Assembly (NCBI GenBank): GCA_905178155.1
Contig: CAJINV010000005.1
Location: 3,168,833 to 3,232,832, forward strand
Direction: 5' to 3'
DNA length: 64,000 bases
DNA from: Amoebophrya sp. A120
Lineage: Eukaryota > Protista > Dinoflagellata
The translations under genes and the position numbers were made by a program. Of the stretch, positions 1 through 64,000 are shown piece by piece. The notes under the pieces were generated by a model. That model did not search any database and had not been told where the DNA came from. It saw only the letters and a list, made by a program, of their open reading frames with translations. Within the stretch, counting starts at the first letter, position 1; every line of letters begins with the position of its first letter.

Positions 1-442
1 TCTCGTTCGTGGGCAAAAGATTCGTCACAAAAGGACTAGCAATGAACATGAAGAAGTTTGCCTTTGCATGCGTACTATAATAACATCGTCAAGCAGTCGC
101 GTCCATATCCATTGCAAGGAAGGACTCTGTATCTTGTTCGTTCATCATTGTTGCGTCCAAATCACCGACGTTCAAGAGACACGAAGGCTACAAATTTGTT
201 TTCTCTGTAACTGCCGATGATAAGTAATTTCATTTGACCAAACAGGATTTGCGTATTTTTTTCCCGGGAAGACGAAGCGGAAAAACGATAAACCTCGACC
301 AAAAAAAATCATCGTGACAAACAAGCCTGTGCCTTAGTGTACAAAAAGCCAATTCCAGAACATTTCTGTTTAGCACGTAGTACCAGTTGTGCCTACAAGC
401 TTTGCTATTGCAGGGTTATCAAATAAGGCAAACTCCACAACA

Positions 443-853
443 ATGGCAAAGATCGCGAAGATCGGCACGGCAGCCGCCGTGATTCTCCCCCTGATGGGTG
501 GGGAGGGAGGCGTTCTCGCCGCCAAGAAGAAAACGGCCGCTACGCACTTCTGGGTCGGCAGTGAATCCTCGCCGATTGGGCTGATGGAAGTGGACCGCGT
601 GGACAAAAAATCCGAGGGAAAGAAGAAGGAAAACAAGACGGCCGAGGGAAAAAAGGAAAAGAAGAAGAAGGAAGAGGCGGCGGAAAAGAAGAAGGAAAAG
701 AAGAAGTCTGCGGGAGAGCTATTATTATTGCCGAAGGACATTGCGACCCAGGTGGCTACAGATGCTAGCGAGGCAAAAGGAAACGTTCAGGCCGCAGCAG
801 GAGCGGTGCAAGGAGCGGCGCAAAGTGCGGCAACCCGGATCCATAGCAGATGA
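443..853 (+). CDS. Small secreted-type Lys/Glu-rich protein, unknown function
   Basis: ATG at 443; hydrophobic N-terminus (MAKIAKIGTAAAVILPLMGGEGGVLA) followed by KKKE repeats; GC-rich codons against AT-rich flanks. Confidence 0.6.
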   Translation: MAKIAKIGTAAAVILPLMGGEGGVLAAKKKTAATHFWVGSESSPIGLMEVDRVDKKSEGKKKENKTAEGKKEKKKKEEAAEKKKEKKKSAGELLLLPKDIATQVATDASEAKGNVQAAAGAVQGAAQSAATRIHSR

Positions 854-1964
854 TGCGGGCAATCCGTTCGCACCATCTGCGCAACCTTGTGAATCTGAAA
901 GCAAGAAAGCAGGCAAATAGCTTCGAGCGTATTCTCTTTGCTTCTTCGTCAAGTTCTCGCTTTCTTTTGTCTTCTCTTTCTTCTTCCCGAAAGAAAGCCC
1001 GATGTTGCAAAGATGGTTTATTTTTTACGTAGATGCTTATGCTTTGCGATGAGTATGTAAATGTATGTATGCTACGGAACCGGTAGTAAGAGTAACTCGC
1101 TCAACCTCAAACCCGCTGCACTGGGATCATTTTGAATGAATATTTTATTTCTACAGTTGCTCGTCAGAGATCGCCATACATGTTCCTAGTACAGTCTTCG
1201 TTGTTTTTCTCCTCAAGTAGTACTCCATCCAGACCGGGCACGAGCTGCCCTACCACTCATGAACCCCAACTGAACCATACCCATAAGTCACGTTAAAAAA
1301 TTTTATGTTTTGCAAAAAACTAAAAATGTTTAGTTTTCGCAAATACGAAGAAATTTAAATTGAAATTCAAATTTTCCCTTGCGATGCCACCCCCTACTCG
1401 ACATTCATTCTAAGTATCTGCTGCTACGTACAGCAGGAAAAATACCTAAAAATACATTTTTTCAAATCATTCCCAACCCCCCTCGACAAAAGTTTGTATG
1501 TTTCATCAACCTCTGTCGACACAAGGCACTGTTAACATACGTTGTGACAGATGATGATGGACGCGATTTTTCTTAACTTTTCCAACCTTATTTATCAAGG
1601 GGGATGACGATGAAGAACCAGGTTGGTGTTTTGGTTTTTACAAAATGGGAACATTTGTATTCCGTCCTGAGAGAATGAACGAGCGAAACCAAACCGCGCA
1701 GAGCGACATCAAAAACGAGCGAATAGGACGAGAGATTTCTCCAAAGAGAAGATATAGGTAATAAATCTTTGTTCCACTGTAATATACTCAGGTCCTGACT
1801 CCTTGCGTGACAAGTTTGCCAAAAAAAAGAGCGCCAATCTCACGTCAGCAGGTTTGCTAAAGTACATACCACTTAACGAAGGGATACCGCAGTTTTCTGC
1901 CCGTGTTCGCCCAATTCAACGTAATCTAGAAACAAAACCGATCGCTCCCCCGTAGAGCACCAAT

Positions 1965-2405
1965 ATGGGCTTCGCTCTGGACCCGTATATGCCGATCACG
2001 GCCGGCGTGGCGGTCGCCGTGTTGACGGGCCATTGCGCCCTGACCAAGATGATGCAGACGGTGATGTTTCGCCTGAAGCTCACTACCACCGCAACCCCGG
2101 AGGCGGAGCGCAACAAGGTCAAGGAGTCCACGTTTTTCAAGCGGGTTTGCTCCGCGCAGCTGAACGAGGCGGAGTACGCGCCGCTCTTCGTCGCCGGGTT
2201 GGGGTATTTGGCTTTGCAGAAATCCCCGTCCCCCACCGTCGCTACGCTCGCGGTGTTCGGGCAAATCTCCTACTACTGGGCCCGGGCCTTCTGCGGCAAC
2301 TCTACCGAGGGCGGCATCGACCCGCCGCCCTACGTGCCGGGCGCGCTCGCGAGGTACTTCGCGCTCATGCTGATGGCCTGGGAAATGTACCTGGTGGCCG
2401 TGTAA
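1965..2405 (+). CDS. MAPEG-family membrane protein (microsomal GST-like)
   Basis: 146 aa, several hydrophobic helices; RVCSAQLNEAEYAPLF matches the MAPEG R-x-H/Q-x-N-x-x-E-x-x-P-x-F pattern; intronless. Confidence 0.7.
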   Translation: MGFALDPYMPITAGVAVAVLTGHCALTKMMQTVMFRLKLTTTATPEAERNKVKESTFFKRVCSAQLNEAEYAPLFVAGLGYLALQKSPSPTVATLAVFGQISYYWARAFCGNSTEGGIDPPPYVPGALARYFALMLMAWEMYLVAV

Positions 2406-3191
2406 GGTGAGGTGGAATAAAGTCTTGTACTTTTGAGGTCGAGCTACGATGATCTGGTATCGATTGGCTTGTGTCAAGCGACACAGTCTTAGACTTACTT
2501 TCCACACAGCATGAACACCCGTTTAGTTCTGATTAACGTCGTTTTACCCGTATGGGCAATTGAAGAAGAAAAATATTTGAATCTGATGCAGGTATCATCA
2601 ATTATGATTATGAAAGAGAAAATTTGGTGGCCGCAATTTTTCAAAAAATTGTTGAACAGATGATAATGGAGTGGTTGTGTAAACAAATAAGACAGGCGGC
2701 ACTAGGTCAGCTCAGTCTATAATTTCGATGAAAAATAGCCTTTGCGATCAACTAAGTTTTTTGCTTGTGGGCCATGAATTTTCATCGATTCACTCACGTC
2801 TCACTCTCGCAAGACCACTACACACGTGCTGGGCCAAGAAGATGCTCAGCTCGGAAGGCGAGCTGCACTCACTGGTAGAAGTCACTGTGTTTTTGTTTTT
2901 GGTTGGTCAACCCGCAAATCGCCTACGCTTCAGGCACTGACTTTTTCGTTTGTGGTACGTGCCATGGTAGAAAACCCTTTGTATCGTTTTCTTCTTTTCT
3001 GGTCGGAGGTTGTATTGGCCCTCGTTTCGTTCAGGCAAATCGTTTCCCTTGTGTATATATTTATACCCTGTTGTCGAATGTCTCTCGCTTGCGCTTTTTG
3101 CTCGTGGTCTGAACATGGCGCTTATGTTTTCCATGAATCGCACTAGGTGGTACTTAGTTTTTTCATACCCGCATGCTTTCTCCTTGACTGA

Positions 3192-3990
3192 ATGCAGTCG
3201 CATTATCTCGTGCTTGGCGTCCCGCGAAAAGCAACACAAGATGTCATCAAGAAGGCCTACCGCGAGCTCGCGAAAAAGTACCACCCGGATCGCAACGCCG
3301 GGCACACGGCGGCCGGCCTTTTTCAGAAGGTTCAGGAGGCATACGACGTGTTGTCGGACGAAAAGAGGCGAAAGGAGTACGACCAGACAGCAGTAAGTTC
3401 GATAAATTTTTCGTAAGTTCCAAAAGCGATTGTATGATTTGCATCTGTTGAACCCGTAATCGTAAAAAAGGGCAGGTGATGAAAAAAAATCAGACCTAGT
3501 CTTTATTTATTAAAATCAGCCTGGCACCTCCAGCTCAAGCAGCTCTTCCTCCTCCAGCACTGACCCCACGAAGGGCCGCCCAGTCGAGGGCAGCTGGATG
3601 GACCCGAACGCCGCCAGAAACCGCAATCCGAATGTCGAACTGGCGAAGAAACTCCGGCTGAAAAAGGAATACTACGAGAAGCACGGCTCGGGCCGGTATG
3701 TCAACCCCGTGACAGGACAAACCTCGGACGAGCACCTCGCACAGTCCGGCTTCCTCTGGCGGTACACGTTTTACTGCCGCCAGATGCTCTTGGTCGTGCC
3801 CTTTTTCGTGTTACCGGTTTCGCTTCTGGGGTTTGTCTTCTGCACCTGCATCGACCATTCGATGACCGGGTTGACAAAGAAAAAGTCGGGGAAAAACCGC
3901 ATCCTGTACGACGAACACGGGAAGGCGTACTGCAGAGACGCGCAGGGGGTCTATCGCAAATTGTCCTCGGCGCTAGATATCGCAGACTGA
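3192..3990 (+). CDS. DnaJ (J-domain) protein with a transmembrane segment in the C-terminal half; exons 3192-3392, 3520-3990
   Basis: HYLVLGV...[17 protein letters not shown]...[14 protein letters not shown]-domain with HPD motif; GT-AG intron 3393-3519 joins in frame to ORF 3598-3990. Confidence 0.85.
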
Positions 3991-4993
3991 GAATATTGCG
4001 AAGGAAGAAGAAGAAAATTTTGGAGTGGATTCTTGAGCATCAACATGTGATCGATAGACACAACTGGATCTTGTCGACGAGGTCATGACCAGTATTTGGT
4101 GGTCCTCTCCCCCGGGGCCGTTGCTATGATTAGTGAGTTCAGTGAACCTTGCAATAGCAGTTACTGCATGAAAATTGTACTACGAACCCTCTGTCACTGT
4201 CGACTCGATTCTTTGTAAGTATCATTGTACTTTCTCGTGTGGAAAATGAAAAATTTTCGTTCTAACAACCGCACTTCCTTCTCTCGGTTTCTACGTCGCG
4301 TACTTCACTATTGATTCGTGGTCCGGATGTTTTAGTGAAACACTTTTAGATCATCGGTTCTCTTGATGTCGTTAAGATCGGTCCTTATTTACAAAAAACT
4401 TGGCAACGAAGTAAAAACGAATGTCGTCCGTCGGTTTTCGTGCGAAAACGAGCCGCGTGCTGTCTCAACACTTCGTCGGTCGTCATCGTCCTACTCCTTG
4501 TCGTTCAAGATTCATGCACACAGTATTAATCCTCTTCTTTTGTTGCAGCTGAGTAATGGACAAATGCAAAAACAAACAGTGTATGACACGAACCATGCTA
4601 CGAAGATTTTTGACCCCACAAGTAAAGTAATTTTCCAAAAGACACCATTCGATACACCCGTACCGCTAGCATTTAAAGACGCAGCACTATTAAAGACCCA
4701 GCAGTAGCATTTAAAGACTAATGAATTTCCTCGACGTATACCTGTCAAAAATAATTATAAGTCTTTCATCTTTAAGAACTTTTCTACACTCAATCCTTTT
4801 ACACTGGAAAATGAAAATGCGTAAGAACAAGCTGCAAGAGCTACGACGAAAACAACAACTCCGAGAAGTACCATTTTAAAAGCAGTTTATTTCTGAGGTT
4901 GCAGCACTTGCACTACACAAGAACGACCACCAGTACCAGTTTCGTCTTTACGTTACGAGTATCCAGCAGTGATCGAACGAAGAAGCAAGCAGG

Positions 4994-7900
4994 ATGGTGA
5001 ACTGGACGAGCTGGCTGCCTTCCCTGCCGAACCCGAGCGAGTACATTAGCAGCACGAGCGACAGCGAGGATCTGGACGGGCGGTGGCAGGCTCAAGAACA
5101 GCACCAGCACCTCCCAGAAGAGGATCTCCCTGGCGAGCTGGATTTCTATTCGACAAACCCAATCGTCGATACAAACTTCTTGGTGCAGAACCATCATCCA
5201 TCAAATGGTCCTCCTCCTCGCGGGGCGGGACAAGGACAACCACTGCATCATCAGCTTCATCAAGGTCACCAAACTACCACGACCCAGCACGTCGTTCACC
5301 ACGTGGTGTACCACCACCACCATTCGTCCGGTCCAGGAACAAGCAGCGGTGGATTATCATCTTCGCATGCGGTTGCTGGGCCCCCGCACGCGCCCCTCAC
5401 CATGCGGGAGGCGATTCAGCAACAGCGGTTGCAGCGCCACCAGGAGGGGAGTGCCATGATGAGGATGATGAATCACAGTGATCACGACAATCTTCACGGA
5501 GAAGTAGATGCTGAAGTAGATCACGGAACATCAGCGTCGGTTACCTCGAGTGCGTTGTTGACAAGTAAAAACAATTTCGAAGATCATGCGTCCGATTACC
5601 TTCCCTCGGAGAGCGGCAACATTGATCCCTCGGAGGCCGGAGAGGAGGACCACGGGAGCAGCGTTGTCAACGAAAGCAACTTTGGTGATGAGGAATCCGC
5701 GTCGCACCAACCCTTTCAGGGCGTCACGGTCCAGAATGACCACACCCACTCCGACTACTCCGGCGAACCCACGACGTCAAATTCTGAAGAGCAACTGACC
5801 TCGTCGCAGTCGGAGGAATATGCAAGAAAAAAACTGTGTAAGTGTAACTCTGTAATGCAGAACATGCAACAGAGTTACACCTGTCATGCCAGACAACCAT
5901 GACCCCCTCTTTTAATGTGTGTTTTCCCTTACAAGCCGCGCATGACAGGTTTTCTCTGTCATGTAGAGCAAATTTGTGATGCTGTTGCTGTCAACCAAAG
6001 AAGGTTACACTAACACAGTTTTTTTCTTGGATAAGGAGCAGGAGGAAAGCAGTACGACCTCGGACGAGCAGGCGGAGCTGCTCGGTCAGCAGCAGATGAT
6101 GACCGGCGGAGCACTATCCTGAGTAAAAACGTACCCACACCAGAGTCAGGATGAGGATTTTGCAACACAAACCTAGGAGTTTTGTGAGTCACGCATGACA
6201 AGTTGCACTATGCAGTGTAGGGCAGGTTAGCAAGTGCAGCCGCATCACAGATTCACCTGCTCATCCTGTTCACAGCATCACAAATTCCAAAACGCGATTG
6301 GAAATGGCTCTCATGGGGGTGCGCGTTAAAAGTCTTTCTGTCTTTGCAAATCTGCATTACAACTCTGGCGTGGGTACGTTTTTACTCAGGATATGCACCA
6401 GGTGTCGTGGCAATCAAGATGCAGAAGATGGGCCAATCCCTGTTGCAGACCTTCCAAAAGAACAAATCGAGAAGCAAAAACATGCGAAACGAGGGGGAAG
6501 CACTCATTCCTGCTATTCCGACGAAGCACCTGAGAGAACCGCAAGAACCAGCGCAAGCGAAGAGTAAGAAGAAGAAAAGCAGAAGCTCCAGCACCGTGGT
6601 ATCTACAACCCAGGAAATAGTACACAAGTCGGACGATAATTTGCGGCACTCGGGTCTCCTCGAGTACGTTGGCAGCCAGCTGGAAAAAGGTGCGACCGCG
6701 ACGAAGAAGAACAAAAAGCAAGAGAATAAAACCGCAGGAACATCAATTGGGAGCGGTCGCGCTTCTTCCAGTACTGCAGGAGACGGCTTGAAGTCCGGCG
6801 CCGGGACCACAAGTGCGACGACTTCCAATAAGCGCCCGTCCGCGCGGGCGGCGAAAGAGGAGACGGGCTCGTTTTTAGACGATGTCTTAGCCTTCACCGG
6901 GTTTCGAGTGGAGGCGGTTGATACAAACAAGGACCACCCGGAGTGGGGGTTCGGGATCAATCGCGGAGAAACCGATAACAAGGTACACTTATATAAAAAT
7001 GGCGGAAATTATCGAAACGCTGTTCATGCATGAATAAAATTTCATTTTCACATTCATTATGTTCGTGTCTCGTTTGTCATTCACGTTGTCTGTCTCTGTC
7101 ATTCTGATTTGCGTCTTGTTCTGTGCGCGCCAACGAAAAAGACATGACTGCTCCACTGGTAGACTGAGACACACCAGCGCGACAATCAATCTAAACCACT
7201 AATCTCACAACAGCGCCTGTCGCAGATGCCGAACAAGATGTCGCCCAAAAAGAAAAAGAAGGCGAAAGCCAAGGCCGAGGTGGATCGCGGCGCTTATAGC
7301 TACCGGTCCTCGAGAGCTTCCAGCCAGCCGCTAAGTGAGATGAAGAAGAGCGACCTAGCAATGCCACTCCAGCAGAACGATGGAAGCGGAGAGGGAATGA
7401 ACCAAACGGAAAGTAGCCATTTTGCCGACCAACAGAATGAACAATCTGAAGATGATGTTCCTTTCGCTCCCTTTCAGCCTTCGCAAAGCTCCATGCTGAG
7501 AGACCATTCCTCGTCGCAGCAGAGCCACGGGTCCATGCACGAAGGAACAAGTACGGCGTTTGGCTTTGGAGCTGCTCCGCAGCCGAAAGTAGCCACAAGT
7601 ACAACTGCGGGCGCCTTCGGTGCAGCTCTTGTCAACAGCAACGCTGGCGGTGGTTCTGGTGCTCCATCCCCCAAGCGATCTTTCTTCACGGGTCGATCCG
7701 GTCCTGGCGGGTTCCAGACGGGTAACTTGACGAACAATAGCGCCACCGTCGGGAAGATTGATACAGGAGCCACTACGAACATGATGTCAGTGGAAGATAC
7801 CCCGTTTGTTCTCCCAGCACAGTATACAAACCCCTCCCAGACACCAAATAGTACTCCGGCGACTAGGAGTAACAAGAATCCGGTACTAAGTAGCTCGAAT

Positions 7901-8395
7901 GTCGTGCGTGGTGGCCTGACCAACAAGATGTTCGCTCACAACAACTACGCGGGGATGGACCAAGTTATTCCCGGCGCTGGTACAACCCACGCAAGCGATC
8001 GCTCAGGCATCAATAGTGTCGCTGGGAAACATCAAAAGGCACCGAATCTTCAAAAGCACATTAGTACACAGCAGCAGCAGCAGCCGTCTTCTTTCGCGGA
8101 AATTTTGTTGCAGGATGTCTACGGAGTGCCAGAGCTGCAGGATCTCCACGACGACGAGACCGATACAACCGTACTGGGGAACAAAAACACCATCACCATG
8201 CACCAAAACTTCAGGAAGACCCGGTATAAACCCGGCTCTTTGAACTACCGGATTTTTGGCCAGGCGAAACTGAAGCGCACGGGGTTTTGCCTGCTCGTGG
8301 TCATGTTCTTCATTTACGTGATTCCAGTGGTCTTTTTGCTCTTTATTCGCTTTTTTGGCCCGGAAGCATTGCGCGTACGGGTTTCGGCCGACTGA
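4994..8395 (+). CDS. Large low-complexity (His/Ser/Gln-rich) protein with C-terminal TM helix; two introners and one GT-AG intron (6983-7213)
   Basis: ORFs 4994, 6344 and 7226 join in frame after removing elements 5819-6033 and 6115-6393 (each plus one 5-bp repeat) and the GT-AG intron; could instead be two genes. Confidence 0.6.
5819..6033. mobile_element. Introner, family C (215 bp)
   Basis: TIR TATGCAAGAAAAAAACTGTGTAAGTGTAAC / GTTACACTAACACAGTTTTTTTCTTGGATA; flanks AGGAA/AGGAG. Confidence 0.85.
6115..6393. mobile_element. Introner, family E (279 bp)
   Basis: TIR TATCCTGAGTAAAAACGTACCCACACCAGAGT / ACTCTGGCGTGGGTACGTTTTTACTCAGGATA; flanks AGCAC/TGCAC. Confidence 0.9.
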
Positions 8396-10154
8396 GAAGT
8401 GGCACAACTGCTCGAGTGGTGCTCAAATTCCAAAATAACCTACAGGAGCACTACTTCTGATCCTACTTTCGAACTTCGATTTTTCGCGTTCTTTTTTTTT
8501 GGGCCTCCCACCCACAGCAGCCGGAAGCGTTTTTTTTTTGAAAAGCGGTCCTTCTGTCCCCGCATTTTTCGTACCTCAGAGCTGTCTTTTACGCTTCAAG
8601 CATAAACTGTTTTCCGATATATTGAAGATTTTTACGCATAATTGACATCTGACATGAAGAAGGTTTGAGTGTAGATTAGTTTTTTGTACTACCAAGAATA
8701 AAGCCGTTTTATATTTGAAGAAAATTCAAGAACCCAATAGTCCCTGCTCCCAAATTATATCCGAAAAATTAGCCCCGACGAGGAAAAGTAAAACCCCCCC
8801 GCACGTTGGTGTTGATTCTAGGATACAGATGTAAAAAGTGTCACTGATTTTTTGCGAGTAGCTGACGAAAATGAACAGCACCCTCACGCTTGCAAGTACT
8901 TGTGCCGCCGCACAAGCTCAAGCACGGTAGTAGATCAATAGCCGCAGGGTGGTCCCAAATTACTTATTGCATCGCACCGAACCCGAAGTGGTCGCGCGCG
9001 CGGGAACAAGAAAAACCACACGAAAAAAGCTAACTCGCAACTAATCGGCAACCTTCAACAAGTAACATGCACAGAAACAGGTAGACTGTGCAGTGCTTTT
9101 GGCAACTGTGCTTGTGCATTGAAGAGCAAAACGCGCAGGTACATTGTCGACTGAAGTAACTGCTTTCGCACGACAAACTTCTTTCAACTCTACTTTGTGC
9201 CTGCGCTGGAACAACAATTATTCGATGCCAGTATGCCTACAAATACGGACGATTTTTGTTTATTTTTTGCACGTCGGTGCTTGTACTTTAGCTTTACCTT
9301 TTTATTTTTTTTCGATTTCGATTTTCCCCCCCCCCTCACGTGTTTTTTTAACTTTGTTGTTCGACTTTCTCTTTCGCTTCTTCTTGGACTCTTCTAGCCC
9401 GGATATATTTATTGTTCATGCCTTGCTCGTTTATTTCTATTTGACAAACTACAGAAAACGAAGCACTCGCTGTTTCTCTTTGATCTCTGACAGCTGCACC
9501 ACATCGAATCTCAGAGAGGTAGTTTAGCCGCGCAAGAATGGCTTCTGTTGACCGCGGTTCGTTGCTGGCGTTATTGTGTTCAACGAACTGTCGAAAACAT
9601 ATAGAAAATCGGCTTCGGCACGGTACGCTCGAACATCCAAATCGTATCTATGTGAATCAACGAAGGTGTACACCATTCTATGGAAAAATCGTAAGTCTGA
9701 CTTCGTAGGATTCGTGAAAGCATCACATCTGGCGAAGGTGAAGAAACAAAGATCATTCGTCGTAGCATTCTCGCTTATTTAAATTGTGGTAACTGCAAGC
9801 AATCGTCAAAGCAATCGTCTTCCTGGGTCAGTCGTGTCTAGGAAAAGTCCCACCATTGTGGTCCCTGAAAGGAAAACTTGTGAAGTAGCCGTTCGTTTTG
9901 AAGCACAGATGGGTTCGTTGTCATGCACCTGCTCAATGTCATTGACACAATGCTTGTGCCACTAATATATTATCGTCAAGAACTCTGGATCATTGTTTCG
10001 TCTTTTCCTTTTCTGAACAGCTTCTTTAACGAAGATTTTTTTCTTGCGTGCTCTTAAAAGTAAACGGGGACACAATCTACGAAGTTTGCTCCCCGGGAAT
10101 TTTCCTTCTGAAAACGACTTCGATTTGTACAACTTATTGTAGAAAGCAGCAAGA

Positions 10155-10967
10155 ATGAAGAAGCCCGGCCCACCCCCTGGCGGAGGCGGCAAGCCGATGA
10201 TGATGATGATGCAACAAGGAAGTGCGAAAGGTAGCTCCAAAGGCTCTGTCTACGGTGCTGCAGGCGGTGCACCCGGGAAGACCAGTGTTTACTACGGCAA
10301 AGGCGCGAAACAAATGATGCAGCAGGTGCTGTCCCCGAGAACAACGGCCTTGCAGATGCAGCAACAACAAATGCAGCAACAGCAAATGCAGCAACAGCAG
10401 CAGCTGATGTCACCGAGGTCCACGGCAGCCATGCAAATGCAGCAACCCCCAAAAGTGTCGACAATGAGCGCCGGCGGAATGCAGCGAGGGACGGTAGCAC
10501 CCTCGGAGGCGTACTATGGATCCGTGTACGGTGGAAATAGAGGGTCAGGCGCCGGATCAATGGGCAGCAGGGGTAAAGGATCTTCGCTGTCCCGTGACCA
10601 GCGGTTCTTCATCGGAGACGAAGAAGATGAGGAATACGAAAGTATCTATTTCAGTGTCATGTTTGTATTTTGTATGACGAATGCGATGAAATGCCAATAC
10701 ATCTAGAAATATTTAGACTTAGAGATGGAAAACAAACAAGATAGAAACTGATTATCCAAAAAACTACTTCAAATATCAGGCGACCTGTGGTGCTATGGGA
10801 AGACAGGGGCTTTTTGGAAAAAGTTGATCACCTTCTGGTGCATATGCTTTTTTCTCCTCCTGGCTTTCATCATCTGCATGGCCCACCCGATGATCGGCTG
10901 CCGAATCGGCGGATGCTGCGAAGCCGGGGAGTGCTGCGGCGCCACGCCGCCAGGGCAAGCGCCATGA
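10155..10967 (+). CDS. Met/Gln/Gly-rich single-pass membrane protein with Cys-rich C-terminal tail; exons 10155-10641, 10780-10967
   Basis: GT-AG intron 10642-10779 gives ...EEYES DLWCYGKTGAFWKKLITFWCICFFLLLAFIICMAHPMIGCRIGGCCEAGECCGATPPGQAP*. Confidence 0.65.
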
Positions 10968-12002
10968 TTGAGGGAAGAAGATCGATCTTGTTTGTTGTTT
11001 TTTGTAGCCGAAAAAATTTGGCCCGTCAAGGGTTCGAAATCAAGTATTGAGTAGATATGATGTTGAACGGTTCCAATCTTCGATTTTTTGCAATTTTTAC
11101 ACCTATCACCTTTTGTTTGACTTGTTTAGCACACTTAGCATCATGATGAAATCACTGGTCTTTTCACAACTGTACGATAGCATTTACATTACACTTGTTT
11201 ACGACTTTGTTGGATGAAAAATTTGTTGAGGAGAGGTTTATGCGTAACAAAACTTAAACTGTAACTTAAGTTGTGGTATAGGTATCGATTCGACTAATAC
11301 CCAGCGACAGGAGCCGGCTACTCATCGGGAGAAGTTCCCCCGCCGTGCCCGCTTGCACAGTCTTGTACTTACATCGTATCGCCTGCAGGAGCGTTGTTTT
11401 GCGAAAAGGATTTTTGCGGTAGCGGTTGGCTAGCATGTAAAAATCCATTGTCTCGTCTTGTTTTTGCAAGAATCGTTGCACTACGTAATACACGAACGAA
11501 CTACGTCGGGTCGTTGAAAAATAGCAACTGAGAGAAAAAAAAGAACATCGCGTGGTGAGGCTGAGGACTACTTTCTTCGTGCACACATGCCGGAAAATGA
11601 AAGGGAACACAACCATGTACCGAGAGAAGAGAAGTCCTACTAGCTATTTCTTGAAATAAGATCCATCGTGGCGCAGCACTACTAAGTCTAGGTAGCAGCT
11701 AGCGCCTGTTTGGTCGTCGTTGCTGAAAGTAACTGCCGGACTTTCTACACGAATTCACCTAGAATTTTTTTTTTGGGGGGGACCACAATACGGAGACGTA
11801 GCAGCAACAGGAACAAGGGAGCCAACGATTAGGGTCCTCTCTTGTGTTCTTCCCTGTTGCTGTTTATGTAACTACATAAAGAGGCTCTATACAACAACTA
11901 CAATAATGGTATTCTCGGCGGATCCGCCGTTGTTCACGACGCCTCCTGGCCGGCCTACGTGTGGCAGTTGAGAGGTGAACCGGGACAAACTAGTTCGTCC
12001 CC

Positions 12003-15000
12003 ATGTCGGGCCAGGGACCGCAGGAGTCCCACGTGGGTCCGAAGTTCACGCTCGGGAACGTCCCCGATGTGAATAAGTACCGCGACCGGCGAATCCACGA
12101 CCAAGATGCGCCGAAGATCGTGGAGCTCGGCCAGGCATGGGCCCAGCTGGGGCCAAGGCCCATCATCAAGAGCTACTCCACCAGCACGTTCAAGAAGCCG
12201 ACCAAGCTGCCCAGGTAGAATTTTTGTATTGGTCTTGGTTTGTGTCATGGACATGGAGCATAGCCAAATGTAAATGTTTTTTTGCGCTACGATCTATTAC
12301 AAACTTGCTCCTGTCATGCGATTTTCTGTCAAGCTGCGCCGCAAGACTTGGTAATGCAAAGTGCAAATTCCAAAGCTTAACTAAAACAGGATATCAAAGA
12401 AGAAGATGGCTCGTGCAGAAACCGAGCCTCACGGGCTGCCTCCACCACCGCAAAAGCAGCCGCTTGCTGTGGAGGAGATCTCCAGCGACGATCTCATGGG
12501 CACGATTTTGCACCAAACAGAGGAGCTGGGCGACTTCACGGCAATACACGAACTCCTCCCCGAGGCGGCAACGAACGTAAATGTTCCGGTGAAGCTAAAA
12601 AAGTCCGACGACGTCGGCGGACTTGCGCCGAGCCAGCTCAACAAACCGCTGCCACCATATGGTGTGCTGGTACCTCCGAAACACTTGGAGGAGACCGCAC
12701 CGGAGGCGGATTTGGTGCTGGGCGCGCGACTGGACGACATAGAGCACCACTTTGGCGACAGTCACGCAGGTGAAAGGCCAGGAAGAAAACCAAGGGCGCT
12801 GAGTCCAGGTATGGGTTGATTTGTTCTTGTTGGTGTCCACGCCTTCGATTGCATGACAGAACCTCGTCTTACGCATAGATGTTGTGCCTGGCACTCGAAA
12901 TTTTTCGTGCAAAAAGATTATGAAGACAAAAATCATATCAGTGATGGTCGGCAGTAGTGCCGCCTCCTCGTCCAGCCTCGACCCAGACGACACTGTGGAG
13001 GGCCGGAAGCAGCGGCAGCGACAAGCGCTGCTCCGCGGATCGCAGCTGTTCCAAAACCCGGACGAGATCGACCTGCAGGCGCTTGCGTCCGACGAATTGG
13101 AGGCGTTCGACGTACCCGATCGCTTCGAGGACAAGACCGAGGCCGAGTGGATAGAAGAGTGCAGCGCGGAGCCCGACAGCATCCACGCCCACGTCCTGCA
13201 TTTCGAGGACGGCGACTGGATCCTGAAGGAGTGCTGGGTGCGCGACTTCCGAGAAGGCCGGTACCTCTGTGAGCTGCTCGGCGGCGCGATAAAGTGGGTG
13301 AAGCGGCTTTGTCTGCGCTTTGTGCGAGAAAATCCGCGCAAGTGGGCGGACCGTATTAAGACGGCGAAAATGAAGAGGCAGCAGGCGATTCTGCAGCAGA
13401 AGTTGCTGCGGTACATCGACAGTATCTCTGGAGAATCCACCACGGAAATGGCAAGAACGACAAAAGAGAAGTTCGTGACGCAGGGGCTCTCTTTGCTCGA
13501 GCCGAAGCAGTTCCAGAAGGACCCCATGTCGCCCTACTACGTGGACACCACGGTCGAGGCACATTTGCTCGAAAACACGCCCGGCGCGAACGAGAAGTCA
13601 CAGTACCTGCAGGGATACGTGCCGAAAATCCGGGACCTCATGTACGACGTGGAAGCGGTGTATTTGTGGAGCATGAAACTCTCCATCACGAAGCAGAACC
13701 TGATCGAGCGAAACGGCTTCCTCGACGCGTTTATCCCCGACGACCAGGAGTTTCAGCCGTTGTTGGTTCCTTTTCTCCCGCCCAACCAGCAGTTTGCGAT
13801 GCTGGGGCGGGAAGAGTTGGCGGACCTGGAGAAGAAGAAGCAAATGGAGGCGGAGGTGACCGCAACGTCACCCGCATCGCCTTCGTTGCGCCGGGCCGCC
13901 CCCCGGCCCGAACTGGACATGATGGAGCGGAGAAAACAGCACGTGTACGACGCGTATACGTTGGCGTCGAGTCGGGAGGCGCTGATCTACTTCGGGCTGG
14001 TCGAGCCCATGCCGCAAGACTCTCTACACGTTAGCGCGCGCGTCCCGGTTCTCATGTCGCACATGCACGAGAAGCGGGAGCATTTAGTGCGGACGACGTT
14101 CGAGAAGTTCCGGCAAATCATGGATTTGTCCCTCCTAGACACAGAACGCGGGCAGAACCTGGCGATCCTGCAGATGGGCATGTCGAACGCGGATCCGAGC
14201 CGGACCGCGCAGAAGCTGAAACAGTTGAAGAAGCAGCAGCAGCAGAAGCTGCAGATCGGCACTTCCGCAGCTGCGTCCTCTTCGGCAAAGAAGCTCGATT
14301 ACGTTTCTTTCGGCCGAAACAACAACTTCCCGGAGTTCATTTTCGGCTCCACCGGCGCGGACTTCTACCGGAATTACCAGCACCCGGCGCGGGACAAGGA
14401 GGCATTGGACTTCCTGCAAAGTCCGGTCGAGTTGGAGGATTTTTTGAAGCACATGACCACGCACCGCGCGAATGTGCAGAACATTTTGGCGCAGGACTGG
14501 CGGGATTTCATCGTGTCCGACGTGGTGGACCAGTGTGGGGACAGCTACAACTTTTTCACGGACAACCTGGAGAAGCACTTGGCTTCCGACTTCCACCCCT
14601 TTTTGCACAAGTTGGACCTGGTGTTGCACTCCCAGCTCCGGTATGGATTGCAAAAATGTCTGGGTCTGGAAAGAATGGGATTTGTAATGCTACCTGTCGA
14701 CCACGATAGAAAAATCTGTATTGCATGAGCAGCAAAAGCTGCTTGAGTTTTTGCCACTCGGAGAGGGCATTTCTCATGCACAATAGGCATTGCCAAGGCT
14801 TTGCGAGAACTGTGATGCTACAGCATGCATCACAGGCATCTTGGGTCATGTACAATTGTGCATGACAAACTCCCCGAATCTTCCAGACCCAGACATTTTT
14901 GCATTTGATATGCAGGCGTTTTTTCAAATGTCCATGCAGCGGTGGGTGGAGTTCTTCCTGCTGTATAAGGACGTATCAAATGCAAAAGTGTCTGGGTCTG

Positions 15001-18000
15001 GAACAAAGCAACTTGTCATGCTAAATCTGAATCATGTAAAAATCTGTGTTGCATCATTACCAAAAGCTGTCCACTTTTGACCTAATCGAGAGGCAGTTTC
15101 TTATGCAGAATAGGCATGATAGAACTCTCACAGAATCTGTCATGCTATGTCCTGCATACCAGACCCCATGCGTCATGGAAAACCTGCATGACAAGGCTGG
15201 TACTCTTCCAGACCCAGACACTTTTGCAGTTCATAAGACGCGTCGTTGAACATCTTGCGCACGGGCGACCACTACATTCCGGACAACACCCCGGGGTCCG
15301 GCATGATCGAGCGTCGGCGCCGGCGGATCGAGGAGGCGAAGCGAAAGGCCGAGGAGGAGGAGAGGTTGCGCAGAGAAGCCGAGGAGGCCAGAATAGCGGC
15401 GGAACAAGCCGCTTTAGAGGCCGCCCGGAAAGCGGAGGAGGAGGGGAAACCCATCCCGAAAGCCGCGCCACCAGCACCCGCCGCGGCTGCTCCTGCGGCA
15501 ACAACACCCGCCCCAGCGGCTCCTGCAGAAGGAGATGCGGCTGAGGGAGCGGGTGGAGACGGCGCAGAGGCCGCGCCGAACGCACAGGACGCAGACGAGG
15601 ACAGTGCGGCGTTCGGCGACGAGTCCGTCGCGGTCTCCCCGATGCGGGTGCAACTGCTCGGCCAGAAGAAAAAACAGAAGGAAATCCCGTTTGAGTGCGT
15701 GGTGCCGCAGCCGAGCCCCATGCTGATCGTCCATTGCATGTTCGACGAGGAGAGCAAAAAGGTCGTGTTCAAGCCGAGTCTGGAGGAACTAGAAGAGGCC
15801 TTTTCCCAGTTGACCTACAGCTGCGCGGACACCGTGTCGGAAGTTATGGCGGTCGAGTTCGAGATGGTCAGTTGCTGCAACATGCCGGCGGTGAACTTGT
15901 TTCAGGTAACCAAGGACGCCCCGGTGATTGCGGACGCGGTCAAGGTCGTGTGCGAAGTGCTACACTTGCTCTACCAGGTGCCGGAGCGGGAGATTTTGCA
16001 AAAGTACGCGAAGTTCACCTATCTTTTCGACGAACCGGAAAAGCTACAGCTCCGGGATTGGGAAACGGTGCTGGACGAGCTGCAAAAACTGCAGCAGGCC
16101 CGGGACAAGATCGACGCGCTTTCCGGCGTGGTGGAGACCTTCCCTCTGTTCGAGGTCCACTGCTACGAAGTGTTGCAGGCATACCGGGAGCGGTTGGACT
16201 TCTTGCGCGACTCGATCCTCGAGTCGCTGCAGGAGGACGCGTATGCATTGCGAAAGTAGTATCGTACTCGTATAAATGCATTACAAATTTCCTCAGCATG
16301 AGAAATAAAGTTTGTGATGCGGATTTATCTTAAGAAAAGAATGCATTTTTGCCATACGAGTACGATACTTTTGCACAGGATAACGCGCGCCTCCAACTCG
16401 ACGAGTTGGACGCGGACTGGAAGGTATCAAAAGTAAAAATGTCTGGGTCTGGAAGAATGCAACTTGTCGTGCTAAATCTGAATCATGTAAAAATCTGTGT
16501 TGCGTCATTACCAAAAGCTGTCCACTTTTGACCTAATCGAGAGGCAGCGTCTCATGCAGAATAGGCATGATAGAACTCTCACAGAATCTGTCATGCTATG
16601 TCCTACATACCAGACCTCATGGGTCATGGAAAACCTGCATGACAAGTCTTGCATTCATCCAGACCCAGACACTTTTGCATTTGATAGAAGGTGTGCAGAA
16701 GAAGATTAACCGAGCCGGTCGAAAACGAGGACCAAATGAAAGATCTGAAGAAATACCTTATCAAATGTAAAAATGTCTGGGTCTGGAAGATTGCCACTGC
16801 CAGACTTGTCATGCAGGTTTTCCATAACCCATGAGGTCTGGTATGTAGGAAACAGCATGACAGATTCTGCGAAACCTCTCCAATGCCTATCCTGCATGAG
16901 AAACTGCCTCTCGATTAGGTCAAAAGTGCACAAGTTTTGGCAATCACGCAACACAGTTTTTTGCCTGATTCAGATTTAGCATGACAAGTTGCATTCTTCC
17001 AGACCCAGACATTTTTACATTTGATATACCTACCAGCATTGCAAAAGAACGTGATCAACCCGCAGATCGCGAAACTCAAGCTGATCGGCGCACAGCTGGG
17101 GGTAAGTTGACATTTTGAAGAATCTTTTTCCATTATAAATTTTCGATGCATAAATACGTTCGGTACTTACTAGTGCTAGTGACGTGACGGTGACCTGCTG
17201 CGCCGGGCTAGCTGTTTGCAGCAAGCAATTCGAAAAAGGAATTATGCCCGCTTACACCATCAAACAGGTCCTAGAAGAGCTGAACTATAAGGAGATGGAT
17301 TCAACCTTAATCGAGCGGCAACTGGACGCCAACCACTGGCCGCAGACCGTGCTGGTGGACCGCGAGAAGCGGTTGACCGACCTGACGAAGGAGCAGATGA
17401 AGTTCCAGCAGGTCTTGATGGCGGAAAAGGAACAGTACGCCAAGGACTTCGCCAAGTGGAAGGAAGATTTGATCTTTGTGAAAACGAAGATGGACACGTT
17501 CGCCAAGGCCAAGGAGTACGACAAGTTGGTCACGGGTTTGAAGGACGCGCTGACCGACGCAAAGCGCCGGTTGGACGACTTCCGGAAAAGGGAAACCCTG
17601 TTCAACATAGAATTGTCCGAAACCGAGCCGCTGGACGAGTTGTCCGAGGAATACGAGGACTACTACAAGTTGTGGAACATCGCCATCGACTTCACCTACA
17701 ATTTAGAAGAGTGGGTGAACGGAAAGTTCACGACGCTGGAGGCGCCGGAGATCATCGCTAACTGCGAAACCTGGTACAAGACCGCGTACAAGATGACGAA
17801 GATGTTCGACCAGAGTCCGATCCAACTCCAGGTCGCGTCCGACTTGGTGGACGCTTTGAAGCAGTTCAACACGAAGTTGCCACTCATCGAGTCCTGCTGC
17901 CACCCGGCGTTCGAAGTGCGGCACTGGAACACGATCTTCTACGAGCACATGGACCTGGAGACGGAGACGCCCGAATTCGCGGACTACAGCTTCTTATCAA

Positions 18001-21000
18001 ATGCAAATATGTCTGGATCTGGAAGGTCGGAAGACTTGTCATGCAGGTTTGCCATGACGCGTGAGGTCTATCATACATGACCCAGCATGACAGATTTTCC
18101 CCGACCTCTATCATGCCTCGTCTGCATGAGAAACCCCCTCTCAGCTTGGTCAAAAGTGGACAGCTTTTGGTAATCATGCAACACAGATTTTTGCACTATC
18201 CAGAATTAGCATGACAAGTTGCGTTCTTGCAGATGTTTATTTGCAATGCATACTTCTCCTTGAAGCAACTGGAGGAGATCGACATCATGAGCCACATATC
18301 CTGTGCAAAAGCATCGTACTCGTATTGTAATCATGCATTACAAATCCTGTTCTTGAGGCAAATTAGCATTACAGATTTTATTTCTCATGCTGAGGAAATT
18401 TGTAATGCATTTATACGAGTGCGATACTTTTGCACTGGATACCACATCGACATCATCCAGGAGGTGTCCGCGGGCGCGCAGAAGGAGTACTCGCTGCGGG
18501 TGACGCTGAAGGGCATGAAGAAGGAGTGGGAGCTATCCCGTGTAAAAACATCCCCACACCAGAGTCAAGATGGGAAATCTGCTAGACAAATCAACCAGCT
18601 TTGGTTGCTTCGCATGACAAATTTGGCCTCGTAGTGTAATCCTGTTTAGCTAGCTCCAGCAGCATCACAGATCTAGCACATCGTGCTGGTTTGAGCATCA
18701 CAAGCTCCAAAACACGACGGGTAAATGCTTCGCATGGGGTCCGCATGAGAAACATTTTTGGCATGCAGATTTGCATGACTACTCTGGGGTGGGGACGTTT
18801 TTACACAGGATAGGAGCCCATGGTGTTCGAAACCGTCGCGTACAAGGAAACCGGGACGTACCTCATGCGTGGTCTGGACGACGTCCAAACTCTTCTCGAC
18901 GACCACATCATGAAGACGCAGGCCGTCCGCGGGTCGCCGTTCTGCAAGCCGTTCGAGCGGGAGTGCCGGGACTGGGAGGCGAAATTGTTGTACATTCAGG
19001 ACTCGCTGGACCAGATCCTGCAGTGCCAGAAGCAGTGGCTGTACCTGGAGCCGATCTTCGCGTCCGAGGACATCGTGCGGCAGATGCCGGCCGAAGCCTC
19101 GAAGTTCCGCCGGGTGGACGAGCGGTGGAGGGAGACGATGGCGATCATCTCCGAGAACCCGGGCGTGATTGAGTTCGCGGACATCGAAAATCTGTACCAG
19201 AACTTCGTCGAGGCCAACACGCGCCTGGACCAGATCACGAAGGGGTTGAACGATTATCTGGAAACGAAGCGGTTGTACTTCCCGCGGTTCTTCTTTCTGT
19301 CCAACGACGAATTGCTCTCGATTTTGTCCGAGACGAAGGACCCCACCAAGGTGCAGCCGCACATGAACAAGGCCTTCGAGGGAATCTCGAAGGTGCGGTT
19401 CAAAAACAACCAAATCATCACGGCCATGATTTCCGCCGAGGGCGAGGTCGTGGAGCTGCTGAAACCCGTGGATGTGGACAAGGGCGAAAACAAGGGCAAC
19501 GTGGAAAAGTGGCTGCTGGAGGTCGAACACTCCATGTCGGGCACACTGTATCAAAATGAAAAATTCCCCCTCCCCATATCAAAACGGAAATCTGTGATGC
19601 GGGATTTGTGTACACAAATCGGATCTGTCTTGCAGTAGAGCACTGCGCGCAAATGCTAAGCCTGAACAGGGGTATTCTGGTGTAGGTGCTTAGCATGGCA
19701 GACGTCTGCCCCGTAGAACTTACAGCATCACACACCTCCCCTATAACGCGGCGGGCTCTCTGGATTTGCGTTCTTGCAAGACAGACAGGATTTGTGGCCA
19801 CAAATCTGCATCGCAAAGTTTCGGAAGGCTGCGCTCGTGATATGGGGAGGGGAGATTTTTCCTTGCAATACGCTGCGCGACATCACCACGAAGTCGATCA
19901 AGGACTACAACGAGAAGCCGCGCACCGAGTGGGTGGGGAACTGGCCGGGGCAGGTGGTCATTTGCGTGGACATGATTGTCTGGTCGGACCGGGTCGGGAA
20001 GGCGCTGGAGGTGAAGAACATCCAGGGTGCCTACGACGAAATCAATTCCGAGCTGGAAGACGTGGTCGTGCTGGTCCGCGGAGAACTGCCGAAGTTGATG
20101 CGGCGGACCCTGGGCGCCATGACCACGATCGACGTGCACAACCGCGACGTGGTGGGCGACCTGGTGCAGAAGGGCATCGACGACCCGAACGCGTTCGACT
20201 GGATCGCGCAACTTCGGTACTACTGGCACCAGCCGAAGGAGGTGGTGATGAAACTGACCGGGAAGCCGAACGACACCGTGGAGTGCGCGGTGCGGATCAT
20301 CAACTCGCTGCTCTATTACGCGTTTGAGTACCTGGGTAACTCCGACCGCCTGGTGATCACCGCCCTGACGGATCGCTGCTACCGCACCCTGATGGGCGCG
20401 TTCGACCTGTACTACGGGGGCGGTCCCGAGGGGCCGGCCGGAACCGGGAAGACGGAATCCGTGAAGGATTTGGCAAAGGCGTTGGCCATCCAGTTATGCA
20501 TTGCAAATATGTCTGGGTCTGGAAGAATACAAACTTGTGATGCGCATTTCAGAACACAGAAAAATCTCTTATGTATGGGTAGCAAAAGCTGCCCACTTTC
20601 TGTCACCAAAATGGGGCATTTGTCATGCGGCTTCGGCATTGCGGAAGCTTCTCGAAACCTGTGATGCTAGAGCTTCCATGCCAGACCTTCTGTGTCATGC
20701 AAAAGCAGCATGATTCTTCCAGACCCAGACATTTTTGTATTTGATACCAGTGCGTGGTGTTCAACTGCTCGGACGGTCTGGATTTCCTGGCGATGGCGAA
20801 GTTCTTCAAGGGCTTAGCCGCCTCCGGTGCCTGGTGCTGCTTCGATGAGTTCAACCGAATCAACGCGGAGGTGTTGTCCGTGATTGCGCAGCAGGTGATG
20901 ACGATTCAGTTGGCAATTATCGAGAAGAAGAAGCGGTTTCTGTTCGAGGGCACGGAACTGCAACTGATCCCGACCTGCGCGGTGAACATCACGATGAACC

Positions 21001-24000
21001 CGGGTTACGCCGGGCGCGTCGAGCTGCCGGACAACTTGAAGGCTTTGTTCCGCCCGGTGGCGATGATGGTGCCAGACTACGCGATGATCGGGGAAATCTT
21101 TCTCTACGGGTGCGGTTTCACGTACGCGAAAGATCTCGGGATCAAAGCCACGCAGGCGCTGCGTCTCTCCTCGGAACAGCTCTCCCCGCAGGCGCACTAC
21201 GATTTCGGGATGCGCGGTCTGAAATCCCTTCTCGTGGCCTCGGGAAACATGAAGCGGAAGTACGGCGACAAGTTCCCGGAGTTCACCCTCGCACTGCGCG
21301 GCTTCCTCGATGTGAACTTGCCCAAATTCACGGCCGCGGACGTGCCCCTCTTCGACGGTATCGTCGGCGATCTGTTCCCCGGGGTCGAGCTCCCGCCCGC
21401 GGACACGGAAACGCTGGAGAAGGCGCTGACCGAGGCGTGTACGGAACTGGGGCTGCAGCCAACCAAATACTTCATCCTGAAAGCGATTCAACTTTTGGAA
21501 ACTCTTTTGGTCCGTCACGGGTTGATGACGGTGGGACTGCCGCCGTGCGGAAAGACGAGCATCAACAACGCGCTGTCGATCATGCTGGAGAAGTTGCAGG
21601 ACGGGGAGAACTTGAGGCCGGTGCAGAAGTACATTCTGAACCCAAAATCCATCCCGAAGGACAACCTGTACGGTTCCTTTGACGAGAACACGCACGAGTG
21701 GTCTGATGGAATTCTCGCGATCTCCGTCCGCCAGGCGTCCAGTGCGGACGAGGCGTTCCGGCATTGGGTGATTATGGACGGCCCGATTGACGCGATCTGG
21801 ATCGAAGACATGAACACGGTGCTGGACGATAACAAGAAGCTGTGTCTCCTCTCTGGGGAAATCGTAAAGCTTTCCCCCTCGGTGAACATGATGTTCGAGG
21901 TGTCCGACCTGGCCGTCGCTTCGCCCGCGACCGTCTCCCGTTGTGGTATGGTTTTGATGGAGCCGGAGAACGTCTCCTGGCGACCGCTCGTGCAGAGCTG
22001 GTGCCAGCGCCTGCCGGAGCATCTGCAGCCGGTAAAAGACCAAATCTACAACATGTTCGACGCGCACCTAGACATGACCATCGACCTCGTGAAGCGCATG
22101 CACGTATTGTTGCCCGCGGAAACGAGCGCCATCGGGCTGCACGGGTGGATGGGCGTGCAGGTGTCCCGCATGATGGAGTCCCTCATGCACTGCCACGCGC
22201 CACCGCCCGGGGAGACGATTGACGGGAAGCCCACGAAGACGCTGGCCGGAAAGGAGCTCGAGGTTGGTGGATAGCTTTCATTTCTTCGACTTTTGTTTAT
22301 CTACTTTGTCTTTCTGCCTTTCGACACAACTTGTCTTGAATTAATTTACTGTGGGTCGCACCTAATCTATGAATCAACACAGAAATATATCGTTTTCGAC
22401 CTGAAAGAAAGTGCCTGGAGGAATCAGGGTCGAGTGAACAAGATGACCCTCCGAAGATATTAAAATGAATTTCATCAGACCCGCGTGGACATTCTCTTCT
22501 ACTTCGCACTTCTCTGGACGGTCGGTGGTTGCATCGACGAGTCGAAGCGCAAGTTGTTTGACCAGTTTCTCCGAGAAATCATCACCGGGGGCGACGGTGG
22601 GTTCCTCACCCCGGAACAGCTCCGCGACAAGTACGACTTGCTCGAGACGAAGTGGCGACACGTGCCTTCCAAGCAAGCGCTCCCGGATCCGGAAAAAGGC
22701 AGCATCTACGACTTTTACATCGACGAGCAGCAGGGCAAATGGACGCCGTGGGTCAGTCTGATCAAACCCCACATGACGGCTATCCCGGAAAGTAACACGC
22801 TATTATGCTTTTGAATCAATTTGATGCAGCTGCCTTCGAGCGTTATTCTTATTCTATCTATCTTCTTCATTGGGAATGAAACGAGTAATAGGATTGCTGC
22901 GTGCAAAACAATCTAATATCCACGACAAAATAACCACACGACCACCACAGATGCCCAATTCCACAACGTGATCGTTCCGACCGGAGACACGATCCGCAAC
23001 CAGTACCTGATGCAGATCTACTGCGCGAAGCAGGCCCACCAGGTGAACGTGTTGTTCTGCGGTATCACGGGAACCGGGAAAACCGTGGCCGTGAAGAATC
23101 AGTTGCTAACCGGGTTCGACGAGCAGGACTACACCAGCATGTCCTTTGCCTTTTCCGCCGCCACGACGAGCAAGCAAACGCAGGACATCATCGACGGCAA
23201 ACTCGACAAGCGCCGCCGCGGCGTGTTCGGGCCGCCGGTGGGGAAAACCATGGTCATTTTCGTGGACGATTTGAACATGCCCACCAAGGAGGAGTACGGG
23301 GCGCAGCCGCCGCTGGAGCTGCTGCGGCAGTTCTTCTGCCAGCAGGGGTGGTATGACCGGAAGACAAACGAATTCCGGCAGCTGGAAGACCTGCTGTTCA
23401 TCGGCGCGATGGGCCCGCCGGGCGGGGGCAAAAACACGATTCCGGCGCGCTACATGTGGCACTACAACCTGATCTACGTGACGCCGTACTCCGAGGAGGG
23501 GTTAAGCCGGATTTTCACGTCGATCCTGAAGTGGTTCTTTACGCCGTTTCCGTCCTCGATTTCCCAGGCGGTGCCCAACATCGTCAAGGGCAGCATCGAC
23601 GTCTACGATTCGGCCGGGCTGATCCTGCGCCCGACCCCCACGAAATCGCACTACGCGTTCAACTTGCGTGATTTGTCGAAGATCTTCCAGGGCTTGACCC
23701 TCTGCACCAAACCGTCGCTGCCGGATTTGGACACCCTGGTGCGCTGCTGGGCGCACGAGTGCAGCCGGATTTTCGCGGATCGGCTTATCAACGACGAGGA
23801 CAAAGCCGCGTTCGCAGATCTCCTGAAAGAGAAGATGGATGAGCATTTCAAGAAGAAGTGGACCGTGACGGTAAAGCTGGAGCCGCTGATTTTTGTGGAC
23901 TTTATGAACAGCAAGGGGATCTACGAGGAAGTAACCAGCCACACGGATCTGATCGCCAAGGTCCAGGAGTTGCTGAACGACTTCAACGCGGTGGCAAAGC

Positions 24001-27000
24001 ACCAGATGAACTTGGTTCTGTTCCTTAACTTTGTCAACCACGTCTCGAAAATTGTGCGTGTACTCCGCTTACCATTAGGCAACGCATTGTGCGTCGGGGT
24101 CGGCGGTAGCGGACGCAAGTCGGTGTCCACGCTCGCATCGGCCATTTGCGAATATGACATCTTCAGCATCGAAATCTCCAAGTCCTATGGGCAGCAAGAC
24201 TGGCACGACGACTTGAAGCGACTACTGATGGTCGTCGGTGGGAAGCAGAAGCCAAACACCTTCCTGTTTTCCGACACCCAAGTTCAGAAGGAGAGCTTCT
24301 TGGAGGATATCTCCTCGGTATTTTTATTTTACTTAGAAAAAGCTTCTGCTGATGAAGATGCATGCGAATGCGATAGAGAACCCGGCCTGCGTAGTTCTTC
24401 GCGGGTTCGAGAGTATTTTGCTTTTGCTTTTTCCCTCCTCTGATGAAGATCGTTGTCAGGAGTAGACTGGTAGTGGCCTTCTTGGTCCTGAACCTGAAGA
24501 TGCATGCGCAATATTACTTACATCATCATATGCACATATCATACACCTCTTCCCACTAAACAGATTCTGAACACGGGCGAGGTGCCAAATCTCTACAACA
24601 TGGAGGACAAGTCGCAAATCCTGGACATGTGCGCTAAGGGCGCGCAGGCGGATGGAAAGATGGGCAACGCGGCGGTATTTGCCTGGTACGTCGACCAGTG
24701 CAAGAAATTCCTCCACATCACGCTGTGTATACATTTTTAATATTTTTGGTTTTTGACTGATTTTCTTTTCATGATAGATGATCTTCTACGTGCTACAGAT
24801 CAAGATCTTCTAGTAGCATCTTCACTGATGTAAGTAAGTAATATCCTTGCGTAAGTAACATTAACAAAAATTGCCACTCGATCTTGTTTCCACTTCACAT
24901 CGTCCTCCACCTCTCCGCAGGTCTTTCTCCCATCGGCTCCGCCTTCCGCATCCGACTGCGAAATTACCCCTCGTTAGTCAATTGCTGTACCATCGACTGG
25001 TTTCTCTCCTGGCCGGAGGACGCACTGCAATCCGTCGCAGAGCAATTCCTGAAGAAGGAGTTTACGGATGCAGATGGCAAGCTGGATGAGGTTACGTTCA
25101 ACGGCATCGTGAAGACCTGCGTGAAGATGCAGGGTGGCGTTTATTCCTTGACGGAGCGATTCAGGAACGAGATTAGGCGGCACTACTACGTGACTCCGAC
25201 CAGTTACCTGGAGCTTGTCAACTGGTATAATTATGATAATTTTCCTTCTTCTTTTTACCTTTTGTTGAAAAACGAAATCGCTGGTGACGGTGTGGCGCCG
25301 GTTGATCAAAAATCTCCGTTGCTTTCTAGCAGATTCTCTATGCTTTTTCTTTCTAAAACAGCTTCATGGCACTGCTCGGCAAGAAGAAGGGGGAGGTTTC
25401 CGCAGCAAAGTCCCGGTACGACATTGGTTTAGACAAGATCATGAGCACGGAAGTGATGGTAAACGACATGCAGAAGGAGTTGGAGGATCTGCAACCCGTG
25501 CTGGTAAAGATGACAAAGGAGAACCAGGAGCAGATGGTGGTCATCGAGAAATCTTCCAAGGAGGCCGCGGTTACGAAGGGTTTGATTGAAAACGAGGAGA
25601 AGGAAGCGAACAAAATCTCCGCGGAGGCCGAGACCATGGCCCGGGACTGCCAGAAGGACCTGGACGAGGCGCTGCCGGCGCTGCAAGCCGCGGTGTCTGC
25701 CTTGAACTCTTTGTCCAAAGGCGATATCGTCGAGGTGAAAGCCATGAAGTCGCCGCCACCGGGGGTGATCCTCACCTCCCAGGCGCTCTGCATCATGTTC
25801 GGTGTGGACCCGATCAAGGTGAAGGACCCGGCCGGAGGAAACAAAAAGGTGGACGACTTCTGGGAACCGGCAAAGAAGAAGTTGTACGGAGACACGAATT
25901 TGCTGAAGAGGCTCATCGAATATGACAAAGACAACATCCCGGAGTCGGTCATTGCGAAGGTGAAGCCGTTCGACTCAGATCCGAATTTCGACCCGGAAGC
26001 CGTGAAAAAATCGTCCGTCGCCGCAGCGGGGATCTGTAAGTGGGTGCGGGCCATGATCGTGTACGAGAGGGTGGCAAGAGAAGTCGGCCCGAAAAGAGAA
26101 GCGTTGGCCGCGTCCAACGCGAGGCTAAAGGTAATTAAAGAAGCTTCTTTTCCACGACCTTCTTACCACTTTATAAGCCTGGTGTATTAATTGTGGAAGG
26201 AAAAGAATACAGATTTAATGATGCTTTTAGAGATGCAGGCGAAAACCAGTCTATCTTGTTCCTCACAAAAAAAACTCCCAGGCTGCACAAGACCAGCTGG
26301 CAGTAAAAAAAGCCGAGCTGAAGGAGGTGCTGGACAAGCTGCAAGCGCTGGAGGACGGTCTGAACGCCAGCAAGAAGAAGTCCGCCGAGCTGGCGCAGCA
26401 GGTGCAGGACTGCAAGACTCGACTGGCCCGGGCGGAAAAGCTGATCTCCGGTCTGGGTGGCGAGAAGGGCAGGTGGCAGACCTCCAGCGCCAAACTGGGG
26501 GAGGCGTTCGTAAATCTGGCGGGGGACATCTTGATTTCCTCCGGAATAATCGCGTACTTGGGGGTGTTCACGATGGCGTTACGACAGGAAGAGATCCACT
26601 CCTGGATCGCCACGCTGACGGAGCAGGGCATCCCCTGCACGAAGGACTTCAAATTGCCGGAGATCATCGGCGAGGCAATCAAAGTGAGGCAGTGGGTCAT
26701 CGACAAACTGCCGAATGACGCCCTGTCCATCGATAACGCCATCATGAAGGAGAACTCCGCACGTATTACAATGAAAAATGCCCCCTCCCCATATCAAAAC
26801 GGAAATTTGTGATGCAGATTTGTGGCCACAAATCAGCTTTGTGATGCTAGAGGGCAAAAGATGCGGACTGTAGTGCTGTCTAGCGTGGGAAAGCCTTGCA
26901 GCTCCAGGATGACAGGAGGCAACTGGAAGTGGGGAACAGCATTACAGATTACCCGCAATTTAGGCCGCAGCTTCGTCTCTTGGCCTTCTAGCAATACAAG

Positions 27001-30000
27001 TCGATTTGTGTACTCAGTCAAATACAGCATCACAAATTCGCGCATCTTCCCGTTCCGATATGGGGTGGGGGCTTTTTTCACTTTGATAGCACGGTGGCCG
27101 CTGATGATTGATCCGCAGTTGCAGGCCAACAAGTGGATCCGAACCACCTTCGGGGAGGAGCTGAAGGTGCTGCGGTTAACCCGGTCGGACTACGCGAGGC
27201 ACCTGGAAACGTGCATCCAGTTCGGGAAACCAGTGCTGATCGAAAACATCGGGGAAACGCTGGATCCCATGCTGCAGCCGCTGCTCGAACGGGCGATCTT
27301 CAAGGCCGGAAGTTTGTCCATGATCCGCTTGGGCGATAACACGATCGAATACAACAACAAATTCAAGCTCTTCCTGACTTCCAAACTTCTATCAAATGTA
27401 AAAATGTCTGGGTCTGGAAGATTCTGAGACTTGTCATGCATGTTTTGCATGATCCAGGACGTTTATAGTGCACGCCCCAGCATCACAGACTTTTAGAGGG
27501 CTTCCTGATGCCTACTCCGCATGACAAACGCCCTCCTCGCGTAAGTAGCACAAACTAGATTCCTCTTGCTGGTCATGCAATACAGAGGTTCTTAGAGTCC
27601 GCAGTTAGCATCACAAGTTCCAACCTTCCAGACCCAGACATTTTCACATTTGATAACCGCCGAACCCGCACTACGCACCGGAGATCTGCGTAACGGTGAT
27701 CATTTTGAACTTCGTCACGACCGTGGAGGGGCTCACGGACGCGCTGCTGGCGATTCTGGTACAACTTAATAGAGTGCTTCATTTTTGTGATGTGCTGTTG
27801 TATTTCTGCATCTGCTCGAAGAAGTTCGCAGGACTGACCGATTTTTCCATCTTCGAGATTGTCACAATTTTGGAGCTTCTTGACATGATGAAGCGGGATG
27901 ATATTCAAAAAATTTGCGTCGATTTATCTCCGCCCGCCCCTCCAGGTTGCGAAAGAGTCCCCGGACGTGGAGCGCAAGCGCGTGGAGCTTGTGGTGGAAT
28001 CCGCAAACTCGGCCGCGCAGCTGAAGGAGATTGAGGACCGCATTCTCTACCTGCTTTCCGCGTCCACGGGGAACATTCTGGATGACGAGGAGCTGATCAC
28101 CACCTTGGCAAATTCCAAGGTGGCCTCCGTCCGCATCGAGGAGCGGGTGGTGGTGCAGGAGCGAACGGCGAAGGAGATCGCGGAGGTCCGGTTGTTTAAC
28201 GAGCCGGTTGCCGCCAGGTCCGCGGCACTCTTCTTTGTGGTCTCCGATTTAGCGAACATCGAGTCCAACTACCAGTACTCCCTGGAGTGGTTTGTCTATC
28301 CAAGAAAAAAACGTTGTTAGTGTAAATTTGTGATGCGCAGCATGCAAATTGATTGAGCCTGTCATGCTGTGCCTGCATTGTAGGGTCCAGTCAATGGCGT
28401 TTTCCCTTACTATCTGCGCATGACAGGTTTTTGCTGTCATGCGAGAGATATTTGTCATGCTAATCCTCCAACAAAGTTACACCTACAATGTTTTTTTCTT
28501 GGATATTGTCGGTATCTTTCTGGACAGTATCGACGCCGCGGACAAAGCGAGGGGGGCGCAGCGGCTGGACGCGCTGAACCGGTCGTTTTTGTTCAAGCTC
28601 TACGTGAACATCTGCCGGTCGCTGTTCGAGAAGGACAAACTGCTCTTCTCCTTCCTCACGGTGGTGAAAATGCTGGAGTTCGACAAGGAACTGAACCGAC
28701 GAGAGCTGAATCTCCTGCTGCAGGGCGGCGGTGGCGGCGGGGCGCTGCGGAAGCCGAAGCCGGAAGCGGCAACCTGGCTGACGGACGTGTCCTGGTCCAA
28801 AATTTTGGAACTCGACAAGCTGGGCGACGACGAGGGCGGGGACGGCGGAATCGCGCTGTTCAAGGACTGGTCAGACCGGTTCGCGAAGAACATCGGGCAG
28901 TGGAGCGTGGTGTTTGAGTCCGAAATCCCGCAGGAGGCCGAGTGGCCGGAGAACCTGAACGCCGACAGGTACGGCAACACGGACGACACGACTGCGCTGG
29001 AACAGGCTCTGATCCTGCTGGCTTTTCGTCCGGACGGGCTGGTGACCAGCATTCAGGACATCATCATGGAAAAGCTGGGCAAGCACTACCTGGAGCCGCC
29101 CCCCTTCGACCTGATGGTCAGCTACCAGGAGTCCAAACCGCACGTGCCTTTGATTTTCGTGCTCACCGTGGGTGCGGACCCCATGACGGCGCTGCTGAAG
29201 CTCGCCGAGGCGCTGGGCATGCAGGACCGCATGTTCCTGCTGTCGCTCGGCCAGGGCCAGGGCCCGAAGGCGGACGCGGCCATCTCGGATTCCGTCAAGA
29301 ACGGAAGCTGGGTCGTGCTGCAGAACTGCCACCTGGCGGAAAGTTACATGGGTACCCTGGAGGCAACGTGCGAAAATTTTAACCCGACGGAAATTCACCC
29401 GGAATTTAGGCTGTGGTTGACAGGTAGGAAGAACTTTTTCAGCACAAGCACAAGGAAGCTTGGTTGTTTATTTTGATCCAATATGTTGTTGTCGCACCGG
29501 CAGCCCTTACCCTTAGAGAAATTTTTTTTGAGCAACTTTTGATCCTAAGATTAGCAGCCTATCTTAATCCGCACCAACACTCTACAGGTATGCCCGCGGT
29601 GCACTTTCCGGTGTCCATTCTGCAAAACGGTGTGAAAATGACAGTAGAACCGCCGAAAGGGTTAAAGCAAAACTTGACGCGAGCCTACCTGGCCTTTGAG
29701 CCCGCGTGGCTGGAGGACTGCACAAAACCACACGCATTCAAGAAGATGCTATTCGGTATAGTTCATGTTTACGAGATACGAAAGTTGTAGGAGCCACTCT
29801 GGATGATGCAATGAATGCCGCTGATAGTCCGATAATTTGATAAGGAGCAACTGCAACAGACTACATCAAACAATAATCGTCAGATCGCAAAATAAACGCG
29901 AAATAAAAGTTTACGCAACTACTCTTCATACTTCCCCTAAAGGAAAAACGGGAATAAAGAAAATGCATTCTCAAACAAACGCGACCAGGTCTTGCCTTTT

Positions 30001-33000
30001 TCCACTCACTGATTTTGGAGAGGAGAAAGTTCGGTCCGCTCGGGTGGAACATCCCGTATGCCTTCTCCGATCCTGATCGTACGATTTCGTCGAATCAGTT
30101 GAAAATTTTCCTCGACAGCTACGAGGAAATTCAGTGGGACGCATTGAACTACCTGGTCGCGGAAGCGAACTACGGCGGTCGAGTTATCCCAGGGAAAAAT
30201 GTACCCACCCAAAGAATACATTGTCAAGATGGGAGGTTTGGGAAAAACGCATGACAAGTCAAAGTTTGAGTGTCTGCAGTTGCGTAGTCCTGGGTAACTT
30301 GCATGCGGTAGCTTGTATGGCCGCATCACTAAGCCGCTTTACTTGTCTTGATTCAAGCATGGCAATTTCCGAAGCACCACGACAGAAAAACAAAAGAATG
30401 CCTCTCCTGGGAGTGTGCGGAAGATGAACCGCAGCATGGCCCTGGGCATTTGCTTTTGTAAAGTCTGCGGTGTAGGGTACGTTTTTCCACGGCATACGAC
30501 TGACCGACGGACAGGACAGAAGAACTATCAAGTGCATCCTGTCCGACTACTATTGTCCGGACATTTTGCAGGAAGACTACAAGTTCTCCATAAGTGGCGT
30601 CTACTACTCGCCGCCGAGCAACCTGAACAAGGACCAAATCCTGGACTTCATCGGGAAGCTGCCCCTGCAGGAATACCCGGAAGCCTTCTGGCTGCACAAC
30701 AACGCAGATCTGACAGCGAAGATCTCCGAAGGAATGGCGATCATCAAAACAGCTGTGAATCTCTTGCCAAGGGACACGGGCAGCAGCGGAAAGTCGTCGG
30801 ATGAGGTACATACAACTCTTCTACTAAATGATGGCGTTGGTGGTGGTACTTCAATATGCCGGCGCGGAAATAACACGCCGAGTTATCTGCACTGATGCTC
30901 GAAAAAAAGCATACTGACAAAGCGTTCACTTTGGGACAGCATCTACTACTTAATCAGGACAAGCCGGAATGCGGATTTAGTTCTCTACTCGTGAATGATC
31001 TTGATTGCGGATGAAATATTGTTTTGCAAAGCACGACCCAATCCTGATATCCAACAAAACAGATCTGGAACGAAAAATGCGACGAGATTCTGGCGATCCT
31101 TCCGAAGAAGCCGTACGACATTGAGGCGGTGCAACTAAAATACCCCGTAGATTACAACGAGTCCCTGAATACGGTGCTGCCGCAGGAGTGCGCGCGCTTC
31201 AACAAATTGCTCGGGAAGGTGAAGGACACCCTCGTAAACCTGAAACGCGCAGTCAAGGGCGAGGTCGTGATGACCCCGGAGCTGGATTTGGTCGGAGAGG
31301 CCTTATTCACTGCAAAAATGTCTGGGTCTGCAAGAGTGGAACTTGTAATGTTGTCTGCGGTTTCTAAAAATATCTGTGTTGCATGAACAGCAAGAAGAGT
31401 CCAGTTCTTGGCACGCGGAGAGGGCATTTCTCATGCGTGATAAGCATCAAGAAGCTCTCAAAAAACGTGTCATGCTAGGACCTGCCTCAGTGCCCCTTTT
31501 TGGTGTTGACGACATGTCTGGATGCTGGATGCCCTATGTTTACCCCTATCGTGGCCGTTCTGGTGCGCCTTCTCATGTGAGGTCGTTGACATGGCTTGGT
31601 GGGAAATTCCCGTTGCGCGAGGCTCTTGCCTTGCCCTCTGTCTTCGCCCCCAGCGGTGTTGAGATAGTAGAAGCGTCTGTTGTGGCCGTCGGAGCTTGCT
31701 CCGGGTCTTGTGGCTCCTCTCGTCCTCGGTGGAGTACCTGAGTGGCTTTTGCTGCTGCCTCCGTTGACTTTTGGCTGCTGCTTGACTGGCGGTTGGGAAC
31801 ACATCAGGCGTCTTTGTGCTGTTGCTTCTGCCGCGTGGTCCCCAGTGTTCCCCGGGTCCGGAACTCTGGGTTACCTTGGTCGAGTTGGTGTCACTGTCGG
31901 TTCACCTATGTCCCTGCCTTTCCGTTCTTGCCACTGGGAACAGTCTGTGCGTTTCTTTCGTCAGCGGCTTCTAGGCGCTGAAGCTCGTTGACGATTGTTT
32001 CGGGAGGTTCCTAACGGCCCCTGAGGACATTGCCTCGTTGCCGACCAGGCCGAACTTAGAGGTCGGCTTCGGGAAGGCTTCCCGGAGTTGAGTCTGCTTC
32101 GGCAGGTCTCTTGTGGATGCGAGGGCAGTGGTTGGCTGAGGTTGTTGGAGTGTTCCATAGTGTCACTCCTGATCATTTCTGATCCTTATCCAACTTCCTC
32201 ATTTCCTGTGTGGTCTAATGCAGATTGCAGATCACAACACAGGGCCACCCTCGTATCTCACCTCCAGGGGGGGCGCGCGGACCTCGCTTGCCATCTTGTT
32301 TAGTCTCGCGAAAGTTCCAGCCTCCCCGAGTGGGAGTGGGGGATAGTAAAGTGCAAAATGTGCATCACAAACCTCGACGCTTCCAGACCGAGACATATTT
32401 GCATTTGATAGGCCTTCCTAGCAAACAAGGTCCCGGAGCCCTGGCTAAAGGTGAGCTTTCCGTCGTTGAAGCCACTGGGGTCCTACGTGCCGGACTTCAT
32501 GAAGAGGCTGGCGCAGTTTGACGACTGGATCGCCAACGGACCGCCAAAACTGTTCTGGCTCACCGGCTTCTTCTTCGTGCAGGCGATGTTCACAGGTACT
32601 AAGCGCATGGTTTTAATCTAATAACTATAAGGGCAAGATATGTCTTTGTTCCTCCCAAAGCTTCTGAAGCTTTGACCTTCTGAAGAGCTTCTGAAGATAA
32701 AAATTTGTTTTTCAACCTTCAGAAGGTCAAAAAAACTGGCCGGCTATTTTTCATTGTAGAAAACGCAGAATTGGCTCGCGCAAACGAAATTGTGGCCCAT
32801 TTTTTGCAACCTTCAGAAGGTTCAGTCTTCTGAAGGTTTTTTTTGACCTTCTGAAGAATTTTTTCGATTTTTTGACGAAAAAACCTTCAGAAGACGAAAA
32901 AGTGACCTGTTTGGAACCTTCAGAAGGTAGGCACTCTTCTGAAGGTCGGCCATTTTTGATGACGTCGCAAACCTTCAGAAGACTGCCAAGTTTTACATTC

Positions 33001-36000
33001 AAAAAATGGACAAAAATCGAGACACTCACAGAAAACCTTCAGAAGACTGAAATATCTTCTGAAGGTTTTTCGAAAATTGTCTCGCTTGTCAAAAAATGTA
33101 AAAATTGAAAGTGGCACACCTTCAGAAGATTGGCTGTTTGTCAACCTTCTGAAGGTGAACCTTCTGGAGACTCTCCAGAAGGTGCGCGAAAACTTCAGAA
33201 GAATCCCCAAAGACTTCAGAAGACTCTTCAGATAACTCTTCAGAAGACTCTTCAGAAGACCTTCAGAAGACTCTTCAGAAGACTCTTCAGAAGCTTTATC
33301 TAATTTATTTCTTGCTTTTCGTTGCGCCGACGCCTATTTCTTCGAACGCAAACGCCAACAAACGGCATTGCTATTGCTCGATCAAACGAGTCCGCTGCTC
33401 CTTTTGCGTTCATATCGTGCCGACTCGTTCTTTTTGTTTTTTTTGTTTATCGCTCTATCAAAAAGAGCATCGCTGCGCCTGACAAGTGTCAAGAATTTGC
33501 ATGATTTTGTTGTTACGGATTTGTGTCAGGCGGTGGACGGCGGAACGAAACGAAGGCGGTGCTCTTTTTTGCTTTGAAATTATGACAAATGCAAAACTAT
33601 TCTCTCGCAGCTTCGAGTATAATATACTCGAAGCTGCCAGAGAAGGCGAGCAAGCGCGAACTGGGGAAGCGGAACATACGGAACATGCCGGCGCCTTCAC
33701 CTTATCCAGTCCTCAACAACAAATACAAAAATACTTGACGCGCAAGCTTTCTTTTCTTTCATAACCCACGGGAAGAACAAATACAATGCTTGCCCCGCGA
33801 CGCAGTCGCGGGGAGTGGTTCTTCTTCTTCTTCGTGCAGGCGATGTTCACAGGTACTAAGCGCATGGTTTTAATCTAATAACTATAAGGAGAAGGCTTGT
33901 CCAAATTGCTGCTGAACCTTCAGAAGCTTTTTCTTCTGAAGGTCTTCTGAAGGTCCAAAATCATCACTGGAACCTTCAGAAGAAATGGAAAAAAGCCTCT
34001 TTTTTTTGAGCGAGCATGCCATCGGTTTAACCATGAGCATTTTTTTCTTCTGAAGGTCACGCCTTCAGAAGGTTTTTTTTGACCTTCAGAAGAAAAAAAA
34101 GGAAAATGAGCAAAAAAACCTTCAGAAGGTGAAAAGTGGCCGTTTTGAAATCTTCTGAAGGTTGAAAGCCTTCAGAAGGTGACACTTTTTTGACCTTCAG
34201 AAGACTTTCCGACTTTTTAGACAAAAAAAGGCCGTGAAGTGTCGCAATTTTGGCCGACCTTCTGAAGGTTGAAAACCTTCAGAAGGTTTTTCAATTGTGT
34301 CTCCAAAGCGACAACTTTTTGCGTCCTTTTTTCCGCATTCTTCAGAAGCTTTGACCTTCTGAAGACCATCTTCTGTAGAATCTTCTGAAGACCGAAAAGC
34401 TTCTGAAGGCTTTGCAGAAAATACGCAAGACGCACGAAAATGCTCAAAAGCTTTTCTGATGCGCGTTGCTTTGTTGGGCGTTTTAAAAGCATTGCTCGCG
34501 CCGCTTATTTCGAAAGTGCCACCGGCGCGCGCACGCATTTCGAAAGTGCCCACAGGCACGACTGAGTACGCGCCTTACTTTCTTGTGCGATGAAAGAGCG
34601 CTGCTTGTGCTAGAGGATATTTTCACAGGCCGCGCTTTGGAGTTATTTTTCAGCTGCTCGCTCTGCTATTGTGCTTTTTCTCAGACTCCCCTTTGGGATT
34701 TTACTTATGCATCAAAAAAAAGCCGACGGCGCCTGCGGTTCCATTCTGTGTCGAGGCCGGTGCTGCTTTTTGCCTCTGAAAAGCAGTGTCTTCGGCCGCG
34801 GTGAATGCCCTGCCCTGGAGCCGTCGGCTTTTTTTATCTTTCTTGCTTCTTCTTCGTGCAGGCGATGTTCACAGGTAAGCGCATGGTTTTGATTGAAGGA
34901 CTATAAGGGAAAAAATCACCACAACCTTCAGAAGAAAATTCTTCAGAAGAACCTGCAGAAGATTCAAAAAACCTTCAGAAGGTTCAAAAAGGGGCACTTT
35001 CGAAAAAAGAGAAAATTGAAACGGGAACAGGTCCTGTTTGAGAAAAAATACTTTTTTTTTCAGACCTTCAGAAGGTTTTGTTGAGTTTTGACCTTCCTGA
35101 AGGTTTTTGTAACCTTCAGAAGATTTTTGATGAACAAAATCTTCTGAAGGTTTTGGTCCAACTCATTTGTGACCTTCAAGAAGGTTTTGAGCTTCTGAAG
35201 GTAAAACTTTCAAAACCTTCTGAAGGCTGAACGAAAAAAATGACACTTTTTGACAAAAAATATGCAAAAAGTGGCGCATTATTTTTGGACCTTCAGCAGG
35301 TCAAAACACCTTCCTGAAGGTCTTCTGAAGGTTGAGACTCTTCTGAAGGTCCGAAAACCTTCTGAAGGTTTTCTGCAGCTTTTTTCTGAAGCTTGCAAAC
35401 TCAAAAAGTGGTTTCTTCGACTAAAGCGCCCTGCTTTTTCGATAAAGCGATTGAGTTGACAATTGCCAACGGCCACTACACCTACAAAAAATTTCAAAAG
35501 CCAAGGGAAAGCCGGCCGCTGGCTTTCCTTTTCCGGGTCTGGCCCTTTGTTCGAAAAGAAGCTGAAGGCGGGGACTTTTGTAAGCAGCGAGCGAGGACCT
35601 GCTTGTCTTATTGCAGATCCGAAAACTTCTTGGCGGGCCCGCTTTCTGCCAGTTTTCTCTTGTTCTCAGAACACAAGAAAGCGGGGCACTTTTGCAAGCA
35701 ACAAGAAAGGGGGCGCATTGGCTTTTTCTGGATCTGGCGCTCGCGGAAGAGCCCGAAGCTCGCCCCTCGTTGCTGTTTCCGCCCCGGGAAGAAGCCAAAG
35801 CTGCCCGATTTAGTAAGCAAAAAGCGAGGCGGCTTTGGCTTTTCGCTTCTTGCGGATCTGGTCCGTCCTCCGAGAAGAGGCCGGCGCCGGCCGCTTATGT
35901 AAGCAAAAAGGAAGAGGAGCGAGCGCCCTCGCTTGGCTTCTTCCGGACCTGGCCCCCCGAAAAGTTGCCAAGGCTTTGTGGTTTTGTACAGCAGGAGGCG

Positions 36001-36724
36001 TCTCGGCCTTTTTCCTTAGCTTTTTTCTTCTTCGTGCAGGCGATGTTCACAGGTATTTAAAAGCGTGTGTGGTTACTTACAACGCAAGTACTTTATTGTT
36101 TGTGCAGTTTACTAAATACTATGTGAGAGGCTTTGGCACATTGACATTGGATCTGGATGTAAATGCAGTACTAGAAGATGACAGTTCCAGGACAGGTACA
36201 TTTTGTTTTACTCGTAAGGAACGGATGGTGAGGGAGAATCAGAATGAGTTCCGTAATGCATGAATCATGCTGAAAAAAATTATACACAATGACCAGGTCT
36301 ACTCCAAAACTTCGCGAGGAAAACGAAATACCCCATCGATAAATGCATGTGGAACTTCTACGTGCAAAAACGAGCTTTTGAGGTTACCGCGAGGCCGAGC
36401 CAAGGATGCTACGGCAACGGGTTGATTATGGAGGGCGCGAGGTGGGACGATGACCTAATGGCGATCAACGAAAGTTTGCCCAAGGTTCTGTATGACGATT
36501 TGCCAACAGTGTTGCTCGACCCGGTGCTCTCCGCCGAATCCAAAACGCCGAAACTCGTTTACCCGTGCCCGGCGTATAAGACGAGCGCAAGGCGCGGTGT
36601 GCTTTCGACAACCGGTCACTCGACGAACTTTATCATGACGCTCATGCTGCCGATTCAGGAGCAGCACACGGAGAAATTCTGGGTCAGAAGAGGAGTCGCG
36701 CTGCTTTCGCAGATGGACGACTAA
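12003..36724 (+). CDS. Axonemal dynein heavy chain, single-headed inner-arm type (DNAH1/3/7/12-like); 15 introners plus about 13 GT-AG introns
   Basis: P-loops [33 protein letters not shown]; also [36 protein letters not shown], and C-terminal [14 protein letters not shown]...WVRRGVALL. Frame traced by hand across the junctions; start ATG less certain. Confidence 0.95.
14642..14910. mobile_element. Introner, family A (269 bp)
   Basis: TIR core GCAAAAATGTCTGGGTCTGGAA; flanks TCCGG/TGCAG; removing 274 nt restores the dynein frame. Confidence 0.9.
14974..15235. mobile_element. Introner, family A (262 bp)
   Basis: Family A TIR; flanks GGACG/AGACG; very similar to 16425-16686. Confidence 0.9.
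16242..16382. mobile_element. Introner, family B (141 bp)
   Basis: TIR ...GTATCGTACTCGTAT / ATACGAGTACGATACTTTTGCACAGGATA; perfect direct repeat (DR) ACGCG. Confidence 0.9.
16425..16686. mobile_element. Introner, family A (262 bp)
   Basis: Family A TIR; perfect DR GAAGG. Confidence 0.9.
16759..17026. mobile_element. Introner, family A, reverse orientation (268 bp)
   Basis: Interior resembles the reverse complement of 16425-16686; perfect DR TACCT. Confidence 0.9.
17995..18252. mobile_element. Introner, family A, reverse orientation, right TIR partly deleted (258 bp)
   Basis: Left TIR intact; right end lacks the CCAGACCCAG core; perfect DR CTTCT. Confidence 0.88.
18297..18441. mobile_element. 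Introner, family B, opposite orientation to 16242 (145 bp)
   Basis: TIR TATCCTGTGCAAAAGCATCGTACTCGTAT; perfect DR CCACA. Confidence 0.9.
18534..18812. mobile_element. Introner, family E (279 bp)
   Basis: TIR TATCCCGTGTAAAAACATCCCCACACCAGAGT; perfect DR GGAGC. Confidence 0.9.
19549..19870. mobile_element. Introner, family D (322 bp)
   Basis: TIR TATCAAAATGAAAAATTCCCCCTCCCCATATC; flanks CACTG/CGCTG. Confidence 0.9.
20495..20746. mobile_element. Introner, family A (252 bp), within AAA1
   Basis: Perfect DR CCAGT; removal restores [13 protein letters not shown]. Confidence 0.92.
26764..27088. mobile_element. Introner, family D (325 bp)
   Basis: Perfect DR GCACG; removal restores [12 protein letters not shown]. 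Confidence 0.92.
27390..27655. mobile_element. Introner, family A, reverse orientation (266 bp)
   Basis: Flanks ACTTC/ACCGC; removal restores [12 protein letters not shown]. Confidence 0.9.
28297..28505. mobile_element. Introner, family C (209 bp)
   Basis: Perfect DR TTGTC; removal restores [12 protein letters not shown]. Confidence 0.92.
30185..30496. mobile_element. Introner, family E-like, diverged (312 bp)
   Basis: TATCCCAGGGAAAAATGTACCC / GGGTACGTTTTTCCACGGCATA; flanks CGAGT/CGACT; removal restores NYGGRVTD. Confidence 0.88.
31304..32410. mobile_element. Introner, family A, expanded to 1107 bp by an ~860-bp internal insert
   Basis: Family A TIRs; perfect DR GGCCT; removal restores [13 protein letters not shown]. 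Confidence 0.9.
32568..36074 (+). repeat. Four direct copies of the dynein exon end plus splice donor (starting 32568, 33825, 34847, 36025), separated by three CTTC(A/T)GAAG-rich cassettes
   Basis: TTCTTCTTCGTGCAGGCGATGTTCACAGGTA identical in all four; copies 1 and 2 identical over 65 bp; donor spacings 1257, 1022 and 1178 bp. Confidence 0.92.
33211..33295. repeat. Tandem 11-12 bp repeat (CTCTTCAGAAGA)n, about 7 copies
   Basis: Directly visible at the end of the motif-rich part of cassette 1. Confidence 0.85.
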
Positions 36725-37652
36725 GTGCAGCGGGCGAGATGACGTTTAGAAGCCTCAGGGTAATAAAGAAGGTCTGTCGCTGCAGGGGCACAGATTAGTT
36801 AAAGCGGTGCTTGATTTAGAGGAAACATCACAGAGGTTACTTTTATGAATTCGAGACAACATTACTAGCTTGACCTTAAAGATCGTCCTGTATTGCCTTT
36901 TCTTCGCTTCTACTCCACTAGGATCCATTTTCGGACCTGTGCGTGAAATGGTTTAGCTTGAAAATAAGTCAAACTAAAATTCTAATTATCACAGTAATAC
37001 AATATAAACGACGCGCGGTCGAAAATCCGCAACGTCAAAATCAAATAAGTCTAAGTTTTCTATGATTTTCAAGCACCGAATGGGCCTTCTGGTCTCACTC
37101 GCAATTTTAAACGAGCCATGACCGATTCGGGCCGCGAAGGCAGAACTTTAAATGTCTTGCAAATTATACCGTGACGTCTTCTCTTCTTTACGCAATGAAC
37201 ATCAAATCATCCTTCTTTAGTCTTAAAATTTCCTTATTCTTTCTTTACCCTTATCCGACAGCTTTACGCAAAACATGATGTTGTTTTATCAGAATGCAAC
37301 GGAAAGAAATAATCTTTCTCTTTGAGAATACAGCCGAGAGCAGTTTACCTTCAGACAAAAGTATAGGATTCAAGTGTCAACCGTTTGAAATTTTATCCCG
37401 ATTTACAGTTCATTTTTCCAAATTTGGGCTAGAGTTGTTTTAGTATCCGTTTTAGCAGCGAGTCGTGAAGTGTCAGGATCGTAGCCGAATAGCGAAAAGC
37501 TATAGCAAAAGACGCAAGGTGCAGTCATTCGTGTTAAGCGCCGTCCGCAAAGAGAACTATATCGCTTAACCTGAAGCCGAACTACAGCGCATGTACACGA
37601 AGCGAAAAGAAATGGCATCATGCGACGCCGCGGTCATGTGAGGGGCACTTCA

Positions 37653-37772
37653 GGGGAGGATTTTCGCGCATGGTGTTCCCTTAAAATTTAGATGAAGATC
37701 GTTCACATGAGGCGGGGAGGATTTTCGCGCATGGTGTTCCCTGAAAATTTAAATCAAGATCGTTCACATGAG
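37653..37772. repeat. Tandem duplication of about 60 bp upstream of the coiled-coil gene
   Basis: GGGGAGGATTTTCGCGCATGGTGTTCCCT...AAGATCGTTCACATGAGG occurs twice. Confidence 0.85.
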
Positions 37773-37984
37773 GTGTGCTCGCGTGGTCGGTTTGCACCCT
37801 CGCCGCCGGCGAAATTTAAAGAGACATTGTTTCTGTTTTTTGGATCTTTCATTTGGGGCGTAACTAAAGGTGGCTCGTCGCGCAGGACACTGCAGTTCGA
37901 TTTTTGCGGTGCGTTTTTCCCCTGAAATAATACAAAAGTTTTTCTCTAGCAGCACAGTGCAGAGGGCCGTGGTCGTTTTCGAAA

Positions 37985-40900
37985 ATGCGGTCGGCGTTGC
38001 TCGTCGCGGGGGCCACCGCGACGGGGCTCGTTTCTTCCGTTAGCGGCAATGACAAGATCGCGAAAGTGGTGACGATGCTGGAGGACAAAAAAACGGAAGT
38101 ACAGGGCAACGTGGACGTCATGAAAACCCAGTGGGCGTCTTTCAAGACATGGTGCGACAGCACGTTTGCCAACACGCAGGAAGACATTGACAACTTCTCG
38201 ACAGAGATAAAGCGACTGGATGCTGACATCGCGGGAAAGGAGCAACTGATAGTAAAATCACAAACGGCCATTGACACGGCCACGACAGAAGCGTTTAAGG
38301 ACAAGAAGGACGTGGCAGGTATGAAGAATTGTGCGGTCCTTCTCTCATTTTTAAAGAAGGAGAATAAAAGCTGACATGCAGTTCTAGCAGTTCAGTTCTA
38401 AACAACTTTTTATACGCAGCTTTTATTGATGTCGTTGATCGTATCGATGGAACATCACAATGCATCTATCACACAAAGCTATGGAGAAAGTAAGGGAAGC
38501 AGAGAAGAGCGCCTTCGTCGCTGCAGAAACTGAGCTCAACGACAGCGTATGTTCGTGTGAAGACGATTTTTCTCCTCTCGTTCTCCGTTATACATTTAGG
38601 GATCATCGTCATGAACATGATCCCTTCGTGTGCAGCATTTACTTGTGGTTTTGCAACCTAAAGAGATTCGACACCTCACGAGAACTACGTCAAGAAAGAT
38701 CCTTTCACACCAAGTGCATAGACTATCTACGCGTGCGAGAAAGCCCGCGAAACCCTCCAGGCCACGCCGGACGCCAGTCCCGTCGCGGCAGAGTCGCTGT
38801 TGCAGCTGGCCAGCAAAGTTCCCTTCGGCACCACGAAAAGCAGTCACAAGGAGATGATCATGAACCTGTTGGAAATGGCCCAGGCACCCGCCGCGGGCAT
38901 TCCCACGCAGAAGGTGCAACAGCCGCAGGCCACGGAATACGCCATCACGCGCAACAAGGGCACCGACAAGGTGATTTCCCTGTTGGAGGAACTGCAGGAC
39001 GAGTATCCATAAAAAAGATCCCTTTCCATCCAATGTGTCATGCAGAACGTGCCTAAAGCTAAAACGAATGGGGATGGTTTTTTTTCTGTGGATAACAAGT
39101 TCGAAGGCGAGCTGAAGGAACTCCAGTCCGCCGAGACCAAGAACATCCAAAGTTTTGAGATGCAATCAGCCGCGACAAAGGAACACTTGCGGATCCAGAA
39201 GGAGATCATCGCCGACGAGACCGCGGTCCGCACAAACAACGAAGCGGAGAAGGGAGAGCTGGAGCAGAGCCTGACTTCGAACAAAAACTCTTTGTCCGAA
39301 TCGAAGAAGTACCTCAAGGAAACAAGCCAGGAGTGCACGCAGAAGGCCGCGGACTTCATTGCGGCGCAAAACAGCATGCAGGAGGAGATGACGGCGATCG
39401 ACAAGGCCGTGGAGATCATGTCCGGCACCGCGGTCATACGCATTGCAAACACGTCTGGGACTGGATTGCGAAATTTTAAGGACGATGAGGAATTGTGATG
39501 CGTGAATGTGATTGGGCAGTTTTTTTTTGTCATGCTGATGTGAAACTCAGCAATGATTCCAAGCAAGAAATTTGTGATGCGTAGGTGCTGGACAAAAGAA
39601 CACTGTGCCATGCATGACTCAGCAACACAAACTTGTTGCGTCTCTCCAGACCCAGATCGATATTTGCTTTTCATAGTTCACTACCGGCGGCAAGAATCTC
39701 GCTTCCGAAGCCTCCGCGCAAGTCTTTCTGCAGCTGGCAACCACGTCGAAGCACTTCAACAACGCTAAGATTGCGGCGTTTTTGAAATCTGCGTCCCTGA
39801 AGGAGAACAGCCGGCTGCTGATGCAGCTGGCGGCCATGTCGCAGGACGGGCCGTTTGACAAGGTGATATGACAGTGCACAACTCCCCCTCCCCCTTATTT
39901 GTATAGCATGAACGGCAATACAAGCATCATCAAGAGCGCCGGTTCTGCGTGACAAATTTACACCCGCTGGAGTGTAGTGCGATTTGGGCTACCAGGACTT
40001 GTGATGCAAACACTGCCAAGGGGAACCGACTGGGCTTGGGATTTTGCATGACAAATGAGGGCATGTTCGCAGTGCCTTGTGCACCCCTCGGACCCCGCAC
40101 CCCCCCGGGCTTTAGCTGCGCAGTCTGTTAAGTATGACAAACGAGGGGTAGGGGGGGCTGTGCACTTCCATAGGTGAAGGGGTTGATCGAGAAGGAAATC
40201 AAGAAGCTGCAGGAAGTATGGATTGCAAAAATGTCGGGGTCTGGAAGATTGCAACTTGTAATGCTGTCTTTAGATCCCAAAAAAATCTGCATTGCATGAT
40301 CAGCAACAGGACTCCAGTTTGTGTTACGCGGAGAGGGCATTTTTCATGCGGAATAGGCACTAGGAAGGCCTCTAAAAATCTGTGTTGCTAGATCATGCAT
40401 TAGAGGCATCAATCATCATACAAAATATGCATGACAAGTTTACACTTTTCCAGACCCAGACATTTTTGCACTTGATAGGAGGAGGTGATGCAGCGGCAAA
40501 CGGAGAAGAACTGGTGCGACAAGGAATATCCGAGAAGAAAATGTGTTAGTGTAACTTTCCTTGGCTGACAGCATCACAAATTTGCTCTACACAACAGAGA
40601 CAACCTGTCATGCGTGGCTTGTAAGGGAAAACCCTCGACGTGAAGAGAGGACTTCATGGTTGTGCGGCATGACAGGTGTGCGTCTGTTGCATGTTCTGCA
40701 TTACAGAGTGAGACTTACACAGTTTTTGTCTTGGACAAGGAACAGGCGGCGAACAACCGCAAGATCGAAAAGTTCACCACGGAGAAAGAGGACCAGACCA
40801 CCGCCGTGGAGTCGCTCATATCAAAGGCAAATATGTCTGGGTCCTCTGGAAAGAATGGGACTTGTGATGCTAGCTGTCGATCACACAAAAATCTGTATTG

Positions 40901-42307
40901 CTATTCTTGCAAGAGAGGCAAAAGACACTCAGATTGTTGCCCCCCGGAGAGGGCATTTCTCATGCAGGATAGGCCTGAGCAAACGTTTGCGAAAGCTGTG
41001 ATGCTAGAGCCTGCCTCACAGGCATCCATCGGGAGCCATGTCTATTGTCTATTGTACAATTTGCATGACAAACTCCCCAAACCTTCCAGACCCAGACATA
41101 TTTGCAATGCATGCCTCACCGTCCGCGGCGAAACGCTGGAGGAAGAGATCGCGGAGCTGACCAAGTCTATCAAGGACAAGAAGAACGCCATGAACGAGGC
41201 GACGTCGATATTACAGTGAAAAATGCTTCCACCCCGGAATTTGAAAAAGTTTGTGTTTGTCATTGACAAAGTTTCCCAAGTCAAAGTTTTTTGTCTTGCA
41301 TGAGGGGATGATTCCGGGCCTTTCTGATGCAGAATCTAGGTGCGCAAGGGGTCTTTTGCATCACAGACCCGGCTACTGTTGGGGTCTTATGCAATACAAA
41401 TCTTTGCTATTCGCGATTGCAAACCTGTGATGCGGATAGATGCAAGCGGGTGAGTGTTTCATTTTGAAAGGTTTGCAATACAAATGCTCCCAAGTTCGGG
41501 GGTGGGGGCATTTTTCAGTGTAATAGTCGAACCGATTGGCGGAGAAGAAGGAGAACGAACGGATCATTTCCGAGTCCCGGGACGCAGAGGAGGCGGTCAA
41601 GAACGCCATCGCGGTTTTGACGGAGTACTACGGCGAGTCCGGCATCGGCGGCACTGCGCTGGTGCAGGAGGGCCAGAGCCCGAAGCCGGACTTTGCGGGC
41701 GGCGAGTACAGTTCCTCCGGGGAGGGCATTCTGGGCATGCTCACCACGATCGAGGCGGACTTTTCGACGACCGCCTCGGAAACGGAGGCGGAGGAGGGCT
41801 CCGCGCAGGAGGCATACGAGAAGTTCATGAAAGAAAGCAAGGTAGATGTGTTCGGAAATTTTTTTTTCACTGCAAGACAAACTTTTCTTTTTGTCCTCAC
41901 ATGCATGATAAACTCAAATTACATTACTTTCTGGTCGCATTGCAGTGCTGGGAAAACTTGTGACTGTAGTTTATGCTTTTACAAAACGCTGCTCGATTTT
42001 CACTTGCAATTAGACATTCATGCTTACATCATTTCACCAATTGCAGATCTTCCTCGCCGGCGCTGGCCCGGACCTCGAGAACAGCAAGTCGAAACTCGCC
42101 GAGACTAAACAGTCGCTTTTGGACGCACAGGACGCCGCGAAGGCCGCGACCGAGAACTTGGCCGCAGAGACGGAGTACAAGAACAAAACCATCGATCCAA
42201 AGTGCGTCAAAACCGGCGTTTCCGCGGAAGAGCGACAAGCCAAGCGTGACGCCGAAATCCAGAGTCTGAAAGAGGCCCTGCAAATTTTGAGTCAGACGGC
42301 GCCTTAG
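37985..42307 (+). CDS. Secreted coiled-coil protein of a dinoflagellate-type family (possibly trichocyst-matrix-like); 7 introners plus 3 GT-AG introns
   Basis: Signal peptide; IAKVVTMLED...FKTWCD, VFLQL, GPFDKVKGLIEKEIKKLQEE...WCDKE, GILGMLTTIEADF, EERQAKRDAEIQSLKEALQILS; frame traced across all junctions. Functional label is inference. Confidence 0.8.
39004..39094. mobile_element. Mini-introner (91 bp)
   Basis: TATCCATAAAAAAG / TTTTTTTCTGTGGATA; flanks ACGAG/ACAAG; 96-nt removal keeps frame and removes an in-frame stop. Confidence 0.8.
39437..39675. mobile_element. Introner, family A, degenerate (239 bp)
   Basis: TACGCATTGCAAACACGTCTGGGACTGGA / TCCAGACCCAGATCGATATTTGCTTTTCATA; flanks GGTCA/GTTCA. 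Confidence 0.8.
39867..40172. mobile_element. Introner, family F (306 bp)
   Basis: TATGACAGTGCACAACTCCCCCTCCCCCT / AGGGGTAGGGGGGGCTGTGCACTTCCATA; perfect DR GGTGA. Confidence 0.88.
40217..40477. mobile_element. Introner, family A (261 bp)
   Basis: Family A TIR; flanks GGAAG/GGAGG. Confidence 0.9.
40527..40737. mobile_element. Introner, family C (211 bp; right end ACA)
   Basis: Family C TIR; perfect DR AGGAA. Confidence 0.85.
40819..41113. mobile_element. Introner, family A (295 bp; right end ATG)
   Basis: Family A TIR; flanks GCTCA/CCTCA. Confidence 0.88.
41209..41525. mobile_element. Introner, family D-like (317 bp)
   Basis: TATTACAGTGAAAAATGCTTCCACCCCGGAA / TTCGGGGGTGGGGGCATTTTTCAGTGTAATA; perfect DR GTCGA. 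Confidence 0.9.
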
Positions 42308-42497
42308 GAGGGTGTGGACATTTTACTAAAACACGACGCGGTGAAGATAGTTGTAATGAAGTCCTCCGGCGTCTGATTCCATGTTATTATCGCGAAAGTG
42401 CAGCTCTAGAGGCTACAACTTTTCGGGTTGCGACGACGAGCGTTTCACATCGTTTCTGTCCAATACAAACCATCGCGTGGTAAAGTACTGCACACCG

Positions 42498-42586
42498 AAT
42501 CTTTTCTAAATACTTCGCAACTTGGCTTTCGATAATCTTTTCTAAATACTTCGCAACTTTATAATCTTTTCTAAATACTTCGCAAC
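42498..42586. repeat. Three near-tandem copies of AATCTTTTCTAAATACTTCGCAAC
   Basis: Directly visible, intergenic. Confidence 0.85.
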
Positions 42587-43750
42587 AAAATTTTAGAACT
42601 TTTTTCTTCGCAATGTGGACACTAAGTACTCAAATTCAACCCTCGTGTTTGTGTTGGAAAGAACTGGTAGAAGTGGTGCGCGCGCAATTCGGAATGGTTG
42701 CTTTTCATTGTATGATGCGTCAAACATTTGGCCTCTCCCTGCGCTAACATTCGAAAATTTTACGGGCTGCTTTTTGCGGTAAAATGTGGATGAGCGAAGA
42801 TGAAAGTTATATCATCTGTGTCAAAGCGAACTGCCCAAGAGAAGAACGCGACAAAGCCTGTTCTCGTGATGGATTCCAAGCAGAATTTCAATACGCTCTG
42901 ACACCATGGTTCTTGGGATGCCAGGATGATTATCTCGTCATTGAGGGCACAGTGCAGTCGGTTCGTTGCGAACTACGTGGGCTGTACATGTCTGGTTGTG
43001 GCAGCATCGGTCTAGACGACTCGTTGTGGTTGTGGTAGATTTTTTTTTGCTTTCCAATCAGAAGATCCAGAAGTCCGTGTCCACTTAAGTGCCTGTGTCA
43101 GTTCTTCGTGCGTCACTGATCAATCAATAGTCACCTGGGTCGGTCGCTGACCGCGAGTTGTTGAAATCGATGCTGTCTCGGTTTAAGTTGCATCGCTTTG
43201 ACGATACGGCGGTGACGCTCACGCTAAAGCAGACCAATATTGGCTGAAGGGGGGATCGGTCAGATAGGATCCACGGCGGACCTCTTGCTGGACCGTTGGA
43301 GCCGGGATAGAAAGTCGAATTTGTGCTGCGTGTTGTAGTTGACAGCGGAATTTGGACAAAGTCGTAATAATCGTCGGTCACCTTTCCCGTCGTGTTTTTT
43401 CGTCTCAGCAGTAGAAGTAAGTCTTTGTCGCGTTCTAAACCCTATGATGGTCTATCCTGCACCATTCGAAACACGCACGCAGGTAGCAGCTGATTTTTTT
43501 CTGCGTGAAAAATTTGATAATTGAAAATGACGGTGTCTACCACACGAGGCGGGCTACATATGACAAGAGAAAAAAGCGTCTCTTGCATCAGCTCGACGTT
43601 GGCATTTTTACATGGTCTTGGATTTTCCACTAAAACAAGGAATGCATGCTACAACAACGAAAACGACAGAAAGGCGCACGTTTCCATGTGGACGTGTCGT
43701 CGGTCTGTTTTTTTTTCTTGCGCAAGTAAGTAGGTAGCACCTCTCGTTTT

Positions 43751-46700
43751 TTGGAAAAGTGTGCCCACGACGCTTTTGCTATTCTCTTGTCCATAGCTCG
43801 GGATATCACCAACACCTCACAAGAGCACGAGCTGGATCTCGTCAACAACAAGCAGGTCCTTGGTAACGCGCAACTTCCCAATGGCGCTTCCCAGCTGGAC
43901 CCGAAAGACCAGGTCGGCGGGGGGAACGTGAAGCGCGCAAACAAGAGGAGATCGGTGTCGGGAGGTCACAACGCGGATCACGCGAGCAAAACTGGTGCTG
44001 GCGGCACTTCTTCCTCAACAGCGTCTCAGCCATCGATAGAACAGCCGTTGTCAGATCCACAAGAAGTGGAGGACTATGCGCGCGACATATACACCTTCCT
44101 GTGCAACAAGGAGAAGACGGACGACATGAGGGTAAGTACTTACTATGTTTAGCGGCTTTTATGTCATTCGACCGCAACGGTAGAAAGAGAAACAGAAACT
44201 GAAACCCATCTGTGATGTCTGTCTCTGTCTTGCAGGTGTGCCGCACAGGAGATGCATCTGATCTACAAGTTAAATTCGCCATGCAGATGCAGTGTGTAGA
44301 ACAGGCAATTTGAAGATGAAGTATCGTCCTCATGCGATCCGGTTTCTATTTTGGAACAACTAAAAAAACCAGATAAATTCGGCGTTTCTCGAGGGAGCAG
44401 CGGAGGTATCAACAAGGATGCGGGGAATACTACTGGACTGGCTCATCGAGGTGCACTACAAATTCAAGTTGCTTTATGCCATGAAATAAATCTTGAGCGA
44501 ACAAGGAATCTGCAAATTTTTATCTTTGTCATTCGTGTTGAGTGCAACTTTAACCGAAGGCATAGCTAGGTGAGAGATAGATCATGCTGAACGAAGCCCA
44601 GGCCTCGGGCCCTCGAATTATTTTTCCTGCCCGATGACATCGCACATGCTTATGCAAAGATGCGAAAAATCTATGGCTTCGCTCAAGATTGCGCTAGGAT
44701 CGTTTGCCCGAGACGCTGTATCTGTGTGTGAATCTGATTTTATCCTGTGTGACAAGCTACTTCCATTCTTCCGGCCGGTAGATAACGTATGACGAGAGCT
44801 GGATTTATTTGTCATGGCGGCGCTGCAGCAAGGCCAGAGCCAGAAGCTGAAAATGCTTCACTTTTATTTGCATGGGACTGACTTGTTGTGCTAGATCCAC
44901 TTAAAAGTGCTGTAATTTGTTGTTTTCGTGGTCGTCGTGATGTTTGAAGGACAAACCGCACCAGAAACAAAGTGAGTGGAATACATTCTTTCGCATCATT
45001 CATGTTGCGAAAGAAAACATAGTGAATTTTATCAAGAGAACGTCCTTGAGGACGGAACAGAAGTAGTTTTCACAAGCGATACCTCGACCGGTATCTCCAG
45101 CGGGACCGGGCCATCCCAAAAAGGAGATTGCAACTGATGGGGGGAACATGTAATTTTTTTTTCTCGTCGCTAAGTGTAAGTAGGACTAGGATCATCCTGT
45201 TGCTAGTTTTTCAGCGCCAGTATTTGCAAGTTCGTCTACTTCGTGCTCAGATTCGAGTTAGAGAATATGAATAGCAGAGCCTGAGGACATGATCATGTTC
45301 ATGATATCAAATAAAATATGAAATCAATGACTCAGCATCAGCGTGGTTTGTTTCTACATCCTCCCAGGTATGCTGATCGCGGCGAAGTATGAGGAATACC
45401 GACCACCAGAGGTGATATCAATTGTAAAAATTTCTGGGTCTGGAAGAATGCAACTTGTGATGCTGCGTCAAGATTCCAAAAAAATCTGTATTGCATGAGT
45501 ACCAAAGGGAATGCAATTTTTGCTACGCTGAGAAGGCATTTGTCATGCGGAATAGGCATCAAGAAGCCTTCAAAAGATCTGTATTGCTAGGGTATGCATC
45601 ACAGACGTCAGGGCTCATGCAAAACGTGCATGACAGATCTCGCATTCTTCCAGACCCAGACATTTTTCCATTTGATAGGTGAAGGAAATCTGCTACATCA
45701 TGGACAACGCGTACAAGATATCCCACAGAAAAAAGAGGCTAGAATATCACATCTGTACGGCCCATGACAGTTTTTTCTGTTTCTTATTCTCTATTTTCGC
45801 GGTACATACAACTACAATTACAAATCCAAATCCAAATCCCATCGTATGAATACGTACTACTGATATGCTAGCGCTTTTCTGTGGGATACAAGCGGGAAGA
45901 CGTACTAGAGATGGAAGTCCAAATCCTGAACACACTGGTACGGGGTCGCTCTTTGAACTACTACAAGACCCGTAAAGAAGATTTGTGATGCAAACCTGCG
46001 AGAAGCGATTGACGTACTTCTTGTTATCCAAGAGGCGGCAAAATTCTTTTTTCAAATCCTGCGAAGATGAAACTTTTTACCCAACACAGAAATTCTCCAT
46101 CACAAGTGCAAGTCCGCTGCAGTTCCTGGATTTCTACGCCAAGGGATATTGTGCACGAGAAAGCGAGATCCACTCTCTCGCTCAGTTCTGCCTCGAATGC
46201 TGCATAACCGACCCCGTGATGAACTCGTATTTTGGATTACTGATTTCAAATATAATCCCCCTACTTTGTTTGAATTTGACAATAAGAACAAATGAAAACG
46301 CGTGGACACAGTTTTCCCCGTCGACGTACTCATGATCTTTCTGCATGATCTAGCAGACTCCAAAAGCACAAAGGTATCTCCCGTCACAACTTGCCGGTGT
46401 GGCACTCTACGCCGCGGAGCGCATGATGCAAGGCAAGGTCGGGACGCCGGTGAGTGACAACGCAACGCCGGCAACGCCGGGGAGCTGCAGCATGAAACTC
46501 CTCAGCGAAATGGAGGAAAAGCTGATCGGGGTACTGACTATTATAGGGATCATAGTACACTGTGTTAATCTTGATATAGTCACACGATCATTTTTTTTTC
46601 AAGCCATGTTTCATTCTAGCAGGTGCTGCTGCGGCGCTAGGAGGATGCATGAGGTCAGAGGTTCAAGCAGTTGAAGTGGTGAAAGTCTACTTTTTTCTCC

Positions 46701-46817
46701 TCTCAGGTAATAGAAGTGCAGAAGGACAAAGCGCTGGGCAAGAAGTACGCAAAGGAACGCTACAAGAACGTGATGCAATATGTGCGCCGTTCCTTCGACA
46801 TGCCCTGCGAGCAATAA
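43751..46817 (+). CDS. Mitotic (A/B-type) cyclin, paralogue 1; 5' end unresolved
   Basis: [99 protein letters not shown]; TAA at 46815-46817. Confidence 0.88.
44475..44701. mobile_element. Degenerate introner / non-canonical intron (227 bp)
   Basis: Starts TAT, ends ATC; residual inverted repeat ATCTTGAGCGAA/TTCGCTCAAGAT; removing element plus 5 nt gives KFKLLPETL; DR eroded. Confidence 0.65.
44741..45081. mobile_element. Degenerate introner / non-canonical intron (341 bp)
   Basis: TATCCTGTGTGACAAGCTACTTC / GAAGTAGTTTTCACAAGCGATA; 346-nt removal gives VNLIDRYL; DR eroded (GATTT/CCTCG). Confidence 0.72.
45416..45677. mobile_element. Introner, family A (262 bp)
   Basis: Family A TIR; perfect DR GGTGA. 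Confidence 0.92.
45719..45888. mobile_element. Introner with 14-bp perfect TIR (170 bp)
   Basis: TATCCCACAGAAAA / TTTTCTGTGGGATA; flanks CAAGA/CAAGC; removal restores NAYKREDVL. Confidence 0.88.
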
Positions 46818-49800
46818 GGAAAGGTGGAAAAGATACCGCTGTGGTCAATACTTTTCTTAATACTTCTTAGTTCACATTCATCATTTTTAGGTTTAGTGCA
46901 AACAGACAAGGAAGACAACTCATGTTTCAGATTTTCAGATTTCAACCGATTTTATGATTCTTTTCAGTTTGAGTTTCACAATAACAGGTCCAGATGTGTA
47001 GGTAAACAGCAGACAATGAATGATTCTGACATCATTAAAGCATGCAGTTTCATCAGAATTCAGATTTTCATTTGCAGAGACTCGTTTCCGATACTAGAGC
47101 AATCACAATTTCATGGTAAAAACTTGTATTTCAGTATGGTCACAGCACTGTTTGGCGGTTATGCTTTCATGTTTACTAACGTGGACGAACAAGAGCAAAA
47201 AACAGATTAGCAGCGACAATGGAGGCAAGGGCATTAGCATCAGTTATTGTCCCGTCTGGCGCTTCTACGTAGAACGAGGACAGTGTCTGTCCTTCTTCAG
47301 CAACAAATCATGAGAAAAACATCCACTCCTGTACACGCTTTGATGTTTATACAAATTCTACTTTTGTTGTACTGCTGTACCTGTATGTTTACGTAAAAAA
47401 CCTAAATGAATTTCATTAAGTAGGCACAGCTATCATGTAACATGTAAAAACGCGTTTGTTTCATCAGCAACGTGCAACATCTCCTGTTAGAGACAGACAA
47501 AAAGTGTAAAAATGCAAAAGGTGATGGTAAGCACGGAATACATGGTGCTTTCACGACCCTAGAGCAGTAGACATCCCGACGCACTTGGGTCATATTTTTA
47601 CTTCATGATTGAGCCATGTAAAATTGGAAATTCTGTCAAGTAAAAAGCGTACACAAAACTACCACAGCACAGCACTGTACAATCGGTAGACTATTGTAAA
47701 CAGCACCGCAGTTCTTACAAGAACTTGCTTCTGATGATTTGTATTCCACCTCTTCTGGTATATCTGTGTTTTCTCAGGTGTTTCGTTACAGGACTTCTCT
47801 TCACCGTACGTATAAATAACATGATGGCACCTACAGTGAATTGTAGGACGACGTGGAGATGGAACCAACAGAGAAAGAACCGTCTACTTTTTCTTGTTTT
47901 CAATTAGCATATTCCTCAGAAATGACTCCCCCTTTTATGATAGATACTTCTTAGATGCAACTACTAATTGTATACACGACGACTTCACAAATAAATATAA
48001 AATCGTGCTTCGTTACTAATGTTGACAATCCGGCGGCGCAATTACAGAAAAGAACCGTCACCTCCAGCAAAGGATGGACTCAGCCAGGCTGGTTTTTCGT
48101 CCCTGCCGCCGGTGATAGACTTCTGATCGATCCATGGTGGCATTTCTAATGTCCTGTATGATTTTGATATCCCAGAAAATGACGACTTCACATGCCGCAA
48201 GAAAGAAGACTTGCTGCAGTAGGTCCGTCACGAAAATTGAACACATTTGGCTGAAGCAGAAAGCAAAAATTATACACCAAAGCTCGCTCGCTCCGACCGG
48301 ACCCGGAGTGATATTTCCTGGTCGGCCGCTGGGAAAATTTTTGCTTTGTTGTTCGGCGCTGTTGGGTTTCTTTCTTTCGTGGCCCCTTTCGTCCGAAAAT
48401 TTCGATCGTCGCAAGAACTGGCGAGCGAGAAAAGGGAGAGAGACCTCGTTTTTCTGATCCAGAAGTACTTCGCACCGATTTTGTCTTGAGTCTCGTCTGT
48501 TCTAGCTTTCGATCCTCTAACAGCTTCCATCGCTCGAGAACTACCTGAGTCGGTGACTACATGATCACTTGCTTCGTGTAAATCGATCCTGACCGTGGTA
48601 GTCAGCTTCGTCCTCCACAGAGGACTGCATCGGCGAAGAAGTTGTTGTAGAAGTCCATAATTAGTCTTCGTATAGATTTTCGTCGTCGTCGTGCTCATCG
48701 CGAGGGCAAGAATCAGACTACTTCTTCAATGAAAATCGTTTTGAAGATTCGTCGTCGACATCGATGAAAATCCCAACATCGAAATGATTTTTATTACTCG
48801 TGTTTGTGTGTGAAGATGTCTTGTACCATAAGACGAGGACGGGGTTCGTTTGTGAAAAGCGCGTTTTTGATGCGATAGAAAACGGAACGCGAGGCGGTCC
48901 TGGCCTGGTGGCTCTGTAATGTGTCGATTTTCTACACCCTATTGCATTCTTCAAAACAACAGATTTTTTTTTCTGTATGGAACGTAGATACGAACTGCAC
49001 TACAGCAGGAAGCTTAAGTGGAGCGATCTATGCTGATGTACCTGCGCCAGTCATTTGTTCTACCAGCTATTTAGTTTTGATTTTGAGCTTTAGCTATCGA
49101 AGAAGACTGAAGAAATAGAATCGAAAGACGAGAAAGTAGTCGAAGACGAAGTCTTTGCAGGAGCTGGTGCAGTAGTCTTCTTTTCGTATAACCAGTACTA
49201 CGCGCTGTTTGAAGTTGTTATTGGCAAATATTGCACAGGGGCCCGTTCTTGCAGCAATTGTACACTTCTTTATCTAATAAAAAGCCGGGCTTCAACATCT
49301 TACTTCATGTTTTCGTGTTCTGTTGCCGTTTGAGACAGAGCTAGCTAGGTTAGACAGCTCTCCTGCATTTTAATCCTGAAACGCATACAGGTTTTTATGA
49401 ATCTCCTGAACTTTTTCGTCTACTGTGTGTTTCGAAGTGTTATAGAAGATGATTTTTACGGAGAAGAGGATACAAGTACCCAACCTCAGCTGCTGACTTG
49501 AGCAGAAGGTTGTGGAGAAGATTTTACCTGAGATATTGCCACCCGTAGCCTACTGCCTGCTGTTGAAGACGAGCTGACAGGTCGACCCTCTTGAGCGCAC
49601 TACTTTTAAGCTTACCGAAGAAAGACGAGTTTTGCTGTTGCCAAGGATAACTTCCACACAACCTCCGGGATAATAAGTATCCATGCCTGGCTGTACTGAC
49701 GCAGAAAATAACTTTCGTTTAAAATTTTGGACCACACGGACCATATAAAACGATTGATGTTTGGTGCATAAGGAGCTTTTGACCAATTCCAATTCTATGG

Positions 49801-51957
49801 TAGGTTGTAGAAGTAGCTGCTGCACGGTTTCCTTTTCGTCTTCTTTTCTTCCTGGTGGTTGTGGGTCATTTGATAAGCGCACACGATTTCATCTGTGCTG
49901 ACCTCACCAACGACAGCCACGTAGATAGAAGTAAGTACCAAGTGAAGCACAATTAAAGGCTCGACTAGTAGGGACGTCGTGTTTTCTTTTCTGCCACGGT
50001 TTCATCCGACGAACCTCGACACGGTTGTAAACGGAGAAACGAAACACGATGGTTATCTGGTTGACGAGTTCTTGCAAAAGCAAGGAAGTGTAGCTGTATT
50101 GGCTGTTGTGAATAGAGATAGTGATAGAATGTAATTGGGCAGCACACGACGGCAACCCCCGAGAAAGAATTTGAATTTTAACGTGTATGTTGTCTCGTTA
50201 AAACAGCACGACCTACTCTTGCTACTTTGACGTGTGACGAGCCGGAAAGAAACAGAAACCGAAGCCGAAAGAAGTAGCATAACTACGGTAGATAAAAAGC
50301 TGCAGAGGAAAATAAAACAATGGTGCGCCCCGACTTGAATCCGTGGTAGAAGAGGAGATTATACAAGGACGTCCATCGTGTGCAACAACCACTCACCAGT
50401 ACGGAAGCAGAAGCTACTAGGGCGGTACATCTTCAAGGCGTAAAAGCCGTGGCTATCTGGTGGAAAGGAGTTTCTAGGTACTACGCGACAAGCTGTACAT
50501 CGCAGTATCCTACGGAAAAACTCTGTCGTGTAACAAATCAGCCGTGGTCTGGTCGAATCATGCAAATGTGAAAATAAATGTTGTCAGGAAGACAGCGCTC
50601 GTTTGTGCATGTAAAAGCGCTAGTACCTTTGCATACATTTTTCTGCTCGATTCATGGTTTTGGGATTTTTGCTCTCAACCTCGATACGAGTACGGCTGGA
50701 TTTGCACTGTATACCACCCACGAGTAGTACAACCGGCTGGCAATTGCGTCCGAAGAGCAGGAGCATTGAGTCAACCACCAAAGCTCCTACGTTTCTAACC
50801 CCCCGACGGCCGTTGCTGGTGTCATTTTCAGTGAAGACCTCGTGGATACGGATAGTATCCTCTGGCAAGAAAAGGGCCAACCACAGCTGTCTTGCGTAGT
50901 GGTACTGCTAGCTGCGCAGGTCGGAAGCTAAGTATTACGGATCGCTCCGCTACAGTACGACACGACAGCAGTTTTGGTTCCTGCGCGACCACCAGAACAA
51001 TAATAATAAACCCCCGCGCAACCGCAACGACGTAAATTCGCCGCGGCAAAACAGCTGCGAAACGACCGCGTAGTGGATTCATTTCCTCTAGAGAAGCGGG
51101 TGCGGGATCGAACCAGTCGAGTGCGCAGGTGCAGTTTCTTCTTCTTCTACCCGTAGAAGCAAGTTCCAGCTATCGTCCCAGAAAAAAATTGACGTGGACC
51201 CCGCATCTGGTTCGGGTCGGCAACTTCCGTCGCAGCAGGACATTATCGGAGGGCACTCGGCTGGAAGCTGGAAGCTGCAGAGCGTGGAGTCTCAGTCGTC
51301 CTCACAGGCGCGAGTTAAATAAACCCACTACACTCCGACGTGCGGCGGCTTTTAAGTACTACACGACCACCTCCAGTTGCTACAACTACTAGAAGAGGTG
51401 GCTCTATTTGCGGCACTACGGGTTGTACCACGACGCGACCGAGAAATATCGTCTGCGCTCCTGCTCTCGCTGGCGAGGACAGAAAGAGTGCCGCAAAATG
51501 ACGCGCGTTGGCTACGGGGGGCCAAAGAAAGTGCATCGCAATCACAGTAGGCTGAACAAATTTTTCTGCAAATTCTATAATTCATCACGATTCACGACTC
51601 TCGTCGGCGACAACTTTTCCGTATCTAATATTATGTTGAGAATAGATACTGATACTTACAGCTAGATACTTGGCTGTTGTCGTTTGTGCTGACGCCATAA
51701 TTTCGTCTAGTGACTCTGAGTTTGTTTCAGAATTCAGTTGTTTGGTCTTCAGTAGAACGGTGCTACTTGTGATGCAATGGGACGAGCATAAGATCGAATG
51801 AAGGTGATTGCGATGGACTTTTTTTGGTCCATAGAGGTCTTCGAGATGTTACCAACGCGGTAAAAATGTTGCTTTGTTTCTGCTTTGAACAAGAATGTTA
51901 TGCATGCATAATGTGCTTAAACCGAGCTTCTGCAGCATGAAGCAGCTTTGCTTAGAA

Positions 51958-54533
51958 ATGATAGCCAAGCGCGACACTAAGACTGACGTCACACCACAAA
52001 CTATCAGCTTCCACACCAGCAGGCGGGCAATGTTGCGAATAAAAACACAAGAAAAAGCTCGCAGAAGCAGCAACCACCAGGGCAGCACCAGATACAACCA
52101 CAGCCCGGGCAGACACAGAAGGTAAGTGGTTTGATACATGGAGTCTGCGCGAACAACATTGAAAATTCGACGTTGCTTGCGATGCAGTTTTGCGAAAAAT
52201 TGTGCTGTTTTTTGCCATGCCAAATATGATGAAAGAAAAACCTCCGTACAGCATTCCGTGGCAGTAGGTTCAACAATAAACAAGCCGGATGTAGTAGGGA
52301 GCACAGCCGGAGTAGTTGTGCACCAGCAGCACCAGGCACCAAGCCAAAGCCAGCAGAAAGAGGAGGCTCCCCTGCCGGACCCGCAAGAGGCCCCGGAGTA
52401 CGCACAAATAATCTACGAGTACCTGAGAAAAACAGAAAACGTCGAGCGGCTGAGGGTGGTACTGATGACTCTTTTCTCGAGCAGCTGTCGATACAAAAAT
52501 CAACAACTGCTCATCTTCGATTGCTGCCTTTGAAAGCTGAATAAAGGCGGGTTCTTTCGCAAATATGGGGATTGGTTTTCCACTGTGATCTTGGTTTTGT
52601 TTTGTTCCTTTCTTCACCTCAATGCATTGCGATGCAGTGCAACGAATTTCAGCTGCAACTTCAATGAAAAAAATCAAACCAGACCGACCCAGAGTTTCTG
52701 GAAAACCAGAAAGAAATAAGTAGTCGGATGCGGGGGATATTACTCGACTGGCTCGTAGAAGTGCACTACAAGTTCAAGCTGGTGCCGGAGACACTGTATA
52801 TTAGTAGCTGTGAAGATTTACTCATTTTTGCTTGATTTGATGAGTGGGTTTATTTCTAACTCGACGACATCGTCGCCACTATGTATCACCGCACTGTGCA
52901 TGTCGATAACAGTTGAAGTTTGATGACCTTCAACAGGTTCTTTTGATTCTGTATAATGATAATCTGTAGCAGAGAAGTAGAGGATTTTTCTAGCAAACAT
53001 TCATGAGATGGGAGAACCTTCGAAAACTGCCAAATAATCCAGGTACCTCTGCATCAACCTAATAGACCGCTTTCTGGATCGGGACCGCACCATCCCGAGA
53101 AATAAGCTGTGTAAAATCTTCTTCACGATCGTTTCTTCATCCAATTTGTCACAATGCGCATGGAAAAACATGCATCAAAAGCGAAAATCAAAATCTAAAT
53201 AAGCTTAAGCATAAGCTGCATTTTATTCGGTGTGCACCAGCACCACAACGGCAAGTTGATATAGGAAACGGATCGTGAAGATGATGTTTTTCCTTCGGAT
53301 ACGAAAAAAGCTGCAATTGGTGGGCGGAACGTGCATGCTAATTGCCTCGAAATACGAGGAATTTCGACCGCCAGAAGTGGGTGACATCTGCTACATAATG
53401 GACAACGCCTACACACGAGAAGACATCCTCGAGATGGAAGTCCAAGTTCTGAACAAACTGGTACAATTGTGATTATATTTTTTTTGAAAAATCGAACTCT
53501 TTTGCAGGATGAGGGTGAAACAGAATGACGCATGGCAACTATTTAATTTGTCCTGCATGGCGTAGAAGTAGAAGCCCTAGGCGTACTTCCTCTACTTTCT
53601 CCTCAGTCGTGATACCTGATCTATGGGGGATCGAAAAAAAAAAATGCCAAAACAGAAATTCGAAGTCACCGTGCCCTCAGCGCTGCAGTTTCTGGAGTAC
53701 TTCATCAAGAAGATGTCAATCAGCCGGGAGGACGACCACTTTTTCTTAGCGCAGTACCTGGTCGAAGCCACCTTGCTCGAAGTCAAGTTTTTAAAGTATA
53801 CTAACTATGTATATTATACATGAACTATGAAAAAATCAACATCGGAATTACTTAATAGAACTCAATTGGCGAGATCATTATACATAATGATCTCGCCAAT
53901 TGAGTTCTATTAAGTAATTCCGATGTTGATTTTTTCTCCCGCATGACAATGCGCAAGAATTTTTTTACGTTGATTCTGCATAGGAAAAAACCTTTCACAC
54001 ACGATACAAATCTATGCCGTCGTTGCAAGTATGGAATTGAACGAAAGGTATAAGCCATCACACCTAGCATCCGCCGCCCTGTATCTGGCAAACCGCATTC
54101 GGAAGCACGCCGTTCCATGGCCCCCCGTGCTGTACTGAAGACAATTTTCAATAATTTTTGATCGATTTGATGATTCTTGTGTGCGAAACAAATCGATGAA
54201 ATCACATGGCGGCTCTTGTCGGTTCTGCCAGATGAAGCTGCCACTAGGCCTTTCGCTTTCTTATCGCACTAGGCGTTTCGGTTTCTTATCTGCATCAAAA
54301 CTTGTTCATCATTTTGTTCGTGGTCAACGATATTTATTGGAAAAACCCAACCTTGAAAACCATCGCTCAGGGTCGAATTAACCGGATTGGGCGAGCAAGA
54401 AAGCGTGAAGCCATTAGCGAAGGAGATTTTCGAGATGATTCCGAACTTCCGAAACAAGTCCCTGTACAAAAAATACACCATGTATGAGACGAGTGCACAA
54501 AAACTACTCCCCATCGTCCCGCTCAACATTTGA
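51958..54533 (+). CDS. Mitotic (A/B-type) cyclin, paralogue 2; start codon tentative
   Basis: [88 protein letters not shown]; TGA at 54531-54533. Confidence 0.88.
53829..53936. repeat. Perfect palindrome, 53-bp arms with a 2-nt loop, inside a cyclin intron
   Basis: 53829-53881 is the exact reverse complement of 53884-53936. Confidence 0.95.
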
Positions 54534-55744
54534 AGGGCACGAACAGGAGCTGCAACACGAGCAGTGGCAGAAAAAATGTTGACTCTGTATGAAAAATCAA
54601 TGGGCGGATCGTAGGTCTTTTCAGATTTCCGGAGGTTTTATTTCAGTGCGAAGAGGCAAAGAGCAGAAGTACAGGTAGAATTGGTATTTATTTGCAAGAT
54701 GAGGAAGAGTCACAAGCGAGGGGTAGGAAGTTTCGGTGGGGGAGTTGTTTTGTGCGCTCGGATAGCATGGAGAAATACCACGGTGTGGCCCCGACCATAC
54801 CCGCGCAGTGAGAGGTATGAAATAATCTCCCGGGGAACAACGATGAAGAGAAAGAAATTCGTTGTTCTCATCGGGATGATAGAAAAGAAAAATTGATAGG
54901 TTTGATATAATACGTTCGCTTTTCGTAATATTGTTGTAGACTTTGACATCATCATCATGATCTCGGCGAAGACTCAATGCCGAGTAGAAGTACACCAATC
55001 CTCATTTCATCAAGACAAGCTTGCTATCACATCTTTTCAAAAATGAACCTGAACACTAGAGAAATAACTGTTGCTAGACGTAAAAATTAGTTGTCAGGAT
55101 GTTTAGCTACTAGTCGTACTATACAATCCTGTACAACAAAGGGCGCCGTCGGGGTAGTTCTTCTTCCTCTGCGCTCTGTTGTTCGTTGTTTTCGAAGATT
55201 TAGACTGTACAATGTAAAAATGTTTCAGGCTGGATGGCGCATTTTATCCGCCCTGTTGCACCTCCAACAGTTTTGTAGATAAAAATTTCTTGCAACTTTT
55301 TTACTAGCAACACAGAGATCTTCGGGAAGAGAAGAAATTCTCAACTTCTTTCGACGTTCTTGTGGCCGCTACGTAGGTTGCTTTTTATCGACTGTTTCTG
55401 AAGATATTGATTTTGTTAAAAATGAACCTCCTTGATGTTCTACTGTAGAAGCTAGTACAACTACCCTCGGGGCCGCGTCGAGCTCAAATACACGTTTCTG
55501 GGGCTTTGCCCGCCCATGCTGAGGAAGAATTGAATTTATCATCCTACGATCACACACGTTGGCGGGGTAGTCGTATTCAAAAATACAAGTGGCTGTTGTA
55601 CAAGTTCACAATGGGCTTTTACAACATACAAGAGAGTTTTATTCTTGTTGACAGGACTTGCTTTCTTCACAGCTTTCGGAAAAATCGAATCATCTTCTAG
55701 GACTTCGCGGCAGGAAGAAGGACAGGAGCTCGTCCAGCTTGCTC

Positions 55745-56004
55745 TATGGATTGCAAATATGTCTGGGTCTGGAAGAGCCAAACTTGTGATGCTGCATTTG
55801 GATGCTAAAACAATCTGTATTGCATCAGCAGCAAGAGGAGTCAAATTTGGCTACGCTGAGAGGGCATTTGTCATGCAGGATGCTCATCGATAGGCGCTCA
55901 AAAAATCTGTGATGCTATGGCATACATCACAGACATCATGGATCATGGAAAATGTGCATGACAAACTTCTCCTCTTCCAGACCCAGACACTTTTACATTC
56001 GATA
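55745..56004. mobile_element. Introner-family element, family A (260 bp); host gene not identified
   Basis: Family A TIR; perfect DR TGCTC. Confidence 0.9.
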
Positions 56005-57223
56005 TGCTCAATTATGCCGTTATTTGTAGTTTATTGGAGCTAATAAATGACGAGACGGACTCACGACTTCACGCTGAAGTATTGTACGAGTGCTCACGCA
56101 AGAAAAAAATGCTTTTGCGCTATTGATGCCAGAGTGGCCCTAGATATAGATATGATGTATCTGGATGATGCGATGGAATAATAGGCTAAAATTGCTTTCA
56201 AACCTGTCGTCCAAAATACATCAAGTACAACAGTTGCTACATACCAGTGACCACGATGAGAACTACTTATTTTCTTTTGCAGACCCCAGAATAAGAACTA
56301 ACACACGCCGCTGGGAGAAATAGTAGTAGAAACAAAAAGGGAAACAGAAATAGAAGCAGTCAGCGAGCTGGGTGTGGGGTTGCTCTTGGAATATTCTGAT
56401 CATTCTGGTATAGCTAGTGACAAAGTATATGATGGCTGATTACTTTTAATAAAACTCTGGCTCGCGCAGGAAATGTAGGAGTTCCACCTGTCGCAAAAGT
56501 CCACATCTTCTTCAATTTCAATCGATTACACTTCTATTCATCACACTATATTCTTGTAGCTCAATCCTGTTGAAAAATAGTTTCGGCATCAAAAATTTAT
56601 TCCCACACTACAGCTCCTCTCGCAGCTATTGCAGCTGCGGCGTTGGTTCTTACGCATCCTCATGTGGTTCGATTTTAATCTGCGAAGGCTTCGACGCAAT
56701 ACAAAATTTACTTCAAGACAAATTGCTGTCCTGGAGGTGTGTAGTCAAAGCAGGCGGCGACCACTTGTCTTCACTTGGCCCTAGCGCGTACCGCACCGAT
56801 TTCATCTATCCAGGGAATCAATTTTAGTACAATTACTGCGAGTCTCACGACGATGCGTGTCTACCTCTACTAGTACAACAGGAGAACGCCAGGCAGACGC
56901 GATTATTAGCGGGGAAGCGGGGTAGAAGCAAAGTGAAACATCATGAGTAGAAATAGAAAAACTGACGAGGATCATGTGCCTCTGTCCCTAACAAAAGCAA
57001 GTTGCGAGAAAGGCAAAAATCATTCGAAATTAAACCTACGAAATTTGGAAAGATCATAGTGATTTAGCCTAGTAGCAGTAAAGAAGGCTGCTCGCAATTA
57101 GCACTAGCAGCTTTGTCGCTTTTATGGAGTCTTACTGCGGTGAGAACTTCTACTTCCTCCACCGACGCAATACAAATTTCATAGGCACGACCGTTTTACA
57201 TTTACTTATTGGCATCTACTCAC

Positions 57224-58143
57224 ACTTTGGCTCGCAGCGGCTTGTGGTCCAGTCGCCTGGGTGGAGCGCAGTGAGAACAAGAAGAGCATGCGGATATCAA
57301 AAGGAAAAATCCCCCCTTCCCATATCGAAACGAAGTTTCTGATGCTGGATATGCCTACACAAATCAGATTTGTCTTGCTGGCGAGGACTGCAGACCCATA
57401 GTAAGCCTGAGGAGACAGGTTTTGGCCTTGGCGCGTTGCATGACAGACATCTATGCTGTAGGTGCAACAGCATGACAAACCGCCTGTAGAATGCAGCGGA
57501 GCCTGTGGAGTTGCCTTCATGCAACACAGAGACGATTTGGGGCCACAAATCAGCAACACAAATTTTCAAAAACGTGCCTTGTCAATATGGGGAGGGGGGA
57601 TTTTCCCTTTTGATAGCGGAGCAGCTGTCGTTTTGGGCAGAAAACGACGATGTGAGTAGGAGCGATGGTGGATATCAAAAGGAAAAACCCCCCCTCCCCA
57701 TATCAAAACGAAGTTTCTGATGCTGGATTTGGGTACACAAATCAGCTTTGTATTGCAGAGAGGCATTGCGGACAGATCTCCAGGCTAGACAGGGGCGGGC
57801 GTGTCTAGTTGTTTAGCATGGCAAACGGCTCCCCTTTAGGCCCAACAGCATCACAAACCGCTTCCAGAATGGGGCTAAAGCTCCTGCCCTTGTCTTCTTG
57901 CAAGACAAAAAGGATTTGTGACCTCAAATCAGCAACACAAATTTTCGAAGTCGTGCCTTTTCAATGTGGGGAGGGGGGATTTTTCCTTTCAATAGTGGAG
58001 GAGTCATTACCTCTTCCTAAGTAGTTGCTCATGCTTAGTAAACTAGCCAGGCTGACGAGCTCGATATTGATGGGGGTGGAAAAATGCTCGAGCAGCTGCA
58101 GCCAGAGTCGTGTCAGCTTTGTTACGGGGAATCGAAATAGCAC
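57224..58143 (-). CDS. Internal exons of an unidentified minus-strand gene (partial)
   Basis: Removing both family D elements gives an open frame ...LGRGNDSSTIAPTHIVVFCPKRQLLRMLFLFSLRSTQATGPQAAASQS ending at a GTGAGT donor. Confidence 0.5.
57295..57615. mobile_element. Introner, family D (321 bp)
   Basis: TIR TATCAAAAGGAAAAATCCCCCCTTCCCATAT; perfect DR GCGGA. Confidence 0.92.
57673..57994. mobile_element. Introner, family D (322 bp)
   Basis: Family D TIR; perfect DR GTGGA. Confidence 0.92.
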
Positions 58144-59783
58144 AGTTTTCCGTTTCTATCGGCAGTGGAGTTCTAGTACTGTGCTATTGAGTCGATATAA
58201 TTCTTGTTCGATCTATTCATCTACGGTATTGGTTATCTGCAACTATTCTCTCTAAAAATGAATCCAATTTTTTTTACTAAGACAGAAAACTGACGACGTG
58301 AAGAGCAAGATATCGACCCTCCTGGTTCTGTGTTATTTTAAGACAGAGTTAGGGACAGCGGCAAGAAGTGCCCCCAGTGCGCCGCCTCGTGGGTAGGAGG
58401 AGCGAGTTGGCTTGACAGGCTGTTCGTGCCACTTTCACGATAGAACAGCATGTGATGTTTTTCTTTGCTGCACGTTGTAGGTTGATTTCGTCGAGGCCCT
58501 GCTTGCCAAGTGCAATGTAGCTTCCTTTAGTGCCTACTCTTTGGGTAGTCGAAACATCATCGTCGCCGCCCGTTTTGTCCATGTCATCGCATCCATGTTG
58601 GGTGATAGAGACACCACATCGACGGCGCTGTCGGTGCCGCCCGGCTTGATTTCATTTTCACAGCGTTGACATCGGAGAATCAGTTTGTGCATGGCAGTTG
58701 CCGCCCGTCGTTTGTACAATAATCAGGTGGGTCGTGTCTTTCAACTCTTGTGCGTCACGGTTTTCGTCTGGCTTCATAACCGTATTGAAATTTGTTCGCT
58801 TATGACCTCATAGATATTACTTCTTGCTGATGTTGTGTGGCTTAAAAACCTCTTACTATAGCAAGATCCTTCTGTACGCAAAAATTTAGCCGAAATTTTT
58901 TGTTGATCTTTGCACGACTATATTTACAGATTCGTTTCTTATCGCAGAGCCGACGTGCTGTACTGTCTGTGGCGCGGCTGACTTGTTTCGATAGCTTCGT
59001 CCGGTAGGAAGATGCAAACCCATCCGTGGACGACAAAAAAGCACAACTCTTTCTAGATGTTGAACCAAATAAGAGTAGATGATTTGGGGCACGCAGAAGG
59101 AGCAGAACACGACCGAAATTGAATTTACACCAAAATTGATCTTCCCACGAACGTGGTTAATAATTGTTACGGCAATTGGTCAGGCGGTGGACGTAGTACG
59201 TGGACAGCAGCCAGTACCACACCGTCGTGTAATCGTCGGCAATCGTCGGCGAGGAATTGCCCGAGTACCTACTAGTACAACTCGTGTTTCTTTAGCACTA
59301 TATTTGCGGACGGCTTTTCGCTCTTTTGCATTTCTGTGTGACAACGAGAGATAGAAACGGAAACTGTCGGGGGCAGCCAACATCGTCGTGATTTGGTGTG
59401 TACTAGACATTGCAATTTATTGTGTAAAAGCAGGGAGCGAGTTGTAACTGTAAGTAAGTACCTCTATGGGATGAGAAAAAGGTAGTTCGGGCGAACTGCA
59501 AGCGAGGGCACCACGACGACACTGCGGGAGAGGAACCCTAACTACTCAAGTTATAGTGAAACGTATTTCTAATTCTATTTTATGAAGTGTGCTGGGACGG
59601 TAAACATCTAAAAGGAATCAGAATAGTGACCACGCCGGGGACATCAGCCAGAAGTACTACATTCCGTCATTTGTGTGCTTCCGCATCAATCATGGGCTAG
59701 ACGTTTTTGACGCTTTCTTGTTCCGTCGCCTCGGCAGCTGCGCTCGTCGCATTTTTCTTCCTTGTGCCGTCGAGATCATAAGT

Positions 59784-62700
59784 ATGACGTGCAAGACCAG
59801 GAAACGTCGAAAAGTCTTCTTGACCCCGTCCTCTTCGGAAGCTGCTTACGGTAGTACGTCGCTTCTGCCCGCAGCTGCTGGGCCTGGGCCACATCATCAA
59901 GGGAGAATTATGCAACCTCCTCGTCGACGACGTTGTGGCAGCTCGTTATTTCGGGTGAAGAGCACGACAGCGACCGGCAGACTCTTCACGACTAGCACAA
60001 GTGGTTATTTGTCTTTCGTGGCGCTGCTATGTGCCGTGTTTCTTCTCTTCTACAACGTCTGTTTTATTCATCACGACGAAGAAGCTCACCGGTGGACAAG
60101 AACACGGAGAAATAGCCTCATCCTGTTCTATCAAATGAAAATATGTTGTCTGGGTCTGGAAATTTGTCTTGCTGTTGATACTCGCATAGCAGAGTACTTA
60201 CCCGTTTGTACGGCAGAACAGCATCAGACAGAAGTTTGGAAAGGCGTATTGCTGATTCATTTGCAAAAGAACGCATGATATTAGGCTTCCATTCTTTCAG
60301 CACGACTGCCCAAGCCCAATCGTATTCTGCATGGCAGCTCTTGGTGTGCCTGAAGTTGAATTCTTGCACTTTTACAAAAAATAAGATCCAGACCCAGACG
60401 TATTTGCAATGCATATCATCGCCCACGCGGGCGACCCCATCGTGCGGGACGACGGGCTCACCGTGAGTACCGCACTCTGGCACCGTATGCAAGAAAAAAA
60501 CTGTGTAAAGAAGTGTAAGTATGTAAGTTTGTATTGCGGACGTATGTAGTTGTAGTATTAAAGCAGTCACTACTGGAAGTGCGTCATGGTGCATACTAGT
60601 TCATCAATACGTGTTTTCGCTGAGACTAGCTGCGCCTGACAGGCTTTTTCTGTAATGCAAAACGAATTTGTGACGCTGCTCATCCTACAAGGTTACACCT
60701 TACACGACACTTTTTTTCTCCGATACACCGTGCGCAACTGGGAAACATCGACTTCGAGGCAAGTTGCAGCTTTAACCCAAACCTGAAGAACGGGTGTTTG
60801 CGGGAAAACCGGTTCGATACCGAGAAACAGGCACTGATCCGGTTTTTCGTTGTCATGGACGGCTTTGCCTGGCGGGAGTCGACGAACTGGGAAATCTATG
60901 CACTTTCGCAAAAGTATCGCACCTACTACGTAGAAATTGCATATCTATGGTACTTATGCACAAATTGTTTGCACAGCATCAAAAATGGAATTTGATGTAG
61001 TCTTGCAGATCTTTTTACCTTGTTTCGCAATCGCAATGCTATTACCTTTATTTCGGTGCGACTGCGAATAAACTTTTGCAATGCACAAGATCACGTACCG
61101 CGAGGAGTTATGAAATGCAAAAGCATCGTATTCGTATAAATGCATTACAAATTTTCTCAGCATGAGAAATAGAATCTGTAATGCTGATTTGCCTTGACAA
61201 AGAAATTTGTAGTGCAAGAGCAGCATTTATACGAGTACGATACTTTTGCACAGGATAGGAGTGCGACTTCACCAATACCTGCGTGGACATCTACGAGACG
61301 GATCCGAAGAATTCACTATCAAGTGCAAAATTGTCTGGGTCTGGAAGGTGGTAACCTGTGATGCTGTCTTTGGATTCCAAAAAAATCTGTATTGCATGAC
61401 TAGCAGAAGGAGTCCAGTTTGTGCTACACGGGGAGGGCGTTTCTCATGCGGAATAAGCATCAGGAAGCCTTCTAAAAATATGGGATGCTAGGGCATGCAT
61501 TACAGGCGTCACTGGTCATGCAGAATATGCATATATAACAAACCTGGCAATCTTCCAGGCCCAGACATATTTGCATTTGATATTCACCGTGTTGGGACCA
61601 TTGGTACGGCATCACCTGCAACGAGGAGGGGTATCAGAGTGCACAATTCATCATCCCTGTGCCATGTCCTCCTCATTTGTCATGCAAAATGTACAGTACT
61701 AACAGTAACACTAAGTGCATGTGCAGCTGCCTGTCCACCACCCTTTTGGTCTTGATTGATTGACAGCTAAATGTTCACCCGGTTGTTCCGGAAGCTAGGG
61801 CTAGTACAAAACATGTATAGAAGTCAGATACAACATTTTGATTCTGTGTGTGTAGTTAGCATGCAGATGTCACATTTTATTCGTTTTCGCTTCGTGTGTT
61901 GCTGCAAATGCGCGCCGTCAATCAGGGGGACGACGACCGAGGTTTGATGTCCACTCTCATAAGGGGCGTGTGATCGAGATCAACCTCGTCGACAATCGTC
62001 TGAACGGCACGTTCATGAACCCAGATTTCCCGGACGACGCCCAGCTTCTAAACGAATTCCCCGCCTATCCGAGAAAAAAACGTTGTTCGTGTAAATTTGT
62101 GATGCGCAACATGCAAGATGATTGCGTCTGTCATGCTGGGCATGCATCGTGGGGTCCATTCAAGGGCGTGCTCACGTAGAATCTGCGCATGGCAGGCTTC
62201 TGTTGTCATATGTAGTGAGGTCACCGAACGGTTCTAACCAGGGAGTTTTTTTGACAGCTACCCTGAAAAACGACCGGCAGTTTTCAAGCGGCCGGAGGCG
62301 TTTTTTGACATAAAAAATTTTTAATTATCAAGCGGACGGGGCTTTGCCGTCAAACAAGCCCGGTCGAAAACTATCGATTCGCACTTGATAAAACGACGCA
62401 GGGGAGCCGGCAAAAGGGCCCTTCTGAGGCGCCCGCCGCCTTGGTTTCTGGCGATTTGGGGCGCCCAAAAAGGGGCGCGCAAAAAACGCGCCCAAAATCA
62501 GAACAGCGAGACAGCATGGCACGGCCGCGATTTCGGAGCATTTTGGGCGGCCGCGAAAGCGGCCGCCTTTTCGCCGGTTTCAGAGCCTGGGAAGCTTTGC
62601 AAAAGGCGCCGGCGTGAAAAATAAAAACGCGACAAAGAAAAAGCGCTCCAGACGCGCAAAGCCAATCCGCATGCTATGGGCCCGATTTTCCTTCGCTTTT

Positions 62701-64000
62701 TGGGCGCCCCCCGTGGCACCCGGATCGGCCCCATAGCATGGGGGCTGGCCTTCGGGAAGGAACTTCGGGAATTTGCCAAAATTTGCGATGTTTATCAAGC
62801 GGCCGCCATACCGTGCGGCCTAACGTTACTCACGGCGGTATGGCGAGCCCAGAAAAAGCAAAGCCGCGGCCAAGGCGATGGCCGGCAAGAAAACGCCCAA
62901 CGACCTCACTACCTCCGCCCCGGCGGCTATATTTGGTAACAGAGATATTTGCAATGCTGATCCTTCAAGAATGTTACACCTACAATCTTTTTTTCTTGGA
63001 TACCGCCCTGCGGAGGATCAATTTCGCCACGACAAGGGCACGGTACCACAACATACCCAACCCGTACGCAAACAATGTGACCGGGGCGTGGCTATCCAAG
63101 GTAAATTCTACGATACCAGGTCGTCATCTGGGTCCGAAGACATGCAACGCTTTGTAAAGTTGTAGTTCCTTCATAACGGGCAGCGCTTGCTTGTATACGA
63201 CAAACCATGTACGCAAAACACGATCCCCTTCGAGCAGTAAGCAGTTTTTTGCTCCTGCATTCGAACTGTGCAGGTTTGTTTCATATCTGCATCTCTATGA
63301 AACTGATCCAGACCCGACTCAGGCAACATGTAGTTTGCCATGCATAATTTCCCGGTATGGAGAAGTGTAAGAACCTGACGGCGGTGGAAATCAGCGGCAA
63401 CAAGATCACAGACCTGCCTAATTTGTGGAGGAACGGGGACACGCTGCGAACGCTGGCCGCGTCGAGGAATAGAATAAAGTGCTTCATAGTTTATTTTCGA
63501 TTTTATTTTATTTTGTCAACCTGCGTGATTTTTCGTGAATACTTGATAATTATAGCTTTAGCTCCACCTATTCCTATTATAGCTGTGAGGAGATGAAGAG
63601 AGTAGAAGTCCTCAGATGAACCACTACTCTTTTTTATTCAACAGCCGTTTCCCGCCGAACCTGATCGCGTTCACGATGCTCGAGACCCTGGACCTCGCCC
63701 ACAACCTGATGGCCCAGCCCTTCCCCAAGACCTTCGGGAAGAACATGGTGCGCGCGCGGTCGGTATGCCTTGCAACTATGTCATCTAGGTCTGGAAAGGA
63801 GGAACTTCTGATGCTTGTCTTGCATGAGTGCCAAATCTGTGTTGCATGAGCAGCAAAACAAGTTGTGCTTTTTTTGTCATGCAAAGACGCGCTTTGTGTT
63901 TGTAATGCGCACAACGCATGAGAAGACGCTTGGAAAATCAAAATTAAGATTTGTCATGGTCCACTGCACTGAAAGGCGCACAGAATTATGATCATGCAGC
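59784..64000 (+). CDS. Leucine-rich-repeat protein with N-terminal TM/signal anchor and an LRR N-cap; runs off the window end
   Basis: EKQALIRFFVVMDGFAWRESTNW...SPCWDHWYGITCNEEGRVIEINLVDNRLNG, LTAVEISGNKITDLP, LETLDLAHNLM, assembled after introner removal; the junctions near 60930-61090 and 63100-63350 are unresolved. Confidence 0.82.
60129..60415. mobile_element. Introner, family A variant (287 bp)
   Basis: GTCTGGGTCTGGA / TCCAGACCCAGAC TIR core; flanks TGTTC/TCATC. Confidence 0.85.
60486..60725. mobile_element. Introner, family C (240 bp)
   Basis: Family C TIR; perfect DR CACCG. Confidence 0.88.
61109..61257. mobile_element. Introner, family B (149 bp)
   Basis: Family B TIR; perfect DR GGAGT. 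Confidence 0.9.
61317..61582. mobile_element. Introner, family A (266 bp)
   Basis: Family A TIR; perfect DR TTCAC. Confidence 0.9.
61632..61961. mobile_element. Introner, family F-like (330 bp)
   Basis: TATCAGAGTGCACA / TGTCCACTCTCATA; perfect DR AGGGG; removal restores CNEEGRVIEINL. Confidence 0.85.
62066..63002. mobile_element. Introner, family C, expanded to 937 bp by an ~725-bp nested insert
   Basis: Family C TIRs; perfect DR CCGCC; removal restores NEFPALRRINF. Confidence 0.9.
63764..64000. mobile_element. Introner, family A, degenerate; right end beyond the window
   Basis: TATGCCTTGCAACTATGTCATCTAGGTCTGGAAAG...AATCTGTGTTGCATGAGCAGCAAAA resembles the family A left half. Confidence 0.7.

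Follow-up and report, generated by a model that had tools for sequence, protein, structure and literature searches.

The last intron of an axonemal dynein heavy chain gene in the window (the whole 64-kb stretch of DNA analyzed) probably holds three different non-autonomous Helitron2/Helentron-like elements in a row, each of which likely made a 43-46-nt copy of the preceding exon end and splice donor at insertion. All features of this locus described below lie on the + strand.

The dynein gene and its last intron

We found that the penultimate coding exon (32411..32595), covered by an RNA-type contig (32410-32597), and the last coding exon (36297..36724), which encodes the Dynein_C domain (PF18199), correspond to homologue residues 30-91 and 91-233, respectively. 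The GT..AG intron between them (32596..36296, 3701 nt) is correctly removed in final splicing, with a joint present in two RNA-type contig sets, X3 and X7, whose shorter sides of 25 and 30 letters fall below the 31-letter threshold, and with the protein continuous across it. Nine other candidate GT-AG introns of this gene measured 137-257 nt; these were set at homology gaps by a script favouring G|GTA..CAG, with an RNA joint for one of the nine, and the last intron is more than 14 times their length. The initial annotation had put the last intron at 3.7 kb and the others at about 0.13-0.26 kb, and both sizes held. The final segment of 244 nt (36053..36296) is likely the original intron, because it is comparable in size to the gene's other GT-AG introns. 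Among the contigs listed, this tail was found on one contig, without differences, in both X1 and X2, and the dynein target is a single-copy gene. In the RNA-type runs, contig depth was higher on the last segment than inside the cassettes, and in the DNA runs it was higher in the cassettes than in the tail; in neither case can such depth rank the parts or count copies. The raw RNA runs X9-X11 placed only 3, 2 and 0 reads.

The exon-end copies

The duplicated piece begins with the final 28 nt of the penultimate exon, and a 31-mer comprising these bases and GTA is exact in all four copies, at 32568, 33825, 34847 and 36025, as first reported. Target copy 1 (32568..32613) consists of 28 nt of exon and 18 nt of intron start, 46 nt together, and carries the real donor; copy 2 (33825..33870, 46 nt) is identical to it and has a CAG|GTA point at 33852/33853; copy 3 (34847..34889, 43 nt) has a 3-nt indel relative to copies 1 and 2 and a CAG|GTA point at 34874/34875; and copy 4 (36025..36073, right border approximate) retains the exact 28-nt exon copy and GTA, followed by a diverged intron start, with its CAG|GTA point at 36052/36053. 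The intronic part decays with distance from the exon, in agreement with the initial annotation; the steps between the points, 1257, 1022, 1178 and 244 nt, also agree with it. Copies 1 and 2 had been described as identical over 65 bp; the identity from the start of the core is real, but only 46 of these bases are duplicated target, the remaining 19 being the element's own left end. Copies 2 and 3, and likewise copies 3 and 4, are identical over 31 nt, and the left border of the duplicate shifts by 0-2 nt between copies. The hexamer GTACTA of copies 1 and 2 is also the right terminus of the dispersed family described below.

The three elements and their dispersed relatives

Element c1 (32614..33824, 1211 nt) has an exact left end, 22 CTTCWGAAG motifs, a subterminal inverted repeat and a 9-bp right-end hairpin (33793..33813), followed by TGGTTCT as in the complete dispersed copies, and is short of about 9 terminal bases compared with relatives L002 and L003. 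Element c2 (33871..34846, 976 nt) shares a 19-nt left end with c1 and has 17 motifs, and element c3 (34890..36024, 1135 nt) has 11 motifs and five internal repeats of 86-119 nt; at their right ends both are without the hairpin and tail. TGGTTCT was found once in the whole array, and c2 and c3 are therefore without it. All three elements have kept the exact left end and lost the right terminus, and their three right junctions are all different, that of c3 falling inside the motif GGCTTCTTC of the fifth of its repeats, which contain this motif.

Of CTTCWGAAG the window contains 50 copies, every one between 32661 and 35367, compared with a mean of 1.0 and a maximum of 4 in 100 shuffles, in keeping with the motif-rich halves noted initially. 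The accompanying claim of one layout for all cassettes, with a unique half and then a pyrimidine tract, survived only in part: of 20 bases, 17 are pyrimidines in cassette 2 and 16 in cassette 3 but 10 in cassette 1, which ends in the hairpin instead of a tract. Nor were the unique halves unique, since variant relatives are present in the DNA-sample contigs and the half in cassette 3 aligns with L003. None of the 12 cassette ORFs scanned (12/12) matched a Pfam family, and Rfam gave 62 weak matches, none of which reached the gathering score.

Eight metagenome sequences matched the layout pattern, three of which (L001, L007 and L008) were left out for having two motifs each and no alignment to the array. 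The five relatives retained (L002-L006) come from another assembly and represent four distinct loci, L002 and L006 (99.6% identical) being counted once. They have in common a sharp left end, TAAT..ACTATAAGG, and place the left end of the element 10 nt before ACTATAAGG; the same starting base was found at seven distinct left ends (c1-c3, L002=L006, L003, L004 and L005), in a set chosen by a pattern that selects intact left ends. An att-like core with a 34-nt element end, considered as a candidate, was dropped because the relatives put the left end 10 nt before ACTATAAGG. Since L004 and L005 run off their own contigs, right ends could be assessed in L002 and L003, and both of these complete copies (2/2) close with the same series: short inverted repeat, 9-bp hairpin, TGGTTCT..GTACTA. 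Neither has a target-site duplication beside it (2/2), the right flank of L002 being only 36 nt.

Element c3 is 72-75% identical to L002-L006 over about 490 nt, and alignment over its first 440 nt scored 390-422 against the dispersed copies versus 123-168 against its array neighbours. The DNA-sample contigs (X1) contain many variant copies, with at least 14 contigs differing at 32670 and at least 10 at 34955, and one 4840-nt contig of the DNA sample matches, among the contigs listed, only 34073-34306. As judged from these alignments, the cassettes belong to dispersed multi-copy families. The intron start joined to ACTATAAGG had no match in viral or metagenome contigs, the layout pattern had none in viral or prokaryote contigs, and Pfam returned nothing for five ORFs beside the dispersed relatives.

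Class of the elements

The end layout of the complete dispersed copies is that of non-autonomous Helitron2/Helentron-like elements, suggesting that the cassettes are likely rolling-circle elements of the HUH type; this assignment is drawn from the ends, because no transposase partner was found. As in Helentrons (HLE2), no duplication flanks the two complete dispersed copies, and a hairpin lies near the 3' end, with a 9-bp stem in c1, L002 and L003 (27/27 cells paired). The stem shows two compensatory pair changes in c1, a count from only three sequences that was as high in 54 of 500 shuffles. The 3' arm of the inverted repeat is at the hairpin and measures 7 (c1), 8 (L003) and 10 nt (L002), compared with 8-15 bp for the asymmetric repeat of HLE2, whose 3' arm immediately precedes the hairpin. 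The 5' arm begins at base 18 in all three (3/3), not 0-4 nt from the 5' end as in HLE2, and the 5' folds are weak and vary among the seven left ends; HLE2 elements have a 5' hairpin that includes the 5' arm. HLE2 elements insert between T and T, and a T is present here at 7/7 left and 2/2 right junctions, which fits T|T, N|T or a TA overlap alike, the three being indistinguishable because no empty site was seen.

Other classes were compared as well. Canonical Helitrons (HLE1) have 5'-TC and CTRR-3' ends and insert between A and T, but these elements have the ends TAAT and GTACTA, and the base before the left end varies. Replitrons have short direct repeats at or near both termini; in both complete copies here (2/2) a 5-nt ACTAT recurs, once 10 nt in from the left end and once at the right end, a repeat so short that chance could produce it. 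The duplication and poly(A) or repeat tail of a site-specific non-LTR retroposon or SINE were seen in neither complete copy (0/2). Introners of the Amoebophrya type have terminal inverted repeats of 8-20 nt and direct repeats of 3-5 nt at the exon/intron borders, and the element is itself the intron (PMC7789003), but the present elements have asymmetric ends and are contained within a GT-AG intron. In the supplement text of that paper 'Helitron' gave no match, and Amoebophrya or dinoflagellate names gave none in the supplement text of the HELIANO paper (PMC11417382). The view that no described class accounts for this array is weakened, because the ends resemble those of non-autonomous Helitron2/Helentron elements and long duplications beside truncated copies have been described (PMC3627910).

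Proposed insertion history

We propose that a transposase supplied in trans would nick a T-run 15-18 nt into the intron and that the incoming strand would be joined by its own left end. If second-strand transfer then failed, the free pyrimidine-rich 3' end could anneal by a few bases to the GGCTTCTTC run of the exon, 28-30 nt before the donor, and copying back to the nick would duplicate the exon end and donor. After the first event the nick point would coincide with the left junction of the element already in place, and each insertion would thereby renew the target. The order of arrival would be c3, c2, c1, with c1, next to the exon, probably the youngest and c3 the oldest, and the duplicates do decay in the order predicted by the earlier suggestion that the newest element adjoins the exon. 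That suggestion also had related elements inserting serially and either duplicating or carrying the target; serial insertion with duplication is supported by the dispersed relatives and by the order of decay, but carriage is not, since the relatives are without the exon copy. Three returns to the same base, within 2 nt, are more precise than would readily be expected from repair by chance, and the microhomologies of c2 and c3, represented here by truncated copies only, are inseparable from the exon copy.

Possible recursive splice points and alternative explanations

Internal CAG|GTA is present in three of three copies and matches the splice type of the host. Such points arise automatically because the AG|GT border is duplicated. 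With CAG as the last bases of the exon and GTA as the first of the intron, the mRNA would come out identical in whatever order partial splicing took place; the stack is thus likely to be harmless through its CAG|GTA duplicates, whether or not the steps are used. The intron could be removed in steps at the exon-end copies. Among the contigs listed there was no joint to 33853, 34875 or 36053 and no backward joint at the core, but contigs cannot span repeats of 31-65 nt and hence cannot show such junctions. Known cases of recursive splicing are mostly in very long animal introns. That splicing at 33853, 34875 and 36053 is both used and selected, keeping the exon copies invariant, would be compatible with the transposon account, but we consider it rather unlikely. 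All three internal sites read TTCACAG|GTA, resembling the genuine donor as well as the candidate introns, whose acceptors are CAG, the host intron is exceptionally long for this gene, and in the oldest copy all 28 exon bases are unchanged whereas the intron part, about 20 bases, has undergone about 4 events. However, this invariance has a borderline probability of 0.03-0.12 under neutrality, recursive use would leave most of the 28 bases free of constraint, and of the initial reading of a pyrimidine tract before each internal CAG|GTA only the CAG|GTA stands throughout, cassette 1 having no tract of its own. In addition, one X7 contig runs unspliced from c3 through copy 4 and the tail into the last exon, and may represent either pre-mRNA or DNA.

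The exactness of the 31-mer in 4/4 copies, the nearly fixed return point, and the GTACTA shared by copies 1 and 2 with the dispersed right terminus would also suit a site-specific recombinase integrating circles that carry their own 31-46-nt att-like target, as genomic islands do at tRNA genes. We regard this as very unlikely, because the core is found at none of the four distinct dispersed left ends (0/4) and neither complete right end (0/2), it has no match in viral contigs, the left border moves between copies and the intron part decays by position. Retroposition of element transcripts by a site-specific non-LTR endonuclease and reverse transcriptase with a 46-nt stagger would likewise explain a nearly fixed duplication length, and long target duplications are typical of some such elements (126 bp for R9 and longer for Dualen; PMC9977147), but the complete dispersed copies without duplication or tail, the single-copy target and the lack of Rfam matches at the gathering score make it quite improbable. 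The head-to-tail units of one layout recall the Drosophila hydra precedent (PMC1904467), in which case unequal crossing-over would have multiplied a single insertion on the spot, followed by divergence of the units or their conversion by dispersed copies. This explanation is largely refuted already and has very little probability left: over their last 400 nt the three elements align no better than shuffled sequence (scores of 10-15 against shuffled maxima of 11-14) even though the exon copies are identical, c3 resembles copies from another assembly more closely than the elements beside it, and the right junctions differ. An assembly artefact, in which alleles with one element each were chained through the shared repeat, is just as improbable; three of the four joins are unbridged among the contigs listed, but the join of c3, copy 4 and tail is bridged by a contig without differences, the duplicates differ by position, and three elements at one site would be required even so.

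Significance

If serial insertion by Helitron2/Helentron-like elements is correct, the locus preserves, in a dinoflagellate-like host, three long-duplication events at a single site where the junctions can be read. It would also offer a simple route by which a transposon may create AG|GT ratchet points, on the evidence of one locus with predicted splice use. U1 snRNA was not detected in Amoebophrya according to the available text of PMC7789003; should the present host be of the Amoebophrya type, one intron with GTA donors after four identical exon ends would constitute a natural test of donor choice. A bolder extension, which we hold to be unlikely, is that the site is self-renewing: elements would target the prior left junction and re-copy the donor, thereby recording active families in time order, much as a leader-polarised array does, and writing recursive points that the spliceosome uses, and units without a terminator might leave as donor-carrying circles and spread ratchet points.

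Comparison with known systems

Truncated Helitron2 copies with duplications of 44-50 bp are already known from Chlamydomonas (PMC3627910), but we found no published case in which three different subfamilies pile up at the same single-copy site. What causes the long target duplications next to HUH transposons is stated to be unknown, and such duplications to have been seen only in Chlamydomonas (PMC10288648). The Helitron2 families CRe-1, CRe-2 and CRe-3 of Chlamydomonas reinhardtii have complete copies without duplication and truncated copies with duplications of 7-19 bp, occasionally reaching 44, 50 bp or more (Bao and Jurka 2013, PMC3627910). Like the array elements, they are non-autonomous, have long variable duplications only beside one-ended truncated copies, and have a duplicate that adjoins the exact junction in a T-rich target. 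However, CRe copies keep the 3' hairpin end and lose the 5' end, the reverse of the array, they carry Fanzor1 genes whereas the array cassettes are non-coding, and stacking of different CRe families at one site is not described in the available text of that paper.

HINE/DINE-1 Helentrons share with the array family a subterminal inverted repeat, a 3' hairpin, internal tandem repeats, T at both junctions, the absence of duplication and a variable interior (PMC4067079, PMC2374699, PMC11417382), but their 5' arm is at 0-4 nt rather than at base 18 with a length of 7-10 nt, and the left half of the array family is filled by dense 9-13-nt palindromes. Replitron-1 and Replitron-N1 also have an exact left end and an imprecise right end with a hairpin (Craig 2023, PMC10288648), they have variable target duplications and include a non-autonomous form of about 0.9 kb, and the ACTAT near both ends here is a possible further likeness. 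Here, however, the left repeat copy lies 10 nt inside the end and there is no RG target, and Replitrons were not detected in alveolates in that survey (PMC10288648).

In Drosophila melanogaster, the hydra exon 1/DINE-1 array also has tandem exon-end copies with a Helentron-type element after each, but it has been explained by unequal crossing-over of one insertion (PMC1904467), in contrast to the three different elements and different junctions of the dynein array. Different or related families side by side at one target are known for Dada-U1 (PMC3706591) and Fusarium FoHeli, with 2 bp separating one FoHeli4 from another element's 5' end (PMC5148889). Dada, however, hits multicopy RNA genes with 6-7-bp duplications and FoHeli makes none, and in the text available neither duplicates a splice donor as the dynein array does. 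In having internal AG|GT sites able to regenerate a donor, the dynein array resembles recursive (ratchet-point) splicing.

Structure of the array

The exact 31-mer spanning the exon end and donor is present, as the initial annotation claimed, at 32568, 33825, 34847 and 36025, and the 50 CTTCWGAAG motifs that the 64-kb window contains are all located between its copies (shuffled mean 1.0, maximum 4). Since identity among dispersed relatives, whose flanks are unrelated, begins 10 nt before ACTATAAGG, alignment with these relatives fixed the limits of the three elements, c1 (32614-33824), c2 (33871-34846) and c3 (34890-36024), and of the spacers of exon end plus intron start (46, 46 and 43 nt). 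The 65-nt identity of target copies 1 and 2 is real but not all target: 46 nt belong to the target and 19 nt to the element end that c1 and c2 share. In these two copies the intron starts with GTACTA (32596-32601 and 33853-33858), the same six bases with which members of the dispersed family end on the right, a match that may reflect chance, slippage or a footprint; in copy 3 three of the GTACTA bases are missing, giving GTAAGC, which is a consensus donor.

Internally, c1 contains a 12-bp tandem of the palindromic motif (33214-33293) and a near-perfect palindrome (33600-33644; arms of 15 bp flank a single base, and the match extends to 45 nt at 93%) that was not found in c2 or c3. Near the end of c2, a 16-bp perfect inverted repeat closes a long stem-loop (34715-34835; folding energy for DNA about -37 kcal/mol) that may be a small nested element, and c3 carries five 86-119-nt repeats (35551-36024), in part common to the dispersed copy L003.

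Dispersed relatives and probable class of the elements

The cassettes are dispersed elements. A layout-pattern search of metagenome contigs gave eight loci, three of them chance matches; the other five, representing four distinct sites in one other assembly, share 72-75% identity with c3 over about 490 nt. The source organism is close to that of the window, because intron repeats are common to the window and the loci L003, L004 and L005, at about 65-92% identity. Two of the loci, L002 and L006, lie on separate contigs of one assembly, match at 99.6% over 7.3 kb with the element included, and may be a duplicate or a haplotype. Many variants were also seen among the listed contigs of the DNA-sample set, with 14 differing at 32670 and 10 at 34955; they extend into the cassette halves, which were thus not unique as previously described, and a 4840-nt contig matches 34073-34306 only. 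By contrast, 36026-36500 lies on one of the listed DNA-sample contigs without differences. Local amplification of the array is unlikely, because the three elements show no alignment over their right halves and c3 resembles the copies of the other assembly more closely than it does its array neighbours.

In both complete dispersed copies (2/2) the right terminus consists of a short repeat of the left end in inverted orientation, a 9-bp hairpin, TGGTTCT, three free bases and GTACTA; the next base is T, and neither of the two has a target duplication beside it. At its right end c1 retains the same inverted repeat, the hairpin and TGGTTCT. Its stem carries two compensatory changes, a covariation judged from three sequences and reached by 54 of 500 shuffles. 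The sequence then passes into the exon copy, so that about 9 nt of the element end are missing. Hairpin and tail are absent from c2 and c3, whose right junctions lie in pyrimidine-rich sequence resembling the predicted 3' repeat arm; that of c3 also resembles an internal-repeat motif of c3 that matches the exon's GGCTTCTTC. At L005:1500-1510 the left flank ends in GTAC, and the junction resembles the family's right end joined to its left end, with no hairpin upstream.

None of the 12 cassette ORFs scanned matched Pfam. The complete dispersed copies combine asymmetric ends, a hairpin at the 3' end and T at the junctions with the lack of a duplication, features that characterise non-autonomous Helitron2/Helentron elements in the portions consulted of PMC4067079, PMC11417382 and PMC3627910. 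Judged from their ends, the elements are likely to work like this group (Helitron2/Helentron/HINE), but we do not assign them to it because their 5' arm is at base 18 rather than at 0-4; possibly they are Replitrons.

The dynein gene and splicing of its last intron

By homology, the gene encodes an axonemal dynein heavy chain with 62-67% identity to three dinoflagellate proteins among the named homologues, and non-canonical, repeated ends are common among the introns. Together with the description in PMC7789003, this suggests that the host may be an Amoebophrya-like syndinian. One of these introns (31298-32410; 1112 nt, repeated introner-type ends) is spliced in an RNA-type contig, and the same run contains a diverged relative of its interior; downstream of the gene are two 61-bp tandem copies, 95% alike (37653-37773). 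The 32595-36297 joint occurs in two RNA-type contig sets (shorter sides 25 and 30 letters), and a protein homologue spans it without loss. Nine other candidate GT-AG introns, picked by a script favouring G|GTA..CAG, measure 137-257 nt, so that the last segment, at 244 nt, is likely to be the original intron.

Recursive splicing had been proposed from the CAG|GTA in each duplicate. Such points need no selection, because duplicating an AG|GT border yields them; judged by sequence alone, partial splicing in any order would give the same final junction, and an intermediate spliced at internal points could be mistaken for a deletion in the DNA. In a free 28-nt exon copy, 2-3.5 changes are expected neutrally and none was seen (P 0.03-0.12, provided that copies 3 and 4 are homologous in their intron parts), a hint of constraint that is also open to explanation by gene conversion or by changes made at insertion. 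The duplicated exon piece has a second CAG|G behind the TTC run (32577-32583 and three copies); splicing at this putative site would lengthen the product by 13 nt and change the reading frame. The bolder reading of the array, as a self-renewing insertion site whose ratchet points are used in splicing, is rather improbable.

Proposed mechanism and probable order of insertion

All three array copies are exact at the left end, incomplete at the right end and accompanied by a long duplicate; beside the complete dispersed copies there is no such duplicate (0/2). Parts of PMC3627910 describe the same contrast between complete and truncated copies for CRe-1/2/3, Helitron2 elements of Chlamydomonas, in which duplications measure 7-19 bp and in some cases 44 and 50 bp; the polarity there is mirrored. 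Replitron-1 likewise shows it, with an exact left end, in a paper whose available text calls the cause of such duplications unknown (PMC10288648), and in Helraiser the left end is reported to be essential and the right end not (PMC4778049, in part). We suggest that a nick at the intron T-run would be joined by the left end of an incoming element, that right-end transfer would fail, and that the free 3' end would anneal to a run of Phe codons lying 28-30 nt upstream of the donor and copy back to the nick; the left border of the duplicate varies by 0-2 nt. Several points count against such failed transfer and annealing: the return point is nearly fixed, more tightly than repair by chance would readily produce; the microhomologies are inseparable from the copied exon sequence; an empty site was not observed; and just one of the four array joins was bridged by a contig among those listed.

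Under the failed-transfer scheme, every event would leave a T-run and a fresh left end beside the exon, attracting the next insertion; for FoHeli, a section of PMC5148889 reports an element inserted next to the 5' end of a resident one. The order c3, c2, c1 would follow because the duplicates decay with distance (copies 1 and 2 do not differ, copy 3 has a 3-nt indel and copy 4 about four events), in agreement with the initial annotation, and because the left end of c3 has one substitution relative to 4/4 relatives.

Comparison with known systems

In the accessible literature, mainly open full texts and including portions of PMC12130899, PMC2374699 and PMC9977147, we found neither a stack of different rolling-circle subfamilies at any single-copy splice donor nor a report of the present element family. 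One-ended insertion with long duplications has already been described (PMC3627910, in part). As far as the consulted sections go, tandem insertion at one site is known for Dada-U1 (PMC3706591), an exon/DINE-1 array at the Drosophila gene hydra is attributed to unequal crossing-over (PMC1904467), and Paramecium has a separate Helitron clade (PMC13085455).
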